Assembly (NCBI GenBank): GCA_047495785.1
Contig: JBLDXI010000003.1
Coordinates: forward strand, 1,550,001-1,614,000
Direction: 5' to 3'
Origin: Lepidodermella squamata
Lineage: Eukaryota > Animalia > Gastrotricha
DNA: 64,000 nucleotides
Made by a program: the position numbers and the translations under genes
Shown: one piece after another, positions 1 through 64,000 of the stretch
Position numbering within the stretch: the stretch's first letter is position 1
Layout of the letters: every line of letters begins with the position of its first letter
Notes under the pieces: model-generated
Databases searched by the model: none
Told to the model about the DNA's origin: nothing
Seen by the model: only the letters and a program-made list of their open reading frames with translations

Positions 1-783
1 CGCCTCCGTTCCAACCCTCGCGCGTACACAGACAACGCTCGTTTTGTGTGTTTAAAACTAATGACAATAATATTATTTTTTTTCTATAATTTTTATAGCT
101 TTCGTCATAAAACTCACGTTTTACTTTCAACATAGGACATTTGGTGCAGTTTTCTATAATTGGCCCTCGTTTGAGCCCTGTCAAAACGAAGTTTTTCGGT
201 GATAAGTCGAACATTGTTTACGACGAACCCAATCTTCTATAGACCATTTGATCACATAACTCTGGTTTATAGATCAATTTTTGTCTTTAAACACCCCCTG
301 CATCTCGGCGACCTAGCTAGCCGGACCATAACAGCCCTGGAAAAGGGGATATATATCCGCATAGCCCAAAGTCTGTGTTAAACTGTGCCTATTTTTACCG
401 TTATTAACTAGAGATTATTTCGAGTAATGGACATTTCAATATGAAGATACATTACATTTCTTAAGCCTGATTTTTCCGTAAAGCGTGGGCGCGGGGCACA
501 CTTAACGGTAAATTGATATTTTTAATTGATTTGACCCCTATTAAATTATGAGATAATCCGATTTTGTGTTAATTTCCTCACAAATCAGATCTAAGGCCAC
601 GGACTTGATAGCTAAAAATTGATTAAAATTATCCTTTAATTGATTTAACCCTAGAATTATAAGGCATGATTTAATCAGAAATATTTTTTGTCAAATTCAC
701 AACCGAATTTTAGGTCACGCAATTATCATTTTTTTAAACACCCTGCTTTTCATTACCATATATAGAATTTAGAGAAATACGAA

Positions 784-1705
784 ATGAATAACTTATTACA
801 GCGAAACTTTTTCGTCTTCATTGCGGTTGGACTCGGGTGTCATTTCACCGTTTTTGCTGCGGATGAAAATGCCGTCGAAAATGAATATTCAGAGGAAGAC
901 GCAGCCGGAGATTTCGGCAGCCTCGTCAGGTTCGAATAAATTAATTTTACAAATTTGTTCTAATTTTTTTTCACCATGCAGTAAACGAATTGTTCCTTTT
1001 ATGGTCGTGAAACCAAAATATCGGCTAAGGGACGAAGCTTTGAGGCGGATGTTAGATCAGCAAGGCCCCGAGTGAGTTTATTTTCCCGAAATTCGAACTA
1101 TAATTATTTTTTATTATTTTTATTTATTTATTTATTTATTTATTATTTTTAGAAGCAAGCGTATCGTACCATTTATGATTGTGAAGCCAAAATATCGAGC
1201 AAGGGATGGCGATGATCTGAGGCGAATGATGACTCAGCAAGCTCGAAGGTGAGAATTAAAAAAAATTGAAAAATAGGGCAAAAATTCGATTATTTAATTA
1301 TTAATTAATTATTAATCCATGGAAATTAATTACTTATTATTTATATTTTAATTAATAATTTGATAATTAATTTGATTGATTTTTTATTAATTTTTTTTCC
1401 TATTTTTTTAAATTTTTTTTAGCAAGCGAATGGTTCCGTTTGTGAATATGAGACATCGTTATCACCAAAAAGGGGACGGCGAGTCGCTGCGGCGGTTGGC
1501 TATGCAAGTTCGCCAGTCACCCGAGTCGACGGGCTTCGAGCGCCTGGGCGCTGATCTCAAGCGCATCGTCTTACGCAGCGGCGGCGTGTCGAAGCGCGCA
1601 ATTTCCGACACTGAAATGGATTTCCACGCACACCGGCCTGCTGGCAAAGACGGCCGATACAAAGGCCCCATTGTTCAACAACTCGGCGAATATTTATTTT
1701 TCTAA
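784..1705 (+). CDS. Secreted multi-peptide (neuropeptide/prohormone-like) precursor, 4 exons: 784-929, 982-1071, 1153-1248, 1423-1705
   Basis: ATG 784 gives a signal-like MNNLLQRNFFVFIAVGLGCHFTVFA plus an acidic spacer. Three phase-2 GT-AG introns join in frame. Repeated peptides follow KR sites: IVPFMVVKPKYRLRDEALRRML, IVPFMIVKPKYRARDGDDLRRMM, MVPFVNMRHRYHQKGDGESLRRLA. Two more KR sites in the last exon. Confidence 0.8.
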
Positions 1706-2367
1706 ATTTCCTCACAAGACAACAAAATATAATATATCGCTTGCATATATCGTATCTATTCTATAACACATTAGCCACAGTTTTGTCTGAAAAAAATCTG
1801 AAAATATTTCAGGCAAATCAATAAAAAAATATGTTTCAAAAAAATTTGAAATGTGAGCACGTGACCTAATTTGTTTGCGGAGTTTTTTTTCTCGATTTTT
1901 ATTTCGAACAAGCACTTAACTGCCTGGGTTGTCCTATCATTTTAGAACAAATATCGGGTGCCAAGTGACGCGTGATAATAAATGACATGTATTATAATTG
2001 ATTGATTGAAAGTGCTGATGAGCGAGAAGCGAGACAATAAAGTAGCCGCGATGCGCTAGATTTCTGCGATGATTCACCGTGCAACTAAGCCTACGCTTCG
2101 TTTAACATTATAATAGAATTTACAACAGAATTAACGGGTACGCCTTACGGGTAGTAGTAGCAGTAGCGGCTCTTCTCTGCCTATACTATGTATTGATTTT
2201 GAACTTTTAAAACCCGTTGCCTCCGGATTAAAGCTTAGTGGTCATCTGACTAGCGGCTTGGAGCCAAAAGATTTACACCTGAACCTCAATTACGTCAGCA
2301 ATTCTTTTTTACGAACCGTTTAAAATCTGCGAATTTAGGGCCGATTTACAATTTGTTTCTAAGAAAT

Positions 2368-3985
2368 ATGTTCCAGCTAACAGCAGTGCTCTTAGCTTTG
2401 GTTTGCGCATTGTTCGCCAGCAGTGCTGACAGGTGAGACATTTTTAGTTACCGTAGCGCAGGATAAATTAGGACAGGCCACTTGTGGACACCTTGGATTT
2501 GCAGGTGAATAGCTTTGTAACGCCGAATGATAAAAACCCAGGGGTTGTTGCATAAAATTCCCCGTCTCTTGAGCTTTCGAATGGTGCAAGTTCCAAGGTG
2601 ATTGGGGCAATACTTGATTTTTAAGAAATATTATAAGCAAGGCAGCTCAATATTTCGATCTGGGACCCCCTCTTATCTCCCACACAAATAATCATTTTTG
2701 GACGAAAATTGGCACGGGTACCCTGTTAGCGTTGATCTCTCTGTTTAGCGGGAGGAAAATGAAGATCCAACGATTGGTTTCTGCAGGGCATTCATCTGAA
2801 TTTCACGTGAAAATCATCGGGCAATTTTGGACTAAATATAAATGCGGCGTTCATAATTTATTGACCCAAAGCTCAGAAATAACTGAAAATTCACAGTGTC
2901 ATTTCCTTATGCCTGTCCTTAAAATCGGGTGAAAATCAAGAAATCACAGAATTTTATCGTTAAATTGGGGCCCATCTTACTAATAATAAACTAAAAATCA
3001 GCGATTTCTGAATTAGGACTGATTTCTAATCCTCGTCAAAAACATGGTTTCGTCCTAATTGGTATTAGAGCAATTTTCAATACAAAATTTGAAATATTTT
3101 AGAAACAAATAAAGATAATCTCACTGCAAGTAGGTCTGTAGGTATTTTCAATGGAAACTAAAAATGAGAAAAATTTATGTAAAATTTGTGATTTTAATTA
3201 TTCCAATAAAATGTCAATAAAATTCCATAAAATCTAAAAATTGAATTGAGCGCGCGCGAAGAGGAAACACCAGCGGGCCGGAAAATTTGCGAATTTTTAG
3301 AATATTTTACGGAAAGGATGAGAAATTAATATTAGATTTAAAAGCTCCTCATATACCAATAAATCAAAAATTTATACTTTCAGAGCGGTAAATTTGAAAG
3401 AATTTTGAATTTAAATTTTTGAAGCATTAGCCTAAAAATCCATTTCAAGGTATCCTAAAATTGTCACATTTTCAATATTATTTTGATAGATTCTATAGGT
3501 AATAGTTTTCAGAATATTGCCTAATGATTTCTCAATGTTGTGGATTTCCCATTTTTTCGAGTTTAATTTAATTTTTTATTATTCCTTTTTTATATTATAG
3601 CCTGACGGTGATGAAACGTGGCTCATTCAGCGTTCCGATTCGCATGCCATCGCAGGAAGACCTCGCCGCCCTCCGACGAATCGCCGCTGTCATCCGCCTG
3701 AGGGCCGAGGAAGAAGTTCGCAACTCGCCTAGCCTTCAATCCATCAACAACAACAATAACAACGCCCAATTGCCGCCGCCGGCAAATAGCATCAGCGCGC
3801 AACCTGCATCAGCGCCCTATGCGAGCAGCGGCATGCAATTCAACGCTTTATCGCAACAACAATCGCTGCTGCTGCCATCCCAGGCGTCGTCCTTCAACAT
3901 TCCGGCTCGTTTTGTTCGAAAGTACAGCCCTTTTCTGAGGATGACCAGCTCGTCGAAGGACACCAGCAACTGGCTTGCAATGTGA
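2368..3985 (+). CDS. Secreted peptide precursor, 2 exons: 2368-2432, 3601-3985
   Basis: 65-nt signal-peptide exon MFQLTAVLLALVCALFASSAD ends AG|GTGAGA (phase 2). Acceptor TTATAG|C at 3600/3601 continues in frame: SLTVMKR-GSFSVPIRMPSQEDLAALRRIAAVIR. Paralog with the same exon structure at 48232-49344. Confidence 0.75.
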
Positions 3986-4808
3986 ACTGAAAGATTAAAT
4001 TTGAGCTTTTTAGTAATATTCGAAAATTTGAAAATATCTAGTTTAATTAATAGAAAACGATTCGATTTATTGAGTTTTTACAGTAATAATTTTAGTTTTT
4101 ACAAATCGAAATAAAGAGAATGCATCCACTAGCATATTATTATCTAAGGCGTAAAGTGCATGTGGTCCGTTCAATGGGCAATACATTTTATTACTCCCCT
4201 CCCGAGTTAAGGCCGAATTGATCGGAATCGGGTCCCAGCAGCACCTCAAGCAAACAGGTGAGAAACTGGGGCAATTTCCCAAGAATAGTCATCTTTTTTT
4301 CCTTCAATATTAGGGCATATGGAAGTTTCCCGCCCCCTTCCAATGTTATTAAATGATGGTTTTCCGTTTTTCGGATGAAACTTGAGCTAATTTATGCATC
4401 GGAATTTTCTGTTCACCTTGGAGAGTTACAAAGGGGATTCGAACATAGTGAATCATCTATTTCGGGAAATTCGACGGTCATGAGTAGCAAAATTTATGGC
4501 GGCCGTCATAATTACAGCAAATACCCAAAACAGCAAACGCGACAAAACAGCAAATGTTTCAACTTGCGAAATAAATATTGGCCGCACGCACGACTTTTCG
4601 AAAAACTTTTCCAGCGCTGTGCAGATCGCGGAGTCTGCTAGTCGGCAGCTCGCAAAAATCTCAGAGCGTGAATGCTGTCCTTTTGGTATTCATATTCGAT
4701 GGTTACTCATATTCGATGTTTATTCATATTATATTCGTTCGTTAGGGAATGTTTTCATAGTTCGTAATGCATTCCCCTCGAGTTCACCAGAATTTATAAT
4801 TAACTGAG

Positions 4809-4816
4809 TATATAAA
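4809..4816 (+). promoter_or_regulatory. Putative TATA box of the GH114 gene
   Basis: TATATAAA about 30-45 bp upstream of the candidate start codons at 4840/4852. Confidence 0.45.
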
Positions 4817-4839
4817 GCTGTCGTTTTACGGCTTTTTTA

Positions 4840-5640
4840 ATGCCAACTGAAATGATAAACTACATTTTTTGTCTGTCTTTAGTACTTGTCAGCGCGAGTG
4901 CTGACGTGTGGAAGCCGAAGCCTATGACAACGTGGCAATGGCAGCTCACCGGAACTATCGACACGTCCTACAAGGTGGCCATGTACGACATTGATCTGTT
5001 CGACACGGACCAATCTGTCATCAACAAGTTGCACCGCGATGGCCGAGTCGTCATTTGCTACTTCTCTGCTGGTTCATGGGAGAAAGGGCGCCCGGATGAG
5101 AGCAACTTCCCCGCATCGATTATCGGCAAGCCTTTGGAAGACTGGGATGGAGAGAAATGGTTCGACATCCGCAGTGACGACTTGAAAGCTCCCCTGCAAT
5201 GGCGTCTGGACCTGGCGAAGAGGAAAAAGTGTGATGGCGTTGAACCGGATAACGTGGACTCCTACAAACACGACACAGGTTTTCCGATCACGGCGGCCCA
5301 TCAGCTGAAGTTCAATAAATGGATCGCAGAGGAAGCCCACAAGCGCGGCCTCAGCGTTGGCCTGAAGAACGATGTTGGCCAACTGGCTGATCTTGTCGAT
5401 AGTTTCGACTGGGCTCTCAATGAGCAGTGCCACGAATACGAGGAATGTGGCGGCTACAGCAGCACGTTCATCAAGCAGAAAAAGGCTGTTTTCGGCGTCG
5501 AATATAAAGGCAAGCCGGCTAAGTTCTGCAAGAAAGCCAACGCCGCCAAGTTGAGCTGGTTGAAGAAAAATCACGACAATGTGGACGCTCGTCGTGTCGA
5601 CTGCCAGGACCCGAAAACCTGGAGAGTCAATGTTAACTAA
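4840..5640 (+). CDS. Secreted glycoside hydrolase family 114 (endo-alpha-1,4-polygalactosaminidase-like), intronless
   Basis: Signal peptide (start may be Met at 4852). Motifs TWQWQL, YDIDLFD, VICYFSAGSWE, CDGVEPDNVD, GLKND and NEQC are typical of GH114; the catalytic Asp and Glu appear intact. Confidence 0.88.
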   Translation: MPTEMINYIFCLSLVLVSASADVWKPKPMTTWQWQLTGTIDTSYKVAMYDIDLFDTDQSVINKLHRDGRVVICYFSAGSWEKGRPDESNFPASIIGKPLEDWDGEKWFDIRSDDLKAPLQWRLDLAKRKKCDGVEPDNVDSYKHDTGFPITAAHQLKFNKWIAEEAHKRGLSVGLKNDVGQLADLVDSFDWALNEQCHEYEECGGYSSTFIKQKKAVFGVEYKGKPAKFCKKANAAKLSWLKKNHDNVDARRVDCQDPKTWRVNVN

Positions 5641-6430
5641 ATCCCTATTTTTGGTCAAGTCCTTCATATCTGAACAATACCCTTCCTTTCCCGATGATTA
5701 TTATTGAAAGGGTGCCCTTTGCTCCCACTTTAACCTTTAGACTTAGTTGCGATCGTTTAAACGCAAAAAAATACTAAAAAAACGTTTACAAAACTGCAAA
5801 TAAATTAAATAAAAAGCGTAGAAGTAGAAAATAAGTCGAATTTTTATATAAAGCAATTCGTCGTTAGTTGAGGAATCTAAATATTCAAGTCCCATGGTCA
5901 TAGCACCCATACCTAAGAAGCAGTTAAGCGGTTAATTGCCTGGTCCACCTGAAAAAAACGACGAAACGATGGCCGAGTTGGTGAAAATGTCAGTTATTTT
6001 GTTGTTGCGTTTTGTTCAAATGAGTGTGAAATACCTACTCGAACCGACTAAAATCAAGTTAACTGCAAAGAAAAAGAGATATCTGCGTTTTTAGATGGAT
6101 TTAATAGTGGGGCACGCGGCCTTGGTCGCGTGCCCCAAATGGGGGCACCGCCGCGAAAAAGTTTGAGAACCCCTGATGTGGAATTCAGTAATGTAAATTT
6201 CAACGCAATCCAATGTAAAGGTAAGGTGTGATACGGTACCAACGGGAGGAGACTCCGATTTTTCTCCATTTAATGGGCGCATGCGTAAAAAAGGCTAGTT
6301 TAAAACGATTTTTTTCTCGCGATTTTTGAACGACTTTACGACCAAGATTTTTTGGACGTTTTTTTGCGTCCAGCAGGATTTTAATGGAGAGATGCTAGCA
6401 GTGTCGAGTCCATACAGTATTAGTCCCAAG

Positions 6431-6657
6431 GCAAGGTTGATTCAAGCAGTAGTTGGATGAAGCTTAGCTTCTCCAGGCTTTGCGATGTTGTCTGTGTTGT
6501 TCTGAACCTGATTGCTTTCCTCGGCTTTCACGCCTTTATGGGCTATAATCATTGCTAAAAATATGACAGTTAGATATGTTGTGAAGTGCGACATAATGTA
6601 GTCGACAGCTTTCAACGCTCCTATAATTCCTGAAACATGGAGACCTAAAGAACATGC
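6431..6657. repeat. About 230-bp duplicated segment (second copy 41635-41874); carries a 50-aa minus-strand ORF at 6442-6594
   Basis: Near-identical sequence at both positions. ORF MSHFTTYLTVIFLAMIIAHKGVKAEESNQ has a signal-like N-terminus and is disrupted in the second copy. Confidence 0.75.
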
Positions 6658-6679
6658 AAATTTTTCTCATTTGCCCTAG

Positions 6680-7074
6680 CTTATTCCGAGGCCAAGGTGT
6701 GGAATGTCGAGTCGAAGGAGATGCACCGCAACTACCAAAAGAGCGCCAGTGTCTCGGCGAGCCGGTCCTTCGAGAAGAACCGCAAGGCCTTCGGCAAGTG
6801 GCGGGCCGCCCCGAAGCGCCACCACGGCAAGAAGTTCGGCCGCAAGATGAACAAACGCCGCGGCTCCTACTCGAAATCGGTCTCCGTTTCGGTCTCGTTC
6901 TCTGGCAACAAGCGCAACTACGGCGGTCGCAACTACGGCGGTTACGGCAAGAAGGCCGGCAACAGGTGGGGCCACAAGTTCGGCAACAAGTTCGGCTACA
7001 ACTTCAACCGAAAGGGCAAAGGCAACAAGAAGGGCTCGTACTCCTACAGCAAGTCGGTCAGCGCTTCCAACTAA
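6680..7074 (+). pseudogene. Basic Gly/Lys-rich secreted protein, copy 1: exon 2 only, signal exon and promoter missing
   Basis: Acceptor CCCTAG|C at 6679/6680 and an intact exon-2 ORF nearly identical to the copies at 24583 and 50305. Upstream is the 6431-6657 repeat instead of exon 1. Confidence 0.65.
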
Positions 7075-7337
7075 AAAACATAAGTTCAAAACATAAGTTC
7101 GTCATGAAGGCGAAGCTTTTTGCAATTGAAAGGATTTCGAATAACTAATAAAAAATATTTTCATGATGAATATATTTTGTTCAGTTCAGGAGGTTATCTT
7201 ATACATGCTGGTATTTGTATTTTAAGCAATTAAAATCTCAATTAAAAAACTTTGTTCAAACTTTGATTCACATCAGGGTAAAGGGTAAACGTCAATGTCA
7301 AGTCCTAATCATATTATATCAAGCTCTTTAGTCCCAT

Positions 7338-9570
7338 CTATCGGCGCTTGAAAAAATGTGCGTGGGTAGCGCAGAATATCCCTGTCGAGTGGAAAATCAG
7401 TGCAATCGATACCGCCAGATTCTGTGAGGTGGGATGATTTCCAACACATAGCAGAACAAATACCGCTCCACAGAATGAGGTCATCGTTAACGCCGCCGCT
7501 CTCCTCAATGGATCAATGTCCGACGTTTCCTTCGTCACAATAATGGTCTTAGTTACAGACCTCAGCGAGTAGCCCAGCAGAGCGCAAGATACAAGAACAA
7601 CTGCATGACTTGTAGTCAGGATTCCCAGCCAAATCGTGTCGAATTTCGATGTAAGCGACGCCTCTTCAACCGAGTAATAAGTATCGCTGTTTTCGTCGTA
7701 AAACTCTGAAACAACTTGCAGATGCACTTGTGCTGGATCGTACAGGAACCATATGATGAGAATCGCTGTGTTGACAAGGGTCCACGCAAATGTTGCGTAG
7801 CAGCTGAATTTGTCGTGCTTCTCTGCTTTAGCCTGCGAATAAATCACATTAGCTTTGCGAATTGATGCTTTACTCAACGAATCGTCTTGGCGAATCTTCG
7901 CATTGCTGGCTACGCTTTGCCTAACGTCACGCTGAGCTAACTTTTTGAATAGCGCCTTACGATAGAAGAACAACTTGCTGAGCAGAATTCCATGGATCAA
8001 TGTGAGTCCTGTTACAAGCAGAAACGTTCTAGCTATGAAAATGTCGAAATTGACCCTGCTAGTTCTGCTTTTCTCGTCTACTAAACCAAAGGCATAACAG
8101 CCTGAGGAGATCAAAAGAATAAGACAACCGAAAGCAATCAACAGCCTGCTTTTGCTGTAATCTGATGGCAAAAGTGTTCGCAACATGACGATGCATTTCA
8201 TTGAGATAACAAAGCTGAGAAAAGCGATTATAGCTATAGTCACACCCCAATCAGTATTTTTTGATCTGCGGGCAAATTTAGCCATGTCACTGAAATTGTG
8301 ATTTCCCCTACTGCGTTTCGAATTCAACGCATGAATTGAATAGGAGCTTAAATTTGATAAATCATCTCCTGCAACAATTTTGTAATTAAGAATTAGTGGT
8401 TTACCGGGTGACCAAGTCATGACGTAGTTAGGGTAGCTATCCATCTCTAGCCTGGGCGAAAGCTTCTCTAGGCCATTGCGCAATCCGTAGAATGAAGTTA
8501 GCCCAACGCTTTGGTTTGCTATTAAACCGACTATCTTGGGATTAGTCGCAAAATCCGATAAAGTCATGTTCTGAGTCGATAACATAGTTTCAGTGTTGTT
8601 GAGGCTTAAAATAGCGTATAGAGCAACATCGTGGCATGGATGTCTTTTCGAATAATCAGACGTTTGTCGGAACAATCCACCAGTGTATTCCTCATAGAGC
8701 TGCTCAAACTCTACGAAATCGTAGCCAAGATTTGTTTTGGTTGAACTTGGCACAGTGTCCGTAGAGAATCCCATGTAAATGCCATACTTTGTCTGCTCCG
8801 TTATGAAACCCCAGCCTATTTTTTGTAAAGCTGCTCTAACTCTGCGAGGTTGTAGCCGAGACTTGTTACATCAGAGCTTGAAGATTTCTTGAGCCCATCC
8901 TATGTATACTCCATACTTTGTCTGCTCCGTTATCATCGCTCGGGTGCAATTAGTCTTCGGGTTGATTACTGATGGGAATGTCAATTGGTCTCGAAATGCG
9001 GCGGCATACGTTACAAACACGTATTTAGGCCCTGTAATTCCGAATCTGTGAGCAGCATAAAGGAACTCGACATTGCTGAACCAACGGCCTAATGAGACTA
9101 CAACAACTCGGACGTTGCTTTTCTTCAGTGAGATCATCATCTCGTCACTAACTTCGGTGTCAAAGGAATCGAACCAATGAATATTGATACCATTTCGTAA
9201 ACTACCCTCGTAAAACGTTTTTGCGAGTTGGAAATCCAGAGGCGTGTCGAAGTTATGAGGCCAACGTTTCTCCAACCTTGGAAGAACCTGATGTAGTAGA
9301 TCCATGACATGGCCATTACATTCCCTGGGTTATTCAAGCGATAAAGATTCGGGTAGAATTTACGATTCGCCTCCAAAACAGGGGAAGAGCAGCCAGCTGT
9401 GAGTGACACCATGTTGAGGTGATGCAAAGCCGATGCGTAAGGTATGCAGCCCACAGATGAAGTTGGCCCTAACGTGAGTGGTGATTGAAACACTGACGAT
9501 TCAAGTTCAAACGATCGAGCGTAATTCACGAGGTGACGAGTCGCCAAAGTCGAGTTGGAAGAGCATTCAT
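7338..9570 (-). pseudogene. GABA-B-like class C GPCR, copy 1 (5'-truncated, frameshifted, internally mosaic)
   Basis: Three ORF fragments (9137-9574, 8871-9305, 7338-8774) are homologous to the intact paralogs. Frameshift near 9240, duplicated EQTKYG segment, no signal peptide. Confidence 0.85.
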
Positions 9571-10176
9571 TCACGTGAACAAGTGCGAGCTAAAAATAGG
9601 TCGGCAAATTAATTTAGTGCCGTGGCAATTTCTAATGGGAAAAGTATAATAGTGTATAATAATGAATTGTACGCAAACATTTTGCCGCAGAAATTCACGC
9701 GCGATGAGTTTCTCTAGTTTTGAATCTCCCGCGGTCATGTGACCCGGTAGATTTGTACGCGTCGGCATGTTTAGCGTCAAATAATAGCTGCTACTTCTCA
9801 GAATTTTCATTCATTAACTGTGAATCCTACCACGTCCGGATTTTTTATTTTAAGGACCAATGTAATTTATTAATTATGAAAATTATTTTCAGCGCATTTG
9901 CATCTTGAGCAGAATTTACCCGCTTCCCGGCCCTACTCCTTTAGTCGTGCGATCCACCAATAAATTATTTTCTATTTATGCAAAAAATGACCTTGCCACA
10001 CCCTCTGCACGGTTTCCATTGACCACGAGCGTAAACCCCATAATAATCGTAGCAATTTACTGCGGCAAAAAACACTTATTGCAAAAAATGTCATGGAGCG
10101 CATGACCAACATGTTTCATCCGGGAGTCATAGCAACGATCGATTGACCAATCAGCGCGCGCCCAGAAGTTCAACTA

Positions 10177-10346
10177 CAGTAAAATCTCCATAATTTAGAC
10201 ACCTTCCGTAGAGACCTAAAACCGTCTAATAGTGGAGCTGTCTAAGATACGGAAATTCCCAACAATAGTTGTCTTTGCGGTTCGTCGCCGTGTCTAATCA
10301 TGGAGGTGTCTAATATATAGACATCTAATTTATGGAGGTTTTACTG
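10177..10346. mobile_element. Tc1/mariner-type MITE
   Basis: TIRs CAGTAAAATCTCCATAATTTAGA / TCTAATTTATGGAGGTTTTACTG, flanked by TA on both sides. Confidence 0.75.
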
Positions 10347-12222
10347 TATTTGTATTTCAAGCATTATTGAAAACCTAAGGGTCTACATCATTCCATCGAA
10401 CTAATAATTTCTTTTCGCGAACCATTTGTACTTAACACGTCGGAAATATATAAAAAGGGTGAAAACTAAATTAAACCATCGGAAAGTCATTTACAGCATT
10501 ATTACGGAACACGAGCTTAATTTATCGGAACGCGATCTTAATTTATCGGAACCTTAACCTCAACCGGACCTCAGCTGTGAAATAGCTTGCCATGACTTAG
10601 CATCCTTCATTCTTTGGTTTTACTCTTCGATATTGGGTTTTTTTTAGAAACTATGAGTAACTGATGATGAATAAGTACGTCGAATCAGAAACTTATGAGA
10701 ATGACATTTTACGGCTCGCATGCGCCGAGAGTAACTGCTCGTAGTGTAATAATTGAGTTGTGGCTCCGCTCTTTGTGGTAGCGCAATTATCTAGGTTTGG
10801 GCCTGTTGACGCAGTTGTGTTTGATGATGGAGGCAGAGAGCAAAGTACCGCTAGGCATGATCATCTGAATACCAGTTCCATGAGCTCATTCTCAGACCAA
10901 TTCTCAGACCCTAATGCCTAATGTATAATTTTCGAATCCCTACTAGTTTCGCGGTCCTACTTCGCTCCAATGATGGAGGGGAGCGACCTTCAATCGCGAG
11001 GGCCTGATAAAGATCATCCTTGTCTGGTTATATTTTATGGCCATACAGCAGTCATTTGGCATGGAAGTATCGCGACTGATGTGACACTTTCATGTGAAAA
11101 TGAATGGCCGCTAGTGGTTTGAAAATAGGGATTTAGGTATTTTCCGACGCTCATTAGTCAAATTTTAGCTTAAATTCAAAGATTCGATCCCCGTTTAGCT
11201 CGCTTAATTATCACATACCGAGGTATTCCGACGGTTTCAGTCGATTATTAGATGACCTTTGATAATTGAAAAGTGGGTTTTCTCATCTTACAGCACAGCC
11301 ACTTATTACCGTAGCCAAGAAAATCACACAATAGAGCAAACGAATTACTCGCCCAATAGGACAAACCTTTTGGGCCCATATTTTTTATTTCCGAAATAAA
11401 AAATATTCGCCGACAAATCCGTTCGCGTTCAATTATTCAAATTACGGGCTCTGTTATGAGATTTTCTCGGCCTCGGTAAAAAGTGGCTGCACTATGTATT
11501 TTTCCTTATTACAAAACTATTAAGGTTTTTCTTGAGGATCTTGAATTTTCTATTTTCAGACTTTTAGGAAACACCTATCTTCCTTCATAGAGACCGAGGA
11601 TCAGTTTGATTAGACCCGGAAACCCCCAAAATGTTAATGGAACTTCTTACCGATTTGGTTGACGTAGGGAATCCACCAAATTTTTTGTATTTCTAGCGAG
11701 AATCTAACCTCGGACTATCCTAAAAGATTTTGATTTCTATAAGTCTAAGCCGTGGGGGTGGGCGCGGTCGAGCTGTTTTCTTACAAGAAGAGCCAACTGA
11801 TAGCATACGAATTCAAGGCCTGGCCATGGGCGAGCTAGCCGTGGTCGTGCTTGATTTGCAATTTATACTATATTATACTATTCCGTGACTTTTTTCATAT
11901 TACTCTAGGCGAATAAAATTAGAATATTAACTTGAATTTCCGATGAAAATAGAATAAAAATTATATTTCGACGGTTCCGACGGTTTAAGTAAAAATGGTT
12001 CCCGGAAAGAAATTATTAGTTCGATGGTTTCATGTTACTACAAACCTAATAGGACCTTAATTTTACAATCTCGTTTAAAAAACTTTGTTCGAACTGCGAT
12101 TCTCATCAGGGTATCAGTCATCTTGAAATATAATATAAGTAATCATGGAGACCGTCAAGGAATTTCGCCAGAGCGCGATGGACACTCTTGTTTATCCTGC
12201 AATACCTGGGCGTGTATCATAC

Positions 12223-12428
12223 ATCATGTCGCGACTTCCGCGCCAGAACAGTGTGCCGGAAATAGAAACAAATGGCGTAAAACTAACTTTTTGCATCTTC
12301 GCCAAGTCAGTCGCGTGCCTGATCGCTGGAAAACAAGTTGAACGCCAGTTTTTTCTGCGCATCAAATGCATTACGCCATTTGTTTCTATTTCCGGCTCAC
12401 TGTTCTGGCGCGGAAGTCGCGATGTGAT
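12223..12428. mobile_element. Palindromic MITE (second copy 33423-33630)
   Basis: About 55-bp TIRs beginning TCGCGACTTCCGCGCCAGAACAGTG; the same internal sequence recurs at 33.4-33.6 kb. Confidence 0.75.
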
Positions 12429-13079
12429 CCAAGTGCTAAATGTCGAAAGGCGAATTGCGCAATAGTATGAGTATCATGAGTATCATTTAGGAGTATCATA
12501 CATACGCTGATTATCAGCGTGAAAAACGGTTTTCTGAGCGAGCTGAAAACGAATATCTATCACAATAGCATCAGCATAATGTTGGTTGTTATCCGCGGCG
12601 TCAAAAATCATCAACTCCGCATAATGTGTACAATTTATTGCTAGAATTATGACCTGTCAAAATGAACTGATACTATGCTTAATTCCAAGATTACAATTAC
12701 AGCAAGTTTTATTCGAAGCTTCAGAACGTCAAATGACCAGGAATGGTCACTTTTCCACAGCTATATTGTTAGCATCTTTGAATAACTCAAAGTTGAGTTT
12801 TAATGAGTTGGCTTCAACCTTACATGAGCAATTTCAAATTCGATTTATTTAACGACGCAACTATATGTATATAGGTAATAGGGATGTTAGAAATGCATAA
12901 ATCAGCATAATCTCTAGTATATCACATTGGTATTATATTCGTATATAGACACAAAGTTGCTCTCTTGTCAAATGCAAGATAATATGATTGCCAAATATTT
13001 AAGCTGTTATTTGTCATCTCAAATGGCCACGGTAATAATAATAAGTAAGTGTGTATACTAGCATGCCGCCAAATGAAGT

Positions 13080-16000
13080 CTATGACTTGTTTGAACAAAG
13101 CGCGGCATACCTATTCCCACACGCATCTGTAAAACCAGCGCCGCCCCTGATACTCACGCCTAGGAAAATGAGAATATAGAAATTGACGCAGACATTTATT
13201 GGGAGCCTTACAGTTTTTACTAACGTCTTCGCTCGGCTCGCCTTGGGACCAAGCTACAACTGATTTATCCCTCGGTATTCCGTCGCCATTAAGCCAGACC
13301 CATGAGTAGGGAGGATGTTGCGCGCCGATATAGATACGGCTAACCGACTTCTGCTTCATCGCCGCTATTGCTTGAGCATACTTTTCTGGTAAACCTAGGT
13401 ACAGCATCGTCGAGCCGTCTTCGAGCACTGCGCAAGCCCCTTTGTTGTCAGCCCAATAATTCAACGCCTCGATCGGAAATGGAAATGACATCGCCCTGTT
13501 CCAGGATAAATTAAGTTAAGCGTCATTGACAGGAAAAGAACAGTGACTCACGTTTTGGCAGGCATTCACTTTTATTACCGACCTTGCACAGGAAACCGTC
13601 TGAAAGCCGGACCAGGATTCACTATATACCAACGCGAGGCCTGTGATAATCATGAAATGGAGAAAGGAAGAATGAGTGACATTTTCAAGAGCTTTACAAT
13701 AGCAGAATATAATAGGTATGTAGCCGGGTAACATTACTACTGGGTGAAATTGGATGTAGCGCTTACAGTCGCCACCGCTACCAGGTTCGCTTGGCAGCCA
13801 GCCAGGAGTTATCTGCGAGGCATTAGCATTGTCTGCCCAGTCCCAGACGAGCCGCGAATCGTCAAGCCACTGCCAATAGCGGGCGCCGCCGACCCACACA
13901 TTGGCGCCTTTAGCAGCAGCCACAGCAGCTGAAAATTCGTCCGATGTCTTTATCACCGCTAGCTCGGCCCCAAGGTTCCGGCAAGCTCGAAAGGATTCAG
14001 CAAATGTCAGAGCAGTTCCAGCAGCGTCAGCCAGGAAAAACTTGGGAGATACCACTAAATGGGAAACATGTGTTTGTAAATCCTCATTATTGCAGACTCA
14101 CCGCTACAATCGGAGCCTTTGAATCCGCTAGGGCAGTTGCAAGCACTGCTATTTCCAACGATCACACACGAACCGCCATTCAGGCAATTCATTGTGCATA
14201 AAACTGGGAAGGAAAAACTTATGGATTATCGTAATTAAAAATAACATGGGCCGTTATAGCTGGTTCTTAAATTGGACTGTTTACCTATATAATCCATGAA
14301 AAACATACCGTTCTCGCATAACGTCCCATTAAAGCCGGAAAAGCAGTCGCAAGTTCTTGTAACAGGATTATAAATACCGTTTACACATTGGAGCTGTCAA
14401 CAAATTCGATCCAATCACAACGCCTTAACAATCATAGCTGGGCAAGGAAATTTACTTTCTGAGCCAAGTCAGTTAGACAGCTGGCGTAGTTGCTAGCAAA
14501 ATCACGAGACGCCGAATATACGAGAAGCTGTTAAAGCAGTTCAAAGTCAAAGCAAAATAGGGAAATCTTTAACTCACTTGTTGCGATCCTGCAGGGCATT
14601 GACTATAGCAGAGATCGAGATTACCTGTTCGGCACCAGGCAGCGTACTGAAAAAGTGAATACGATCAACCCCCGAAAATGCCATAATAGATTGCGTCACT
14701 TAAATCTGTAAACTGTCACCTAAAATGAAATCGTCACTTAATCCTTTAATACGCCACCCAAACACGCAAACTGTCGCCGAAATGCGAGTTGCGTATACAA
14801 TATGCGCAAACGTGTCACCTAAAATGGATTTTTCGATTTTCAAGCATAGATGACTATTAAAAGCCAATCAAGTACCTTTCAAATTGATAGCTTAGGTTGT
14901 TTCGGTGATTTTCAGTGCTATATACTTTTCACAAAATCGGAAAATATTTCACAGAAATTTCACGAAATCACCTTGGGCTGAGTATAGAAAAAATTAGGCA
15001 ACATTTTGAAAATTTTCACCTGCGGGTCTGATAATAAAAATAAGCTCAAGTTTCAACTTCTTAGTGACAGTTTCCAGATTTTCAAGGACAAATTTACGGA
15101 TTTGTGTCGTTTTCGATGTTAAGGCGGCAATTTACAGATATCAAAGACGTTTTGCAGATTTGAGAGGCGATTTGTGGATTAAGTCTGCAGAATGCGCGCT
15201 TATGTTTACATTGTGAGCTTTAAGTGGCTCATGCGCGGTTTCTGCGTGCGCTCGTCCACTTTCTAGATGACGGTTATTTACCTTTTAAGTGACACAAACA
15301 CAGCCACCCCCTGAAAACGGCTCATCCATTCATCAATTTCATGAAAATGTTGCCTTATAACTAGGTATCCAAATTCACGAAAAGTCCCGAACCTAAGATC
15401 GAAATTTATGAAAATAGAGAAAGACTTCTGATTTCGCCAGCAAATTCTAACATTCCAAGCATTAAAATCGGAATATTATGGTCGACAAATTCCGAATATT
15501 GCGTAATCAGATGCCGCTGAAGTACTAGGAATACCTATATACTAATCGATTGCGCGTCAATAAAATCCACTCACCCATAATAGGCAGTTGGCTTTGTTTC
15601 GGTAGACGCCAGAAGAAAACTCTCCGGTTTCATTGGCGATGCAGCGCGAAGTGCTCAAACGGCAGGCAGTGAATTGACGAGTGACAGCGTTGAAGCAGCG
15701 GACGTGCGGTTTCACAGTGGCAGCAAGTTCGCCTGAATCGGAAATACAACAAACGTGCCTGAGGATTGTGATTATGAACTTACTGCTGATACTTCCCAGG
15801 CATGCCTCAAGGCTCGGAATCCCAACCGATTTCGCGAACTGTGATCGAGATAGCAATTACGAATCGACGAATTATTATAACAGTTTCTACCGTATCACTT
15901 GGACAGGGAATGATGCTTGGAACGCAGGTAACAAATTTTAGAGCCGAGTTGAAACACGTGTCGAATGTTCCACTCTACATTGATGATCATTCTAACCAAT

Positions 16001-17828
16001 GCCTATAAATATTTCACGTTTTTATACCTGCAAGGCGTTGAAATCTGTAGTACAAATCGCTAAATTCGACTTGAACGGAATATAGCCATTGTAAGAGCTT
16101 CCTATCTGGAAAACAGTAACAAAAATTTAGAAGAATAATGAAGAATTAAAAATTTAAGAAAAACGTGGCTTTGGAGTATTCTTCGCATTCGGTTGCGAGA
16201 ATGAAATTTTCCAGAAATGAAGTTATCAGAAAAAATTACCAGTCTATGCCGTCCGGAAAATCACCAAAAGTTTATGTACGACCCGCGATTTATATATACA
16301 TATATTATATGTACGAGCAGAAGGACTCATTAAAACTTAGGGTCGTTATATTCATAAGAACGCATCTTTTAACATTCGTCCTTAAGTGGCTTTCCGGTTA
16401 CATAATATTCGAAATTCTTTGACCATAATATTCTGCTTTTAAAGCTGAGTAAGAATCATGTGTCACCCAGAAGACCCAGATGACTTGGACAAATTTGCCT
16501 GCTAAAACACGAAATTAGGGTTGGAAAGCTAAGGAAACCTGAAATGTCCCGTACCTTAGATCGAACTATATGAAAATAGTTAAAGAGCCAGTTCCATGTA
16601 ATAAGCTTTTCTAGGTAGTTTTATTGAGTTGTCAAAATTGCGATTGTGGAGGTACAATTTTGACAACTCAAAAAACTATACCTTGAAAAGCTTATTAGAA
16701 AAAAAGAAAAGAATATTTTCTTTCTTGAATGACTTCTTAATCGATTTTCAAATGGTACTTCGATGAAGCCTGTAGACAATTCTAGATTCTGGAATTTTTT
16801 TACAAAGTTGCATACCTTTCTGTTGTCAAAACTGTACCGCTCACCGGTAAAAAACGCGTAGTTATTTAAGCAGGAATATAACGACCTCAAATTTGATGGC
16901 AAAATCTGGAGTTTCTCCCTATTTTCATCAAGTTGGATCTAAGGTTCAGGACCTTTTAGGTTTCCTGAGCTTTCCAACCCTAATTTCATGTTTTTGCCAT
17001 CAAATTTGAAAAGTCCAAGTTATCTCAGCTTCCTGGGTGAGATATGATTCTTACTCAGTTTTAAAAGCTGAATATTATGGTCGAAAAATTTCGAATATTA
17101 CGTAAGCGGAAAGCCGCTTAAGTACGAATATCAAATAACGCGTACTTATTTAAGTACGAATATCAAAAAATGCGTACTTATTTAAGTATGAATATAAAAA
17201 AAACGCGTACTTATTTAAGCAGGAATATAACGACCCTAAAAATTAATACGTTACAAAAAATTAAAAAAAGGGTTGTGCAACTTGAAGGACATGCCGTATA
17301 AGAGCAGTTGATGAGATAATTCAGTGGATTCTGCTGATTTTAAAACTTGTTTAGAAAGTCGAAAAAGGTAAAATTGCATAAATAAATTTAGCCGATATTT
17401 TAAATGTTTTGTTATTAACTTTATGTAAATAACTAACCATGACTTCAGTATTTTTGCTGCATCCAGGTGAGCCCGGTCGACAAGTCGCTGCGTTGGTGTC
17501 ATATCTGTAGCACAATCTTGCAGTCTAGAAGGAAAGAAATCCAGCTTAAAGCCGAATTGAAATATGCAAATAGCCTACAGCCTTCAAACAGCTGCTTTGA
17601 TCAGAAATGCTGCTTCCAACCTGACCAAAATGAACAAAAAATGAAACATTCCAGCAATTTTTATGTATCAACTTGATATTCGCGTAGTTGCTGGCAGCCG
17701 CTCGGCAGTTCGCGGCAATTTATGAATGTGTCGTCGAATTGTGAGAAACAGCGAGCCCAGTCACCGCAAATAGGCACCCATTCGCTGGCCGATAAGAATA
17801 AAATCGCAATGACAAAGAAGTCTTGCAT
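13080..17828 (-). CDS. Secreted Cys-repeat / 2x EGF / 2x C-type lectin-domain protein, paralog A (about 15 exons; probable frameshift in the penultimate exon)
   Basis: Signal MQDFFVIAILFLSASE. Short exons give Cys-rich repeats (RCFSQFDDTFINC, TCFNSALKFVTC, RCFNAVTRQFTAC), EGF motifs (CDCFSGFNGTLCE, CLNGGSC..CNCPSGFKGSDC) and CTLD motifs (ACRNLGAELA, VWVG, WLPSEP). Exon structure matches paralog B. The phase-0 join near 13495 meets a stop unless one base is removed. Confidence 0.75.
16340..17236. mobile_element. Mutator-like foldback MITE in a lectin A intron
   Basis: Termini GGGTCGTTATATTC / GAATATAACGACCC with long imperfect arms. 9-bp TSD TAAAACTTA / TAAAAATTA. Three 32-bp tandem repeats at 17118-17219. 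Absent from the matching intron of paralog B. Confidence 0.75.
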
Positions 17829-17848
17829 TTTTCTGAGAACAAATAATA

Positions 17849-19241
17849 GGTTCGCCATACTTTTCTCAACCGTACTTTTCTCAACAGTGTATATCGTTCT
17901 CAACATGCAACTACTCAACCCGCATTTTTCTCAACATGCATCTGTTGTACGCCTATAAGGGATTTAAGCCTTTAGGGTATGAGCATTGTATATAACCAAA
18001 ATAATGGCCAAACCGTGAGGGTCACAGTCGATCATCATATATCAATCGATTGTTGTAATCAAGGGCTATCGATTGGTGCCAAATCGAATTCCGCGCGGAA
18101 CTTCTGGAAATATTATTTCTGCCTTCAAAGTTAAAAAAATGCAAAAAATTCGGTTTTTGAGGCCAAAACTTGACCCTGAATGTGCCACGTGGAATTCGAT
18201 TTGGCACCAATCGATAGCCCTTGATTACAGCAATCGATTGATATATGATAATCGATTGTGACCCTCACAGTTTGGCCGCTATGACAGTTTAAAATATCGC
18301 TTATCCCGTATAGGCATACCTAAGCCTATACCGTATAGCTTAGATCCTCTAAAGGCGTACAACACATATAAGACCCCGCCTTTCGGTCCCCTCTTCAGAG
18401 CACCTTTCACTGCGTGCGGTCCGCCACCTTCACAACACTACTCCCGTCTTTTCTGAGCGCTCTTATAATCCCACGGTGTCGGGTAACTTGGCCTTAAAAA
18501 CCAAAATAAGCCAAATATTTGATTATGAGTTGAGTAAAACGGAAAAGCAATAAACACCAAGTGGTCCAAGCAAATATGGCTTAGGGCTTAGGGGCTTAGG
18601 ATCGAAATTATTTGAAAAATTTACCTGTGAAATTCATGCGCATTTAAAATAATGCACCTATAATCGAAATATCGAATTCATTTCGGGGCAACAATTCTGG
18701 CGGAGGCTAGATTTTAATTCAGCATTCAACATGCAGACTATTTAACGCGACCCGAATGACGACAGGCTTAGACACATTTTAATTTTGGCACAAAAATTCC
18801 TAGAATAAGTACTCAGTCTTGGACATTACCGCGCGCAGTACAGAATTAAAGCGTTTCCTATATAAACTCCGATTTTTCAAGATTACAGAAAGGAAGTGCA
18901 CAAATTTTCTGATTTTTGCCAATTTTTCTTGTCACTTTTGACTAGCTGAGTACCCAAAAATTGTCAAATTGCGCAGTACAAAGTACAAAGTCAACAAAGT
19001 CAATAATAATTAACATTTTGAATTATTACCAGACTGTTTACCCTCTTAAGAAGGACAATCATGTCGATTGGGGTCCAATAGTAACAAGACTATTAGACTG
19101 GAGAGGCATTCGCATGCGCCCCCGCATCGCCGGGGCTCACGCTCGCGCGTAAAGTTGAGAAACACACCTGTTGTGTAAACAACACGTTGAGAAAACTACA
19201 TGATGTTGAGAAAAGTATGGTTGAGAAAAGGCGGCACTACC
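17849..19241. mobile_element. Non-autonomous TIR element (Merlin-like by GG termini and 8-bp TSD), inserted 20 bp upstream of the lectin A ATG
   Basis: TSD AAATAATA at 17841-17848 and 19242-19249. Subterminal TTTTCTCAAC repeats are inverted at the two ends. The empty site is visible in paralog B at about 55930-55945. Confidence 0.75.
17943..18364. mobile_element. Foldback MITE nested in the 17849-19241 element
   Basis: Outer IR TGTTGTACGCC / GGCGTACAACA and a near-perfect inner palindrome at 18006-18277. Confidence 0.7.
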
Positions 19242-19249
19242 AAATAATA

Positions 19250-19624
19250 AATAATTTTTCATGTTTTGAAAAACGCCCAGGAAGAACGAGATCACCGACA
19301 GCGTCACATGGCCGAACAATTTTCACACGCACGTGTTTATTGGATGTTTTTCTCGAATTTTATTTTACACACGCTTCCAAATCCGATAAACAACCCCATA
19401 CTCGTCACGTGCTATTTTTCGAGTTACTGCGTGCTCGAAAATCAAATCGCCGGTTGCTTAACGGACTTGGAAGCGTGTGTAAAATAAAATTCGAGAAAAA
19501 CATCCCATACTAACCACGTGCGTGTGAAAATTGTTCGGCCATGTGACGCTGTCGGTGATCTCGTTCTTCCTGGACGTTTTTCAAAATATGCCAAATTATT
19601 TATTATTTGTTCTCAGCAAAATGC
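19250..19624. repeat. Long palindrome upstream of lectin A; the left arm continues at 17824-17848 and includes the ATG
   Basis: Arms of about 165 bp are nearly perfect and surround a spacer of about 70 bp; several CACGTG motifs. Confidence 0.8.
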
Positions 19625-20035
19625 GATATTGTTGAATCGTGGCAAAGTCAAGACAATTGCAATCAAAATTTGACTTGCGAAATAAAACGAAATTTTTTTT
19701 TTTTAAACCTTCGATAAAATTTGGCTTTCGTCCTAAAAAGAGGAACAATAATTGCCAAAGCTTCGCCCGAGCAATCTGGATCGGGAGGTGAATTTTGGGG
19801 AATATAGGGAGAATGTAGGAGCACACCTTGAGTTTCTTTTTAAATAGGCGAAGGAACTTGGACACATTTCCCAAATTTGCGGAATTTTCCATGAAACGAC
19901 ATTTACGACCTACGACCTATTGAAAGTCAGTCGAATCGATCGAAATAGCCCTATCCGTCCAGACCTGCACATGCGAAGTGTATAATTTTTGTGTTTCAAA
20001 GCTGTCGCGCTGAAAAGCTGAATTACTGCATGATC

Positions 20036-20486
20036 TGAATTTTGAGTTTTGTTTGAGTTTAGACTGACTGTTTGTGGGTGATACCAGTGAGAAAGGATCT
20101 CAGGGATCTGCAAAAAAGCATTATTTAAAAATGACGAAATTTTTGGCATTTCCTCCAAATCTTAATCCAGCCATCTTAATAATCGAATATTGTATAATAT
20201 GAACAAGGGACTGACAGCAATAGCGACTACAGCTCGACGGACATATCCATTGTTTACAGTTTATTCTCCTAAAAATTATGACCTGTCAAAATGAACTAAT
20301 GTGGAAAATATTTCCGCTGCTTATTTATATCTGTAATATCTGTAATATTTCCGGCAAGTTACAAAATCATGCGATGGATGCAGATGCAGATATTATTTAG
20401 CCATCGTTATCCTGCTTAATCACGCCTAAATGAGAGTCCCTAAAACGAGATTTACCCCGCAGCCTACGAATTTTTTGCCTCACGTT
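20036..20486. repeat. Duplicated non-coding block (second copy about 47506-47938)
   Basis: Collinear matches such as GGACATATCCATTGTTTACAGTTT, AAAATTATGACCTGTCAAAATGAACTAAT and GCAGCCTACGAATTTTTT. Confidence 0.75.
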
Positions 20487-21330
20487 TAAACGCTAGCTAA
20501 AGCTACACATAATGGGGCGTATGTTGGAACCTTCCTTATGTTGGATTAAGGTTCAAGTTTCAAGTTTTCCTCTCATTTTCAAAGCAACCATTGTTGCGTA
20601 TTGGGACTGACCATTGTTCGCGTATATAAAACGGAGCAATAGAAAAAAATTCCTATGTTCGATTGAAAAACCTAGGTGCAAAAGAGAGGAAATTTTCAGG
20701 TTTAGAAGGTTTATCCGCTAAACCTGGTTTAAACCAAGAATATTGCAAACCATGTACGAGGAGGTTTACAAAAAAACGGGTATTACGGCCCAACCGGCGG
20801 ATGGCGCGCCTTGTGGAGCCATTGCTCGATGGCGCGGTATTCAAAATTTCGAAAGTTAAAAATTATTATATTATATTATTATTCATTCAATAATATCTAC
20901 ATTTTCAGCTGCTATATTACTCGCACAATTACTCGACGGTCCCGCCCAATTGGTTTGCGATCGGTCTAAGAGAAAAGTTTTCTGCGTTGAATTTATAGCA
21001 AAAAAAGTATGAAGTATTCAATCGCTAATTTCATTTATAATCGGCGAACGCTCGGGTACGCTTATTATTATTAATTTTTCCACGCTCAGGACCGTTGGCA
21101 AATTAATATTTTCAGGCATTGAATATTATATATTACTGTCCCCAATCCGCCCCCACGCCAAATAATAAATAAACTTAAATTGCCCTAGTTTATTTTGTTA
21201 CGATTACGTCATTTGAGGTGAAGTGAGAAATGAGGTCATAATCGTGTTGTGATTTTTCAGAATTTTAGAGACAAAAATTCGGGTTGCCCCCACTTGCCCC
21301 CAAATGATAAAGCGTTGAAAATTCAGTAAT

Positions 21331-21398
21331 AAATGCGCAAGTGATAAAAATGTGATGCGCAAGTGGCAGATGCGCAAGCGGGAAATGCGCAAGTGGGG
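21331..21398. repeat. Short tandem array of ATGCGCAAG(T/C)G
   Basis: Four copies at 15-23 bp spacing. Confidence 0.6.
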
Positions 21399-22738
21399 GT
21401 AATCACAAAAATTCGTAATCATAATGGAAGCTATCAGGTGGATTTTCCTTGGGTTTTCAGCCGAGTTGATCGATCAGGCGAAAGCGCTGGATTTCGCCAT
21501 GATGCAACGGTATTTACTAATATCGAACTGAATACGATTAGGTATACTGATTACCTTCAAGGCACAAAATTTGTCGACTGGCTGCAGATTAGTTGCAGAT
21601 TTCATGAATTTTTTGCCATTTTCGGAATGTCCAACTTCATTTTTTGATGAGAGTAATGTAAAAAAATTCAAAATTCAACAGAAGCTAAATTCACCTGAAC
21701 AATAATGGTCAGGTATTGACCATGAATTCTCCTTGTTACCCAGCTAAATGGCAAATTCAGAGATAACTTTTGCCAATTCTGGAAAACTCAACTGCAAAAA
21801 CCCAATTTGCATTTTGCGGAACTTGAATCGGAATTTCTAATAATTGCAGACATCGTTTGATTCGTAAAGTGAAGTGATAAAATTTAAAATAAAAAAACTC
21901 TATTGTTTGTCACTGAATCTGTCACTGAATTTAACACTAATCTAAAATTCCAAAGCTGGAGGCACCTGACACAGAAATTAGGGTGTTCGAAAAATCTGCT
22001 GAAATCAGCTGGGCGGATAGGACGATTTCGGCCAGTTTTTGTGCAGCATTAACGGTGATAGATAGAGATAAACGGGTTTCAAAATCGTGATCAGGGCCCT
22101 TTAAAACCCCTAGAACTGCCGTCAAATATTTTTCTCCCGCAGATAAATAATTCCGCCATGAAAGGGTTAAAGACCGGGTCTGGCTCCCGACCCAGTGCTT
22201 TTATCGAGGGAGCACTGTATAAAGCTTTTTCACAGGGGGATGCAATTGAACCTCAAATCCTGTAAAATGCCATTTTTCATAAATGAGAATTTTTGCAAAA
22301 TTCGTGGACAGCATTTTCGTCGACAATTTTCTCTCTCGAATCCCATTCTAGCGGAAATTTGAGGAAGGTTTACCCCAGCCTAGATCTATCGACTGTCGAA
22401 AACCGCATAGAAAAGTTCCTCATGGTTACGAAGTTATCGAGGCAAATAAATGATTGCGCATACTTTAGCCTAGTGACGAGAAACGTTCGGGCAAATATCA
22501 GCATTAGTAGTGGACCTGACATTGATTCAGCGAACAATTTTGTTCAAGAATATAGTCTTTATGCGGAATTTATTTGGGCAATTATTCGGAACCATGTCGA
22601 TATAGCAAAAAGCATTATTCACTATGGGTAAGTTTTTGTAAATGATTCCCGCCCAAAATGAAGTAAAGTTATTCCCAACCTACCACAGGGGGTCGGAGAG
22701 AGTTTTTGACATTTATCCTAGTTATAAACTTTATATCC

Positions 22739-22792
22739 GGCTCATCTCGTCTCGTAAACAGAAGATCGCGGGTTCAACTCCCGCCTGGGCCT
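22739..22792 (+). pseudogene. tRNA-Thr(CGT) pseudogene, D-arm deleted (cluster 1)
   Basis: 3' half matches the intact Thr gene at 42027; the 5' half is collapsed. Confidence 0.8.
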
Positions 22793-22883
22793 AGCGATGA
22801 TGATTCACTTTTGAACGCAACGGAACTATTATCGCTGTTAGATTTGAAAAAATGGAATTATTTTCTGAAATAAAAACATAGCT

Positions 22884-22954
22884 TGCATCGGCCGGGAATC
22901 GAACCCGGGCCTCCCGCGTGGCAGGCGAGAATTCTACCACTGAACCACCGATGC
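22884..22954 (-). tRNA. tRNA-Gly(GCC), cluster 1
   Basis: Canonical eukaryotic GCATCGGTGGTTCAGTGGTAGAATTCTCGCCTGCCACGCGGG...TGCA, 71 nt. Confidence 0.95.
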
Positions 22955-23160
22955 CTTGCTTGAAGATGAGGCCGGCTTTAAGGCATAATAGGCTAACTTT
23001 GATAATGACAACAGGCCATTGAGCATACTCATCAACACATGCTGTTGGTGTGAAAACGGAGATCTGGAGATAACAAGGCTATGAAGTCACGGCCTACTGT
23101 TGTCAGAGTTTGAATAGAGTAACCACAAAGGTATGAACTGGCAACCTTAACCTCATCACA

Positions 23161-23232
23161 GGTTCCATGGTGTAGCGGTTAGCACTCTGGACTCTGAATC
23201 CAGCGACTCGAGTTCGATTCTCGATGGGACCT
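23161..23232 (+). tRNA. tRNA-Gln(CTG), cluster 1
   Basis: Full cloverleaf GGTTCCA..CTGGA CT CTG AA TCCAG..TGGGACCT followed by a T run. Confidence 0.95.
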
Positions 23233-23484
23233 TGACTTCTTTTTCTATTCGAATAATATTGACCCGCATTTTTATTTTTTATTTCTGATTAGCAAGATTT
23301 TGTATTTTGTGAAGAATTATTCGAACTTCAACACATCTCGGCCAGTTGAATTGCCTTTCTGAAGCGCGGATTTTTAAATCCCTGCATGTCGCCTCCTAAT
23401 TATTATTTAGCTTGACATCAGTAATTTGGTACCAACTACCACAAAGAACTAATTGAACTGCGCGATATGCAATGAATCTTCGGG

Positions 23485-23492
23485 TATATAAA
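23485..23492 (+). promoter_or_regulatory. TATA box in the conserved promoter of the basic protein gene
   Basis: TATATAAA lies inside a block of about 70 bp conserved upstream of copy 3 (50490-50497, minus strand) and degenerate in pseudogene copy 4. Confidence 0.6.
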
Positions 23493-23561
23493 TTGTGGGT
23501 ATAAGGCCGATGAAACCATTTCTTTTATTTATCAATATTGCAAATTGATCAATTGACCAAA

Positions 23562-24956
23562 ATGCGCGCTATTCTCGCCATCGCTGCTGTCGTCCTTCTT
23601 GGACTCGGTAAATACTAAATGCTCCTCCATAGAGAACGGAGTGATCAGAGTGTTAACTCTCGCAGAAAAATGAAGCCTGAATTAAATATAAAATTCCTCC
23701 TTAAAAATTGCAAAAAACTTGATTAAATGTTTTATTCTTTTTCACCATGCATGTTTACATGTAAATTTCTCGTTTTTTACACGAATTTTACATCCAATAG
23801 CGGTGAGTAATTTTTTCGAGAATGGTATCATTGGAATGAACGTTTCTTGCGCTATCAGGCTAAATTCGCAGTTTTCTTGGGAAGTTGTTACGCGGTTTGG
23901 CCACTCTGTTAATTGCGCGGCATTTTTCGGCCTTTAATGGACTCTGAGAGCGGTTCAACGGAGCAAAGGAAGTTTGTTGTTTCTGCTGAATCGTTGAAAA
24001 AATTTCGGACCCTGTCACTAAACGCCGGATATGACTTGATCGACACCTGGTGCTTTCCTTACCCGGCAGTTAGAAATCCCGGAAACAGGTTTCGAGCGCT
24101 GTGGAGAGCCGAAAAAGTTCACAAAGACGTCATCAAGTGAAAAGCCTACGCGCTGACGCAGACCTTTGAGATAACCTTCGATATTGACAGCAAGAAACTG
24201 CATGATATGCTGTCGTCGGCTACAAATAGCGCCGAGCAATCAAGCTCTGCAGAAGTTGACAGTGATTCGGCTAATTCAACTCCATCTACTCCATCAACAG
24301 AATTGATCGCCCAGCCAGATTTAGCAAGCAAATCGATTGATATACCAAGCACGAGCTCGCCATCGCCGATAGTGTCCTCGAATCCTCAAGTTATTGTCGT
24401 TTTGACCCCGATCGTCCGTTACGATGGAGCCCTCAGTCGGCTTTCGCCTTCCGAGAATCCGTCTATGAACACCCCGATACCGGCTCGAAAAAGGGGTCGC
24501 CCTGGTGATACGATTGACGAAGTGCGCAGTAAATCGTTCTCTATGTGCTCCTCTATTCGCTAATTTTTCTCATTTCCCCCAGCTTATTCCGAGGCCAAGG
24601 TGTGGAATGTCGAGTCGAAGGAGATGCACCGCAACTACCACAAGAGCGCCAGTGTCTCGGCGAGCCGGTCCTTCGAGAAGAACCGCAAGGCCTTCGGCAA
24701 GTGGTGGGCCGCCCCGAAGCGCCACCACGGCAAGAAGTTCGGCGGCAAGATGAACAAACGCCGCGGCTCCTACTCGAAATCGGTCTCCGTCTCGGTCTCG
24801 TTCTCTGGCAACAGGCGCAACTACGGCGGTCGCAAGTTCGGCCGTCACGGCAAGGCCAACAAGATGGCCGGCAACAGGTGGGGCCACAACTTCGGCAACA
24901 AGTTCGGCTACAACTTCGGAAAGGGCAAGGGCAACAAGAAGGGCTCGTACTCGTAA
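23562..24956 (+). CDS. Secreted basic Gly/Lys/Asn/Ser-rich protein, copy 2 (exons 23562-23607, 24583-24956)
   Basis: Signal exon MRAILAIAAVVLLGL, phase-1 intron, then exon 2 AYSEAKVWNVESKEMHRNY. A small deletion near the end gives a stop 9 codons earlier than in copies 1 and 3. Confidence 0.8.
23628..24545 (+). mobile_element. 918-bp non-autonomous DNA transposon (P- or hAT-like) in the intron of basic protein copy 2
   Basis: 11-bp TIR CATAGAGAACG / CGTTCTCTATG and a perfect 8-bp TSD TGCTCCTC. Internal ORF remnant from 23937 has one stop and an AT-hook-like RKRGRP. The paralogous intron is only 58 bp. Confidence 0.85.
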
Positions 24957-25384
24957 GTCGGTCAGCGCTTCCAACTAAAAAACATATGCTCAAAAGCTTG
25001 TCCGTCATGAAGGATGCTTTTTGCAATTGAAAGGATTTCGAATAATTTGCCTAATAAACATTATTTTCATGATGAATATATTTTGTTAGGTTCACGAGGT
25101 CATCTTATACATGCTGGTATTTGTATTTTAAGCATTTTTCAAATCTCAATTAAAAACTTTGTTCAAACTCTGATTCACATCAGGGTAAACGTTTTTGCTA
25201 ATCTACTATAAAATTCCCGTATTATGACTTACAAAAACACCAAACATCATTATAACTTCAATTTAACAACAATAATCAAATAACAGCATTACAATCATCA
25301 GTTAAAAATAATGCATTGTAATAATGAATTACTGTGATGTCAGCAAATGTCAAGTCATATAATATCAAGCTCTTTAGTTTCCAT

Positions 25385-28300
25385 CTATCGGCGCTTGAAA
25401 CAATGCGCGTGGGTCGCGCAGAATATTCCTGTCGAGTGGAAAATCAGCGCAATCGATACCGCCAGATTCTGTGAGGTGGGGTGATTTGCAACACCTAGGA
25501 GAACAAATATCGCTCCACAGAATGAGGTCATCGTTAACGCCGCCGCTCTCCTCATTGGGTCAATGTCCGAGGTTTCCTTCGTCATAATAATGGTCTTAGT
25601 TACAGACCTCAGCGAGTAGGCCAACAGAGCGCAAGATACAAGAACAACTGCATGACTTCCTGTCAGGATTCCCAGCCAAATCGTGTCGAATTTCGATGTA
25701 AGTGACGCCTCTTCAACCGAGTAATAAGTATCGATGTTTTCGTCGTAAAACTCTGAAACAACTTGCAATTGCAATTGTGCTGGATCGTACAGGAACCATA
25801 TGATCAGAATCGTTGTGTTGACAAAGGTCCACGCAAATGTTGCGTAGCAGCTCAATTTGTCGTGCTTCTCTGCTTCAGCATGCGAATAAATCACATTAGC
25901 TTTGCGAATTGATGCCTTACTCAACGAATCGTCTTGGCGAATCTTCGCATTGCCGGCCACACTTTGCCTAACGTCACGCTGAGCCAACTTTTTGAATAGC
26001 GCCTTGCGATAGAAGAACAACTTGCTGAGCAGAATTCCATGGATCAATGTGAGTCCGGTTACAAGCAGAAACGTTCTAGCTCTGAAAATGTCGAAATTTA
26101 CCCTGCTAGTCCTGCTTTTCTCGTCTACTAGACCAAAGGCATAACATCCTGAGGATATCAGGAGAAAAAGGCATCCGAAAGCAATCAACAGCCTGCTTTT
26201 GCTGTAATCTGATCGCAAAAGTGTTCGCAACATGACGATGCATTTCATTGAGATAACTAAGCTGAGAAAAGCGATTATAGCTACAGACACACCCCAATCC
26301 TTGAGAGGAATAACGTTATGGAGACTCCACTCAAGGAAAATGCTGTTAACGCAAACTCGAAAATCGATAATTTACGATCAAGGCAAAAAATGAGCAAAAA
26401 ATGGTCGCTCACACAAATTAAATCACCATTTTTCAGCCACACGCCATTACGCACTAGAAAATGACCGGTCGCAGGTAAACTGCAGCGATTTTCACCTTGC
26501 TAGACTCAATTTATTCTAAATCCAAATACATATTCGGAAAGCTCAGGTCAGCGCGATTGGATCGGCCGAAAAACATATTTAAAAAATCGCAATATTAAAG
26601 ATTGCAGTTGCGATTTACGCGAATCATGATTATCTAGATTATCAAGCGATTCATGCAATTCCGCTAGCGTATTGTGGAATTACTTGAGAAAATATTGGCG
26701 ATTTGGCACAAATATATTAATATCTCGACACACCAAGCACGATCCCAACCGTACTAATTCTAAATTCTAACCGTAGATTTAATTTCGCCCCTTTCCCTTG
26801 CCCAGATTCCCCTTTTCGATCTGTCCACGGACCGGATCCGGGAGCTTGTATTTTAAATTGAACCTTCAGAATATCTTAATGCGCTGAGTGATGCGGTCTC
26901 ACTCCGGGAGATCCCACATTAAACGGAATTCAACAAAACCGATAATTTTAGTTCGCTGGAACGACAGCTTACGCTCCGAACAGAAATCGATGAAACCTAT
27001 AGTACTCTAATTAAATATAGTTTCACATAAACTATATGCCGAATTATTATCCAAAGCTCAATTTAATTCCCCAGCCTGAATAAGCCCCCTGTTGTCGGTT
27101 GCTTTCAAACAATAAGATACTCGGATATTAATTCGGCATATACGGTATAAATTTTCATATAGTTTCCTGGTGAGGAATCTTTCTATTCAATTTTATCGGA
27201 ATCCATCGAAAATATCGAAAATGGGCTTTTATCGCGAATCGCAGACGACTTGAGCTTCGTTGGCCAGGCATTCATAGATCGAATGACGGAATAATTTTGA
27301 CAAATTACGGTCAAGTCGTGTTCACAAAGTAATAGGTGGCAGCTAGCCATATAGTGTATAAGGCTTACATACATGTAATTGCAGATAATCTCTCTTAATT
27401 ATATCTAAAATTTGGTTCTGCAACAGGGAAATTGTGAATTTCCATAAGTCACAAATAATAGTAATGGCAATAGCAATGACATGATTGTCTATGAGCAATA
27501 ATTATCATTATTTTTGATTTACTATTCCTGGGAAATTAAAAATGTTGACGGATGTAATCTTTACTATACTTCCTAATCTTGGTCGGAAAATTAACTCCAC
27601 GGAGATCAGATGAGCTCGTCAAATCTCAATTGTGATGCGCATAAAAATGTGAAGGTGGAGATAATCTTGATTCGCGTAAATCGCAACTGCAATCTTTAAT
27701 ATTGCGATTTTTTAAATATGTTTTTCGGCCGATCCAATCGCGCTGACCTGAGCTTTCCGAATATGTATTTGGATTTAGAATAAATTGAGTCTAGCAAGGT
27801 GAAAATCGCTGCAGTTTACCTGCGACCGGTCATTTTCTAGTGCGTAATGGCGTGTGGCTGAAAAATGGTGATTTAATTTGTGTGAGCGACCATTTTTTGC
27901 TCATTTTTTGCCTTGATCGTAAATTATCGATTTTCGAGTTTGCGTTAACAGCATTTTCCTTGAGTGGAGTCTCCATAACGTTATTCCTCTCAAGCCCCAA
28001 TCAGTATTTTTTGATCTGCGGGCAAATTTAGCCATGTCACTGAAATTGTGATTTCCCCTACTGCGTTTCGAATTTAACGCATGAATTGAATAGGAGCTTA
28101 AATTTGATAAATCATCTCCTGCAACAATTTTGTAATTAAGAATTAGTGGTTTACCGGGTGACCAAGTCATGACGTAGTTAGGGTAGCTATCCATCTCTAG
28201 CCTGGGCGAAAACTTCTCCAGACCATTGCGCAGTCCGTAGAATGAAGTTAGCCCAACGCTTTGGTTTGCTATGGAACCGACTATCTTGGGATTAGTCGCG

Positions 28301-29393
28301 AAATCCGATAAAGTCATGTTCTGAGTCGATAACATAGCTTCAGTGTTGTTGAGGCTTAAAATGGCGTATAGAGCAACATCGTGGCAAGGATGTCGTTTCG
28401 AATAATCAGACGTTTGTCGGAACAATCCATCAGTGTATTCTTCATAGAGCTGCTCAAACTCTACGAAATCGTAGCCAAGACTAGTTTTGGTTGAACTTGG
28501 CACAGTGTCGGTAGAAAATCCTATGTAAACACCATACTTTGTCTGCTCCATTATCATCGCTCCGGTGCAATTAGTCTTTGGGTTGATTACTGATGGGAAT
28601 GAGAATGGTTCTCGAAATGTGTCGTTACAAACACGTATCTAGGCCCTGTAATTCCGAATCTGTAAGCAGCACAAAGGAACTCGACATTGCTGAACCACCG
28701 GCCTAAAGAGACCACAACAACTCGGACGTTGCTTTTCTTCAGCGAGATCATCATCTCGTCACTAACTTCGGTGTCAAAGGAATCGAACCAATGAATATTG
28801 ATACCATTTCGTAAGCTACCCTCGTAAAACGTTTTTGCGAGCTGGAAATCCAGAGTGCGGGTCGAAGTTATGAGGCCAACGTTTCTCCAACCTTGGAAGA
28901 ACCTGATGTAGTAGATCCATGACATGGCCATTACATTCCCTGGGTTATTCAAGCGATAAAGATTCGGGTAGAATTTACGATTCCCCTCTAAAACCGGGGA
29001 AGAGCAGCCGACTGTGAGTGACACCATGTTGAGGTGATGCAAAGCCGATGCGTAAGGTATGCAGCCCACAGATGAGGTTGGCCCTAATGTGAGTGGTGAT
29101 TGAAACACTGACGATTCAAGTTCAAACGATCGAGCGTAATTCACGAGGTGACGAGTCGCCAAATTCGAGTTGGCAGCTTCATCTTGCATTTGCAGCTGGA
29201 TACGGTAGTTTGGCAAGATATCAGACCTGTTGTTTACCAAATCAACGACAAATTGCGTTGCAGCAACGCAGGCTCGGCCATCATCTGGTTCAAAACCAGT
29301 ATAGCTTGCTAAACCAAAAAGGGAAATAGTTTTCGACTTGGGCTCTGAGGAGCTGCAATAAAAAATCGCAAATAACGTGATAAATCGAAGCAT
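25385..29393 (-). pseudogene. GABA-B-like class C GPCR, copy 2 (frameshift near 28620 and transposon insertion)
   Basis: Signal MLRFITLFAIF and a Venus-flytrap domain. A deletion at the YAAA codons shifts the frame, and the gene is split just before TM1 by the 26300-27994 element. Confidence 0.88.
26300..27994. mobile_element. 1695-bp non-autonomous DNA transposon with 336-bp TIRs
   Basis: TIRs 26300-26635 and 27659-27994 are almost identical. 8-bp TSD CCCCAATC. The empty site is present in GPCR copy 1 (about 8245). Confidence 0.92.
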
Positions 29394-30146
29394 CTTCTTC
29401 TTTATAGATTTGGATGATATAAACGATTCCAATGTAGCGCTGGAGCATAAACCTGTCGCTTATTTATTGATCATTTGGCAGAATTCCCAGGAACATCGCC
29501 AGGCAGCCTTGATAGACAGAAAATCAAAGGAGTGAATGCGCAGATTTTGCACTTCCTGTGTGATCAAAACATCCGATTCGCGTTAAAAATTCTGATTTTG
29601 AGCGTCCGCCTACAAAGTCATGGACACCAGTTAACAATTATGATTCCTTCGTAATTTTCGTAGTATGCCCCATGTTAAAAGGCGCTAAGTGCTATGCTTG
29701 TGATATTGTAGCGGCTGTTGAGAAATTATGCAATTGCGAAAGAAAGCAAGTACTATGAGCCTTTTGGGCTTGCATATCGGCTGTTCAGATCTAATCAGGT
29801 AAAATAAATTAACTGGATAGTGCCTAGTTTGGTCCATACTGCGACTGTTGACCAAAGAAAGGTCTTTTTTTGCTTGAAAAGTTGAAAAACCTCGGGGAAA
29901 AAATTGCTTTATTCTTTTATTCGAGACTGGGTTTCACTATTCTGGACAGGATAATTGGTACATAAAATTGGAAAGAGACAATTATGAGAAATTTACGAGT
30001 AAAAGTCACGAACGATGAGCTATGTACCAAATCTAAAGCTACGAATGACACCATTTTCACATTACAATTTTTGCGTTCCAATAACTAAGTGGATATGTTC
30101 GGAATAAAGAGCTTTGTAACATCTTGATAGCTGCCAGTTGAAAGCC

Positions 30147-32438
30147 TCAATGCAATTTGAATGCCTGGGCATAAATTACACAGAAAATGCTCGTCGAGTG
30201 GAAAAGCAGTGCGATAGACATCACCAAATTCTGTGGCGATGGATAGTTAGCGACGCCTACGAGAATCAAGGTTGTGCCCAGGAAAGAAGTCACTGCGATA
30301 AATGACGCTCGTCTAAATGGGTCCAAGTCCAATGTTTCTTTAGCCGAAATTAAAGTCTTCGATGCATTCCTCAGAGAGTAGGATAGACAGGCGCAGCTTA
30401 AGAGAATAATGCCATGAAATCCCAATAAAATTCCAACCCATACAACATTGACATTGGATGCGTAGGATGCTTCCTCTACTATAAAGAAGGTATCAATGAC
30501 TTCATCGTAATACTCAGAGACAACATGACGAAACAGCAAGATCGGATCGCTGATAAACCAAACAATCATGAAGATTGCGCTAAGAAGAGCCCAAAAAATA
30601 GTCGATAAGCAACTGACATTTTCATGCCGCATTCTTAGGGAAATCGACTGAGTGCTGATCGCCGTGTTAACTGTTCCAATGGTCGAATCATACTGGCTTT
30701 TACCATTCAAAAAACGCCTAACACGCTTACCCAGATTAGCAATGACAGCTTTACGCAACCAAAAAAGTTCGGTGAATAGAATACCATGCAGAAGTGCAAG
30801 CCCGATTACTAGAAGGAAGAGTCTTGCTCTGTGTATGTGAAAGTTTGCAGGGCTGTCTTCCTTCTCATCAATTATTCCAACAGCAAAACATGCAGAAGAA
30901 AACTCAAGGAGTAAGCATCCGACTGCGATAATACGTTTGGATTTAGACAAGTTTGATCTAATGAGCCCTTTCAAAACGATAGCGCTCTTAAGAAGTAGAA
31001 GTAAGCTGGCAAGTACTATCACAACCACACTGGCCCCAAAGTCGATATCTTTAGATATGCGGACGAATGTCGCCATGTCACTGATATTCAGTATCAGAAT
31101 CGATGACTTGAATGGGAGTATTGAGTAGGAGCTCAGATTTGACATATCGTCTCCAGATATTATTTTGTTGTGGTGCACCACAAATTTATCAGCTGACCAA
31201 GTCATGACGTAATTCGGGTAGCTATCCATCTCTAGCCTGGAGGAAAACTTCTCCAGACCGTTACGCAATCCGTAGAATGAAGTTAGTCCAACGCTTTGGT
31301 TTGCTATTAAACCGACTATCTTGGGATGAGTCGCGAAATCCGATAAAGTCATGTTCTGAGTTGACAACATCGTCTCAGTGTTGTTTAGAGTAAGAAGAGC
31401 TTGAGTAGCTATGTCATGGCAACCAAGAAATCGTGCATCGTCGGAAAAGTTGCGAAATGAAACCCCAGCGTATTTTTTGTAAAGCTGCTCTAACTCTGCG
31501 AGGTTGTAACCGAGACTTGTTACATCAGAGCTTGGGAAGATTTCTTGAGCCGATCCTATGTATACTCCATACTTCGTCTGCTCAATAATCATGGCTTTGG
31601 TGCAATTTGACTTGGTGTTGATTACTGATGTCAATTGGTCTCGAAATGCGGCGGCATACGTTACAAACACGTAATTAGGCCCAGTAATTCCGAATCTGTA
31701 AGCAGCACAAAGGAACTCGACATTGCTAAACCAACGGCCCAATGAGACCACAACAACTCGGACGTTGCTTTTCTTCAGTGAGATCATCATCTCGTCACTA
31801 ACTTCGGTGTCGAAGGAATCGAACCATCGAACTTTGACACCACTCCGTAGGCTACCCTCGTAAAACGTTTTAGCTAGTTGGAAGTCCAGAGTACGTGTCG
31901 AAGTTATGAGGCCAACGTTTCGCCACTTCTGAACGTGCTTAACGAAATAGAGCCAAGACATTGCTATGACATTGCCTGGGCTAGTCATTCTGTATAGATT
32001 CGGGAAGTCTTTTCGATTTGCTTCAAAAACTGGAGAAGCACATCCCCCTGTTAGCGAGACCATGTTAAGATGATGCAAAGTTGACGCGTATGGAATGCAG
32101 CCGATAGTTGTGCCTGGCCCAAGTGTGATTGGCGATTGAAGGAAGGTTTTCTTGGTTTCGAAGAAACGTGTGTAGTCGACTAGATGCTTCGTCGCCATAT
32201 TAGAATTAGAAGATTCGTCCCTGATGTCGAGATGAATCCGGTGCCTCGGCAAGATGTCTGATCTATTGTTAACCAAGTCAACAACAAACTGCAAACCTGC
32301 AACACAAGCTTTGTCAGTTCTTGGCTCTAGTCCCGTGTAAGAGACCAGCGCCATAAGAGATATTGTTTCAGACTTATTATCGGCTCTGCAACGGTTTATT
32401 CCAAGTAATAAGAGCAAAGGGGTCATCGATCGGAACAT
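30147..32438 (-). CDS. GABA-B-like class C GPCR, copy 3 (intact, intronless, about 763 aa)
   Basis: Signal MFRSMTPLLLLLG and a Venus-flytrap domain (VNNRSDILP, GCASPVF, FPNLYR, FGITGP). No cysteine-rich domain, seven hydrophobic helices including WFISDP, ends directly after TM7. Confidence 0.88.
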   Translation of the reverse strand: MFRSMTPLLLLLGINRCRADNKSETISLMALVSYTGLEPRTDKACVAGLQFVVDLVNNRSDILPRHRIHLDIRDESSNSNMATKHLVDYTRFFETKKTFLQSPITLGPGTTIGCIPYASTLHHLNMVSLTGGCASPVFEANRKDFPNLYRMTSPGNVIAMSWLYFVKHVQKWRNVGLITSTRTLDFQLAKTFYEGSLRSGVKVRWFDSFDTEVSDEMMISLKKSNVRVVVVSLGRWFSNVEFLCAAYRFGITGPNYVFVTYAAAFRDQLTSVINTKSNCTKAMIIEQTKYGVYIGSAQEIFPSSDVTSLGYNLAELEQLYKKYAGVSFRNFSDDARFLGCHDIATQALLTLNNTETMLSTQNMTLSDFATHPKIVGLIANQSVGLTSFYGLRNGLEKFSSRLEMDSYPNYVMTWSADKFVVHHNKIISGDDMSNLSSYSILPFKSSILILNISDMATFVRISKDIDFGASVVVIVLASLLLLLKSAIVLKGLIRSNLSKSKRIIAVGCLLLEFSSACFAVGIIDEKEDSPANFHIHRARLFLLVIGLALLHGILFTELFWLRKAVIANLGKRVRRFLNGKSQYDSTIGTVNTAISTQSISLRMRHENVSCLSTIFWALLSAIFMIVWFISDPILLFRHVVSEYYDEVIDTFFIVEEASYASNVNVVWVGILLGFHGIILLSCACLSYSLRNASKTLISAKETLDLDPFRRASFIAVTSFLGTTLILVGVANYPSPQNLVMSIALLFHSTSIFCVIYAQAFKLH

Positions 32439-33235
32439 TTTTGCTTTCTTAGCTTGATTTCTGACTGTTTTTGTCCACAGTAGCAGCGTGTTTGAAAATG
32501 CGACACATTTGTTTAATCGCACCATTTTGAAAGCATGCTGGCGGAAGTAAACTGTAGCTTTTAACGGGAGTCGTGGCTTCCAGCTGGATTGTTTCCGCAG
32601 AACATCCGCCAAGCGCAGTTGAGATTTAGGAAATACCGGCCGTTTTTTATTACACTTTAGTAATCTCAACCCTAACGCCCCGTAATCCGCTTTGAACTAG
32701 ATAGGTGGGCACACACACCTTTCTAGACTTTTTACGAAATATACGTTTCCGTTTTTTACTGCGTCAAGCCACTGAGCAACATGAGATGGCGACATTATGA
32801 AACTAACGAGGTTAAGTATCTTTAATGAATCCGAACAATGAATCCGAACAATGAAGTTAATGATCATCAAATTGTTAATCTAGCCGTCCTGAACTATAGT
32901 ATACTTATAGTATGAGAGGTAGCGAGAATCCTGTCGAATGAGACAGAAATGCAAGTGACAAGACCAGGTGCGATGCAGTCGGATGGCTAGATAAACCGAA
33001 TGGACCTGTTCCATAAAAGATGTAATACTGAGTGGAACCAGTGAATCCACACTGTTCTTTTAATGTTCGGAAGGATTGAAACCTGATGAGAATTTAAAAA
33101 TCGATGTTCAAATCATTAAGATCATTCTCTCTGGCGAATGTTTTATTACCAAAATAGTCTTTCTTTATTTATGATCTGATTTTCAGACATGCCGTTTTTG
33201 TCAACAGGGCAAAGGGCAACATACATGGAACTGAC

Positions 33236-33426
33236 ATATCGTTAGCGTCGTTGAATAACTCGGATTTAGACTTGTTTACAACCATTTTAATGTGACGGGT
33301 GACGAGTAAAAAGAGGTGTTGCTAACGTGAACGAAGGGGCCAAAACAAATGACTTTATTACTTGTCAACAATCATCTTGAAATTGATGTAAACTAAATCC
33401 GAGTTATTCAACGACGCTAACGATAT
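33236..33426. mobile_element. MITE with about 33-bp TIRs, abutting a second MITE
   Basis: ATATCGTTAGCGTCGTTGAATAACTCGGATTTAG and its exact reverse complement. Confidence 0.8.
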
Positions 33427-33630
33427 CGCGACTTGCGACGATAGCGCGCCATAACATTGTGCCGGAAATAGAAACAAATGGCGCAAAACTAACTTTCTGC
33501 ATCTTCGCAAAGTCAGTCGCTTGCCTGATCGCTAGAAAACAGTTAAAAACCAGTTTTTTCTGCGCTTCAAATGCATTACTCCATTTGTATCTATTTCCGG
33601 CGCAATATTATGGCACGCAAGTCGCGATAT
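33423..33630. mobile_element. MITE of the same family as 12223-12428
   Basis: Termini ATATCGCGACTTGCG / CGCAAGTCGCGATAT; internal sequence shared with the 12.2 kb copy. Confidence 0.75.
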
Positions 33631-33891
33631 TCTCCTCATTGCATTACTTGTATAAGGCATGTTGGCGGAAGTTGACTAAACCTTAATGGGGTTCACGTCT
33701 TTCAGTTGAATGTTATCTGTAGTACGTTCTTTGTGCGTGATTAAGGAATACTAACCATGTCATTGCATTTTATCTGAAAAATCTGAATACTCTCAGTTTG
33801 GTCCGGGCTCAAACGACAAGTGGGCGCATGAACACCCCCTTTTATTATTACGACACTTTGAAACTTGAGAGGTGACTAGGGGAGGGGGCTA

Positions 33892-34064
33892 CCGTATATG
33901 TTCCTATAGTAGTCCATCCACTAATCCACAGGGACGTTATAAGGGGCCCAGTCGGTTCGAAAACATCAAAACTGACTGGTTCACCAAAAATCATTTTTGA
34001 AATTTTCATAATTTCGCGGTTGAAATTTTAGTAGCCCGGGCTGCTATGATGGGAACAAATACGG
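33892..34064. mobile_element. Tc1/pogo-type MITE
   Basis: TA|CCGTATATGTTCC ... GGGAACAAATACGG|TA; the flanks match uninterrupted sequence near 37855-37900. Confidence 0.6.
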
Positions 34065-35231
34065 TATGTTCTATTTTGAAGACACATAGAGACCCGCCGT
34101 TAATGGTATATTACATTTGCCTGGTACGTTCTCAGTATGAATAAGTGTTTCGGGTTCAGGTTTCAGGTTGACATCAATTGGAAATGAAGGACAAACGAAA
34201 CTATGCTAACAGGTCGTTTTGTTCAGCTAACGTTATTAATAGATCAAATGCCTGCCCGGTGTCTCGACTGAACATTTTGCTTCATGTTTCACCTTAAACC
34301 TGAGACGCTATAGTGGAATTGTTGAAATAAAATAGGCAAACAACTGCCCGCTTATTGGGAAAAGATCGATGTTTTTGTCAGGCAGAATTCTCCGACGTTG
34401 TGACCGAGTGGCCGAGCTGAAGTACTAACCTGTCGCTTACTTAAGTATTGATCATTTGGCAGCATTCCCAGGAACTGTTATGGCTTACTAAATAAAAGTC
34501 GCCAGTCGCCAGGCAGTCTTGATAGACCGAAAATCAAAGGAATGAATGCGCAGTTTTTGCACTTCCTGTATGATCAAAACATCCGATTCCAGTTGAAAGT
34601 TCTCACATTGAACGTCCGCCCCCATAGTCATGGACACCAATGAGGATGAAAATTTCAGGTTAAAAGGCACTAAGCATGTGAGATTCAAACATAATATTAC
34701 ACACCATTATTTATTCGACCTACAAAATACAGTCAACAATATTTAGCAATTAAAGTCTCCTTCGTAGATCAACTTTGAACTTCATTCTGTTTCGGATTGA
34801 GAGGGCGAAAACGAGCAATTTCAATGAGCCTGCCTGGCTTGAACTAAGGCTGGTCAGATCTAATCAGGTAAAAGAACTTGACTTTCTAGCCGAAAAATGG
34901 ACGATGAAATGAAATGAAAACGTCTTATATCTACGGTACTGCAAACTGCAACCTTAGAAAGAGCTTGGTGGAAAAACCTAGGGGACAATCTGGGATTTTA
35001 TTTGAGACTTGCTTCCAATGTGGATTGGCTAATACACGTACAGGTAATCGGAAACAGACAATGAAACAGGACAAGTCCAAGATGCAATTGCGAATATTGT
35101 CATATTCACGAAAAAGACTTACAATTACGAAGAACCCCATTTTCATATTAAACTTCATGCACACAAGGGGTAAACGATCATGATAGCTATAAAGAGTTAT
35201 GCAACATTTTGACGATTCCAAGCGGAAAGGC

Positions 35232-37531
35232 TCAGCGTAATTTGAAGGCCTGGGCATAAATTACACAGAAAATGCTTGTCGAATGAAAAAGCAGTGCAAT
35301 AGACATCACCAAATTCTGTGACGATGGATAGTTAGCCACGCCTACGAGAACCAAAGTTGTGCCCAGGAAAGAAGTCACTGCAATAAAAGACGCTCGTCTA
35401 AATGGGTCCAAGTCCAATGTTTCTTTAGCCGAAATTAAAGACTTCGATGCGTTCCTCATAGAGTGGGAGAGACAGGCGCAGCTTAAGAGAATAATGCCAT
35501 GTAATCCCAATAAAATTCCAACCCACGCAGCATTGAACTTCGATGCGTAGGATGCTTCCTCAATCGTGAAGAAGGTATCAGTGATTTCATCATAATATTC
35601 AGAGACAACATGACGAAACAGCAAGATCGGATCGCTGATAAACCAAACAATCATGAAGATTGCGCTGAGAAGAGCCCAGAAAATAGTCGATAAGCAACTG
35701 ACATTGTCATGCTGCTTTCCTATGGAAATTGAGTGATGCAGTCTAATTGTACTAATCGCGGTGCTAAGCGTTCCAATCGCCGAATCATATTGGGTTTTTC
35801 CATTCACAATAATACGGACACGCTTACCCGGTTTTTCAATAATGGCTCGTCGCATTAAAAATAATTCGGCGAACAGGACTCCATGAACTAATGCAAGCCC
35901 GATTACAAGAAGACACATTCTAGCGCTGTGTATGTGAAAGTTTGCGGGGTTATCTTCTTTCTCGTCGATTATTCCAACAGCAAAACATGCCGATGAGAGC
36001 TCCAGGAGTACGCATCCGAATGCGATTATGAGTTTGGATTTTGGGTAACAAGATCGCCCCTTCAAAACAATAGTGCTCTTTAGAAGAAGAATCAAGCTGG
36101 CAAGTACTATCAAAGCCACACTTGTTCCTGAGTCAACATCTTTCGATAAGCGGACAAATTTCGCCATGTCACTGATATTCCTTACCAAGATTGGTGACTT
36201 AACAGGAAGTATCGTGTAGGAGCTCAGATTTGACACATCGTCTCCAGCTATTATTTTGCTGTGAGCCACTTGAAAATTATCGGCGGACCAAGTCATGACA
36301 TAATTCGGGTAGCTATCCATCTCAAGCCTGGACGAGAACTTCTCTAGACCGTTACGCAATCCGTAGAGAGAAGTAAGTCGAGCACTTTCGTTTGCTATTA
36401 AACCGACCTTCCTGGGATTAGTTGCGAAGTCTGATAAGGTCATGTTTTGCTTGGATAACATCATCTCAGTATTATTTAAAACCAGAACGGCTTGAAGAGC
36501 AACGTCATGGCAAGCAAGAAATCTTCCATTGTCAGATATGTTACGAAACGAATCGCCAGTATAATTCTCATAGAGCTGCTGGAGCCCGTCAAAATTGTAG
36601 CCAAGACTCGAAACAGCCGTACTTGGAAAGATGCCTTGCGACATTCCCATGTAAATGCCATACTTCGTCTGCTCTAGTATTATCGCTCGGGTGCAATTAG
36701 TCTTTTCATTGATTACTGATGGGAATGTGAGTGGGTCTCGAAAGGCCGGGGAATACGTTACAAACACGTATTTCGGCCCGGTTATCCCAAACCTGTAAGC
36801 AGCACAAAGGAATTCGGCATTGCTAAACCAACGGCCCAATGAGACTACAACTACTCGAACGTTGCTTCTCTTTAGGGAAATCATCATTTCATCGCTAATT
36901 TCAGTGTCGAAGGAATCGAACCACGGAATTTTGATGCCATTAAGTAAGCTACCCTCGTAGAAGGTTTTTGCGAGTTGGAAGTCAAGAGCGCGATTAGAAG
37001 TGATGAGACCAGCGTTTTGCCACTTTTGAACGTGCTTCACAAAGTAGAGCCAAGACATTGCTATGACCTTACCGGGGTTATTCAGTCGGTATAGATTCGG
37101 GAAGTCTTTTCGGTTTGCTTCGAAAACCGGGGAAGCGCATCCTGTTGTCAGAGATACCATATTCAGATGATGTAAGGTTGAGGCGTAAGGAACGCAGCCG
37201 ATCGACGTAGCTGGCCCAATTGTGATAGGAGCTTGTAGAAAGGTTTGCTTAGTTTCGAAGGATCGTGCATAATCGACGAGATGCTTCGGCGCCATATTCG
37301 AATTGGCAGTTTCGTCCCTGATATCGAGATGAATTCGGTGCTCCGGCAACATGTCTGATCTATTGTTAACTAGGTCGACGACAAACTGCAAACCAGCAGC
37401 GCAAGCCTTATCAGTACTCGGCTCCAAGCCCGTGTAAGAACCAGCGCCATAATGGAAATGGTTTCAGACTTATTGGCTTTGGAACCATTGAAACCAAGTA
37501 TGAAGAGCAAGGTGATAATTGCTCGAAACAT
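35232..37531 (-). pseudogene. GABA-B-like class C GPCR, copy 4 (single 1-nt frameshift near 37440; could be a sequencing error)
   Basis: Signal MFRAIITLLFILG is in a different frame from the otherwise intact 731-aa body; paralogs read LVSYTG at this point. Confidence 0.7.
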
Positions 37532-38665
37532 GTTCGTTGATGATGTGAATTTCAAACAGAATGTTTTTGTTCAGAGGGCAAGGTGTTTGGTACTGTGGCG
37601 TATGTTTCTGATTGCCTTTGATATGCATGCGCCGGCGGAAGTAAACTACAAACCTTAATGGTGTTCAGCCGCATGTTTTCCGTTCTTCGCGTTCTTCGTG
37701 CTAACCCTGTCATTGCATATTAATAAGCAGAATCTAAATTTTTTCAATCGGGTTCAGGTTCTAACGGATCAAATGACAAGTGGGGGCAAGATACATTTTT
37801 CAGACATTAAGACCAAATATTCTATTATCTTGTCTATTTGCAACTTGAGATGAAACTAGGGGAGGTGGCAGTCTTCCGTTTTGATGGCGCTTAGAGATAC
37901 TATTATGGTCTTTTCATTTTGAGCTTAGCACGTGACGTCGCAGTGACATCGGATGGAACAGAAGGACGAGCGGAATCACCGGAAACTATTACCACAACTT
38001 GTCGTGTTTTTTTCAGCCACCGAGTGGCGATGATAGATTATTGCGGGGTGGATGGCTGTCTGGCGTCCGTGCTTATACGTACAAATTTTACTTCATTCCT
38101 TCCCTTAAACCTTAAGCATTAGTTTATCGCTATCGTATGCTTGCTGGAAAATAACCACACGCTATAAGTATCGATGTTTTTATCAGGCTTAAATTGTCGA
38201 GCCTAACCTCGAAAGGAAACCTCGTGCAATACGAAACGTATCGAGATGCAGCTCGTCATTTGACCAGCCATCATATGATGCAAGAAAAGCCATGTGAGTG
38301 GCGCTAATTGACATGGTCCAGCTCAGCTTAGATGCTCTTAAGATGTTGCATTGCTCAGAAATAAACTCAAATTTAATTTGGTACCTTTTCTTTGAGCGCG
38401 TCGCATATGGAGGGAAGATTGAAGTCGAATTTCGATTTTTCGGTAATGCTATGAACCTCACGGCGAATGGATTTTTTAACTAAACGCCTTTTCCGAAAAT
38501 CATGATATGCCAAATTATATTTTAATTCATTATCATTTCATGTAAGTTAAAGACTTACATTTAGTACCCACAACTAAACGAAGAGCCAAATAATAATTAC
38601 GAATCAATTAAATCACTACTGATAGCAGTCTGAGAATAGGATCCTTCAGTAAAAACCCGCTTTAT

Positions 38666-40963
38666 CTATCGACGTTTGAAAAGCTGCACATGGGTCGCGC
38701 AGAATATGCCTGTCGAGTAGAAAATTACAGCAATCGACACTGCCAAATTTTGTGAGGTGGGGTAGTTGCCAACGCCGATTAGAATCATGATCGCGCCAAA
38801 GAATAAAGTCACCGCTGTAGCAGCAGCTCTCCTCAACGGATCAAGGTCAGATATTTCGTTTGATGCAGGAATGAACTTGGTTACAGACCTCAGCGAGTAA
38901 GCCATTAGAGCACAAAATACAAGGATTATCGCGTGACTTCCAGCTAGGATGCTCAACCAAATCGAGCCGAATTTCCACGTAAAAGCCGCCTCTTCAACCG
39001 AGTAATAAGTATCACCGTGTTCATCGTAAAGCTCTGAAACAACTTGCGGGTACAATTGCATAGGATCGTTAAGGAACCATACAATCAGAATTGCCGCGTT
39101 TACAAAGGACGAAACAAATGTTGCGTTGCAGCTCAATCTCTCATGCCGTCTAGCTTCGGTAGGCGAGTAAACTACCCTGTTCTTGCGAATGGACCCAGCA
39201 CCAAAATATCTTGAATCGTATGCAACGTTATTTTTCACCCTATAGCCCACTTTTCCGAGTAACGCTCTACGAAACAAGAAAAGCCTGCAGAATAGCATTC
39301 CATGAACCAACGTAAGCCCGATGGCAAGCAGACAAATCTTGGCTTTGCAAATTTCGAAATTTGCTCGGCTTGATCTGTTATCCTCGTCGATCAAACCAAC
39401 AGCGGAGCATGCAGAAGAGAATAGAAGAACGACGCAGCCGATAGCTACTACAGCTCTGCTCCTTGAGTACTTTGATCGCAAAATAATCCTCAATAAAATT
39501 ATGCACCAACTTATCGCTATCAGACTGAGAGTTACAAGTATAGCAACAGTTGCGCCTGAATCGACATCTTTCGACATGCGAGAAAACTTCGCCATATCAC
39601 TGAAATTCCGATTTACTAACAAATAAGTCGAATTCACACCTTGAATTGAGTAAAAGCTCAGGTTCGCAATGTCTTCACCTGCTATAATTTTGAAGCGATT
39701 AACCAAGTTATTAGCGGACCATGTCATTATGTAGTTAGGGTATGAATCCATCTCTAATCTGGAGGAAAATTTCTCCAGACCATTCCGTAAACCGAAAAAT
39801 GAAGTAAAAGCAACGCTTTGATTGGCCAATAATGCCACCCTCTTCGGGTTCGTGGCGAAATCTGATAGCGTCATATTTTGATTTGACAGCACCGATTCTG
39901 TGTTATTCAGAGCAATAACAGCTTTCAGAACGATGTCATGGCAACCATGTCGCTTTGGGTAATCAGTTAAGTTACGAATCTTGGACCCAGTATATGTATC
40001 AAACATTCGCTCGAACTCCTCAAAGTTGTAGCCCAGCGTTGTTTTAGTGGAAGTTGGTACAGTATCTTGAGGCAATCCGATATAGATTCCGTACTTCATC
40101 TGTTCGATTATAACATCTCTGGTGCAGTAAGTCTTAGCATTGAGAGTAACCGGTAATGTCATTGGATCTCTGTAAGCTTGGGAATACGTTACGATGACGT
40201 ATTTAGGTGAAGTGATTCCGAACCGGGTAGCAGCACAAAGAAATTCGACATAAGAGAACCAGCGGCCGACGGCAACGACAACAACTCGAACGTTGCTCCT
40301 CTTTAGGGAAATCATCATTTCATCACTTATTTCGGTGTCGAAAGAATCAAACCACCGAACTTTGATGCCATTAAGTAAGCTACCCTCGTAGAAGGTTTTC
40401 GCAAGTTGGAAGTCTAGGGCGCGGGTAGAAGTGATGAGACCAGCGTTTTGCCACTTTTGGACATATTTCAAAAAGAAAAGCCACGACATTGCTAAGACAT
40501 TGCCTGGGTAAGTCATGCGGTATATGTTCGGAAAGTCTTTTCGATTCGTTTCAAAGACTGGGGATCCGCATCCCGTTGTCAGTGATACCATGTTAAGGTG
40601 AACCAATGTCGAGGCGTAAGGTATGCATGAAACCGATGAAGTTGGACCTATTGTAACAGGAGATTGGAGAAGGGATGAATTAGTGCTTTCAAACGACCGA
40701 ACGTAGTTGAAGAGATGGCGAGTCGCGTAATTTGAGTTGGTACCTTCATCCTTCAAATCCAGCTGTATGCGATAGCCAGGCAAGATGTCAGGCCTTTCGT
40801 TTGCCAAATCGATGACAAATTTCATCGCAGCAGCGCAACTTCGACCATCATCTGGTTCGAACCCGGTAAATGGCACCGAAGCCAAAAGTGAGATCGTTTT
40901 AGACTTAGATTCCAAGCAGCTGCTGACAGTGATTGCCAATGCAAGTACGATAAACCTTATCAT
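38666..40963 (-). CDS. GABA-B-like class C GPCR, copy 5 (intact, intronless, about 765 aa)
   Basis: Signal MIRFIVLALAITV, Venus-flytrap domain and 7TM, ending FKRR. Confidence 0.88.
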   Translation of the reverse strand: MIRFIVLALAITVSSCLESKSKTISLLASVPFTGFEPDDGRSCAAAMKFVIDLANERPDILPGYRIQLDLKDEGTNSNYATRHLFNYVRSFESTNSSLLQSPVTIGPTSSVSCIPYASTLVHLNMVSLTTGCGSPVFETNRKDFPNIYRMTYPGNVLAMSWLFFLKYVQKWQNAGLITSTRALDFQLAKTFYEGSLLNGIKVRWFDSFDTEISDEMMISLKRSNVRVVVVAVGRWFSYVEFLCAATRFGITSPKYVIVTYSQAYRDPMTLPVTLNAKTYCTRDVIIEQMKYGIYIGLPQDTVPTSTKTTLGYNFEEFERMFDTYTGSKIRNLTDYPKRHGCHDIVLKAVIALNNTESVLSNQNMTLSDFATNPKRVALLANQSVAFTSFFGLRNGLEKFSSRLEMDSYPNYIMTWSANNLVNRFKIIAGEDIANLSFYSIQGVNSTYLLVNRNFSDMAKFSRMSKDVDSGATVAILVTLSLIAISWCIILLRIILRSKYSRSRAVVAIGCVVLLFSSACSAVGLIDEDNRSSRANFEICKAKICLLAIGLTLVHGMLFCRLFLFRRALLGKVGYRVKNNVAYDSRYFGAGSIRKNRVVYSPTEARRHERLSCNATFVSSFVNAAILIVWFLNDPMQLYPQVVSELYDEHGDTYYSVEEAAFTWKFGSIWLSILAGSHAIILVFCALMAYSLRSVTKFIPASNEISDLDPLRRAAATAVTLFFGAIMILIGVGNYPTSQNLAVSIAVIFYSTGIFCATHVQLFKRR

Positions 40964-42026
40964 TAGGTGTAGGTGTTTTTCTTTGTCTCTTTTGATTGAT
41001 TGAATTATCATGATGCAAAATGCGCGCTTAGAACTGATTCATTACTTAAAAAATCGGAATTTCGCCGTGTACTACGGGGGTCAAGGTCTTCATCTAAAAC
41101 ATGTCCTTGTTCTGCAATTTCTGAAAACAACTGCGCAGCTAATGCACTTCCCGCTTTATCGCTCAAGTCCTGTGGACATCGATTGTCTAGAGGTAGGGGA
41201 TACGCCTACAGCCGCGACATTCTCGATGATCACAGTTTCTTGAGCTACAAACGTGTTGGGCGATGACGCTTGTAGAGTTCAAGTGATATCAAGTGAGTGT
41301 GGATCAATACTCTTCCCTTTATGGTTGAACTCGGCTGCATTGACGAAGATAATGCGAGATTAAACCAAAGATTCACACTACTGCAATCTTACTGAGCAGT
41401 ACGATTGTTGGGATATCGCCTCCTTTTGGCTGATGGATTATTAAAGTAGTTACCAGCAATTACTGCAATCGAAAAGAAATAATGGTGCCACTAATTTAGC
41501 TTATTTTCAATATTTACAGATATCTACGATCTACGATTTGCAGGCTTAGGTGTTCCCTGATTTCCATTTCAATAAATTATCGATAATATCGGGCGGCTCA
41601 GTAAACAGAAGATCCTGTTGCCATGATCATTCTTGCAAGGTTGATTCGAGCAGTAGTTGGATGAAGCTTAGCTTCTCCAGGCTTTGCGATGTTGTCTGTG
41701 TTGTTCTGAGCCTGATTGCTTTCCTCGGCTTTCATGCCTTTATGGGCGGCTTTATTCATTTCTAAAAATTTGACAGCTAGATATAACCTAGAATGTTGTG
41801 ACGTGCGACATGATGTAGTCGACAGCTTTCAACGCTCCTATAATTCCTGAAACATGGAGACCTGAAGAACATGCTCTGAATAAAACCAGTTCACTTGTTA
41901 CTTCACATTATTCTTTTACGCAGGTTTCCAGGCCAGGAAAAACCCAAGTAATAACTTGAATGCTTGAATGATTTGGAATGCTAATTTCTTTTCTTTTTAG
42001 TCATTCGGATTTTGCTAGAATCAATC

Positions 42027-42098
42027 GGCTCAGTAGCTTAGTGGTAGAGCGTCTGTCTCGTAAACAGAAGATCGCGGGTTCAATTCCCGCCTGGGCCT
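42027..42098 (+). tRNA. tRNA-Thr(CGT), cluster 2
   Basis: Cloverleaf GGCTCAG..TCTGT CT CGT AA ACAGA..CTGGGCCT. Confidence 0.93.
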
Positions 42099-42184
42099 AT
42101 CGATGAATTATTTTTGAGCGATAACACACAGTTCGCTAAAATTAAAAAAGATACTGAAATTTTTTCTGAGATAAAAGCATAGCT

Positions 42185-42255
42185 TGCATCGGCCGGGAAT
42201 CGAACCCGGGCCTCCCGCGTGGCAGGCGAGAATTCTACCACTGAACCACCGATGC
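42185..42255 (-). tRNA. tRNA-Gly(GCC), cluster 2
   Basis: Identical to 22884-22954. Confidence 0.95.
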
Positions 42256-42415
42256 CCTGCTTGTACATAATCTTGGCAAAGCGAGCGTGTTTAGTGACCA
42301 CATGCGTGAGATTAAAAAGCCAACGGCGCTGAGTAGGTAAACATTTACCTTTTCACTTATAAAAGATGCGTATGTGCGGTGTTATAATGGTTATGCCATA
42401 TTAATAACACGTGTC

Positions 42416-42487
42416 GGTTCCATGGTGTAGCGGTTAGCACTCTGGACTCTGAATCCAGCGACTCGAGTTCGATTCTCGATGGGACCT
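42416..42487 (+). tRNA. tRNA-Gln(CTG), cluster 2
   Basis: Identical to 23161-23232, followed by a T run. Confidence 0.95.
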
Positions 42488-42819
42488 GAACTTTTTATTG
42501 TTATTTTACCGATTTATTTTGCTGATATTAATTTCGGGAGCTATTTCTTTTGAATTGCGAATACATAGTTTTGTTTTGAATCAGCTTCTGAACAATAATC
42601 TGAACACGGAACAATAATGACCTTCGAAAATGTAGAATTTCGCCAATACTTTCTGTCGCTAGAAGATACTACTCCGAATTTGGCAGTGAATACGCCACAA
42701 ATTGAGCGAGTGAACTAAAACTATGACCGACAACACTTTACGCCTGTTATTCCACGCAACGGCTAATTGGACATGCTCGGAATGAAAAGTTGTGCAACAC
42801 TTTGAGAGCTGCCAAAGCT

Positions 42820-45102
42820 TCAACGTAATTTGAAGGCTTGAGCATAAACCACACAGAAAATGCTCGTCGAGTGGAATAGCAGTGCGATAGATGTTACCAA
42901 ATTCTGTGATGATGGATAGTTTGCCATGCCCAAGAGAATCAAGGTTGTGCCAAAGACAGAAGTCACTGCGATAAATGACGCTCGTCTAAATGGGTCCAAG
43001 TCCAATGTTTCTTTAGCCGAAATTAACGACTTCGATGCATTCCTCAGAGAGTAGGATAGACAGGCGCAGCTGATGACAATAATGCCATGACATCCCAATG
43101 AGATTCCAATCCACGCAGAATTGAACTTCGATGCGTAGGACACTTCCTCAACTGTGAAAAAAGTATCAGTGATTTCATCGTAATATTGAGAGACAACATG
43201 ACGAAACAGCAACACTGGATCACTGACAAACCAAAAAACCATGAAGATTGCGCTGAGAAGAGCCCAGAAAATAGTCGTTAAACAGCTGATATTTTCATGG
43301 CGCACTCCTGGAGAAAATGAGCGAGTGCTGTTCGCCTTGCTAACAGTTCTAATGGCCGAATCATACTGGCTATTTCCATTCACAATAATCCTGACACGCT
43401 TACCCAGTTGTTCAAAAATAGCTCTTCGCATCAAAAATAATTCTGCGACCAAGATGCCATGAACTAACGCTAGTCCGATTACAAGAAGACAAAGTCTAGC
43501 TCTATGTATGTGAAAATTTGCGAGGCTGTCTTCTCTCTCGTCGATTATTCCAATAGCGAAACATGCAGAAGAGAACTCTAATAATACGCATCCAAATGCG
43601 ATGATGAGTTTGGATTTAGAGCAAATAGATCGCCCCTTGATAACAAGGGTGCTCTTTAGAAGAAGAATCAAGCTGGCAAGTACTATCAAAGCCACACTGG
43701 CGCCAAAGTCAACATCTTTCGATATTCGGACAAATTTCGCCATGTCACTGATATTCCTCAAATAAATGGGCGACCTGACTGGGAATATTGAGTATGAGCT
43801 CAGATTCGAAATATCGTCCCCAGCTATTATTTTGTTACGAGTCACCTGAAGCTCATCGGCGGACCAAGTCACGAAATAATTCGGGTAGTTATCCATCTCA
43901 AGCCTGGAAGAAAACCTCTCCAGACCGTTACGCAATCCGTAGAAAGTAGTAAGCCGTGCACTTTCGTTAGCTATCAAACCAACCTTTCTGGGGTTTTTTG
44001 CGAAATCCGATAGAGTCATGTTTTGCTCCGACAATCTCGATTCAGTGTTGTTTAGAACAAGAACAGCTTGAAGAGCAACGTCATGGCAACCAAGAAACCT
44101 TCCACTGTCGCCTAAGTTACTAAACGAATCGCCAGCATATTTCTCATAGAGCTGCACAGCACCCTCAAAGTTGTAGCCAAGACTTGAGAGAGACGAGCTT
44201 GGAAAGATGTCTTGAGTTGTTCCAATGTAAACTCCATACTTCGTCTGTTCGATAATCATGGCTCGGGTGCAATTGGTCTTGGCGTTGATTACTGATGGAA
44301 ATGAGAGCGGGTCTCGAAATGCGGCGGAAAAGGTTACAAAGACGTATTTCGGCCCAGTGATTCCGAACCTGTAAGCTGCACAAAGGAATTCGACATTGTT
44401 GAACCAACGACCCAATGAGACCACAACAACTCGAACGTTGCTTCTCTTGAGTGAGATCATCATATCATCACTAACTTCAGTGTCGAAGGAATCGAACCAC
44501 GGAATTTTAATCCCGTTCGACAAGCTCCCTTCGTAAAAGGTTTTTGCGAGTTGGAAGTCAAGTGCGCGAGTTGAAGTGATGAGACCAGCGTTTTTCCATT
44601 TTTGAACGTGCTTAACATAGTAGAGCCACGTCAAAGCTATGACTTTGCCAGGGTTATTCAGCCGGTATAGATTCGGGAAGTCTTTTCGATTCGCTTCGAA
44701 AACCGGGGAAACGCATCCCGCTGTTAGCGAGACCATATTCAGGTGATGTACGGTTTTGGCGTAAGGAAGGCAGCCGGTTGATGTAGCTGGCCCAATTGTG
44801 ATTGGAGCTTGCAGAAGGGTTTGCTTAGTTTCGAAAGATCGTGCATAATCAACGAGATGCTTCGGTGCCATATTCGAGTTGGCAGTTTCGTCCCTGATGT
44901 CGAGATGAATTCGGTGTTTTGGCAAGATGTCTGATCTATTGTTAACCAAGTTAACAACAAACTGCAAACCAGCAGCGCAAGCTTTGTCAGTGCTTGGCTC
45001 TAACCCCGTATAAGAAACAAGTGCCATAATGGAAATGGTTTCGGATTTATTGGCTTTGGAAACATTGAATCCAAGTATTAAGAGCACAATTGTTCGAAAC
45101 AT
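42820..45102 (-). CDS. GABA-B-like class C GPCR, copy 6 (intact, intronless, about 760 aa)
   Basis: Signal MFRTIVLLILG, Venus-flytrap domain and 7TM; closest to copy 4. Confidence 0.88.
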   Translation of the reverse strand: MFRTIVLLILGFNVSKANKSETISIMALVSYTGLEPSTDKACAAGLQFVVNLVNNRSDILPKHRIHLDIRDETANSNMAPKHLVDYARSFETKQTLLQAPITIGPATSTGCLPYAKTVHHLNMVSLTAGCVSPVFEANRKDFPNLYRLNNPGKVIALTWLYYVKHVQKWKNAGLITSTRALDFQLAKTFYEGSLSNGIKIPWFDSFDTEVSDDMMISLKRSNVRVVVVSLGRWFNNVEFLCAAYRFGITGPKYVFVTFSAAFRDPLSFPSVINAKTNCTRAMIIEQTKYGVYIGTTQDIFPSSSLSSLGYNFEGAVQLYEKYAGDSFSNLGDSGRFLGCHDVALQAVLVLNNTESRLSEQNMTLSDFAKNPRKVGLIANESARLTTFYGLRNGLERFSSRLEMDNYPNYFVTWSADELQVTRNKIIAGDDISNLSSYSIFPVRSPIYLRNISDMAKFVRISKDVDFGASVALIVLASLILLLKSTLVIKGRSICSKSKLIIAFGCVLLEFSSACFAIGIIDEREDSLANFHIHRARLCLLVIGLALVHGILVAELFLMRRAIFEQLGKRVRIIVNGNSQYDSAIRTVSKANSTRSFSPGVRHENISCLTTIFWALLSAIFMVFWFVSDPVLLFRHVVSQYYDEITDTFFTVEEVSYASKFNSAWIGISLGCHGIIVISCACLSYSLRNASKSLISAKETLDLDPFRRASFIAVTSVFGTTLILLGMANYPSSQNLVTSIALLFHSTSIFCVVYAQAFKLR

Positions 45103-45649
45103 GTTTGTTTCTGATGCGATTGTCATAGACAGAATGTTTTTGATCACAGATTAACGTGTTTGTAACTTGGCTTCTTGTTTCTTTGCATTATTTGAAAAGT
45201 ATGCTGGCGGAAGTCAAATACAAACTTTAAAAGGGTTCGCGTCATTCCGACAAATGTCAGATTTGAACAATGAACGGCGTTCTGATGTCTGTGTTTTTTC
45301 TTTATTTCAATAAACCCGACGCGTGAAATAGGAAACGCGCAACGAGATGCTGCTTGTCCAAGACAGGTCTCGAATCTCCATCATGCCCCATGCACACTCG
45401 GTTGGCCTATTCCTTAATATGTGTTATTGTTATTTGCGCTAGTTTCTGTAACGCGTAGCTGCAAGCTGCATAATAATATTGTCGACAAATTTCGAAATTC
45501 CTCTTGAAACTAACAAATAAATTCGCATAGCTATATTGAGCTCCGATCGATCTTTGCTACTACATCCATCTATTTGATATCTACATTTTGCAAGTCTCAT
45601 AATTTAAATGACCGTTGATAAGTTAAATAAAATACCGATTATATCCATC

Positions 45650-45707
45650 GGCTCAGTAGCTTAGTGGTAGAGCGTCTGTCTCGCGGGGTCAATTCCCGCC
45701 TGGGCCT
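45650..45707 (+). pseudogene. tRNA-Thr(CGT) pseudogene, cluster 3
   Basis: 14-nt deletion between two TCG microhomologies removes the 3' anticodon arm; T-loop also mutated. Confidence 0.85.
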
Positions 45708-45796
45708 AGCGATGATGATTCATTTTTTAGCGCAATGAGATGCATGTTCTCGCTATTTAAATAAAATAAAATTGCTATTGAAATAAAAACGTAGCT

Positions 45797-45867
45797 TGCA
45801 TCGGCCGGGAATCGAACCCGGGCCTCCCGCGTGGCAGGCGAGAATTCTACCACTGAACCACCGATGC
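45797..45867 (-). tRNA. tRNA-Gly(GCC), cluster 3
   Basis: Identical to the other Gly copies. Confidence 0.95.
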
Positions 45868-46065
45868 CTTGCTTGAAGACGAGGCCGGCTTTAAGGCATA
45901 ATAGGTCAGCGCTATCAATTGTCATTGATCATAACTCATCAACAATGCTGTTGGTGTGAAAACGGAGATGTGAAGATAACAAGGCTACGAAGTCACAGCC
46001 TATTGTTAGAGCTTGAATATAATAGCCACAAAGGTGTAAGGCCTCAACTGACAACCGTCATCACA

Positions 46066-46131
46066 GGTTCCATGGTGTAGCGGTTAGCACTCTGGACTCT
46101 GAATCCAGCGACTCTATTCTCGATGGGACCT
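46066..46131 (+). pseudogene. tRNA-Gln(CTG) pseudogene, cluster 3
   Basis: 6-nt deletion removes the GTTCG of the T-arm/B-box. Confidence 0.85.
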
Positions 46132-46416
46132 TGAACATTTATTTTTGTTGACTTCGGTTCCGGAAATTATTGATTTAAATGTGAGGACGGCTGAGAGTTA
46201 GAGACTAATCAGAAATTCGAAATAAAAATCTCGATGTTAGAAGATCATTTTTTGAATATCGGTTCCTCGATAGTTCACAATTGACGCATCAATTCTCCAT
46301 ATCATGCGCAATATGAAATTGATCTTTGGGTATGACTTTTTCAGGAATTTTTCAGGGCTGAAATTATTACTTCCTCTTCAAACTTTCAATCCTTCCATCT
46401 GTTAATCAGCATCTAA

Positions 46417-46822
46417 ATGCGCGCTACTCTCGCCATCGCTGCTATCGTCCTACTCGGACTCGGTAAATACTAAACGCCTTGACTCGTTCTTACTTTCTTG
46501 TTAACCTTTTAGCTTGCTCGGAGGCTATAAGGTCGAATCGAAGGAGATGCATCGCAACTACCACTAGAGCATCAGTGCCTAGGCTAGCCGGTCCTTCGAG
46601 AAGAACCGCAAGGCCTTTAGCAAGTGGCAAAGGAAGTTCGGCCTCAAGATGAACAAACGCCGCGGCTCCTACTGGAAATCGGTCTCGGTCTCGGTCTCGT
46701 TCTCTGGCAACAGGCGCAACGGTCTCAAGTTCGCCACGGCAAGGCCAACAAGAAGGCCGGCAGCAGGTGGGGCAACAAGTTCGGCTTCAACTTCAACCGA
46801 ATGGGCAGGGCCAACAAGAAAG
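46417..46822 (+). pseudogene. Basic Gly/Lys-rich protein, copy 4 (pseudogene)
   Basis: Exon 1 46417-46462 (MRATLAIAAIVLLGL); exon 2 from 46513 has several TAG stops and deletions. Confidence 0.85.
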
Positions 46823-47033
46823 ACCAAGATTTTTCGCAATTTTGTATTTGCGGAGGGAAACTTCACTGAAGAAGAGAGCAAAGATGAGGACGCAAAAGCG
46901 TTTTTGCGACGTCGGGGCTATGCGCAAGTTTTTAAGCGAAATTTCATTGATAAAAAGCGTGGGTGAATTTTTTCGAAATTTTTTTGTTGAAAAAATGAAA
47001 ATCAACATTTTATCTACTGCGCTACTGATCTAC

Positions 47034-47098
47034 TTTCAATTCTTTCAATTCTTTCAGTTCCGCCAGTTCCGACAGTTCTGGCAATTCTAACAATTCCA
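47034..47098. repeat. Degenerate 9-bp minisatellite
   Basis: TTTCAATTC / CGCCAGTTC / TGGCAATTC units in tandem. Confidence 0.6.
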
Positions 47099-48231
47099 TT
47101 CTTAATTATATTAAATTTAACCCAACGAGGTATATTCCACTTTTATCCGTGATTGGGCTATCGAATGCCGGTTTCCGCAAGTCCGGACCCTTAACCATGA
47201 TTTATTGCTAATTTTGTAGTCACCTAGACTCCTGCTGGACGGAATTAGGTAACTCCGGCTGCCTCATCCAGGTAAACTAATACCAGAAGTTTTTGGTATC
47301 GTTCGATTCGTCTCAAATTCAGCTGAATTTAGAAGGAAATCATGAACCAGTTAAGCGAAACAAAGCAAATTTAGGAAAAGGGCGTGGTGTTCTAATTTTT
47401 GATGCCGAATTCGAAATTAACTTCGAAATCTCATACTTTTTACTCTGTAATTATTTGATTATGGGTACTGAGATGTGAAATTTTAATTTTTTTCATTTAC
47501 TGATTTGAATTCTGAGTTTTGAAAACATATTATTCAGACTGACTGTTTGTGGCTGATACCAGGGACTCGTCTGATTTTTGTGTGCATGAAAGCATTATTT
47601 GACGGTTTCCCTCGGAGCCTCATCACGTGACGCAGTATATGATAGAATATTGTATATAAACATGGAGACTGGAGACTGACAACAATAGGACATATCCATT
47701 GTTTACAGTTTAGTCTCCTAAAAATTATGACCTGTCAAAATGAACTAATATGGACAATATTTCCGTTGTTATTTTTATACATATGTAATATCCGCATCTA
47801 TTTGCGGCAAGTTACAAAGTCATGCAGATATTATAATATGTAAAGCCATCGTTATCCCGCTTAATCACGCCTAAATTAGAGTCCCTAAATCGTGACTTAC
47901 CCCGCCCGCAGCCTACGAATTTTTTCGCCTCACGTTTTAGTGGCCAATCGGCTTTATTTTCGTTATTTAACCATCGCTTTGAACCTACGTAGGTTTGGGG
48001 CCTATATACTATTCATCCTTGACGCAAAAAAATCAACGCAACGTCCGATGTGCCAGACTTAAAGAGCGTTATCATTTTCTTATTGAGATTTTAGTAAAAA
48101 TTAAAAAATTTTCTTCGAGAAATGACGCATTTCTGCGTTTCTTGCTTTCTTGGATTTGGTCAGAAATCAACCATATATATTTTTCCCGTTATTTTTCGCT
48201 ATTTTTCATGCTTGTTGATAGTGCTTTGATA

Positions 48232-49344
48232 ATGGTTAAAATCGCTGTTTTATTCACCTGCGTCGCGCCGATTTATTTCCTCGGTCACGCGAACAGGTAA
48301 GATCATTTGTTAAAGGTCTTATTTTTGAGGGGCGAATTTTGGAATTTTCAATGGGCCTAAAACCACTTTTCGAAACTTTCAAGGATGCCATGATTAATCA
48401 GCATAATTTAACATAAATAATTGAAATTCTGTATGAGACGCATTTTTCGCTACCTTTAGAATTTATACAATGACCTAATTTCGCAGAAATATTCGACCTT
48501 GAGTTAATCTAAAATTAGGTTCCGCAACAGCCGAATTTGGTTTCGCAAAAGGATATTCTGAATATTTTTAAATTGAGTGAAATTTAAAAGAATATTATTC
48601 CTTTTATCGGAATCAAATATGTCTGCTGAGGAACCCAACGTGCGAAATGTTGATTTCCGAAGATTTCGAGAATTTGGGGCATCGTATGATTCGTATGATT
48701 TAGAATTACAATGCTCTTTGGAAGTTCTGAAAAGTTGTTTCAGGCCCAGTAAAAAAATCCAAAATTAGGTTCCACTCACTGTAACTTTGGTTTCGGTAAA
48801 AAGAGGACCCACAAATAAGTTGGCTTATTATATTTAGATTTTTTTTAATATTGGAAATTTTAAACTTAATTATCAAAGTGCCTATTTTTAGTAGTTTTTA
48901 ACTATTATTACATAATTTTCAAAAGTTAAATTTGCTATTTCACGAATTTTTTGGGTTTACCTGGTTAGGGTTAGGTCTGGGTTTTGGGGTTAGTTTTGAA
49001 AAAACTTAGGCAAAAATAGAGAAAAAGTACCGCATAATTATGTGCACCCTTTAATTATTGTATAATTTATTAGCTTCGCCGTAATGGAAAATCGTGCTGG
49101 CTCATACAGCGCCCCGGCTCGAATGCCTTCCCGAGATGACATCGCAGCCTTACGCCGTATAGCCGCTGTGGTTAAATCGCGAAATGACGAGACAATAACG
49201 CCGCTATCGTCGCTAATGCAGCAGTCTAACAGCAACAAGCTGGCTCACTACAACAAACCGATTTATGCTGTTGAACTCAACCCTCGACCGGCTAAAAAGA
49301 TTCAGCCGATTTTCACGCATGTTCAGTTTGCAGGAGGCCGATGA
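48232..49344 (+). CDS. Secreted peptide precursor, paralog of 2368-3985 (exons 48232-48296, 49074-49344)
   Basis: 65-nt hydrophobic exon MVKIAVLFTCVAPIYFLGHAN ends AG|GTAAG, with a phase-2 acceptor at 49073/49074. Core GSYSAPARMPSRDDIAALRRIAAVVK; ends FAGGR-stop. Confidence 0.75.
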
Positions 49345-49910
49345 TTGGCCGATATTATCTAAAACTATTTTTGTTGATACTTACATGGAACTATTCAGAT
49401 AGGGACACAATGTTACTATTTAAAATTTTATTTATTTTACTTTTATTTTATTTTTGCTCAGGCCGAAAATGTCGACAGTGTATACATTAATTTTATTTTG
49501 CTTTTTTTCTGATCGGGATCAGGCTGTTTTTGTTGAATGGTTGCTATAGAAAAAGATTAGAGGGATTTTCTAAATAATTCTAAAATATTGCACTCAACCT
49601 GTTTCTCTCTTAATCTGGTTAATGTATAACAAATTTCTCGAAAGTCTTCGTAGATGATCGTTCGCTTGATGATCAAAGGTCTGTGTTAGAGCTACCAATA
49701 GATTTCAAATAAAAATAGAATATTTTTTCATGATCTCAAAATGGCTATCGATAAAGAATTAGGGCGAAAAATGGCCTATAGTGAAAACCATTTGATGCAA
49801 ATAACAACATCTTTAACAGACCTAACGTTGATACATTTTTGTCCTGGAAATAATTTTTTATTTGGTAACTTGTTCAAAATCATCATTCACGATAGGAAGT
49901 TATCAAGTAT

Positions 49911-50409
49911 TCAGTTGGAAGCGCTGACCGACTTGCTGTAGGAGTACGAGCCCTTCTTGTTGGCCTTGCCCTTTCCGTTGAAGTTGTAGCCGAACTTGTT
50001 GCCGAAGTTGTGGCCCCACCTGTTGCCGGCCTTCTTGCCGTGACGGCCGAACTTGCGACCGCCGTAGTTGCGCCTGTTGCCAGAGAACGAGACCGAGACG
50101 GAGACCGATTTCGAGTAGGAGCCGCGGCGGTTGTTCATCTTGCGGCCGACCTTCTTGCCGTGGTGGCGCTTCGGAGCGGCACGCCACTTGCCGAAGGCCT
50201 TGCGGTTCTTCTCGAAGGACCGGCTCGCCGAGACACTGGTGCTCTTGTGGTAGTTGCGGTGCATCTCTTTCGACTCGACATTCCACACCTTGGCCTCAGA
50301 GTAGGCTGGGGAAAATGAGAAAAATAATTCGGAAATCCAGAATCAGGGGGATTTTGTATTTACCAAGTCCGAGCAGAATGACAACAGCGATGGCGAGGAT
50401 AGCGCGCAT
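49911..50409 (-). CDS. Secreted basic Gly/Lys/Asn/Ser-rich protein, copy 3 (intact; exons 50409-50364, 50305-49911)
   Basis: Signal MRAILAIAVVILLGLAYSEA, 58-bp GT-AG intron, TATA box upstream, strongly GC3-biased codons. Confidence 0.88.
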
Positions 50410-50852
50410 TTCGGTTAATATATGGATTTCCAAGATTGAGAAATAGAAGAAGAAATAACTTGATGATTCCATCGGCCGAATACCCACAATTTATATACCC
50501 GAAGATTTATTTCATATCGCGCAGTTCAATTAGTTCTTGCGGCTAACTGATATTTCTCAGCAAATAATTATCAGAAGGCGATTATTCTCGCTTCAACATG
50601 AATATTTGATTTGGTGGCACCTCAGCGCCGCAAGAGCATCACAACGTGTTTCCGCGAGGGTTGATTAGTGCATGCATATTCCATCTTTTTAAGAATTTTA
50701 TGGTTTTGAAATCTTTCGCGAGGTCTGCGCGGAAAAACATGTGCGAAGGTACCAATACACCGCAATTACACCGAAAAATTCTTTGCAGAACTAAAAGATG
50801 TGGCTAATCAGAAGTAAAAATGAGGGCAATAATATTCGAATTGAAAAAATCA

Positions 50853-50924
50853 AGGTCCCATCGAGAATCGAACTCGAGTCGCTGGATTCAGAGTCCAGAG
50901 TGCTAACCGCTACACCATGGAACC
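50853..50924 (-). tRNA. tRNA-Gln(CTG), cluster 4 (inverted cluster)
   Basis: Reverse complement of the intact Gln gene. Confidence 0.95.
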
Positions 50925-51134
50925 TGCGATAGGATTGAGGTTACTAGTTCAATCCTTATAGCTGTGGCTATGCTATTCAAGCTTCACAACAACAGGCCGT
51001 GACTTCATAGCCTTGTTATCTCCATATCTCCGTTTTCACACCAAAAGCATGTGTTGATGAGTATGCTCAATGGCCTGTTGTCATTAACAAAGTTAGCCTA
51101 TTATGCCTTAAAGCCGGTCTCATATTCAAGCAAG

Positions 51135-51205
51135 GCATCGGTGGTTCAGTGGTAGAATTCTCGCCTGCCACGCGGGAGGCCCGGGTTCGATTCCCGGCCG
51201 ATGCA
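51135..51205 (+). tRNA. tRNA-Gly(GCC), cluster 4
   Basis: Intact, identical to the other copies, followed by TTTTT. Confidence 0.95.
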
Positions 51206-51295
51206 AGCTACGTTTTTATTACAAAAAATAATCCGATTTTTTCACAATTTCAGCGAGATTTCGCTCAGTGCGCTAAAAAATGAATCATCATCGCT

Positions 51296-51367
51296 AGGCC
51301 CAGGCGGGAAATAAACCCGCGATCTCGTGGTGACGAGACAAACGCTCTACCACAAAGCTACTGAGCC
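51296..51367 (-). pseudogene. tRNA-Thr(CGT) pseudogene, cluster 4
   Basis: Full length, but the anticodon stem is broken and the A/B boxes are mutated. Confidence 0.8.
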
Positions 51368-51841
51368 AATAGTCCTCTTTCATTCAAATCGTTAAATTTA
51401 AATTGACTGAAATCCATGATTAACTTTATTTGCTCCCGCTATCATTATCGCTATAAAATTACGACCTGTCAGCATGAACGGATACCATGCTCCATTTCAT
51501 ATGTTATTCTTTAAGTAAGTTTTATTCGAAGCTTTCAGCGTTATAAGACCAGCAGGAATGGTCACTTTTCCGAAGCTATAATATTGTTAGCATGTTTGAA
51601 TTATTTTAGCGAGTTAAGTTTCAATTAGTAGGCTTCAACTTTACGTGAACAATTTCAACTCCGATTATTTAACGACGCAATAATAAGTAAATAGGGCGAA
51701 TTAGGCTTATGTTAGAAGTGCATGAATCAGCAATATCATCGCATTATTGCTAGTTTCCGGCTATCACATATAATGAGAAGGCAAAGTCTCTTTCCGGTCT
51801 TTCAGAAAAGTGATCTTCACGGGAACGCCGCCAAATAAAGT

Positions 51842-54800
51842 TTATGGCTTGTTTGAACAGAGCACCGCATGGGAAGAAAGACAATCGTCCGACATAGCAT
51901 AACCGTTCACGATACTCACACCTAGGAAAACGAGAATGTAGGAATCAAAGTAGAACATTTTCGGGAGCCTTACAATTTTTTTCAATACTGTCCTCAGGCT
52001 TGCCGCCGGCCCAACTTACAACTGAGTTATCCTTCGGTATTTGTTGCCATTTAAGCGTGACGTATTCTTGGGGAGGACGAAACGCGGCGATGAAGATACG
52101 ATTAATAGATTTCTCCTTCATCAAGGCTATTGCTTGAGCATACCGTTCTGGGGTAGTTAGGTAAGCTATCGGTGAATCCTCATAATCATACTGAGTCTCA
52201 TCGGGCGGGCATTGCGTGCCCGGCGCGGAGAAGTAAATGACACTGCCCTGTTCGTGAATAAATAAGCGTCATCAACGGCAGAGGAACAATGACTCACGTT
52301 TCGGCAAAGAGCCACATTCGCTGCTTGGCTGTCTTCACAATCAATCACTATATAACCGGACCAACGGGGGCTATATACCAGCCCAACGCCTGTAATTTAC
52401 AAAAGGGCAAAAAAGTAATGGTAGATGGCATTTTTACGAGCTTAGCAATAGCATACAGGACAAAATTGAACCCTGATCATCAATGATCAAGTTTCATAGC
52501 TCATAGTCATTTTTATCTTATGTCAAAATGAATATGTAACTGCCTTCCATCTGTGACTTCTGCGTGAAGTGTTTGCCCAAGAGGATTAAAGGGGGATAAA
52601 GGACGACGATTAGTGCACTTGCTGAAGAAAAATCGCAACCTTTCCAACTTTAACCACTTACCCTGCATTCGCTCATGTGAGCCAATTCATAAAAGGCCCT
52701 GCCCTTTATTACAGCTCTGTCCTATATTTTTGTCCTGCCTATAATTCGTAAAATACGGAATATTATATATTATCAAAATGCTACCATCAGCACCATCGAA
52801 AATCCCTGAAGGCCGATTTACCTACATTTCTAACCCTTTATTTACCTGTTTGAACAATTTTGAAATGAATCTAATTATAATGAATGAATCCCCGGTTTCA
52901 ACAGACAACTTTTTGCCGATTTCGTGGAGAATAACTGATTTTCTGCCCTTTTTCGGAGCTGATTCACGCCAACCTAAAGAGCCCCTATCTCGTTGTAGCA
53001 GCCCTCATGGCTGAACAGGCTGTACCTTTACATGTTTTAGAAGATGCTGAAAAAAATGTCGTCGCCACAGGTGTCAAACCTGGAGGTCAGCATTTTTGGT
53101 GAGCACCTCGACGATTCATCAGACGGTTTGAAAATTAGTGACGCTGTTAAGAAGTCATTTCGCTTTCGAATTATTCTGATAATTTCGAATTCCAATTACC
53201 CTGGTCAGCTGGTGTTGCGCAACTTTCTTATATTTCGAAATGTATAAAAATGACATCATTGGCCCCATTTAATGGCAATTTGTCTTAGAATAGCTGATTT
53301 AGCAGGATACGCCACCCCTGAGAACTGCCGACTGACCATCAGGTAGAAATCTTGCTCAGCTACCGGATTACGGCATCTGGTGAACCCCTGACCCTGAGGT
53401 AACCTTGCCCCTACGAGAAACGAGAAACATGTGAGCGATAGGTCACTAAGAAGGCCTTAGTACTTAGTGTAACACAGTTTTCAGTAAAGTTAGAATTAGC
53501 GCGCTTACATGTGGAAATCCCTGGTTGGAATGGTAAATACCAGCCAGGATATGTCTGCGAGGCATTACCATCTGCTGCCACGTCCCAGGTAAAACGCGTC
53601 CCATCAAACCAAAGCCACATGCGGGTGCCGCTGATCCAAACGTTAGCGCCATTAGCAGCAGCCACTGCTGCTGCAAATTCGTCACGTGTCATTATGTCCG
53701 CTAGCTCAGCACCAAGGTTCCGACACGCTTGAATGGATTCAAGAAATCCGAGAGCACCAGCGCTCTCAGCCAGGAAGTACTTGGGAAGTACCACTAAATG
53801 GGAAACAGTTTTTAACTCCAGTTGTCATGTGTTTGTAAATCCTCATCATTGCTGACTCACCGCTACAATCTGAGCCATTGAATCCACGAGGGCAGTTGCA
53901 AGTGCTGATATTTCCAACGACCACACACGTACCGCCATTCTGGCAGTTCAATGTGCATAAAACTGGGAGGGAAAAACGAAATGATTATCGTAATCAAACG
54001 TTATTGCTGGTTCTTAATCTGGGCTGTTTACCAACATAAAACCTATGAAGAACATACCGTTCTCGCATAATGTCCCATTGAAGCCGGAAAAGCAGTCGCA
54101 AGTTCTTGTCACAGGGTTATAAATGCCATTTACACATTGGAGCTGTCAACAAATTCGATACAATCACGCCGCCTTAACAATAATAGCAGAGCAAGGAAAT
54201 TTACTTTCTGAGCCAGGTCTGTCATGCAGCTGGCGTAGTTGCTAGCAAAGTCGCGAGACGCAGAATATACGAGAATCTGTTGAAAAATTCCAAGGTCAAA
54301 GCAAAAAAAAAAACGGGCATTTATTGACAAACTCGTTGGGATCCTGTAGGGCATTGACTGTAACAGAGATCGACACTACCTGTTCGGCACCAGGCAGCGA
54401 ACTGAAAAAGACTTACGATTAAAGGCATATCACAAAGTTGATATTACACTGAATAATATGGCAAAGCTTTTATTATTAAAAGTAAAACACTATATCGAAT
54501 GAGAAATGAGGGAAATAAACACCGCGTCCGTTTCAGGCTGATTTGTAGGAATTAGCAGAATCCTTTAGTTTGATGATGGTCCATGGTCTACTCTAAATCC
54601 CTTTTCTCTATATGAACGCAAAGCGCGTCAAATAAGTGTACTCACCCATAATAGGCAGTTAGCTTTGTTTCGGTAGACGCCGGGCGAAAACTCTGCGGTT
54701 TCATTGGCGATGCAGCGCGAAGTGCTCAAACGGCAAGCTGTGAATTGACGAGTGACAGCGTTGAAGCAGCGGATGTGCGGTTTCACAGCGGCAGCATATT

Positions 54801-55919
54801 CGCCTGCAACGGGAATACAATAACATGCTTGAGGAATGTGATTATCAACTTACTATTGATACTTGCCAGGCATGCTTCAAGGCTCGGAATCCCAACCGAT
54901 TTCGCGAACTGTGATCAAGTTTGCGATTACGAATCGACAATTTGTTATTAAAGTTTCTATACCGTATCACTTGGACAGAGAATGCTGCTTGGAACGCAGG
55001 TAACAAACTTTTGAGCCGAGTTGAAACACGTGTCAAATGTTCCATTCTACGCATTTGTGATCATTCTAACCAATGCTTATAAATAATCAGCTGTTTTGTA
55101 CCTGGAAGGCGTTGAAATCTGTAGTGCAGCTCGCTAAATTTGACTTGAACGGAATAAAGCCATTGTAAGAGCTTCCTATCTGGAAAACAGAACCAAACCT
55201 CATATAGGAATAAGGAAGAAACATGTTAGAATAATATGGCTTTCTTATCAGCGCCTTGAATTTGTTTTGATTTGAGATTTACAGCTTAGAATTTAAATGA
55301 CGGACCTCTTTCAATCAATCGAAATTGTCTAGTTTAATATTAAATCTAATTTAATTGAAAAATGGCTGTGCACAATAATAGACATGTCGTAAAAAACCGT
55401 TGATGAGACAATTCAGAGGATTCCGTGTTGATTTCGAAATTAGGAAATTATCGAAAAAGGTAGAATGGCATGAATCAAGTTCGCCGAATTTTAAACTATT
55501 TGTTATAATCTTGATGTAAAAAACTCACCATAACTTCGGTGGTTTTGCTGCATCCAGGTGAGCCCGGTCGGCAAGTCGCTGCGTTGGTGTCATATCTGTA
55601 GCACAATCTAGCAGTCTACCAGGAAAAACATCCATCTAAAAGCCGAATCGATATGCAAAAATAGCATACAGCCTTCAAACAACTGCTTTGATCAGAAATG
55701 CTGCTTCCAACCTGACCAAAAATGAACAAAAACAATGAATTATTCGGGCAATTGTTTCGAATTAACTTGATATTCGCGTAATTGCTGGCAACCGCTCGGT
55801 AACTCGCGGCAATTGATGAACGTGTCGTCGAATTGTGAGAAGCAGCGAGCCCAGTCGCCGCAAAGCACGCATTCGCTGGTCGATAGGAATACAATCACAA
55901 TCGCGAAAAAATCTCGCAT
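51842..55919 (-). CDS. Secreted Cys-repeat / 2x EGF / 2x C-type lectin-domain protein, paralog B (apparently intact)
   Basis: Signal MRDFFAIVIVFLSTSE. Exon-by-exon homology with paralog A with conserved splice sites; the checked exons join in frame to SNKP-stop. Confidence 0.78.
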
Positions 55920-56322
55920 TTTTCGCTCAGAAAAATGATAAATAATTCCGATTTTTCAAAAGCGTCCAGGAAAAATGAAATTGGTTAAAAAATCCAAGCA
56001 TGGCACGGCTTAACAATTGTCGCACGTGCGTGACTAACGGATGTTTTTCTCGAATTGAATTTTTACACGCTTCCAAGTCCGTTATTCGTCACGTGCTATT
56101 TTTTGAAGAGGCAGCAGCTTTTCTCCCAACCGGCAATTTGATTTCCGAGCACGCGAAAAAATGGCACGTGGTGAGTGGGTTGTTTATCGGATTTGGAAGA
56201 GTGTGAAATACTTGTCGAGAAAAACATCCGGTGGTCGCATGTGACGCTATAGCGGTGATCTCATTCTTCCTAGACGTGTTTTAAAAATTCCAAATTATTT
56301 ATTTTTTTTTCAGCAAAATGCG
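55915..56322. repeat. Degenerate palindrome upstream of lectin B, homologous to 17824-19624
   Basis: Same arms, including the CAG-AAAATGC ends; the central core is in the opposite orientation to paralog A. Confidence 0.75.
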
Positions 56323-56696
56323 ATATTATCAAAGTGCTGGCAAAGTCAAGAAGGTTGCAATAAAAATTCAATTTCCTTTACAACTTCAAACTTCAACACT
56401 GGGCAGAAATTTCCTACTTTTTTTACTCGGTAGTTTACTCGGTCAAACAAAGGTGTTTGATAACTGATAAGAGAGATTGCAGGCTCATCGCATCCTGGTC
56501 GACCAGACCGCGACGCTTCGGCGGACTTCGGTCGTAACATGAATATGAGTTGTTCCGAAAATTTTATAATCCATTTTCGGCCATCAGGTCCGCAGTCCGC
56601 ACATTTCTCCGCGCTGAGGATAACATTTCGAGTATATTATTATAAATCATTTAAAGGAAAGGAAACAAAACAAAACGAAAGTAAGCTGAACCAGCA

Positions 56697-57193
56697 GCAC
56701 ATTTTCCGGACCGCCGGTGTTTCCTCCGCGCGCGCGCTCCCAATGGTAGGCTCGTTTTACGCGTAAATACGCCTCGCTCGCATTTATTGCGCAACAAATA
56801 ATTGCAGACTTCCCTCGCGCGCCCAAGAAAGTGTACAAGTCCGAAATTCAGGAGAATAAGGGCGCGCTAGGGGTTGGATATGCGTGGTGCGTGGTAATTT
56901 TCTTATTTTCGCTTTTTCAACCTTTTAAATTCTTATGGCCGGTGTTTCTGGATACGAACAGAGAAGTCATCAAATAAGGGCGTCATGATGCGGTCAATTT
57001 TGTTGTCGCATTAACAAAACCAAACATCCTTTATATTTTTTTCTTCGGAAAGCATGCAGCATGCTTGCCTTAAACTTAGCGCACGAGTGCGCGCGCGCGG
57101 GGAAGGCTATAATTATCTTGAATTGTTGCGCAATAATCCCCAACCAATAGGAGCGCGCGCGCGGAGGAACCACCGGCGGGCCGGAAAATGTGC
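56697..57193. mobile_element. Mutator-like MITE
   Basis: TIRs GCACATTTTCCGG..GCGCGCGCTC and 9-bp TSD GAACCAGCA / GAAACAGCA; a solo end of the same family lies at about 3248-3290. Confidence 0.75.
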
Positions 57194-57285
57194 GAAACAG
57201 CAACATCTTGTGCAAGTCTAGCACGTCAACGAATCCAACGTCATTTGGTTCCAAAACGCAAACACGTACGCTAATTAACATCAGT

Positions 57286-57357
57286 GGCTCAGTAGCTTAG
57301 TGGTAGAGCGTCTGTCTCGTAAACAGAAGATCGCGGGTTCAATTCCCGCCTGGGCCT
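57286..57357 (+). tRNA. tRNA-Thr(CGT), solo copy
   Basis: Identical to 42027-42098; TTTTT downstream. Confidence 0.93.
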
Positions 57358-57713
57358 AGCGACTACTCCTTTTTGACACTTGCAATACAAGGTACAAGGA
57401 CAATTTTTATGAATTGAGGTAACTTTATTTTCGTTAGTTGTGTTTTAGCCAGATCTCCCAATAATCCTGTTTTCCCCATTTGAAAGCGTCGACTTATTCC
57501 AATCAATGGAAGAGTTTTACAACTTGGTTTTGTGCAAATCTGAAAGGATTGAGGATATCAATGCCTTTCAGTTTACACTTGCGTCATTCAATAGTCGTGT
57601 CTAAGCAGCGAATGAAAAGCGCGAGTCACACCAAAAGTGGGTGCGCTGTTTTTTTCTCTCACTCCCAGTATCGTGGTTCCAGAGTGACAATCATATAGCA
57701 GCCGCGCCGAACC

Positions 57714-59005
57714 ATGGCGAGGCCGTTGATGATCATTGGCCTAATCCTCGACATCATTGCAGTCGGAGGGATGGCAGCTGGGCTTGCATTGCCTCAGTGG
57801 CTAGACACTGGCTCTTCAACTTCAACAGCATCCTCGATAGTAGGATACACGGCCTTAGGGATATGGCAAGCTTGCTACACAGCTCTCGGGGTCTTCTCCT
57901 GTACAGTCAGTAAGTTATCAATCGGGATGCTCTGAATCTTATGAAACGATTGCGATACTTTAGCAACTAGTACAAACGCGACTTTCCTGGCTTGTAAAGC
58001 TTTGACAACCATAGGACCAATCATCACATTCCTAGCAGTCATTTTCATAGTGGTGTATCTCTGCTCAGTAAGCCGTGTTCGAATTTCATCCCATCTCCTG
58101 ATTTCCATACATAGAATCGAGCTTGTGGAGTACCTAGAAGACTTCTCACGGTAATTCTCATCGTACAACTCATTGGAGGTGAGATTTAATTGTTTGTAAC
58201 TATGGGTTAATCAGCTTAATCCATTTTTAAGTTGGCTGTGCTGCGGGAGGAGCCATTTACTACATTCTTACCTATCAATCGGCCTATTTTACAATAGCCT
58301 ATGTCACTTACATTTATGCTGCTGGGGGAGGATGTGCTGTTTTAGCTATGCTTCTGACCCTAATCGAGATTTGTCTGCAAGGAGAGCCTGATGACGGCGA
58401 GGAGCAGGGCGGCGGCGGGGGAGGTAACATGCCCCCTCCACCAGGTAAGTCACTCCTAACTAGAGGAAGGCCTACTCCATGTTTTTGTTTGCAGTTCAAA
58501 GAGAAGACTCCGATGTTTCAGTCATTATCCATCAACCTTATTCGAATCCTTACATGGGTTACATGGGCCCTGGAATCTTCCCGGGCGCATCAGTTTCTCC
58601 TTTCTTCCCTCCTCCGCCAACTTACAATCCAACTAAGTAAGTCTCGTATTTTTGCTACATTGTTTCTGAATTCTTCATTCATTTACCGCACAGGAAATCT
58701 ATGAACGGTTCTGGCTCTGCGGATTGGGCTAACATGGTATGAGAACACAGAATTGCCGTAGTCACGCCTTTTATATCGATTTTTAGGCAAATCAGCACTA
58801 TGCTAACTACTATCAGCAATATTACGCTAATTACTACAGCCAATATGCCCCTCAGGCGCCGTATGGCATGTTCCAGCAGCCGCAGCAAACACAACCTGTA
58901 GGGCCTTCAGCGGTCCAGCAACAACCGGCTGGTAATTTGATGCAAAGAAGTGACCAGGGTCGCAATGGTATGAGTGTCGTGCAGTTGGGTGGAGCCCAAA
59001 GATAG
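57714..59005 (+). CDS. PMP22/EMP/claudin-superfamily tetraspan protein with a long Pro/Tyr/Gln-rich tail (7 exons)
   Basis: TM1 followed by the W...GIW..C..C signature, then three more hydrophobic helices across exons 2-4. Six short GT-AG introns join in frame to GGAQR-stop. Confidence 0.8.
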
Positions 59006-59087
59006 CACCAGATTATCATTTTTAAAATAAAATTGGATATTTTTAAAATATTTCTTAGAGTTTTAAATCCACTCTGAATTCAAGAAA

Positions 59088-59749
59088 ATGGCTAGAATGC
59101 CGCCACCTCCTCAGCAATGTAAGTTGTTGATTCGCTTGTCATTCTTCAAAATTTTCGTTGTTTACACTTTAGATCAACGAGAGGATTCTGATGCCTCGGT
59201 AATAGTTCACCAACCGTGGTCGAACCCGTACGCTGGTTACAGGCCGCCTGGTTTCTACCCGCCAATGATGCCTCAAATGATGCCGCCAATGATGCCACCT
59301 CCGATGCCAGGAATGGCCTATCCACCGCCGCCACCTCCACCACAAATGATGGCCGGATATGGCAATCCAAATCCTCAAATGAAGTGAGGAAATAATTTGA
59401 CCTAGTTCCCCAGACATACTTGTTGTCATTTAGTTTCAGACCGCCCTATCAGCCTCAAATGCCTCCAGTTGGTGGCGTAAGACCTTCGGGGGATCCTAAA
59501 GCTGACTGGGCTCAAATGGTTGGTCATTTCCTAGGTTTACAAGTCTTTACGTCTGTTTTGCTTCGAATTTAGGCCAGCCAGTACTATGCTAACTACTATC
59601 AACAATATTACGCAAATTACTACGCGAATTACATGGCTAGGATGGCTTATCAACCCCAACAACCTGCCGCCCCTATTCGGACAATCTTCCAGCAAGATGA
59701 CAAAGACAGAGGAGGTATCAAAGTTGTCCAAATGGGCGGGCAGCAGTAG
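59088..59749 (+). CDS. Tail-only paralog of the upstream tetraspan protein (4 exons), or an alternative tail cassette
   Basis: MARMPPPPQQ mini-exon, then exons homologous to exons 5-7 of the upstream gene with the same intron phases (QREDSDxSVIxHQPxSNPY, ADWAxM, YANYYQQYYANYY, VVQxGG). Confidence 0.72.
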
Positions 59750-59844
59750 GGATTTAACTTGAAAGCTCACAACCTCAATGTATTGATTGAAACTTTCACT
59801 CTTGCATGCAAAACATGAATAAAGCACGGATTGTAATTTATTGA

Positions 59845-60804
59845 CTAGCATTTAGCAAAGTCCCAATTGGTCATGTAAACAGCCTGCGCGAAGTTGTAGT
59901 TGTCAACAAAATCACACATGAAAATGTTGACAGCTTTCTTATTCTTGCAATCAGCGCCAACGCTCGGCATCCACGTGGCGACATGCTTCGTCGCTGGTAG
60001 GGCTAAATTCTTCAAATTTCCCTTCAAATGAGTCATCACATAGGTAGCATCCGGGGTAAGAACAGCCTGATAGACGAAGAAGTAGTTCGAAACATGATTG
60101 GCTGTTTCGACGGTTCGGTTTTGCAGCTGCGTTGCCAGGGTCGAAGCCATCTTGTCCTTTTTCGTTGTGGGGTAGTACGGGTTTTGAAGGAAAGATTTAT
60201 CCCAGAAGTGGCATAGATCAAGAGCGGCTAGTGTCAGATCATCGGCGATCAAAATGACGTTTTTCTTCGTTTGACGAGCGTCCTTGAGTGTTGCCAAAGT
60301 TAGAGCTGGGAAGGTACACCTGCTAAAAGCCATATCCCCCAAAATTTCATCGGTTCCCTTAGCAAGATTCTGATAATGCTCAGTTTCAGTCACCTGAAGC
60401 AGGTGCTGGAAGTGGAGAACAATGAATTCATTAGGGTGAGCTTCTAAGAAGTTTTTCACGATCTGAAATGTCTCGAAAACTGGGACACCGCCTCGGATTT
60501 GGCCGTGGTTGAAGCGGTAGACTCCATCCTTGTCAAGATAGACCCTCAGATCGAAGTATCTGATACCGCCCTCTAGCTGCTGGGTGATATTCCAGTCTTG
60601 GGTGATCGAGTATCCCAAAGCAATCGGCGGAGCGACTGACAGCGAGAAATCGTAGGCCATTGCATCGTGAGCTCCCGGAAGGGCGAGTTGGACCAGTGGT
60701 ACGTTGTTGACTACGTTTTGGGGCAGCATGCCCATCCAGTCTGCAGGGTTGACATCGGTAGCTAAAGCCACACCGAAAAAAGCTGCTAAAATGTAAAGCC
60801 TCAT
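59845..60804 (-). CDS. Secreted PI-PLC X-domain-containing protein (PLCXD-like), intronless
   Basis: Signal MRLYILAAFFGVALA. Motifs DWM, LPGAHDA, TQDWNITQQLEGGIRYFDLRV, FNHG, FLEAHPNEFIVL and NIFMCDFV; both catalytic His present. Confidence 0.88.
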   Translation of the reverse strand: MRLYILAAFFGVALATDVNPADWMGMLPQNVVNNVPLVQLALPGAHDAMAYDFSLSVAPPIALGYSITQDWNITQQLEGGIRYFDLRVYLDKDGVYRFNHGQIRGGVPVFETFQIVKNFLEAHPNEFIVLHFQHLLQVTETEHYQNLAKGTDEILGDMAFSRCTFPALTLATLKDARQTKKNVILIADDLTLAALDLCHFWDKSFLQNPYYPTTKKDKMASTLATQLQNRTVETANHVSNYFFVYQAVLTPDATYVMTHLKGNLKNLALPATKHVATWMPSVGADCKNKKAVNIFMCDFVDNYNFAQAVYMTNWDFAKC

Positions 60805-61740
60805 GACGATCGTTAACAATTCAGGCTAAATGCTTTTTCCAACAGGAAGGTGTGGTGCTTATATCCTGAAAAGACGTGACTAAAATTGTGAAACGATAAG
60901 ATAAGGTTATGGGCTGTTAGAGTGCAATTAGTGCGATTTCAACTCCGAAAGTGCGTTTTACTTACCTTCTGTTATCAGCCAATTCTCGCTGCGTTTGTCG
61001 GCAGAAAATATGTTTACTAATTGGAAAGTGATTCATTTTGTGGCTCCATCATGGCTGCATGTTTTACCGGACGGGAACAAAAATAGAAAACTAATTTATT
61101 CAACATTTTTTCCAGATTATGAACGCATAATTTGGTGACTTTGACCCATTGATAGTCGCGGCGTTGAGTATTGGCTGAATCATCTCGTTTGGTTTAAATT
61201 AACATCGAAGAAGCCCTACTTGTTAGTTACTTTGTCAAGCAATTTTAACCATCCATATAGTGAATTCGCGGCTACCTATCTGTGGAAGCTTTTCACTACT
61301 ACGAATGAGTTTCAAACAACAGGAATAAACAAGATTGGATAAGTATGTGTTTTTGTCCCAGGACAAATACTAAGTAGGTATAATTATACACTTGTTGTTC
61401 GTCTCTGCATTCATTTCCGGGTGAAACAGACGTCTGATGCTGTCGTAAACAACAATCCTTTCCGGCAAAACATATCTGCTGCAATATTGCAACATATATA
61501 TTCAAAATTTAGGTCATTGTTGTTTTTGTTTTCCACAAAAGGGTTGTCCGAGTGGTTGCCGGAAGTAACGTATCGGATTACACAGATAAGAGTAACAAAG
61601 TGATATCTATAAGACTCTTTGGCTGAAAATTGTACACGAACCTCTCATCCTGTTATTGATAAACAGTCCTAATCAGCCCTATAAAATCCGTGGTTTCTAA
61701 TTATTTATCCAATCTTAGCAAGAGTCTTAAAAATCGGATT

Positions 61741-64000
61741 ATGGCTAGAGTAATATTGAAACTGTTTATAGCCGTTATTCTGTTTTTCGAATGTAAATCA
61801 ACCTCATTCAAGTCAAAAACGATTTCAATGTTGGTCCTGGTTGGTTATACAGGTTTCGAACCAGATGATGGCCAATCTTGCGCTGCTGCAATGCGATTCG
61901 TTGTCGAGACAGTGAATCAAAGATCTGACATCCTGCCCAAATATCGCATTCAACTTGAACTGCAAGACGAAAGTACCAACTCGAATTTGGCTACTCGGCA
62001 CCTCGTAAACTACGCGCGATCGTTTAGAGATAAATCCTCAGTTGTTCAATCACCCGTGACAATAGGGCCGGCTTCATCGATCGGTTGCATTCCTTACGCC
62101 TCGACCTTGCACCATCTTCACATGGTATCTTTAACTGTTGGCTGCTCATCTCCAGTCTTTGAGGCGAATCGGAAAGATTTCCCGAATATCTATCGGATGA
62201 ATACCCCGGGTGGTGTCTTAGTCAGATCTTGGCTGTATGCCATAAAAAACGTCTTCACTTGGAAACAAGTCGGCCTAATCACTTCGACGCGCACTCTCGA
62301 TTTTCAACTAGCAAAGAGCTTCTACGAATTTAGTCTCCGGAATGGCATCAAGGTTCCTTGGTTTGACTCATTCGACTCTGAAGTCAGCGACGAAATGATG
62401 ATATCGCTGAAGAGAAGCTACGTTCGAATCATTGTAGTCTCCCTCGGTAGATGGTTTTCCAATGTCGAGTTCCTATGCGCCGCTTACAGGTTTGGTATCA
62501 CTGGGCCAAAATATGTATTCGTAACTTACGCAGCTGCTTTTAAAGACCCTCGAACCTTATCTAGAATAATTGATGCAGGTGAGAATTGCACCCGGGATGT
62601 TATCATCGAACAGACCAAGTACTCAGTTTTCATTGGATCGCCTCAAGATAACGCTCCAACTTCAACTCAAACAATTTTAGGGTACGATGTTCAACAGTTT
62701 GATAGAATGTTCGAAGACTTCACTGCACGCAGTTTTCGCAGCCCTTCATCACGTGAGTATGCTTGCCACGACATCGCCTTACAAGCCATTTTAGTGCTGA
62801 ATAATTCGGAGAAAGCTCTCTCTGAACTGAACATGACACTTTCTGACTTCCGAGAACATCCTAGAATCATTAGCTCTATAGCCAACCAAAGTGCAATGTC
62901 CACTGAGTTTTACAGCCTAAGAAACGGATTGGAAAGGTTCTCTCAAAGACTGGAAATGGATAGCTATCCCAACTATATAATGACTTGGTCTATTTGGAGG
63001 AATTTGATGGTGAATAACTATAAAATAGTCACCGGAGCCAACGTTTCGAATCTAAATAGCTACTCAGTGGCGTTGGACAAGGCATTGATTAAATGGTTCA
63101 CGAAGGACTCGCAAATCCCTGCAGATAAGCCTGAGCTTATTAGAATTTTGAATGATATCGAACCGATTACTACAATAGTGATCATTTCTCTCAATAGCAT
63201 AATTTTTCTAGTTCAGTTTTTCGGGTTTATAAAGCTGAAAACTAGGTCCAAGCTTTCAAAGGTCCAAAACCTTATGGCACTAGGATATTTCAGCCTTGAA
63301 TCTGCATCGGCTTGTTTTGCCTGTAGCTTGGAAATCAGTACCGAATACGTGAATTTCGGTATTTTCCATGCTAGAATCCTCATCATGGTGATCGGCCTAA
63401 CCCTTATTCATGGTGTTCTATTCACGAAGTTAATGATGTTCCGCAAAATTCTACAGAAACATCTGACATACGTGCAAAATGCAGTTGTTAAACCGGAAAA
63501 TAGATACTCATCTTCATCTTCGTCAAGACGTTCATCCACCGTTCAGCTCGAAAGGATCTATCCTCAATCATTGGCTGAACATCACGACAAGTTGAGTTGT
63601 TACCTAGCGACAGCTTGGGCAATTTTCAATACAGCTATTGTTACATGTTGGTTCGCTTTTGACCCGATAGAGCTCAAGTCTGGCATTGCTTCAGAGAATT
63701 ATAATGAAGAAATGGATACTTTCTATATCTATGAGGAGGCGCAATTTTCCTCAAACTATGGTATGATCTGGATCGCAATTTTTTCAGGGAGCCAAGGTAT
63801 TGTGTTGATTTTGAGCGCTTTCTTATCTTACTCGCTGCGTTCTGTAACACGAGTTATGAATTGCTCGCAAGAATTGCCCGAGCTAGTTGGATTCAGAGTA
63901 GCCGCGTTAATTGCTATTACATCATTTTTCGGCACTGGGCTCGCGCTATTCGCTTTATCCAACCGTCCAGCTGCAATGAATCTGGTCTTGTCGCTTGCCC
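61741..64000 (+). CDS. GABA-B-like class C GPCR, copy 7 (open to the window end, within TM7)
   Basis: ATG 61741 MARVILKLFIAVILFF; frame homologous to the other copies with no stop in the stretches translated. Absent from the ORF track, consistent with the stop lying outside the window. Confidence 0.88.
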   Translation, partial: MARVILKLFIAVILFFECKSTSFKSKTISMLVLVGYTGFEPDDGQSCAAAMRFVVETVNQRSDILPKYRIQLELQDESTNSNLATRHLVNYARSFRDKSSVVQSPVTIGPASSIGCIPYASTLHHLHMVSLTVGCSSPVFEANRKDFPNIYRMNTPGGVLVRSWLYAIKNVFTWKQVGLITSTRTLDFQLAKSFYEFSLRNGIKVPWFDSFDSEVSDEMMISLKRSYVRIIVVSLGRWFSNVEFLCAAYRFGITGPKYVFVTYAAAFKDPRTLSRIIDAGENCTRDVIIEQTKYSVFIGSPQDNAPTSTQTILGYDVQQFDRMFEDFTARSFRSPSSREYACHDIALQAILVLNNSEKALSELNMTLSDFREHPRIISSIANQSAMSTEFYSLRNGLERFSQRLEMDSYPNYIMTWSIWRNLMVNNYKIVTGANVSNLNSYSVALDKALIKWFTKDSQIPADKPELIRILNDIEPITTIVIISLNSIIFLVQFFGFIKLKTRSKLSKVQNLMALGYFSLESASACFACSLEISTEYVNFGIFHARILIMVIGLTLIHGVLFTKLMMFRKILQKHLTYVQNAVVKPENRYSSSSSSRRSSTVQLERIYPQSLAEHHDKLSCYLATAWAIFNTAIVTCWFAFDPIELKSGIASENYNEEMDTFYIYEEAQFSSNYGMIWIAIFSGSQGIVLILSAFLSYSLRSVTRVMNCSQELPELVGFRVAALIAITSFFGTGLALFALSNRPAAMNLVLSLA

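What the first reader, a model, noticed from the sequence alone, without database searches (positions are those of the whole stretch)
17824..19624. Lectin start codon lies in a palindrome arm, and the palindrome core is flipped between paralogs
Seen: in both genes the 5' leader and ATG (TTCTCAG-AAAAATG in A) form the tip of one arm of a 400-bp inverted repeat, with a mirror ATG at the other tip (19621; 56318). The core reads GCGTGCTCGAAAATCAAATCGCCGGTTG on the plus strand in A but as its approximate reverse complement in B (about 56128-56156), although gene and outer flank keep the same orientation. The arms in A are far more like each other than like B. Inference: arm-to-arm recombination inverts and homogenises an E-box-rich promoter. 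This could be an invertible switch on a recognition gene, or a MITE that donated the promoter and start.
Basis: partly seen in the sequence, partly recalled or inferred. Interest (0 to 1): 0.75.

Follow-up and report, generated by a model that had tools for sequence, protein, structure and literature searches.

The report
Palindromic lectin promoter with flipped centre
Two neighbouring copies of a lectin gene in a small invertebrate each begin inside a roughly 400-base palindrome whose middle points opposite ways in the two copies; this is real, but it looks like the ordinary behaviour of inverted repeats, not a proven genetic switch or a jumping element.

Summary
Genes A (ATG 17828, minus strand) and B (ATG 55919, minus strand) are old tandem paralogues with EGF and C-type lectin domains (dS about 0.39). 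Each start codon lies at the tip of an inverted repeat, and a mirror ATG sits at the far tip (19621; 56318).

- **Core orientation.** The 28-base core occurs exactly twice in the 121-Mb genome, on the plus strand in A and the minus strand in B. Arm-specific markers flip with it, so at least 100-120 bp are truly inverted while the tips and flanks stay collinear.
- **Arm similarity.** A's arms are 94% alike, B's 70%, and A versus B 74-85%. A's arms were therefore homogenised after the duplication.
A's gene-side arm is split by a 1,393-bp transposon with an 8-bp target duplication. That is why the interval spans 1.8 kb.
- **Not a MITE.** The palindrome has no other copies and no target duplication, and its gene-side tip runs 10 bases into the coding sequence. 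About 10 of 30 paralogues without any palindrome share the ATGCG start. CACGTG at about -100 to -300 is typical of this family's promoters.

Best reading: an inverted duplication of the gene's own promoter, followed by arm-to-arm conversion and one repeat-mediated inversion. Whether it still flips could not be tested, because no other assembly was reachable. Interest is modest.

The parts
12640..17828 (-). Lectin gene A (signal-peptide exon 1, Cys-rich exons, EGF, C-type lectin domain); ATG at 17828-17826
   Evidence: ORFs. Pfam EGF (E=1e-5) and Lectin_C (E=9e-6). Collinear with gene B in five BLAST blocks. The four exons examined are open; dN/dS versus B is 0.35.
17825..17848 (.). Outer 24 nt (tip) of the gene-side arm of palindrome A, holding the leader and ATG; cut off from the rest of the arm by a transposon
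   Evidence: Inverted repeat I6: 17825-17848 / 19601-19624, 96% complementary.
17849..19241 (+). 1,393-bp non-autonomous DNA transposon (GGTTCGCC...GGCACTACC) inserted into the arm. 8-bp target duplication AAATAATA at 17841-17848 and 19242-19249. Carries a nested ~420-bp high-copy MITE at about 17942-18364.
   Evidence: At least three other copies with the same ends and their own 8-bp duplications: GATTCGAA at C34, ACTCTGAG/ACTCCGAG at C32. Those copies lack the nested MITE, which has dozens of copies of its own. The undisrupted right arm shows the empty site.
19250..19395 (.). Remainder of the gene-side (left) arm of palindrome A
   Evidence: the repeat finder I2 and I3; self-reverse BLAST 19241-19609, E=2e-110.
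19396..19451 (+). Spacer of palindrome A. It holds most of the 28-nt core, which spans 19429-19456 and so runs about 5 nt past the spacer's right edge (the arm boundary is approximate); plus-strand orientation.
19452..19624 (.). Distal (right) arm of palindrome A, ending in the mirror ATG (19621) followed by a stop after 4 codons
19370..19468 (.). Minimum segment of A that is inverted relative to B (inner-arm markers plus spacer)
   Evidence: Markers CCAAATCCGATAAAC(AACCC) versus CCAAGTCCGTTA group A-left with B-right and A-right with B-left. The tip marker groups by position.
19625..19670 (.). About 46 bp of distal flank still homologous between A and B (83%). The duplicated unit ends here.
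   Evidence: BLAST 19540-19670 versus 56238-56368; no similarity beyond.
51450..55919 (-). Lectin gene B, paralogue of A; ATG at 55919-55917
55910..56327 (.). Palindrome B, uninterrupted. Gene-side arm about 55910-56105, spacer about 56106-56154, distal arm about 56155-56327, mirror ATG at 56318. The arms reach 10 nt into the coding sequence (ATGCGAGATT / ATGCGATATT).
   Evidence: the repeat finder I2-I4; alignments; IR -61..+10 relative to the ATG.
56127..56154 (-). 28-nt core in B, in the opposite orientation to A
   Evidence: Whole-genome pattern search: only two hits, plus strand in A and minus strand in B.
56023..56170 (.). Three CACGTG boxes of B, at -109 and -176 (gene-side arm) and -251 (distal arm). 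A has them at 19330, 19406 and 19515, which was about -106, -182 and -291 before the transposon arrived.
   Evidence: Family-wide enrichment of CACGTG at -119 to -303.

Best explanation
This is a locus-specific palindrome, probably made by an inverted duplication of the lectin gene's own proximal promoter. That origin is inferred.

- The gene-side arm is probably the native promoter and leader. It carries the family-typical CACGTG boxes at about -100 to -180 and the ancestral ATGCGA start.
- The distal arm is an inverted copy of about 190 bp that reaches 10 nt into the coding sequence. This is why a useless mirror ATG exists.
- The event happened once, in the common ancestor of genes A and B, after they split from their nearest paralogues and before the A/B duplication.

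Later events (the first three follow from the sequence comparison; the last is inferred):
1. The central 100-120+ bp (spacer plus inner arms) was inverted in one lineage, by exchange or replication template switching between the arms.
2. The arms of copy A were homogenised by arm-to-arm conversion, while the arms of copy B decayed.
3. A DNA transposon landed in A's gene-side arm 13 bp upstream of the ATG. It pushed the rest of the palindrome and all three E-boxes 1.4 kb away.
4. The orientation difference is most likely a fixed, one-off and probably near-neutral rearrangement, since the element is nearly symmetric.
For: - Single-locus element. Whole-genome DNA and pattern searches find the palindrome, its invariant 15-mer and its 28-mer core only at A and B.
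- Paralogues. None of the 30 nearest family members examined has an inverted repeat near its ATG or any similarity to the arms. About 10 of them start with ATGCG.
- Outer edge. The palindrome's proximal end is inside the coding sequence at +10, and there is no target-site duplication.
- Family promoter feature. CACGTG runs at 0.97/kb in -500..-1 of 29 paralogues against 0.24/kb further upstream (my binomial estimate from those counts, p about 0.002; not a tool result), all at -119..-303. B's gene-side arm has boxes at -109 and -176.
- Inversion. The core orientation differs. Two inner-arm SNP markers plus an indel co-segregate with the core, while a tip marker and both flanks stay positional.
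- Homogenisation. AL-AR 94% versus BL-BR 70% and A-B 74-85%, with dS(A,B)=0.39.
- Transposon. Same ends and 8-bp duplications at other copies.
- Known mechanism. Inverted-repeat arm homogenisation and spacer inversion by template switching or recombination are documented (PMC8604942; PMC8327919; PMC3723533). Fold-back and template-switch inverted duplications are documented too (PMC3907307; PMC7954356).
Against: - No outgroup or second assembly could be reached. So the polarity of the inversion, its fixation and the order of events are not shown.
- Upstream regions of paralogues are too diverged to prove that the gene-side arm is the ancestral promoter. That rests on the E-box position and the shared start.
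- Informative sites in the arms are few (1 positional, 2 inverted, plus indels), so the breakpoints are only bracketed between about 8-35 and about 165 nt from the tips.
- No transcript data exist, so 'promoter' is an inference.
- Some blocks are unusually conserved: the 15-mer GGATGTTTTTCTCGA in all four arms, and the core at 26/28. This could mean function beyond a neutral relic, although by my own rough estimates the significance is marginal (p about 0.04-0.07).
Confidence: 0.68

Rival explanations
1. A working invertible regulatory element. The arms recombine repeatedly in the germ line or soma, so each locus exists in both orientations and the orientation changes expression of the lectin gene.
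For: The two paralogues show the two orientations with collinear flanks. A's arms are kept 94% alike, which shows that arm-to-arm exchange has been going on. The core is 26/28 conserved. The gene belongs to a family of at least 150 members with a fast-evolving lectin domain (dN/dS 0.58).
Against: One orientation per locus in the only assembly, and no alternative haplotig for this locus. No recombinase domain in the eight longer neighbouring ORFs scanned. B's arms are only 70% alike with arm-specific indels, a poor substrate. A's gene is now separated from the element by a 1.4-kb transposon. The element is nearly symmetric, so flipping changes little. None of 30 other family members examined has such an element. 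One inversion in dS about 0.39 of divergence is enough to explain the data.
Confidence: 0.05
2. A MITE or foldback transposon inserted just upstream of the ancestral gene and supplied its promoter, leader and start codon.
For: The shape fits: about 400 bp, long terminal inverted repeats, AT-rich tips. The genome is rich in MITEs, and one sits nested 100 bp away.
Against: No other copy in 121 Mb, even of 15-28-nt conserved blocks. No target-site duplication. The proximal terminus lies inside the coding sequence. The ATGCG start is shared by paralogues without the element. E-boxes at this distance are a family-wide promoter feature.
Confidence: 0.06
3. No inversion took place. The ancestor was a longer, perfect palindrome carrying the 28-mer in both arms, and A and B lost opposite copies.
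For: Both copies carry arm-specific deletions: about 42 nt in A's distal inner arm, and 23 nt and 9 nt in B's arms.
Against: B has no trace of a mirrored 28-mer; the sequence opposite it is unrelated. The arm-specific markers (A/G, A/T and the AACAACCC indel) travel with the 28-mer's side in both copies. Inversion predicts that; differential loss does not.
Confidence: 0.05
4. Assembly artefact: the centre of one palindrome was mis-oriented by the assembler.
For: Palindromes are error-prone in assemblies, and A's arms are 94% identical.
Against: The arms are only about 170 nt, well within a long read. The assembly is 151 contigs for 121 Mb. B's arms are 70% alike, so they are unambiguous. The A and B copies differ by many substitutions throughout, so neither is a collapsed copy of the other.
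Confidence: 0.03

Closest known systems
Inverted-repeat arm homogenisation and spacer inversion by template switching or intrachromosomal recombination (Ripley-type quasipalindrome correction; yeast survey PMC8604942)
   Same: Two imperfect arms become alike within a locus, and the spacer is found in opposite orientation in homologous sequences while the flanks stay collinear. No dedicated recombinase is needed.
   Different: The documented short-repeat cases have arms of 7-16 bp and spacers of 2-5 bp. Here the arms are about 170 bp, the spacer about 50 bp, and the inverted tract includes inner-arm sequence. The comparison is between old paralogues, not strains.
Large sex-chromosome palindromes of mammals (PMC8327919, PMC3723533)
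   Same: Arm-to-arm gene conversion keeps the arms more alike than expected from their age. Inversions via the arms occur, and genes sit in or at the arms.
   Different: Those are 10 kb to Mb arms holding whole genes at over 99% identity. This one is 0.4 kb, holds only a promoter and 10 nt of coding sequence, and one of its two copies has stopped converting.
Fold-back or template-switch inverted duplications (PMC3907307, PMC7954356)
   Same: An inverted copy lies next to its source, separated by a short unique spacer, with no target duplication.
   Different: Origin here is inferred from the end state only. The size (about 190 bp) lies between the short-range (tens of bp) and large (kb-Mb) classes described.
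Bacterial invertible promoters (fim-type or hin-type phase variation)
   Same: A promoter-bearing segment bounded by inverted repeats is seen in two orientations next to a surface or recognition gene.
   Different: Those use short repeats plus a site-specific recombinase, and both orientations coexist in a population. Neither was found or testable here, and here the arms themselves are the promoter.
MITEs and foldback elements
   Same: Size, and a shape dominated by long terminal inverted repeats.
   Different: Single locus, no target duplication, and the terminus lies inside a coding sequence.

Membership tests
MITE / foldback transposon | Multiple dispersed copies in the genome | tested here: not met
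   Only loci A and B were hit by DNA searches with either palindrome. The exact 15-mer occurs only in the four arms, and the 28-mer only twice.
MITE / foldback transposon | Target-site duplication flanking the terminal repeats | tested here: not met
   The flanks of B (CGCGAAAA | ATCAAAGT) share no duplication. The proximal end lies inside codons 1-4 of the gene.
MITE / foldback transposon | Absent from paralogous 'empty' sites, with element-borne sequence foreign to the gene | tested here: not met
   The paralogues do lack the palindrome, but the tip sequence ATGCGA is present in them as their own start. So the tip is gene-derived, not foreign.
Inverted-repeat-mediated spacer inversion with arm homogenisation | Spacer in opposite orientation between homologous copies while the outer flanks are collinear | tested here: met
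   Core on the plus strand in A and the minus strand in B. The gene side and the 46-bp distal flank are collinear.
Inverted-repeat-mediated spacer inversion with arm homogenisation | Breakpoints inside the arms (arm markers flip with the spacer, tips do not) | tested here: met
   Two SNP markers plus an indel group A-left with B-right. One tip marker groups by position. The sites are few.
Inverted-repeat-mediated spacer inversion with arm homogenisation | Arms within a copy more alike than orthologous arms between copies | tested here: met
   Met in A (94% versus 74-85%) but not in B (70%). dS(A,B)=0.39.
Invertible promoter switch (phase variation) | Both orientations coexist at one locus in a population or individual | not testable with these tools
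   No reads and no second assembly. The protein searches gave no close relatives.
Invertible promoter switch (phase variation) | Dedicated recombinase encoded nearby | tested here: not met
   No Pfam domain in the eight longer ORFs scanned, which lie within about 3 kb distal of palindrome A and within or about 1 kb distal of palindrome B. A recombinase acting in trans is not excluded.
Invertible promoter switch (phase variation) | Orientation changes expression | not testable with these tools
   No transcript data.
C-type lectin gene (the host gene) | Lectin_C domain above the Pfam threshold | tested here: met
   PF00059, 26.8 bits against a cut-off of 22.6. An EGF domain scores 26 bits against 21.5 in the adjacent exon.

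The most novel reading that the evidence does not exclude
The palindrome is a live, recombinase-independent flip element. Arm-to-arm exchange inverts its centre at an appreciable rate in the germ line or soma, and the orientation tunes a bHLH (CACGTG)-driven promoter of a recognition lectin. That would be an animal counterpart of bacterial phase variation, within a gene family of at least 150 members. A second unexcluded reading is that read-through transcription of the ~165-bp-stem hairpin yields small RNAs acting on the gene's 5' end.
Probability: 0.04. Interest if true: 0.8.

Novelty: new member of a known kind. Interest (0 to 1): 0.27.

Why it matters
This is a clean, datable small-scale example of the life cycle of a promoter palindrome:
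- birth by inverted duplication of a gene's own 5' end;
- arm homogenisation in one daughter copy and decay in the other;
- a repeat-mediated inversion;
- disruption by a transposon.

It shows that a start codon lying in a palindrome arm need not imply a mobile-element origin. It also yields a testable family-wide promoter feature: CACGTG at about -120 to -300 in a lectin family of at least 150 genes. It would matter much more only if both orientations proved to coexist and to differ in expression.

Tried and rejected
- **Orthologues or other individuals.** The search for homologous proteins with exon 1 of B found nothing. The search of protein representatives with the lectin exon gave a best hit of only 33% identity. 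So no other assembly could be fetched, and polymorphism and polarity stay untested. G000 has no relatives in the genome collection.
- **MITE hypothesis.** Rejected on copy number, missing target duplication and the ancestral start.
- **A family-wide habit of palindromic starts.** Rejected: 0 of 30 other paralogues examined.
- **Structured RNA gene.** Rfam gave nothing above threshold in 17000-20500. The only strong sub-threshold hit is the nested MITE's hairpin.
- **Divergent gene driven by the mirror arm.** No conserved ORF. The mirror ATG is followed by a stop after 4 codons in A, and by a 49-aa ORF with no Pfam match in B.
- **Mirrored exon 1 beyond the distal tip.** Similarity ends about 10 nt after the ATG.
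- **Differential loss instead of inversion.** Rejected on marker co-segregation.
- **Trans-splice acceptor at TTCTCAG.** Other paralogues show no consistent AG just before the ATG, so this was left open.
Full report
**Setting.** The window is G000:C3:1550001-1614000 of a 121-Mb, 151-contig assembly. Earlier notes of this scan call the organism an unidentified, short-intron, small freshwater invertebrate. I did not verify that. The closest protein in a 1.84-billion-protein library is only 33% identical, so no relatives were available.

**The genes.**
- Gene A (minus strand, ATG 17828-17826, exons down to about 12640) and gene B (minus strand, ATG 55919-55917, down to about 51450) are collinear paralogues in five BLAST blocks of 69-87% identity.
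- The exons encode a signal peptide plus a Cys-rich N-terminus, an EGF domain and a C-type lectin domain (Pfam).
- Over the four exons compared, dS=0.39 and dN/dS=0.35. The lectin exon is the fastest, at 0.58. All four exons are open in both genes.
- Exon 1 defines a family with at least 150 hits in this genome.
Exons were handled one by one, by reference.

**Checking the observation.**
- In A, 17825-17848 pairs with 19601-19624 (24 nt, 96%), and 19241-19395 pairs with 19452-19609 (93-95%) around a 56-nt spacer.
- In B, the repeat runs from 55910 to 56327.
- Both gene ATGs and the mirror ATGs (19621; 56318) sit at the arm tips.
- As single-stranded DNA, palindrome A folds to -168 kcal/mol (z=-34) and B to -87 kcal/mol (z=-8.5).
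- A degenerate pattern for the 28-nt core hits the 121-Mb genome exactly twice: plus strand at 19429-19456 and minus strand at 56127-56154, with zero control hits.

- The 1.8-kb span of the finding exists because A's gene-side arm is interrupted by a 1,393-bp element (17849-19241).
- Other genomic copies at C4, C34 and C32 share exactly the same ends (GGTTCGCC...GGCACTACC). The C34 and C32 copies have 8-bp target duplications of their own. Here AAATAATA is duplicated at 17841-17848 and 19242-19249.
- The intact right arm shows the empty site.
- The element carries a nested, high-copy MITE of about 420 bp that the other copies lack.
- Only 13 bp of original upstream sequence now adjoin A's ATG. 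The E-boxes moved from about -106, -182 and -291 to more than 1.5 kb away.

**How much is inverted.** I aligned the four arms tip-to-centre.
- Near the tip, the one clean informative site groups by position (A-left with B-left, A-right with B-right).
- Near the centre, two SNPs and an indel (CCAAATCCGATAAACAACCC versus CCAAGTCCGTTA) group A-left with B-right. In both copies the 28-mer lies next to the same arm type.
- So at least 19370-19468 in A and 56076-56193 in B are inverted relative to each other.
- The breakpoints lie inside the arms, somewhere between about 8-35 and about 165 nt from the tips.
- The alternative of opposite losses from a larger perfect palindrome fails. B has no mirrored 28-mer, and the markers co-segregate with the core.

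**Homogenisation.**
- Arm identities are AL-AR 94%, BL-BR 70%, AL-BL 74%, AR-BR 84.5%.
- Both copies have the palindrome at the same place with both flanks homologous, so it predates the duplication (dS 0.39).
- Without conversion, A's arms should differ at least as much as A differs from B. They differ by only 6%. A's arms have therefore been converted since the duplication; B's have not.

**Origin.**
- The element is not mobile. It has no other copies and no target duplication.
- Its proximal end lies 10 nt inside the coding sequence (ATGCGAGATT mirrored as ATGCGATATT in B).
- Thirty other paralogues have no inverted repeat near the ATG and no similarity to the arms. About 10 of them begin ATGCG. 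The start codon therefore belongs to the gene and was copied into the distal tip, not donated.
- CACGTG is four times enriched in -500..-1 of 29 paralogues (0.97 versus 0.24 per kb). All 14 boxes lie at -119 to -303. B's gene-side arm carries boxes at -109 and -176.
- The gene-side arm thus looks like the native family-type promoter, and the distal arm like its inverted copy.
- A two-switch template-switch or fold-back event would give exactly this layout: copy, short unique spacer, source (PMC3907307, PMC7954356). This step is inference.

**Mechanism and function.**
- Arm homogenisation and spacer inversion are the documented behaviour of inverted repeats, by template switching or recombination (PMC8604942; large-palindrome examples PMC8327919, PMC3723533).
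- No neighbouring ORF that was scanned has a recombinase domain, or any other Pfam domain.
- With one assembly, I can only say that each locus has one orientation. One inversion in the whole A-B history suffices to explain the data.
- The element is nearly symmetric, so the flip changes little.
- Some blocks are strikingly conserved: GGATGTTTTTCTCGA is invariant in all four arms and otherwise absent from the genome, and the core is 26/28. They may be binding sites, but by my own rough estimate the significance is marginal (p about 0.04-0.07).

**Verdict.** The recombination and homogenisation inference is supported. The MITE idea is rejected. The switch idea is untested and unlikely. This is a new example of a known kind of repeat dynamics, of modest interest.

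Noticed in passing
G000 genome-wide; window 17670-17828 (-) as query: Exon 1 (signal peptide plus CG-W-RCFSQFDD-F--CR-LP-GC--L-EYQ) has at least 150 hits in the genome, often in clusters on C4, C34, C26, C30, C64 and C73. The lectin exon's best match in 1.84 billion protein representatives is only 33% identical. This is a large, lineage-specific EGF/C-type-lectin family.
   Followed up: partly
Upstream 500 bp of 29 paralogues (loci L019-L060): CACGTG is enriched fourfold in the proximal promoter (0.97/kb versus 0.24/kb further upstream). All 14 boxes lie at -119 to -303, several as CACGTGCG. This is a candidate shared bHLH-type control element of the family.
   Followed up: partly
G000:C33:2482752-2484453: The ~420-bp MITE nested in the transposon occurs here as four head-to-tail copies spaced about 424 bp apart. 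That is a MITE turned into a short tandem array.
   Followed up: no
window 16354-17149: A's long intron, absent from B (B joins 55243 to 55358), holds an inverted pair 16354-16579 / 16919-17149 (83%) around a small palindrome at 16599-16697. It is probably another MITE-like insertion. A 32-33-nt tandem repeat lies at 17118-17230.
   Followed up: no
window 56697-56750 / 57140-57193: A GC-rich inverted repeat (54-nt arms, 91%, with (GC)n cores) lies 0.4 kb beyond palindrome B. It is unrelated to the palindrome.
   Followed up: no
window 52306-53540: Gene B carries about 1 kb of extra sequence between the two lectin-domain blocks that A lacks (A 13560-13798). It is probably an intronic insertion.
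   Followed up: no
window 17849-19241 and copies at C4:2286023, C34:672745, C32:2191578: A non-autonomous DNA transposon family with GGT...ACC ends, subterminal GTTGAGAAAAG repeats and 8-bp target duplications (hAT-like by duplication length). No autonomous partner was looked for.
   Followed up: partly
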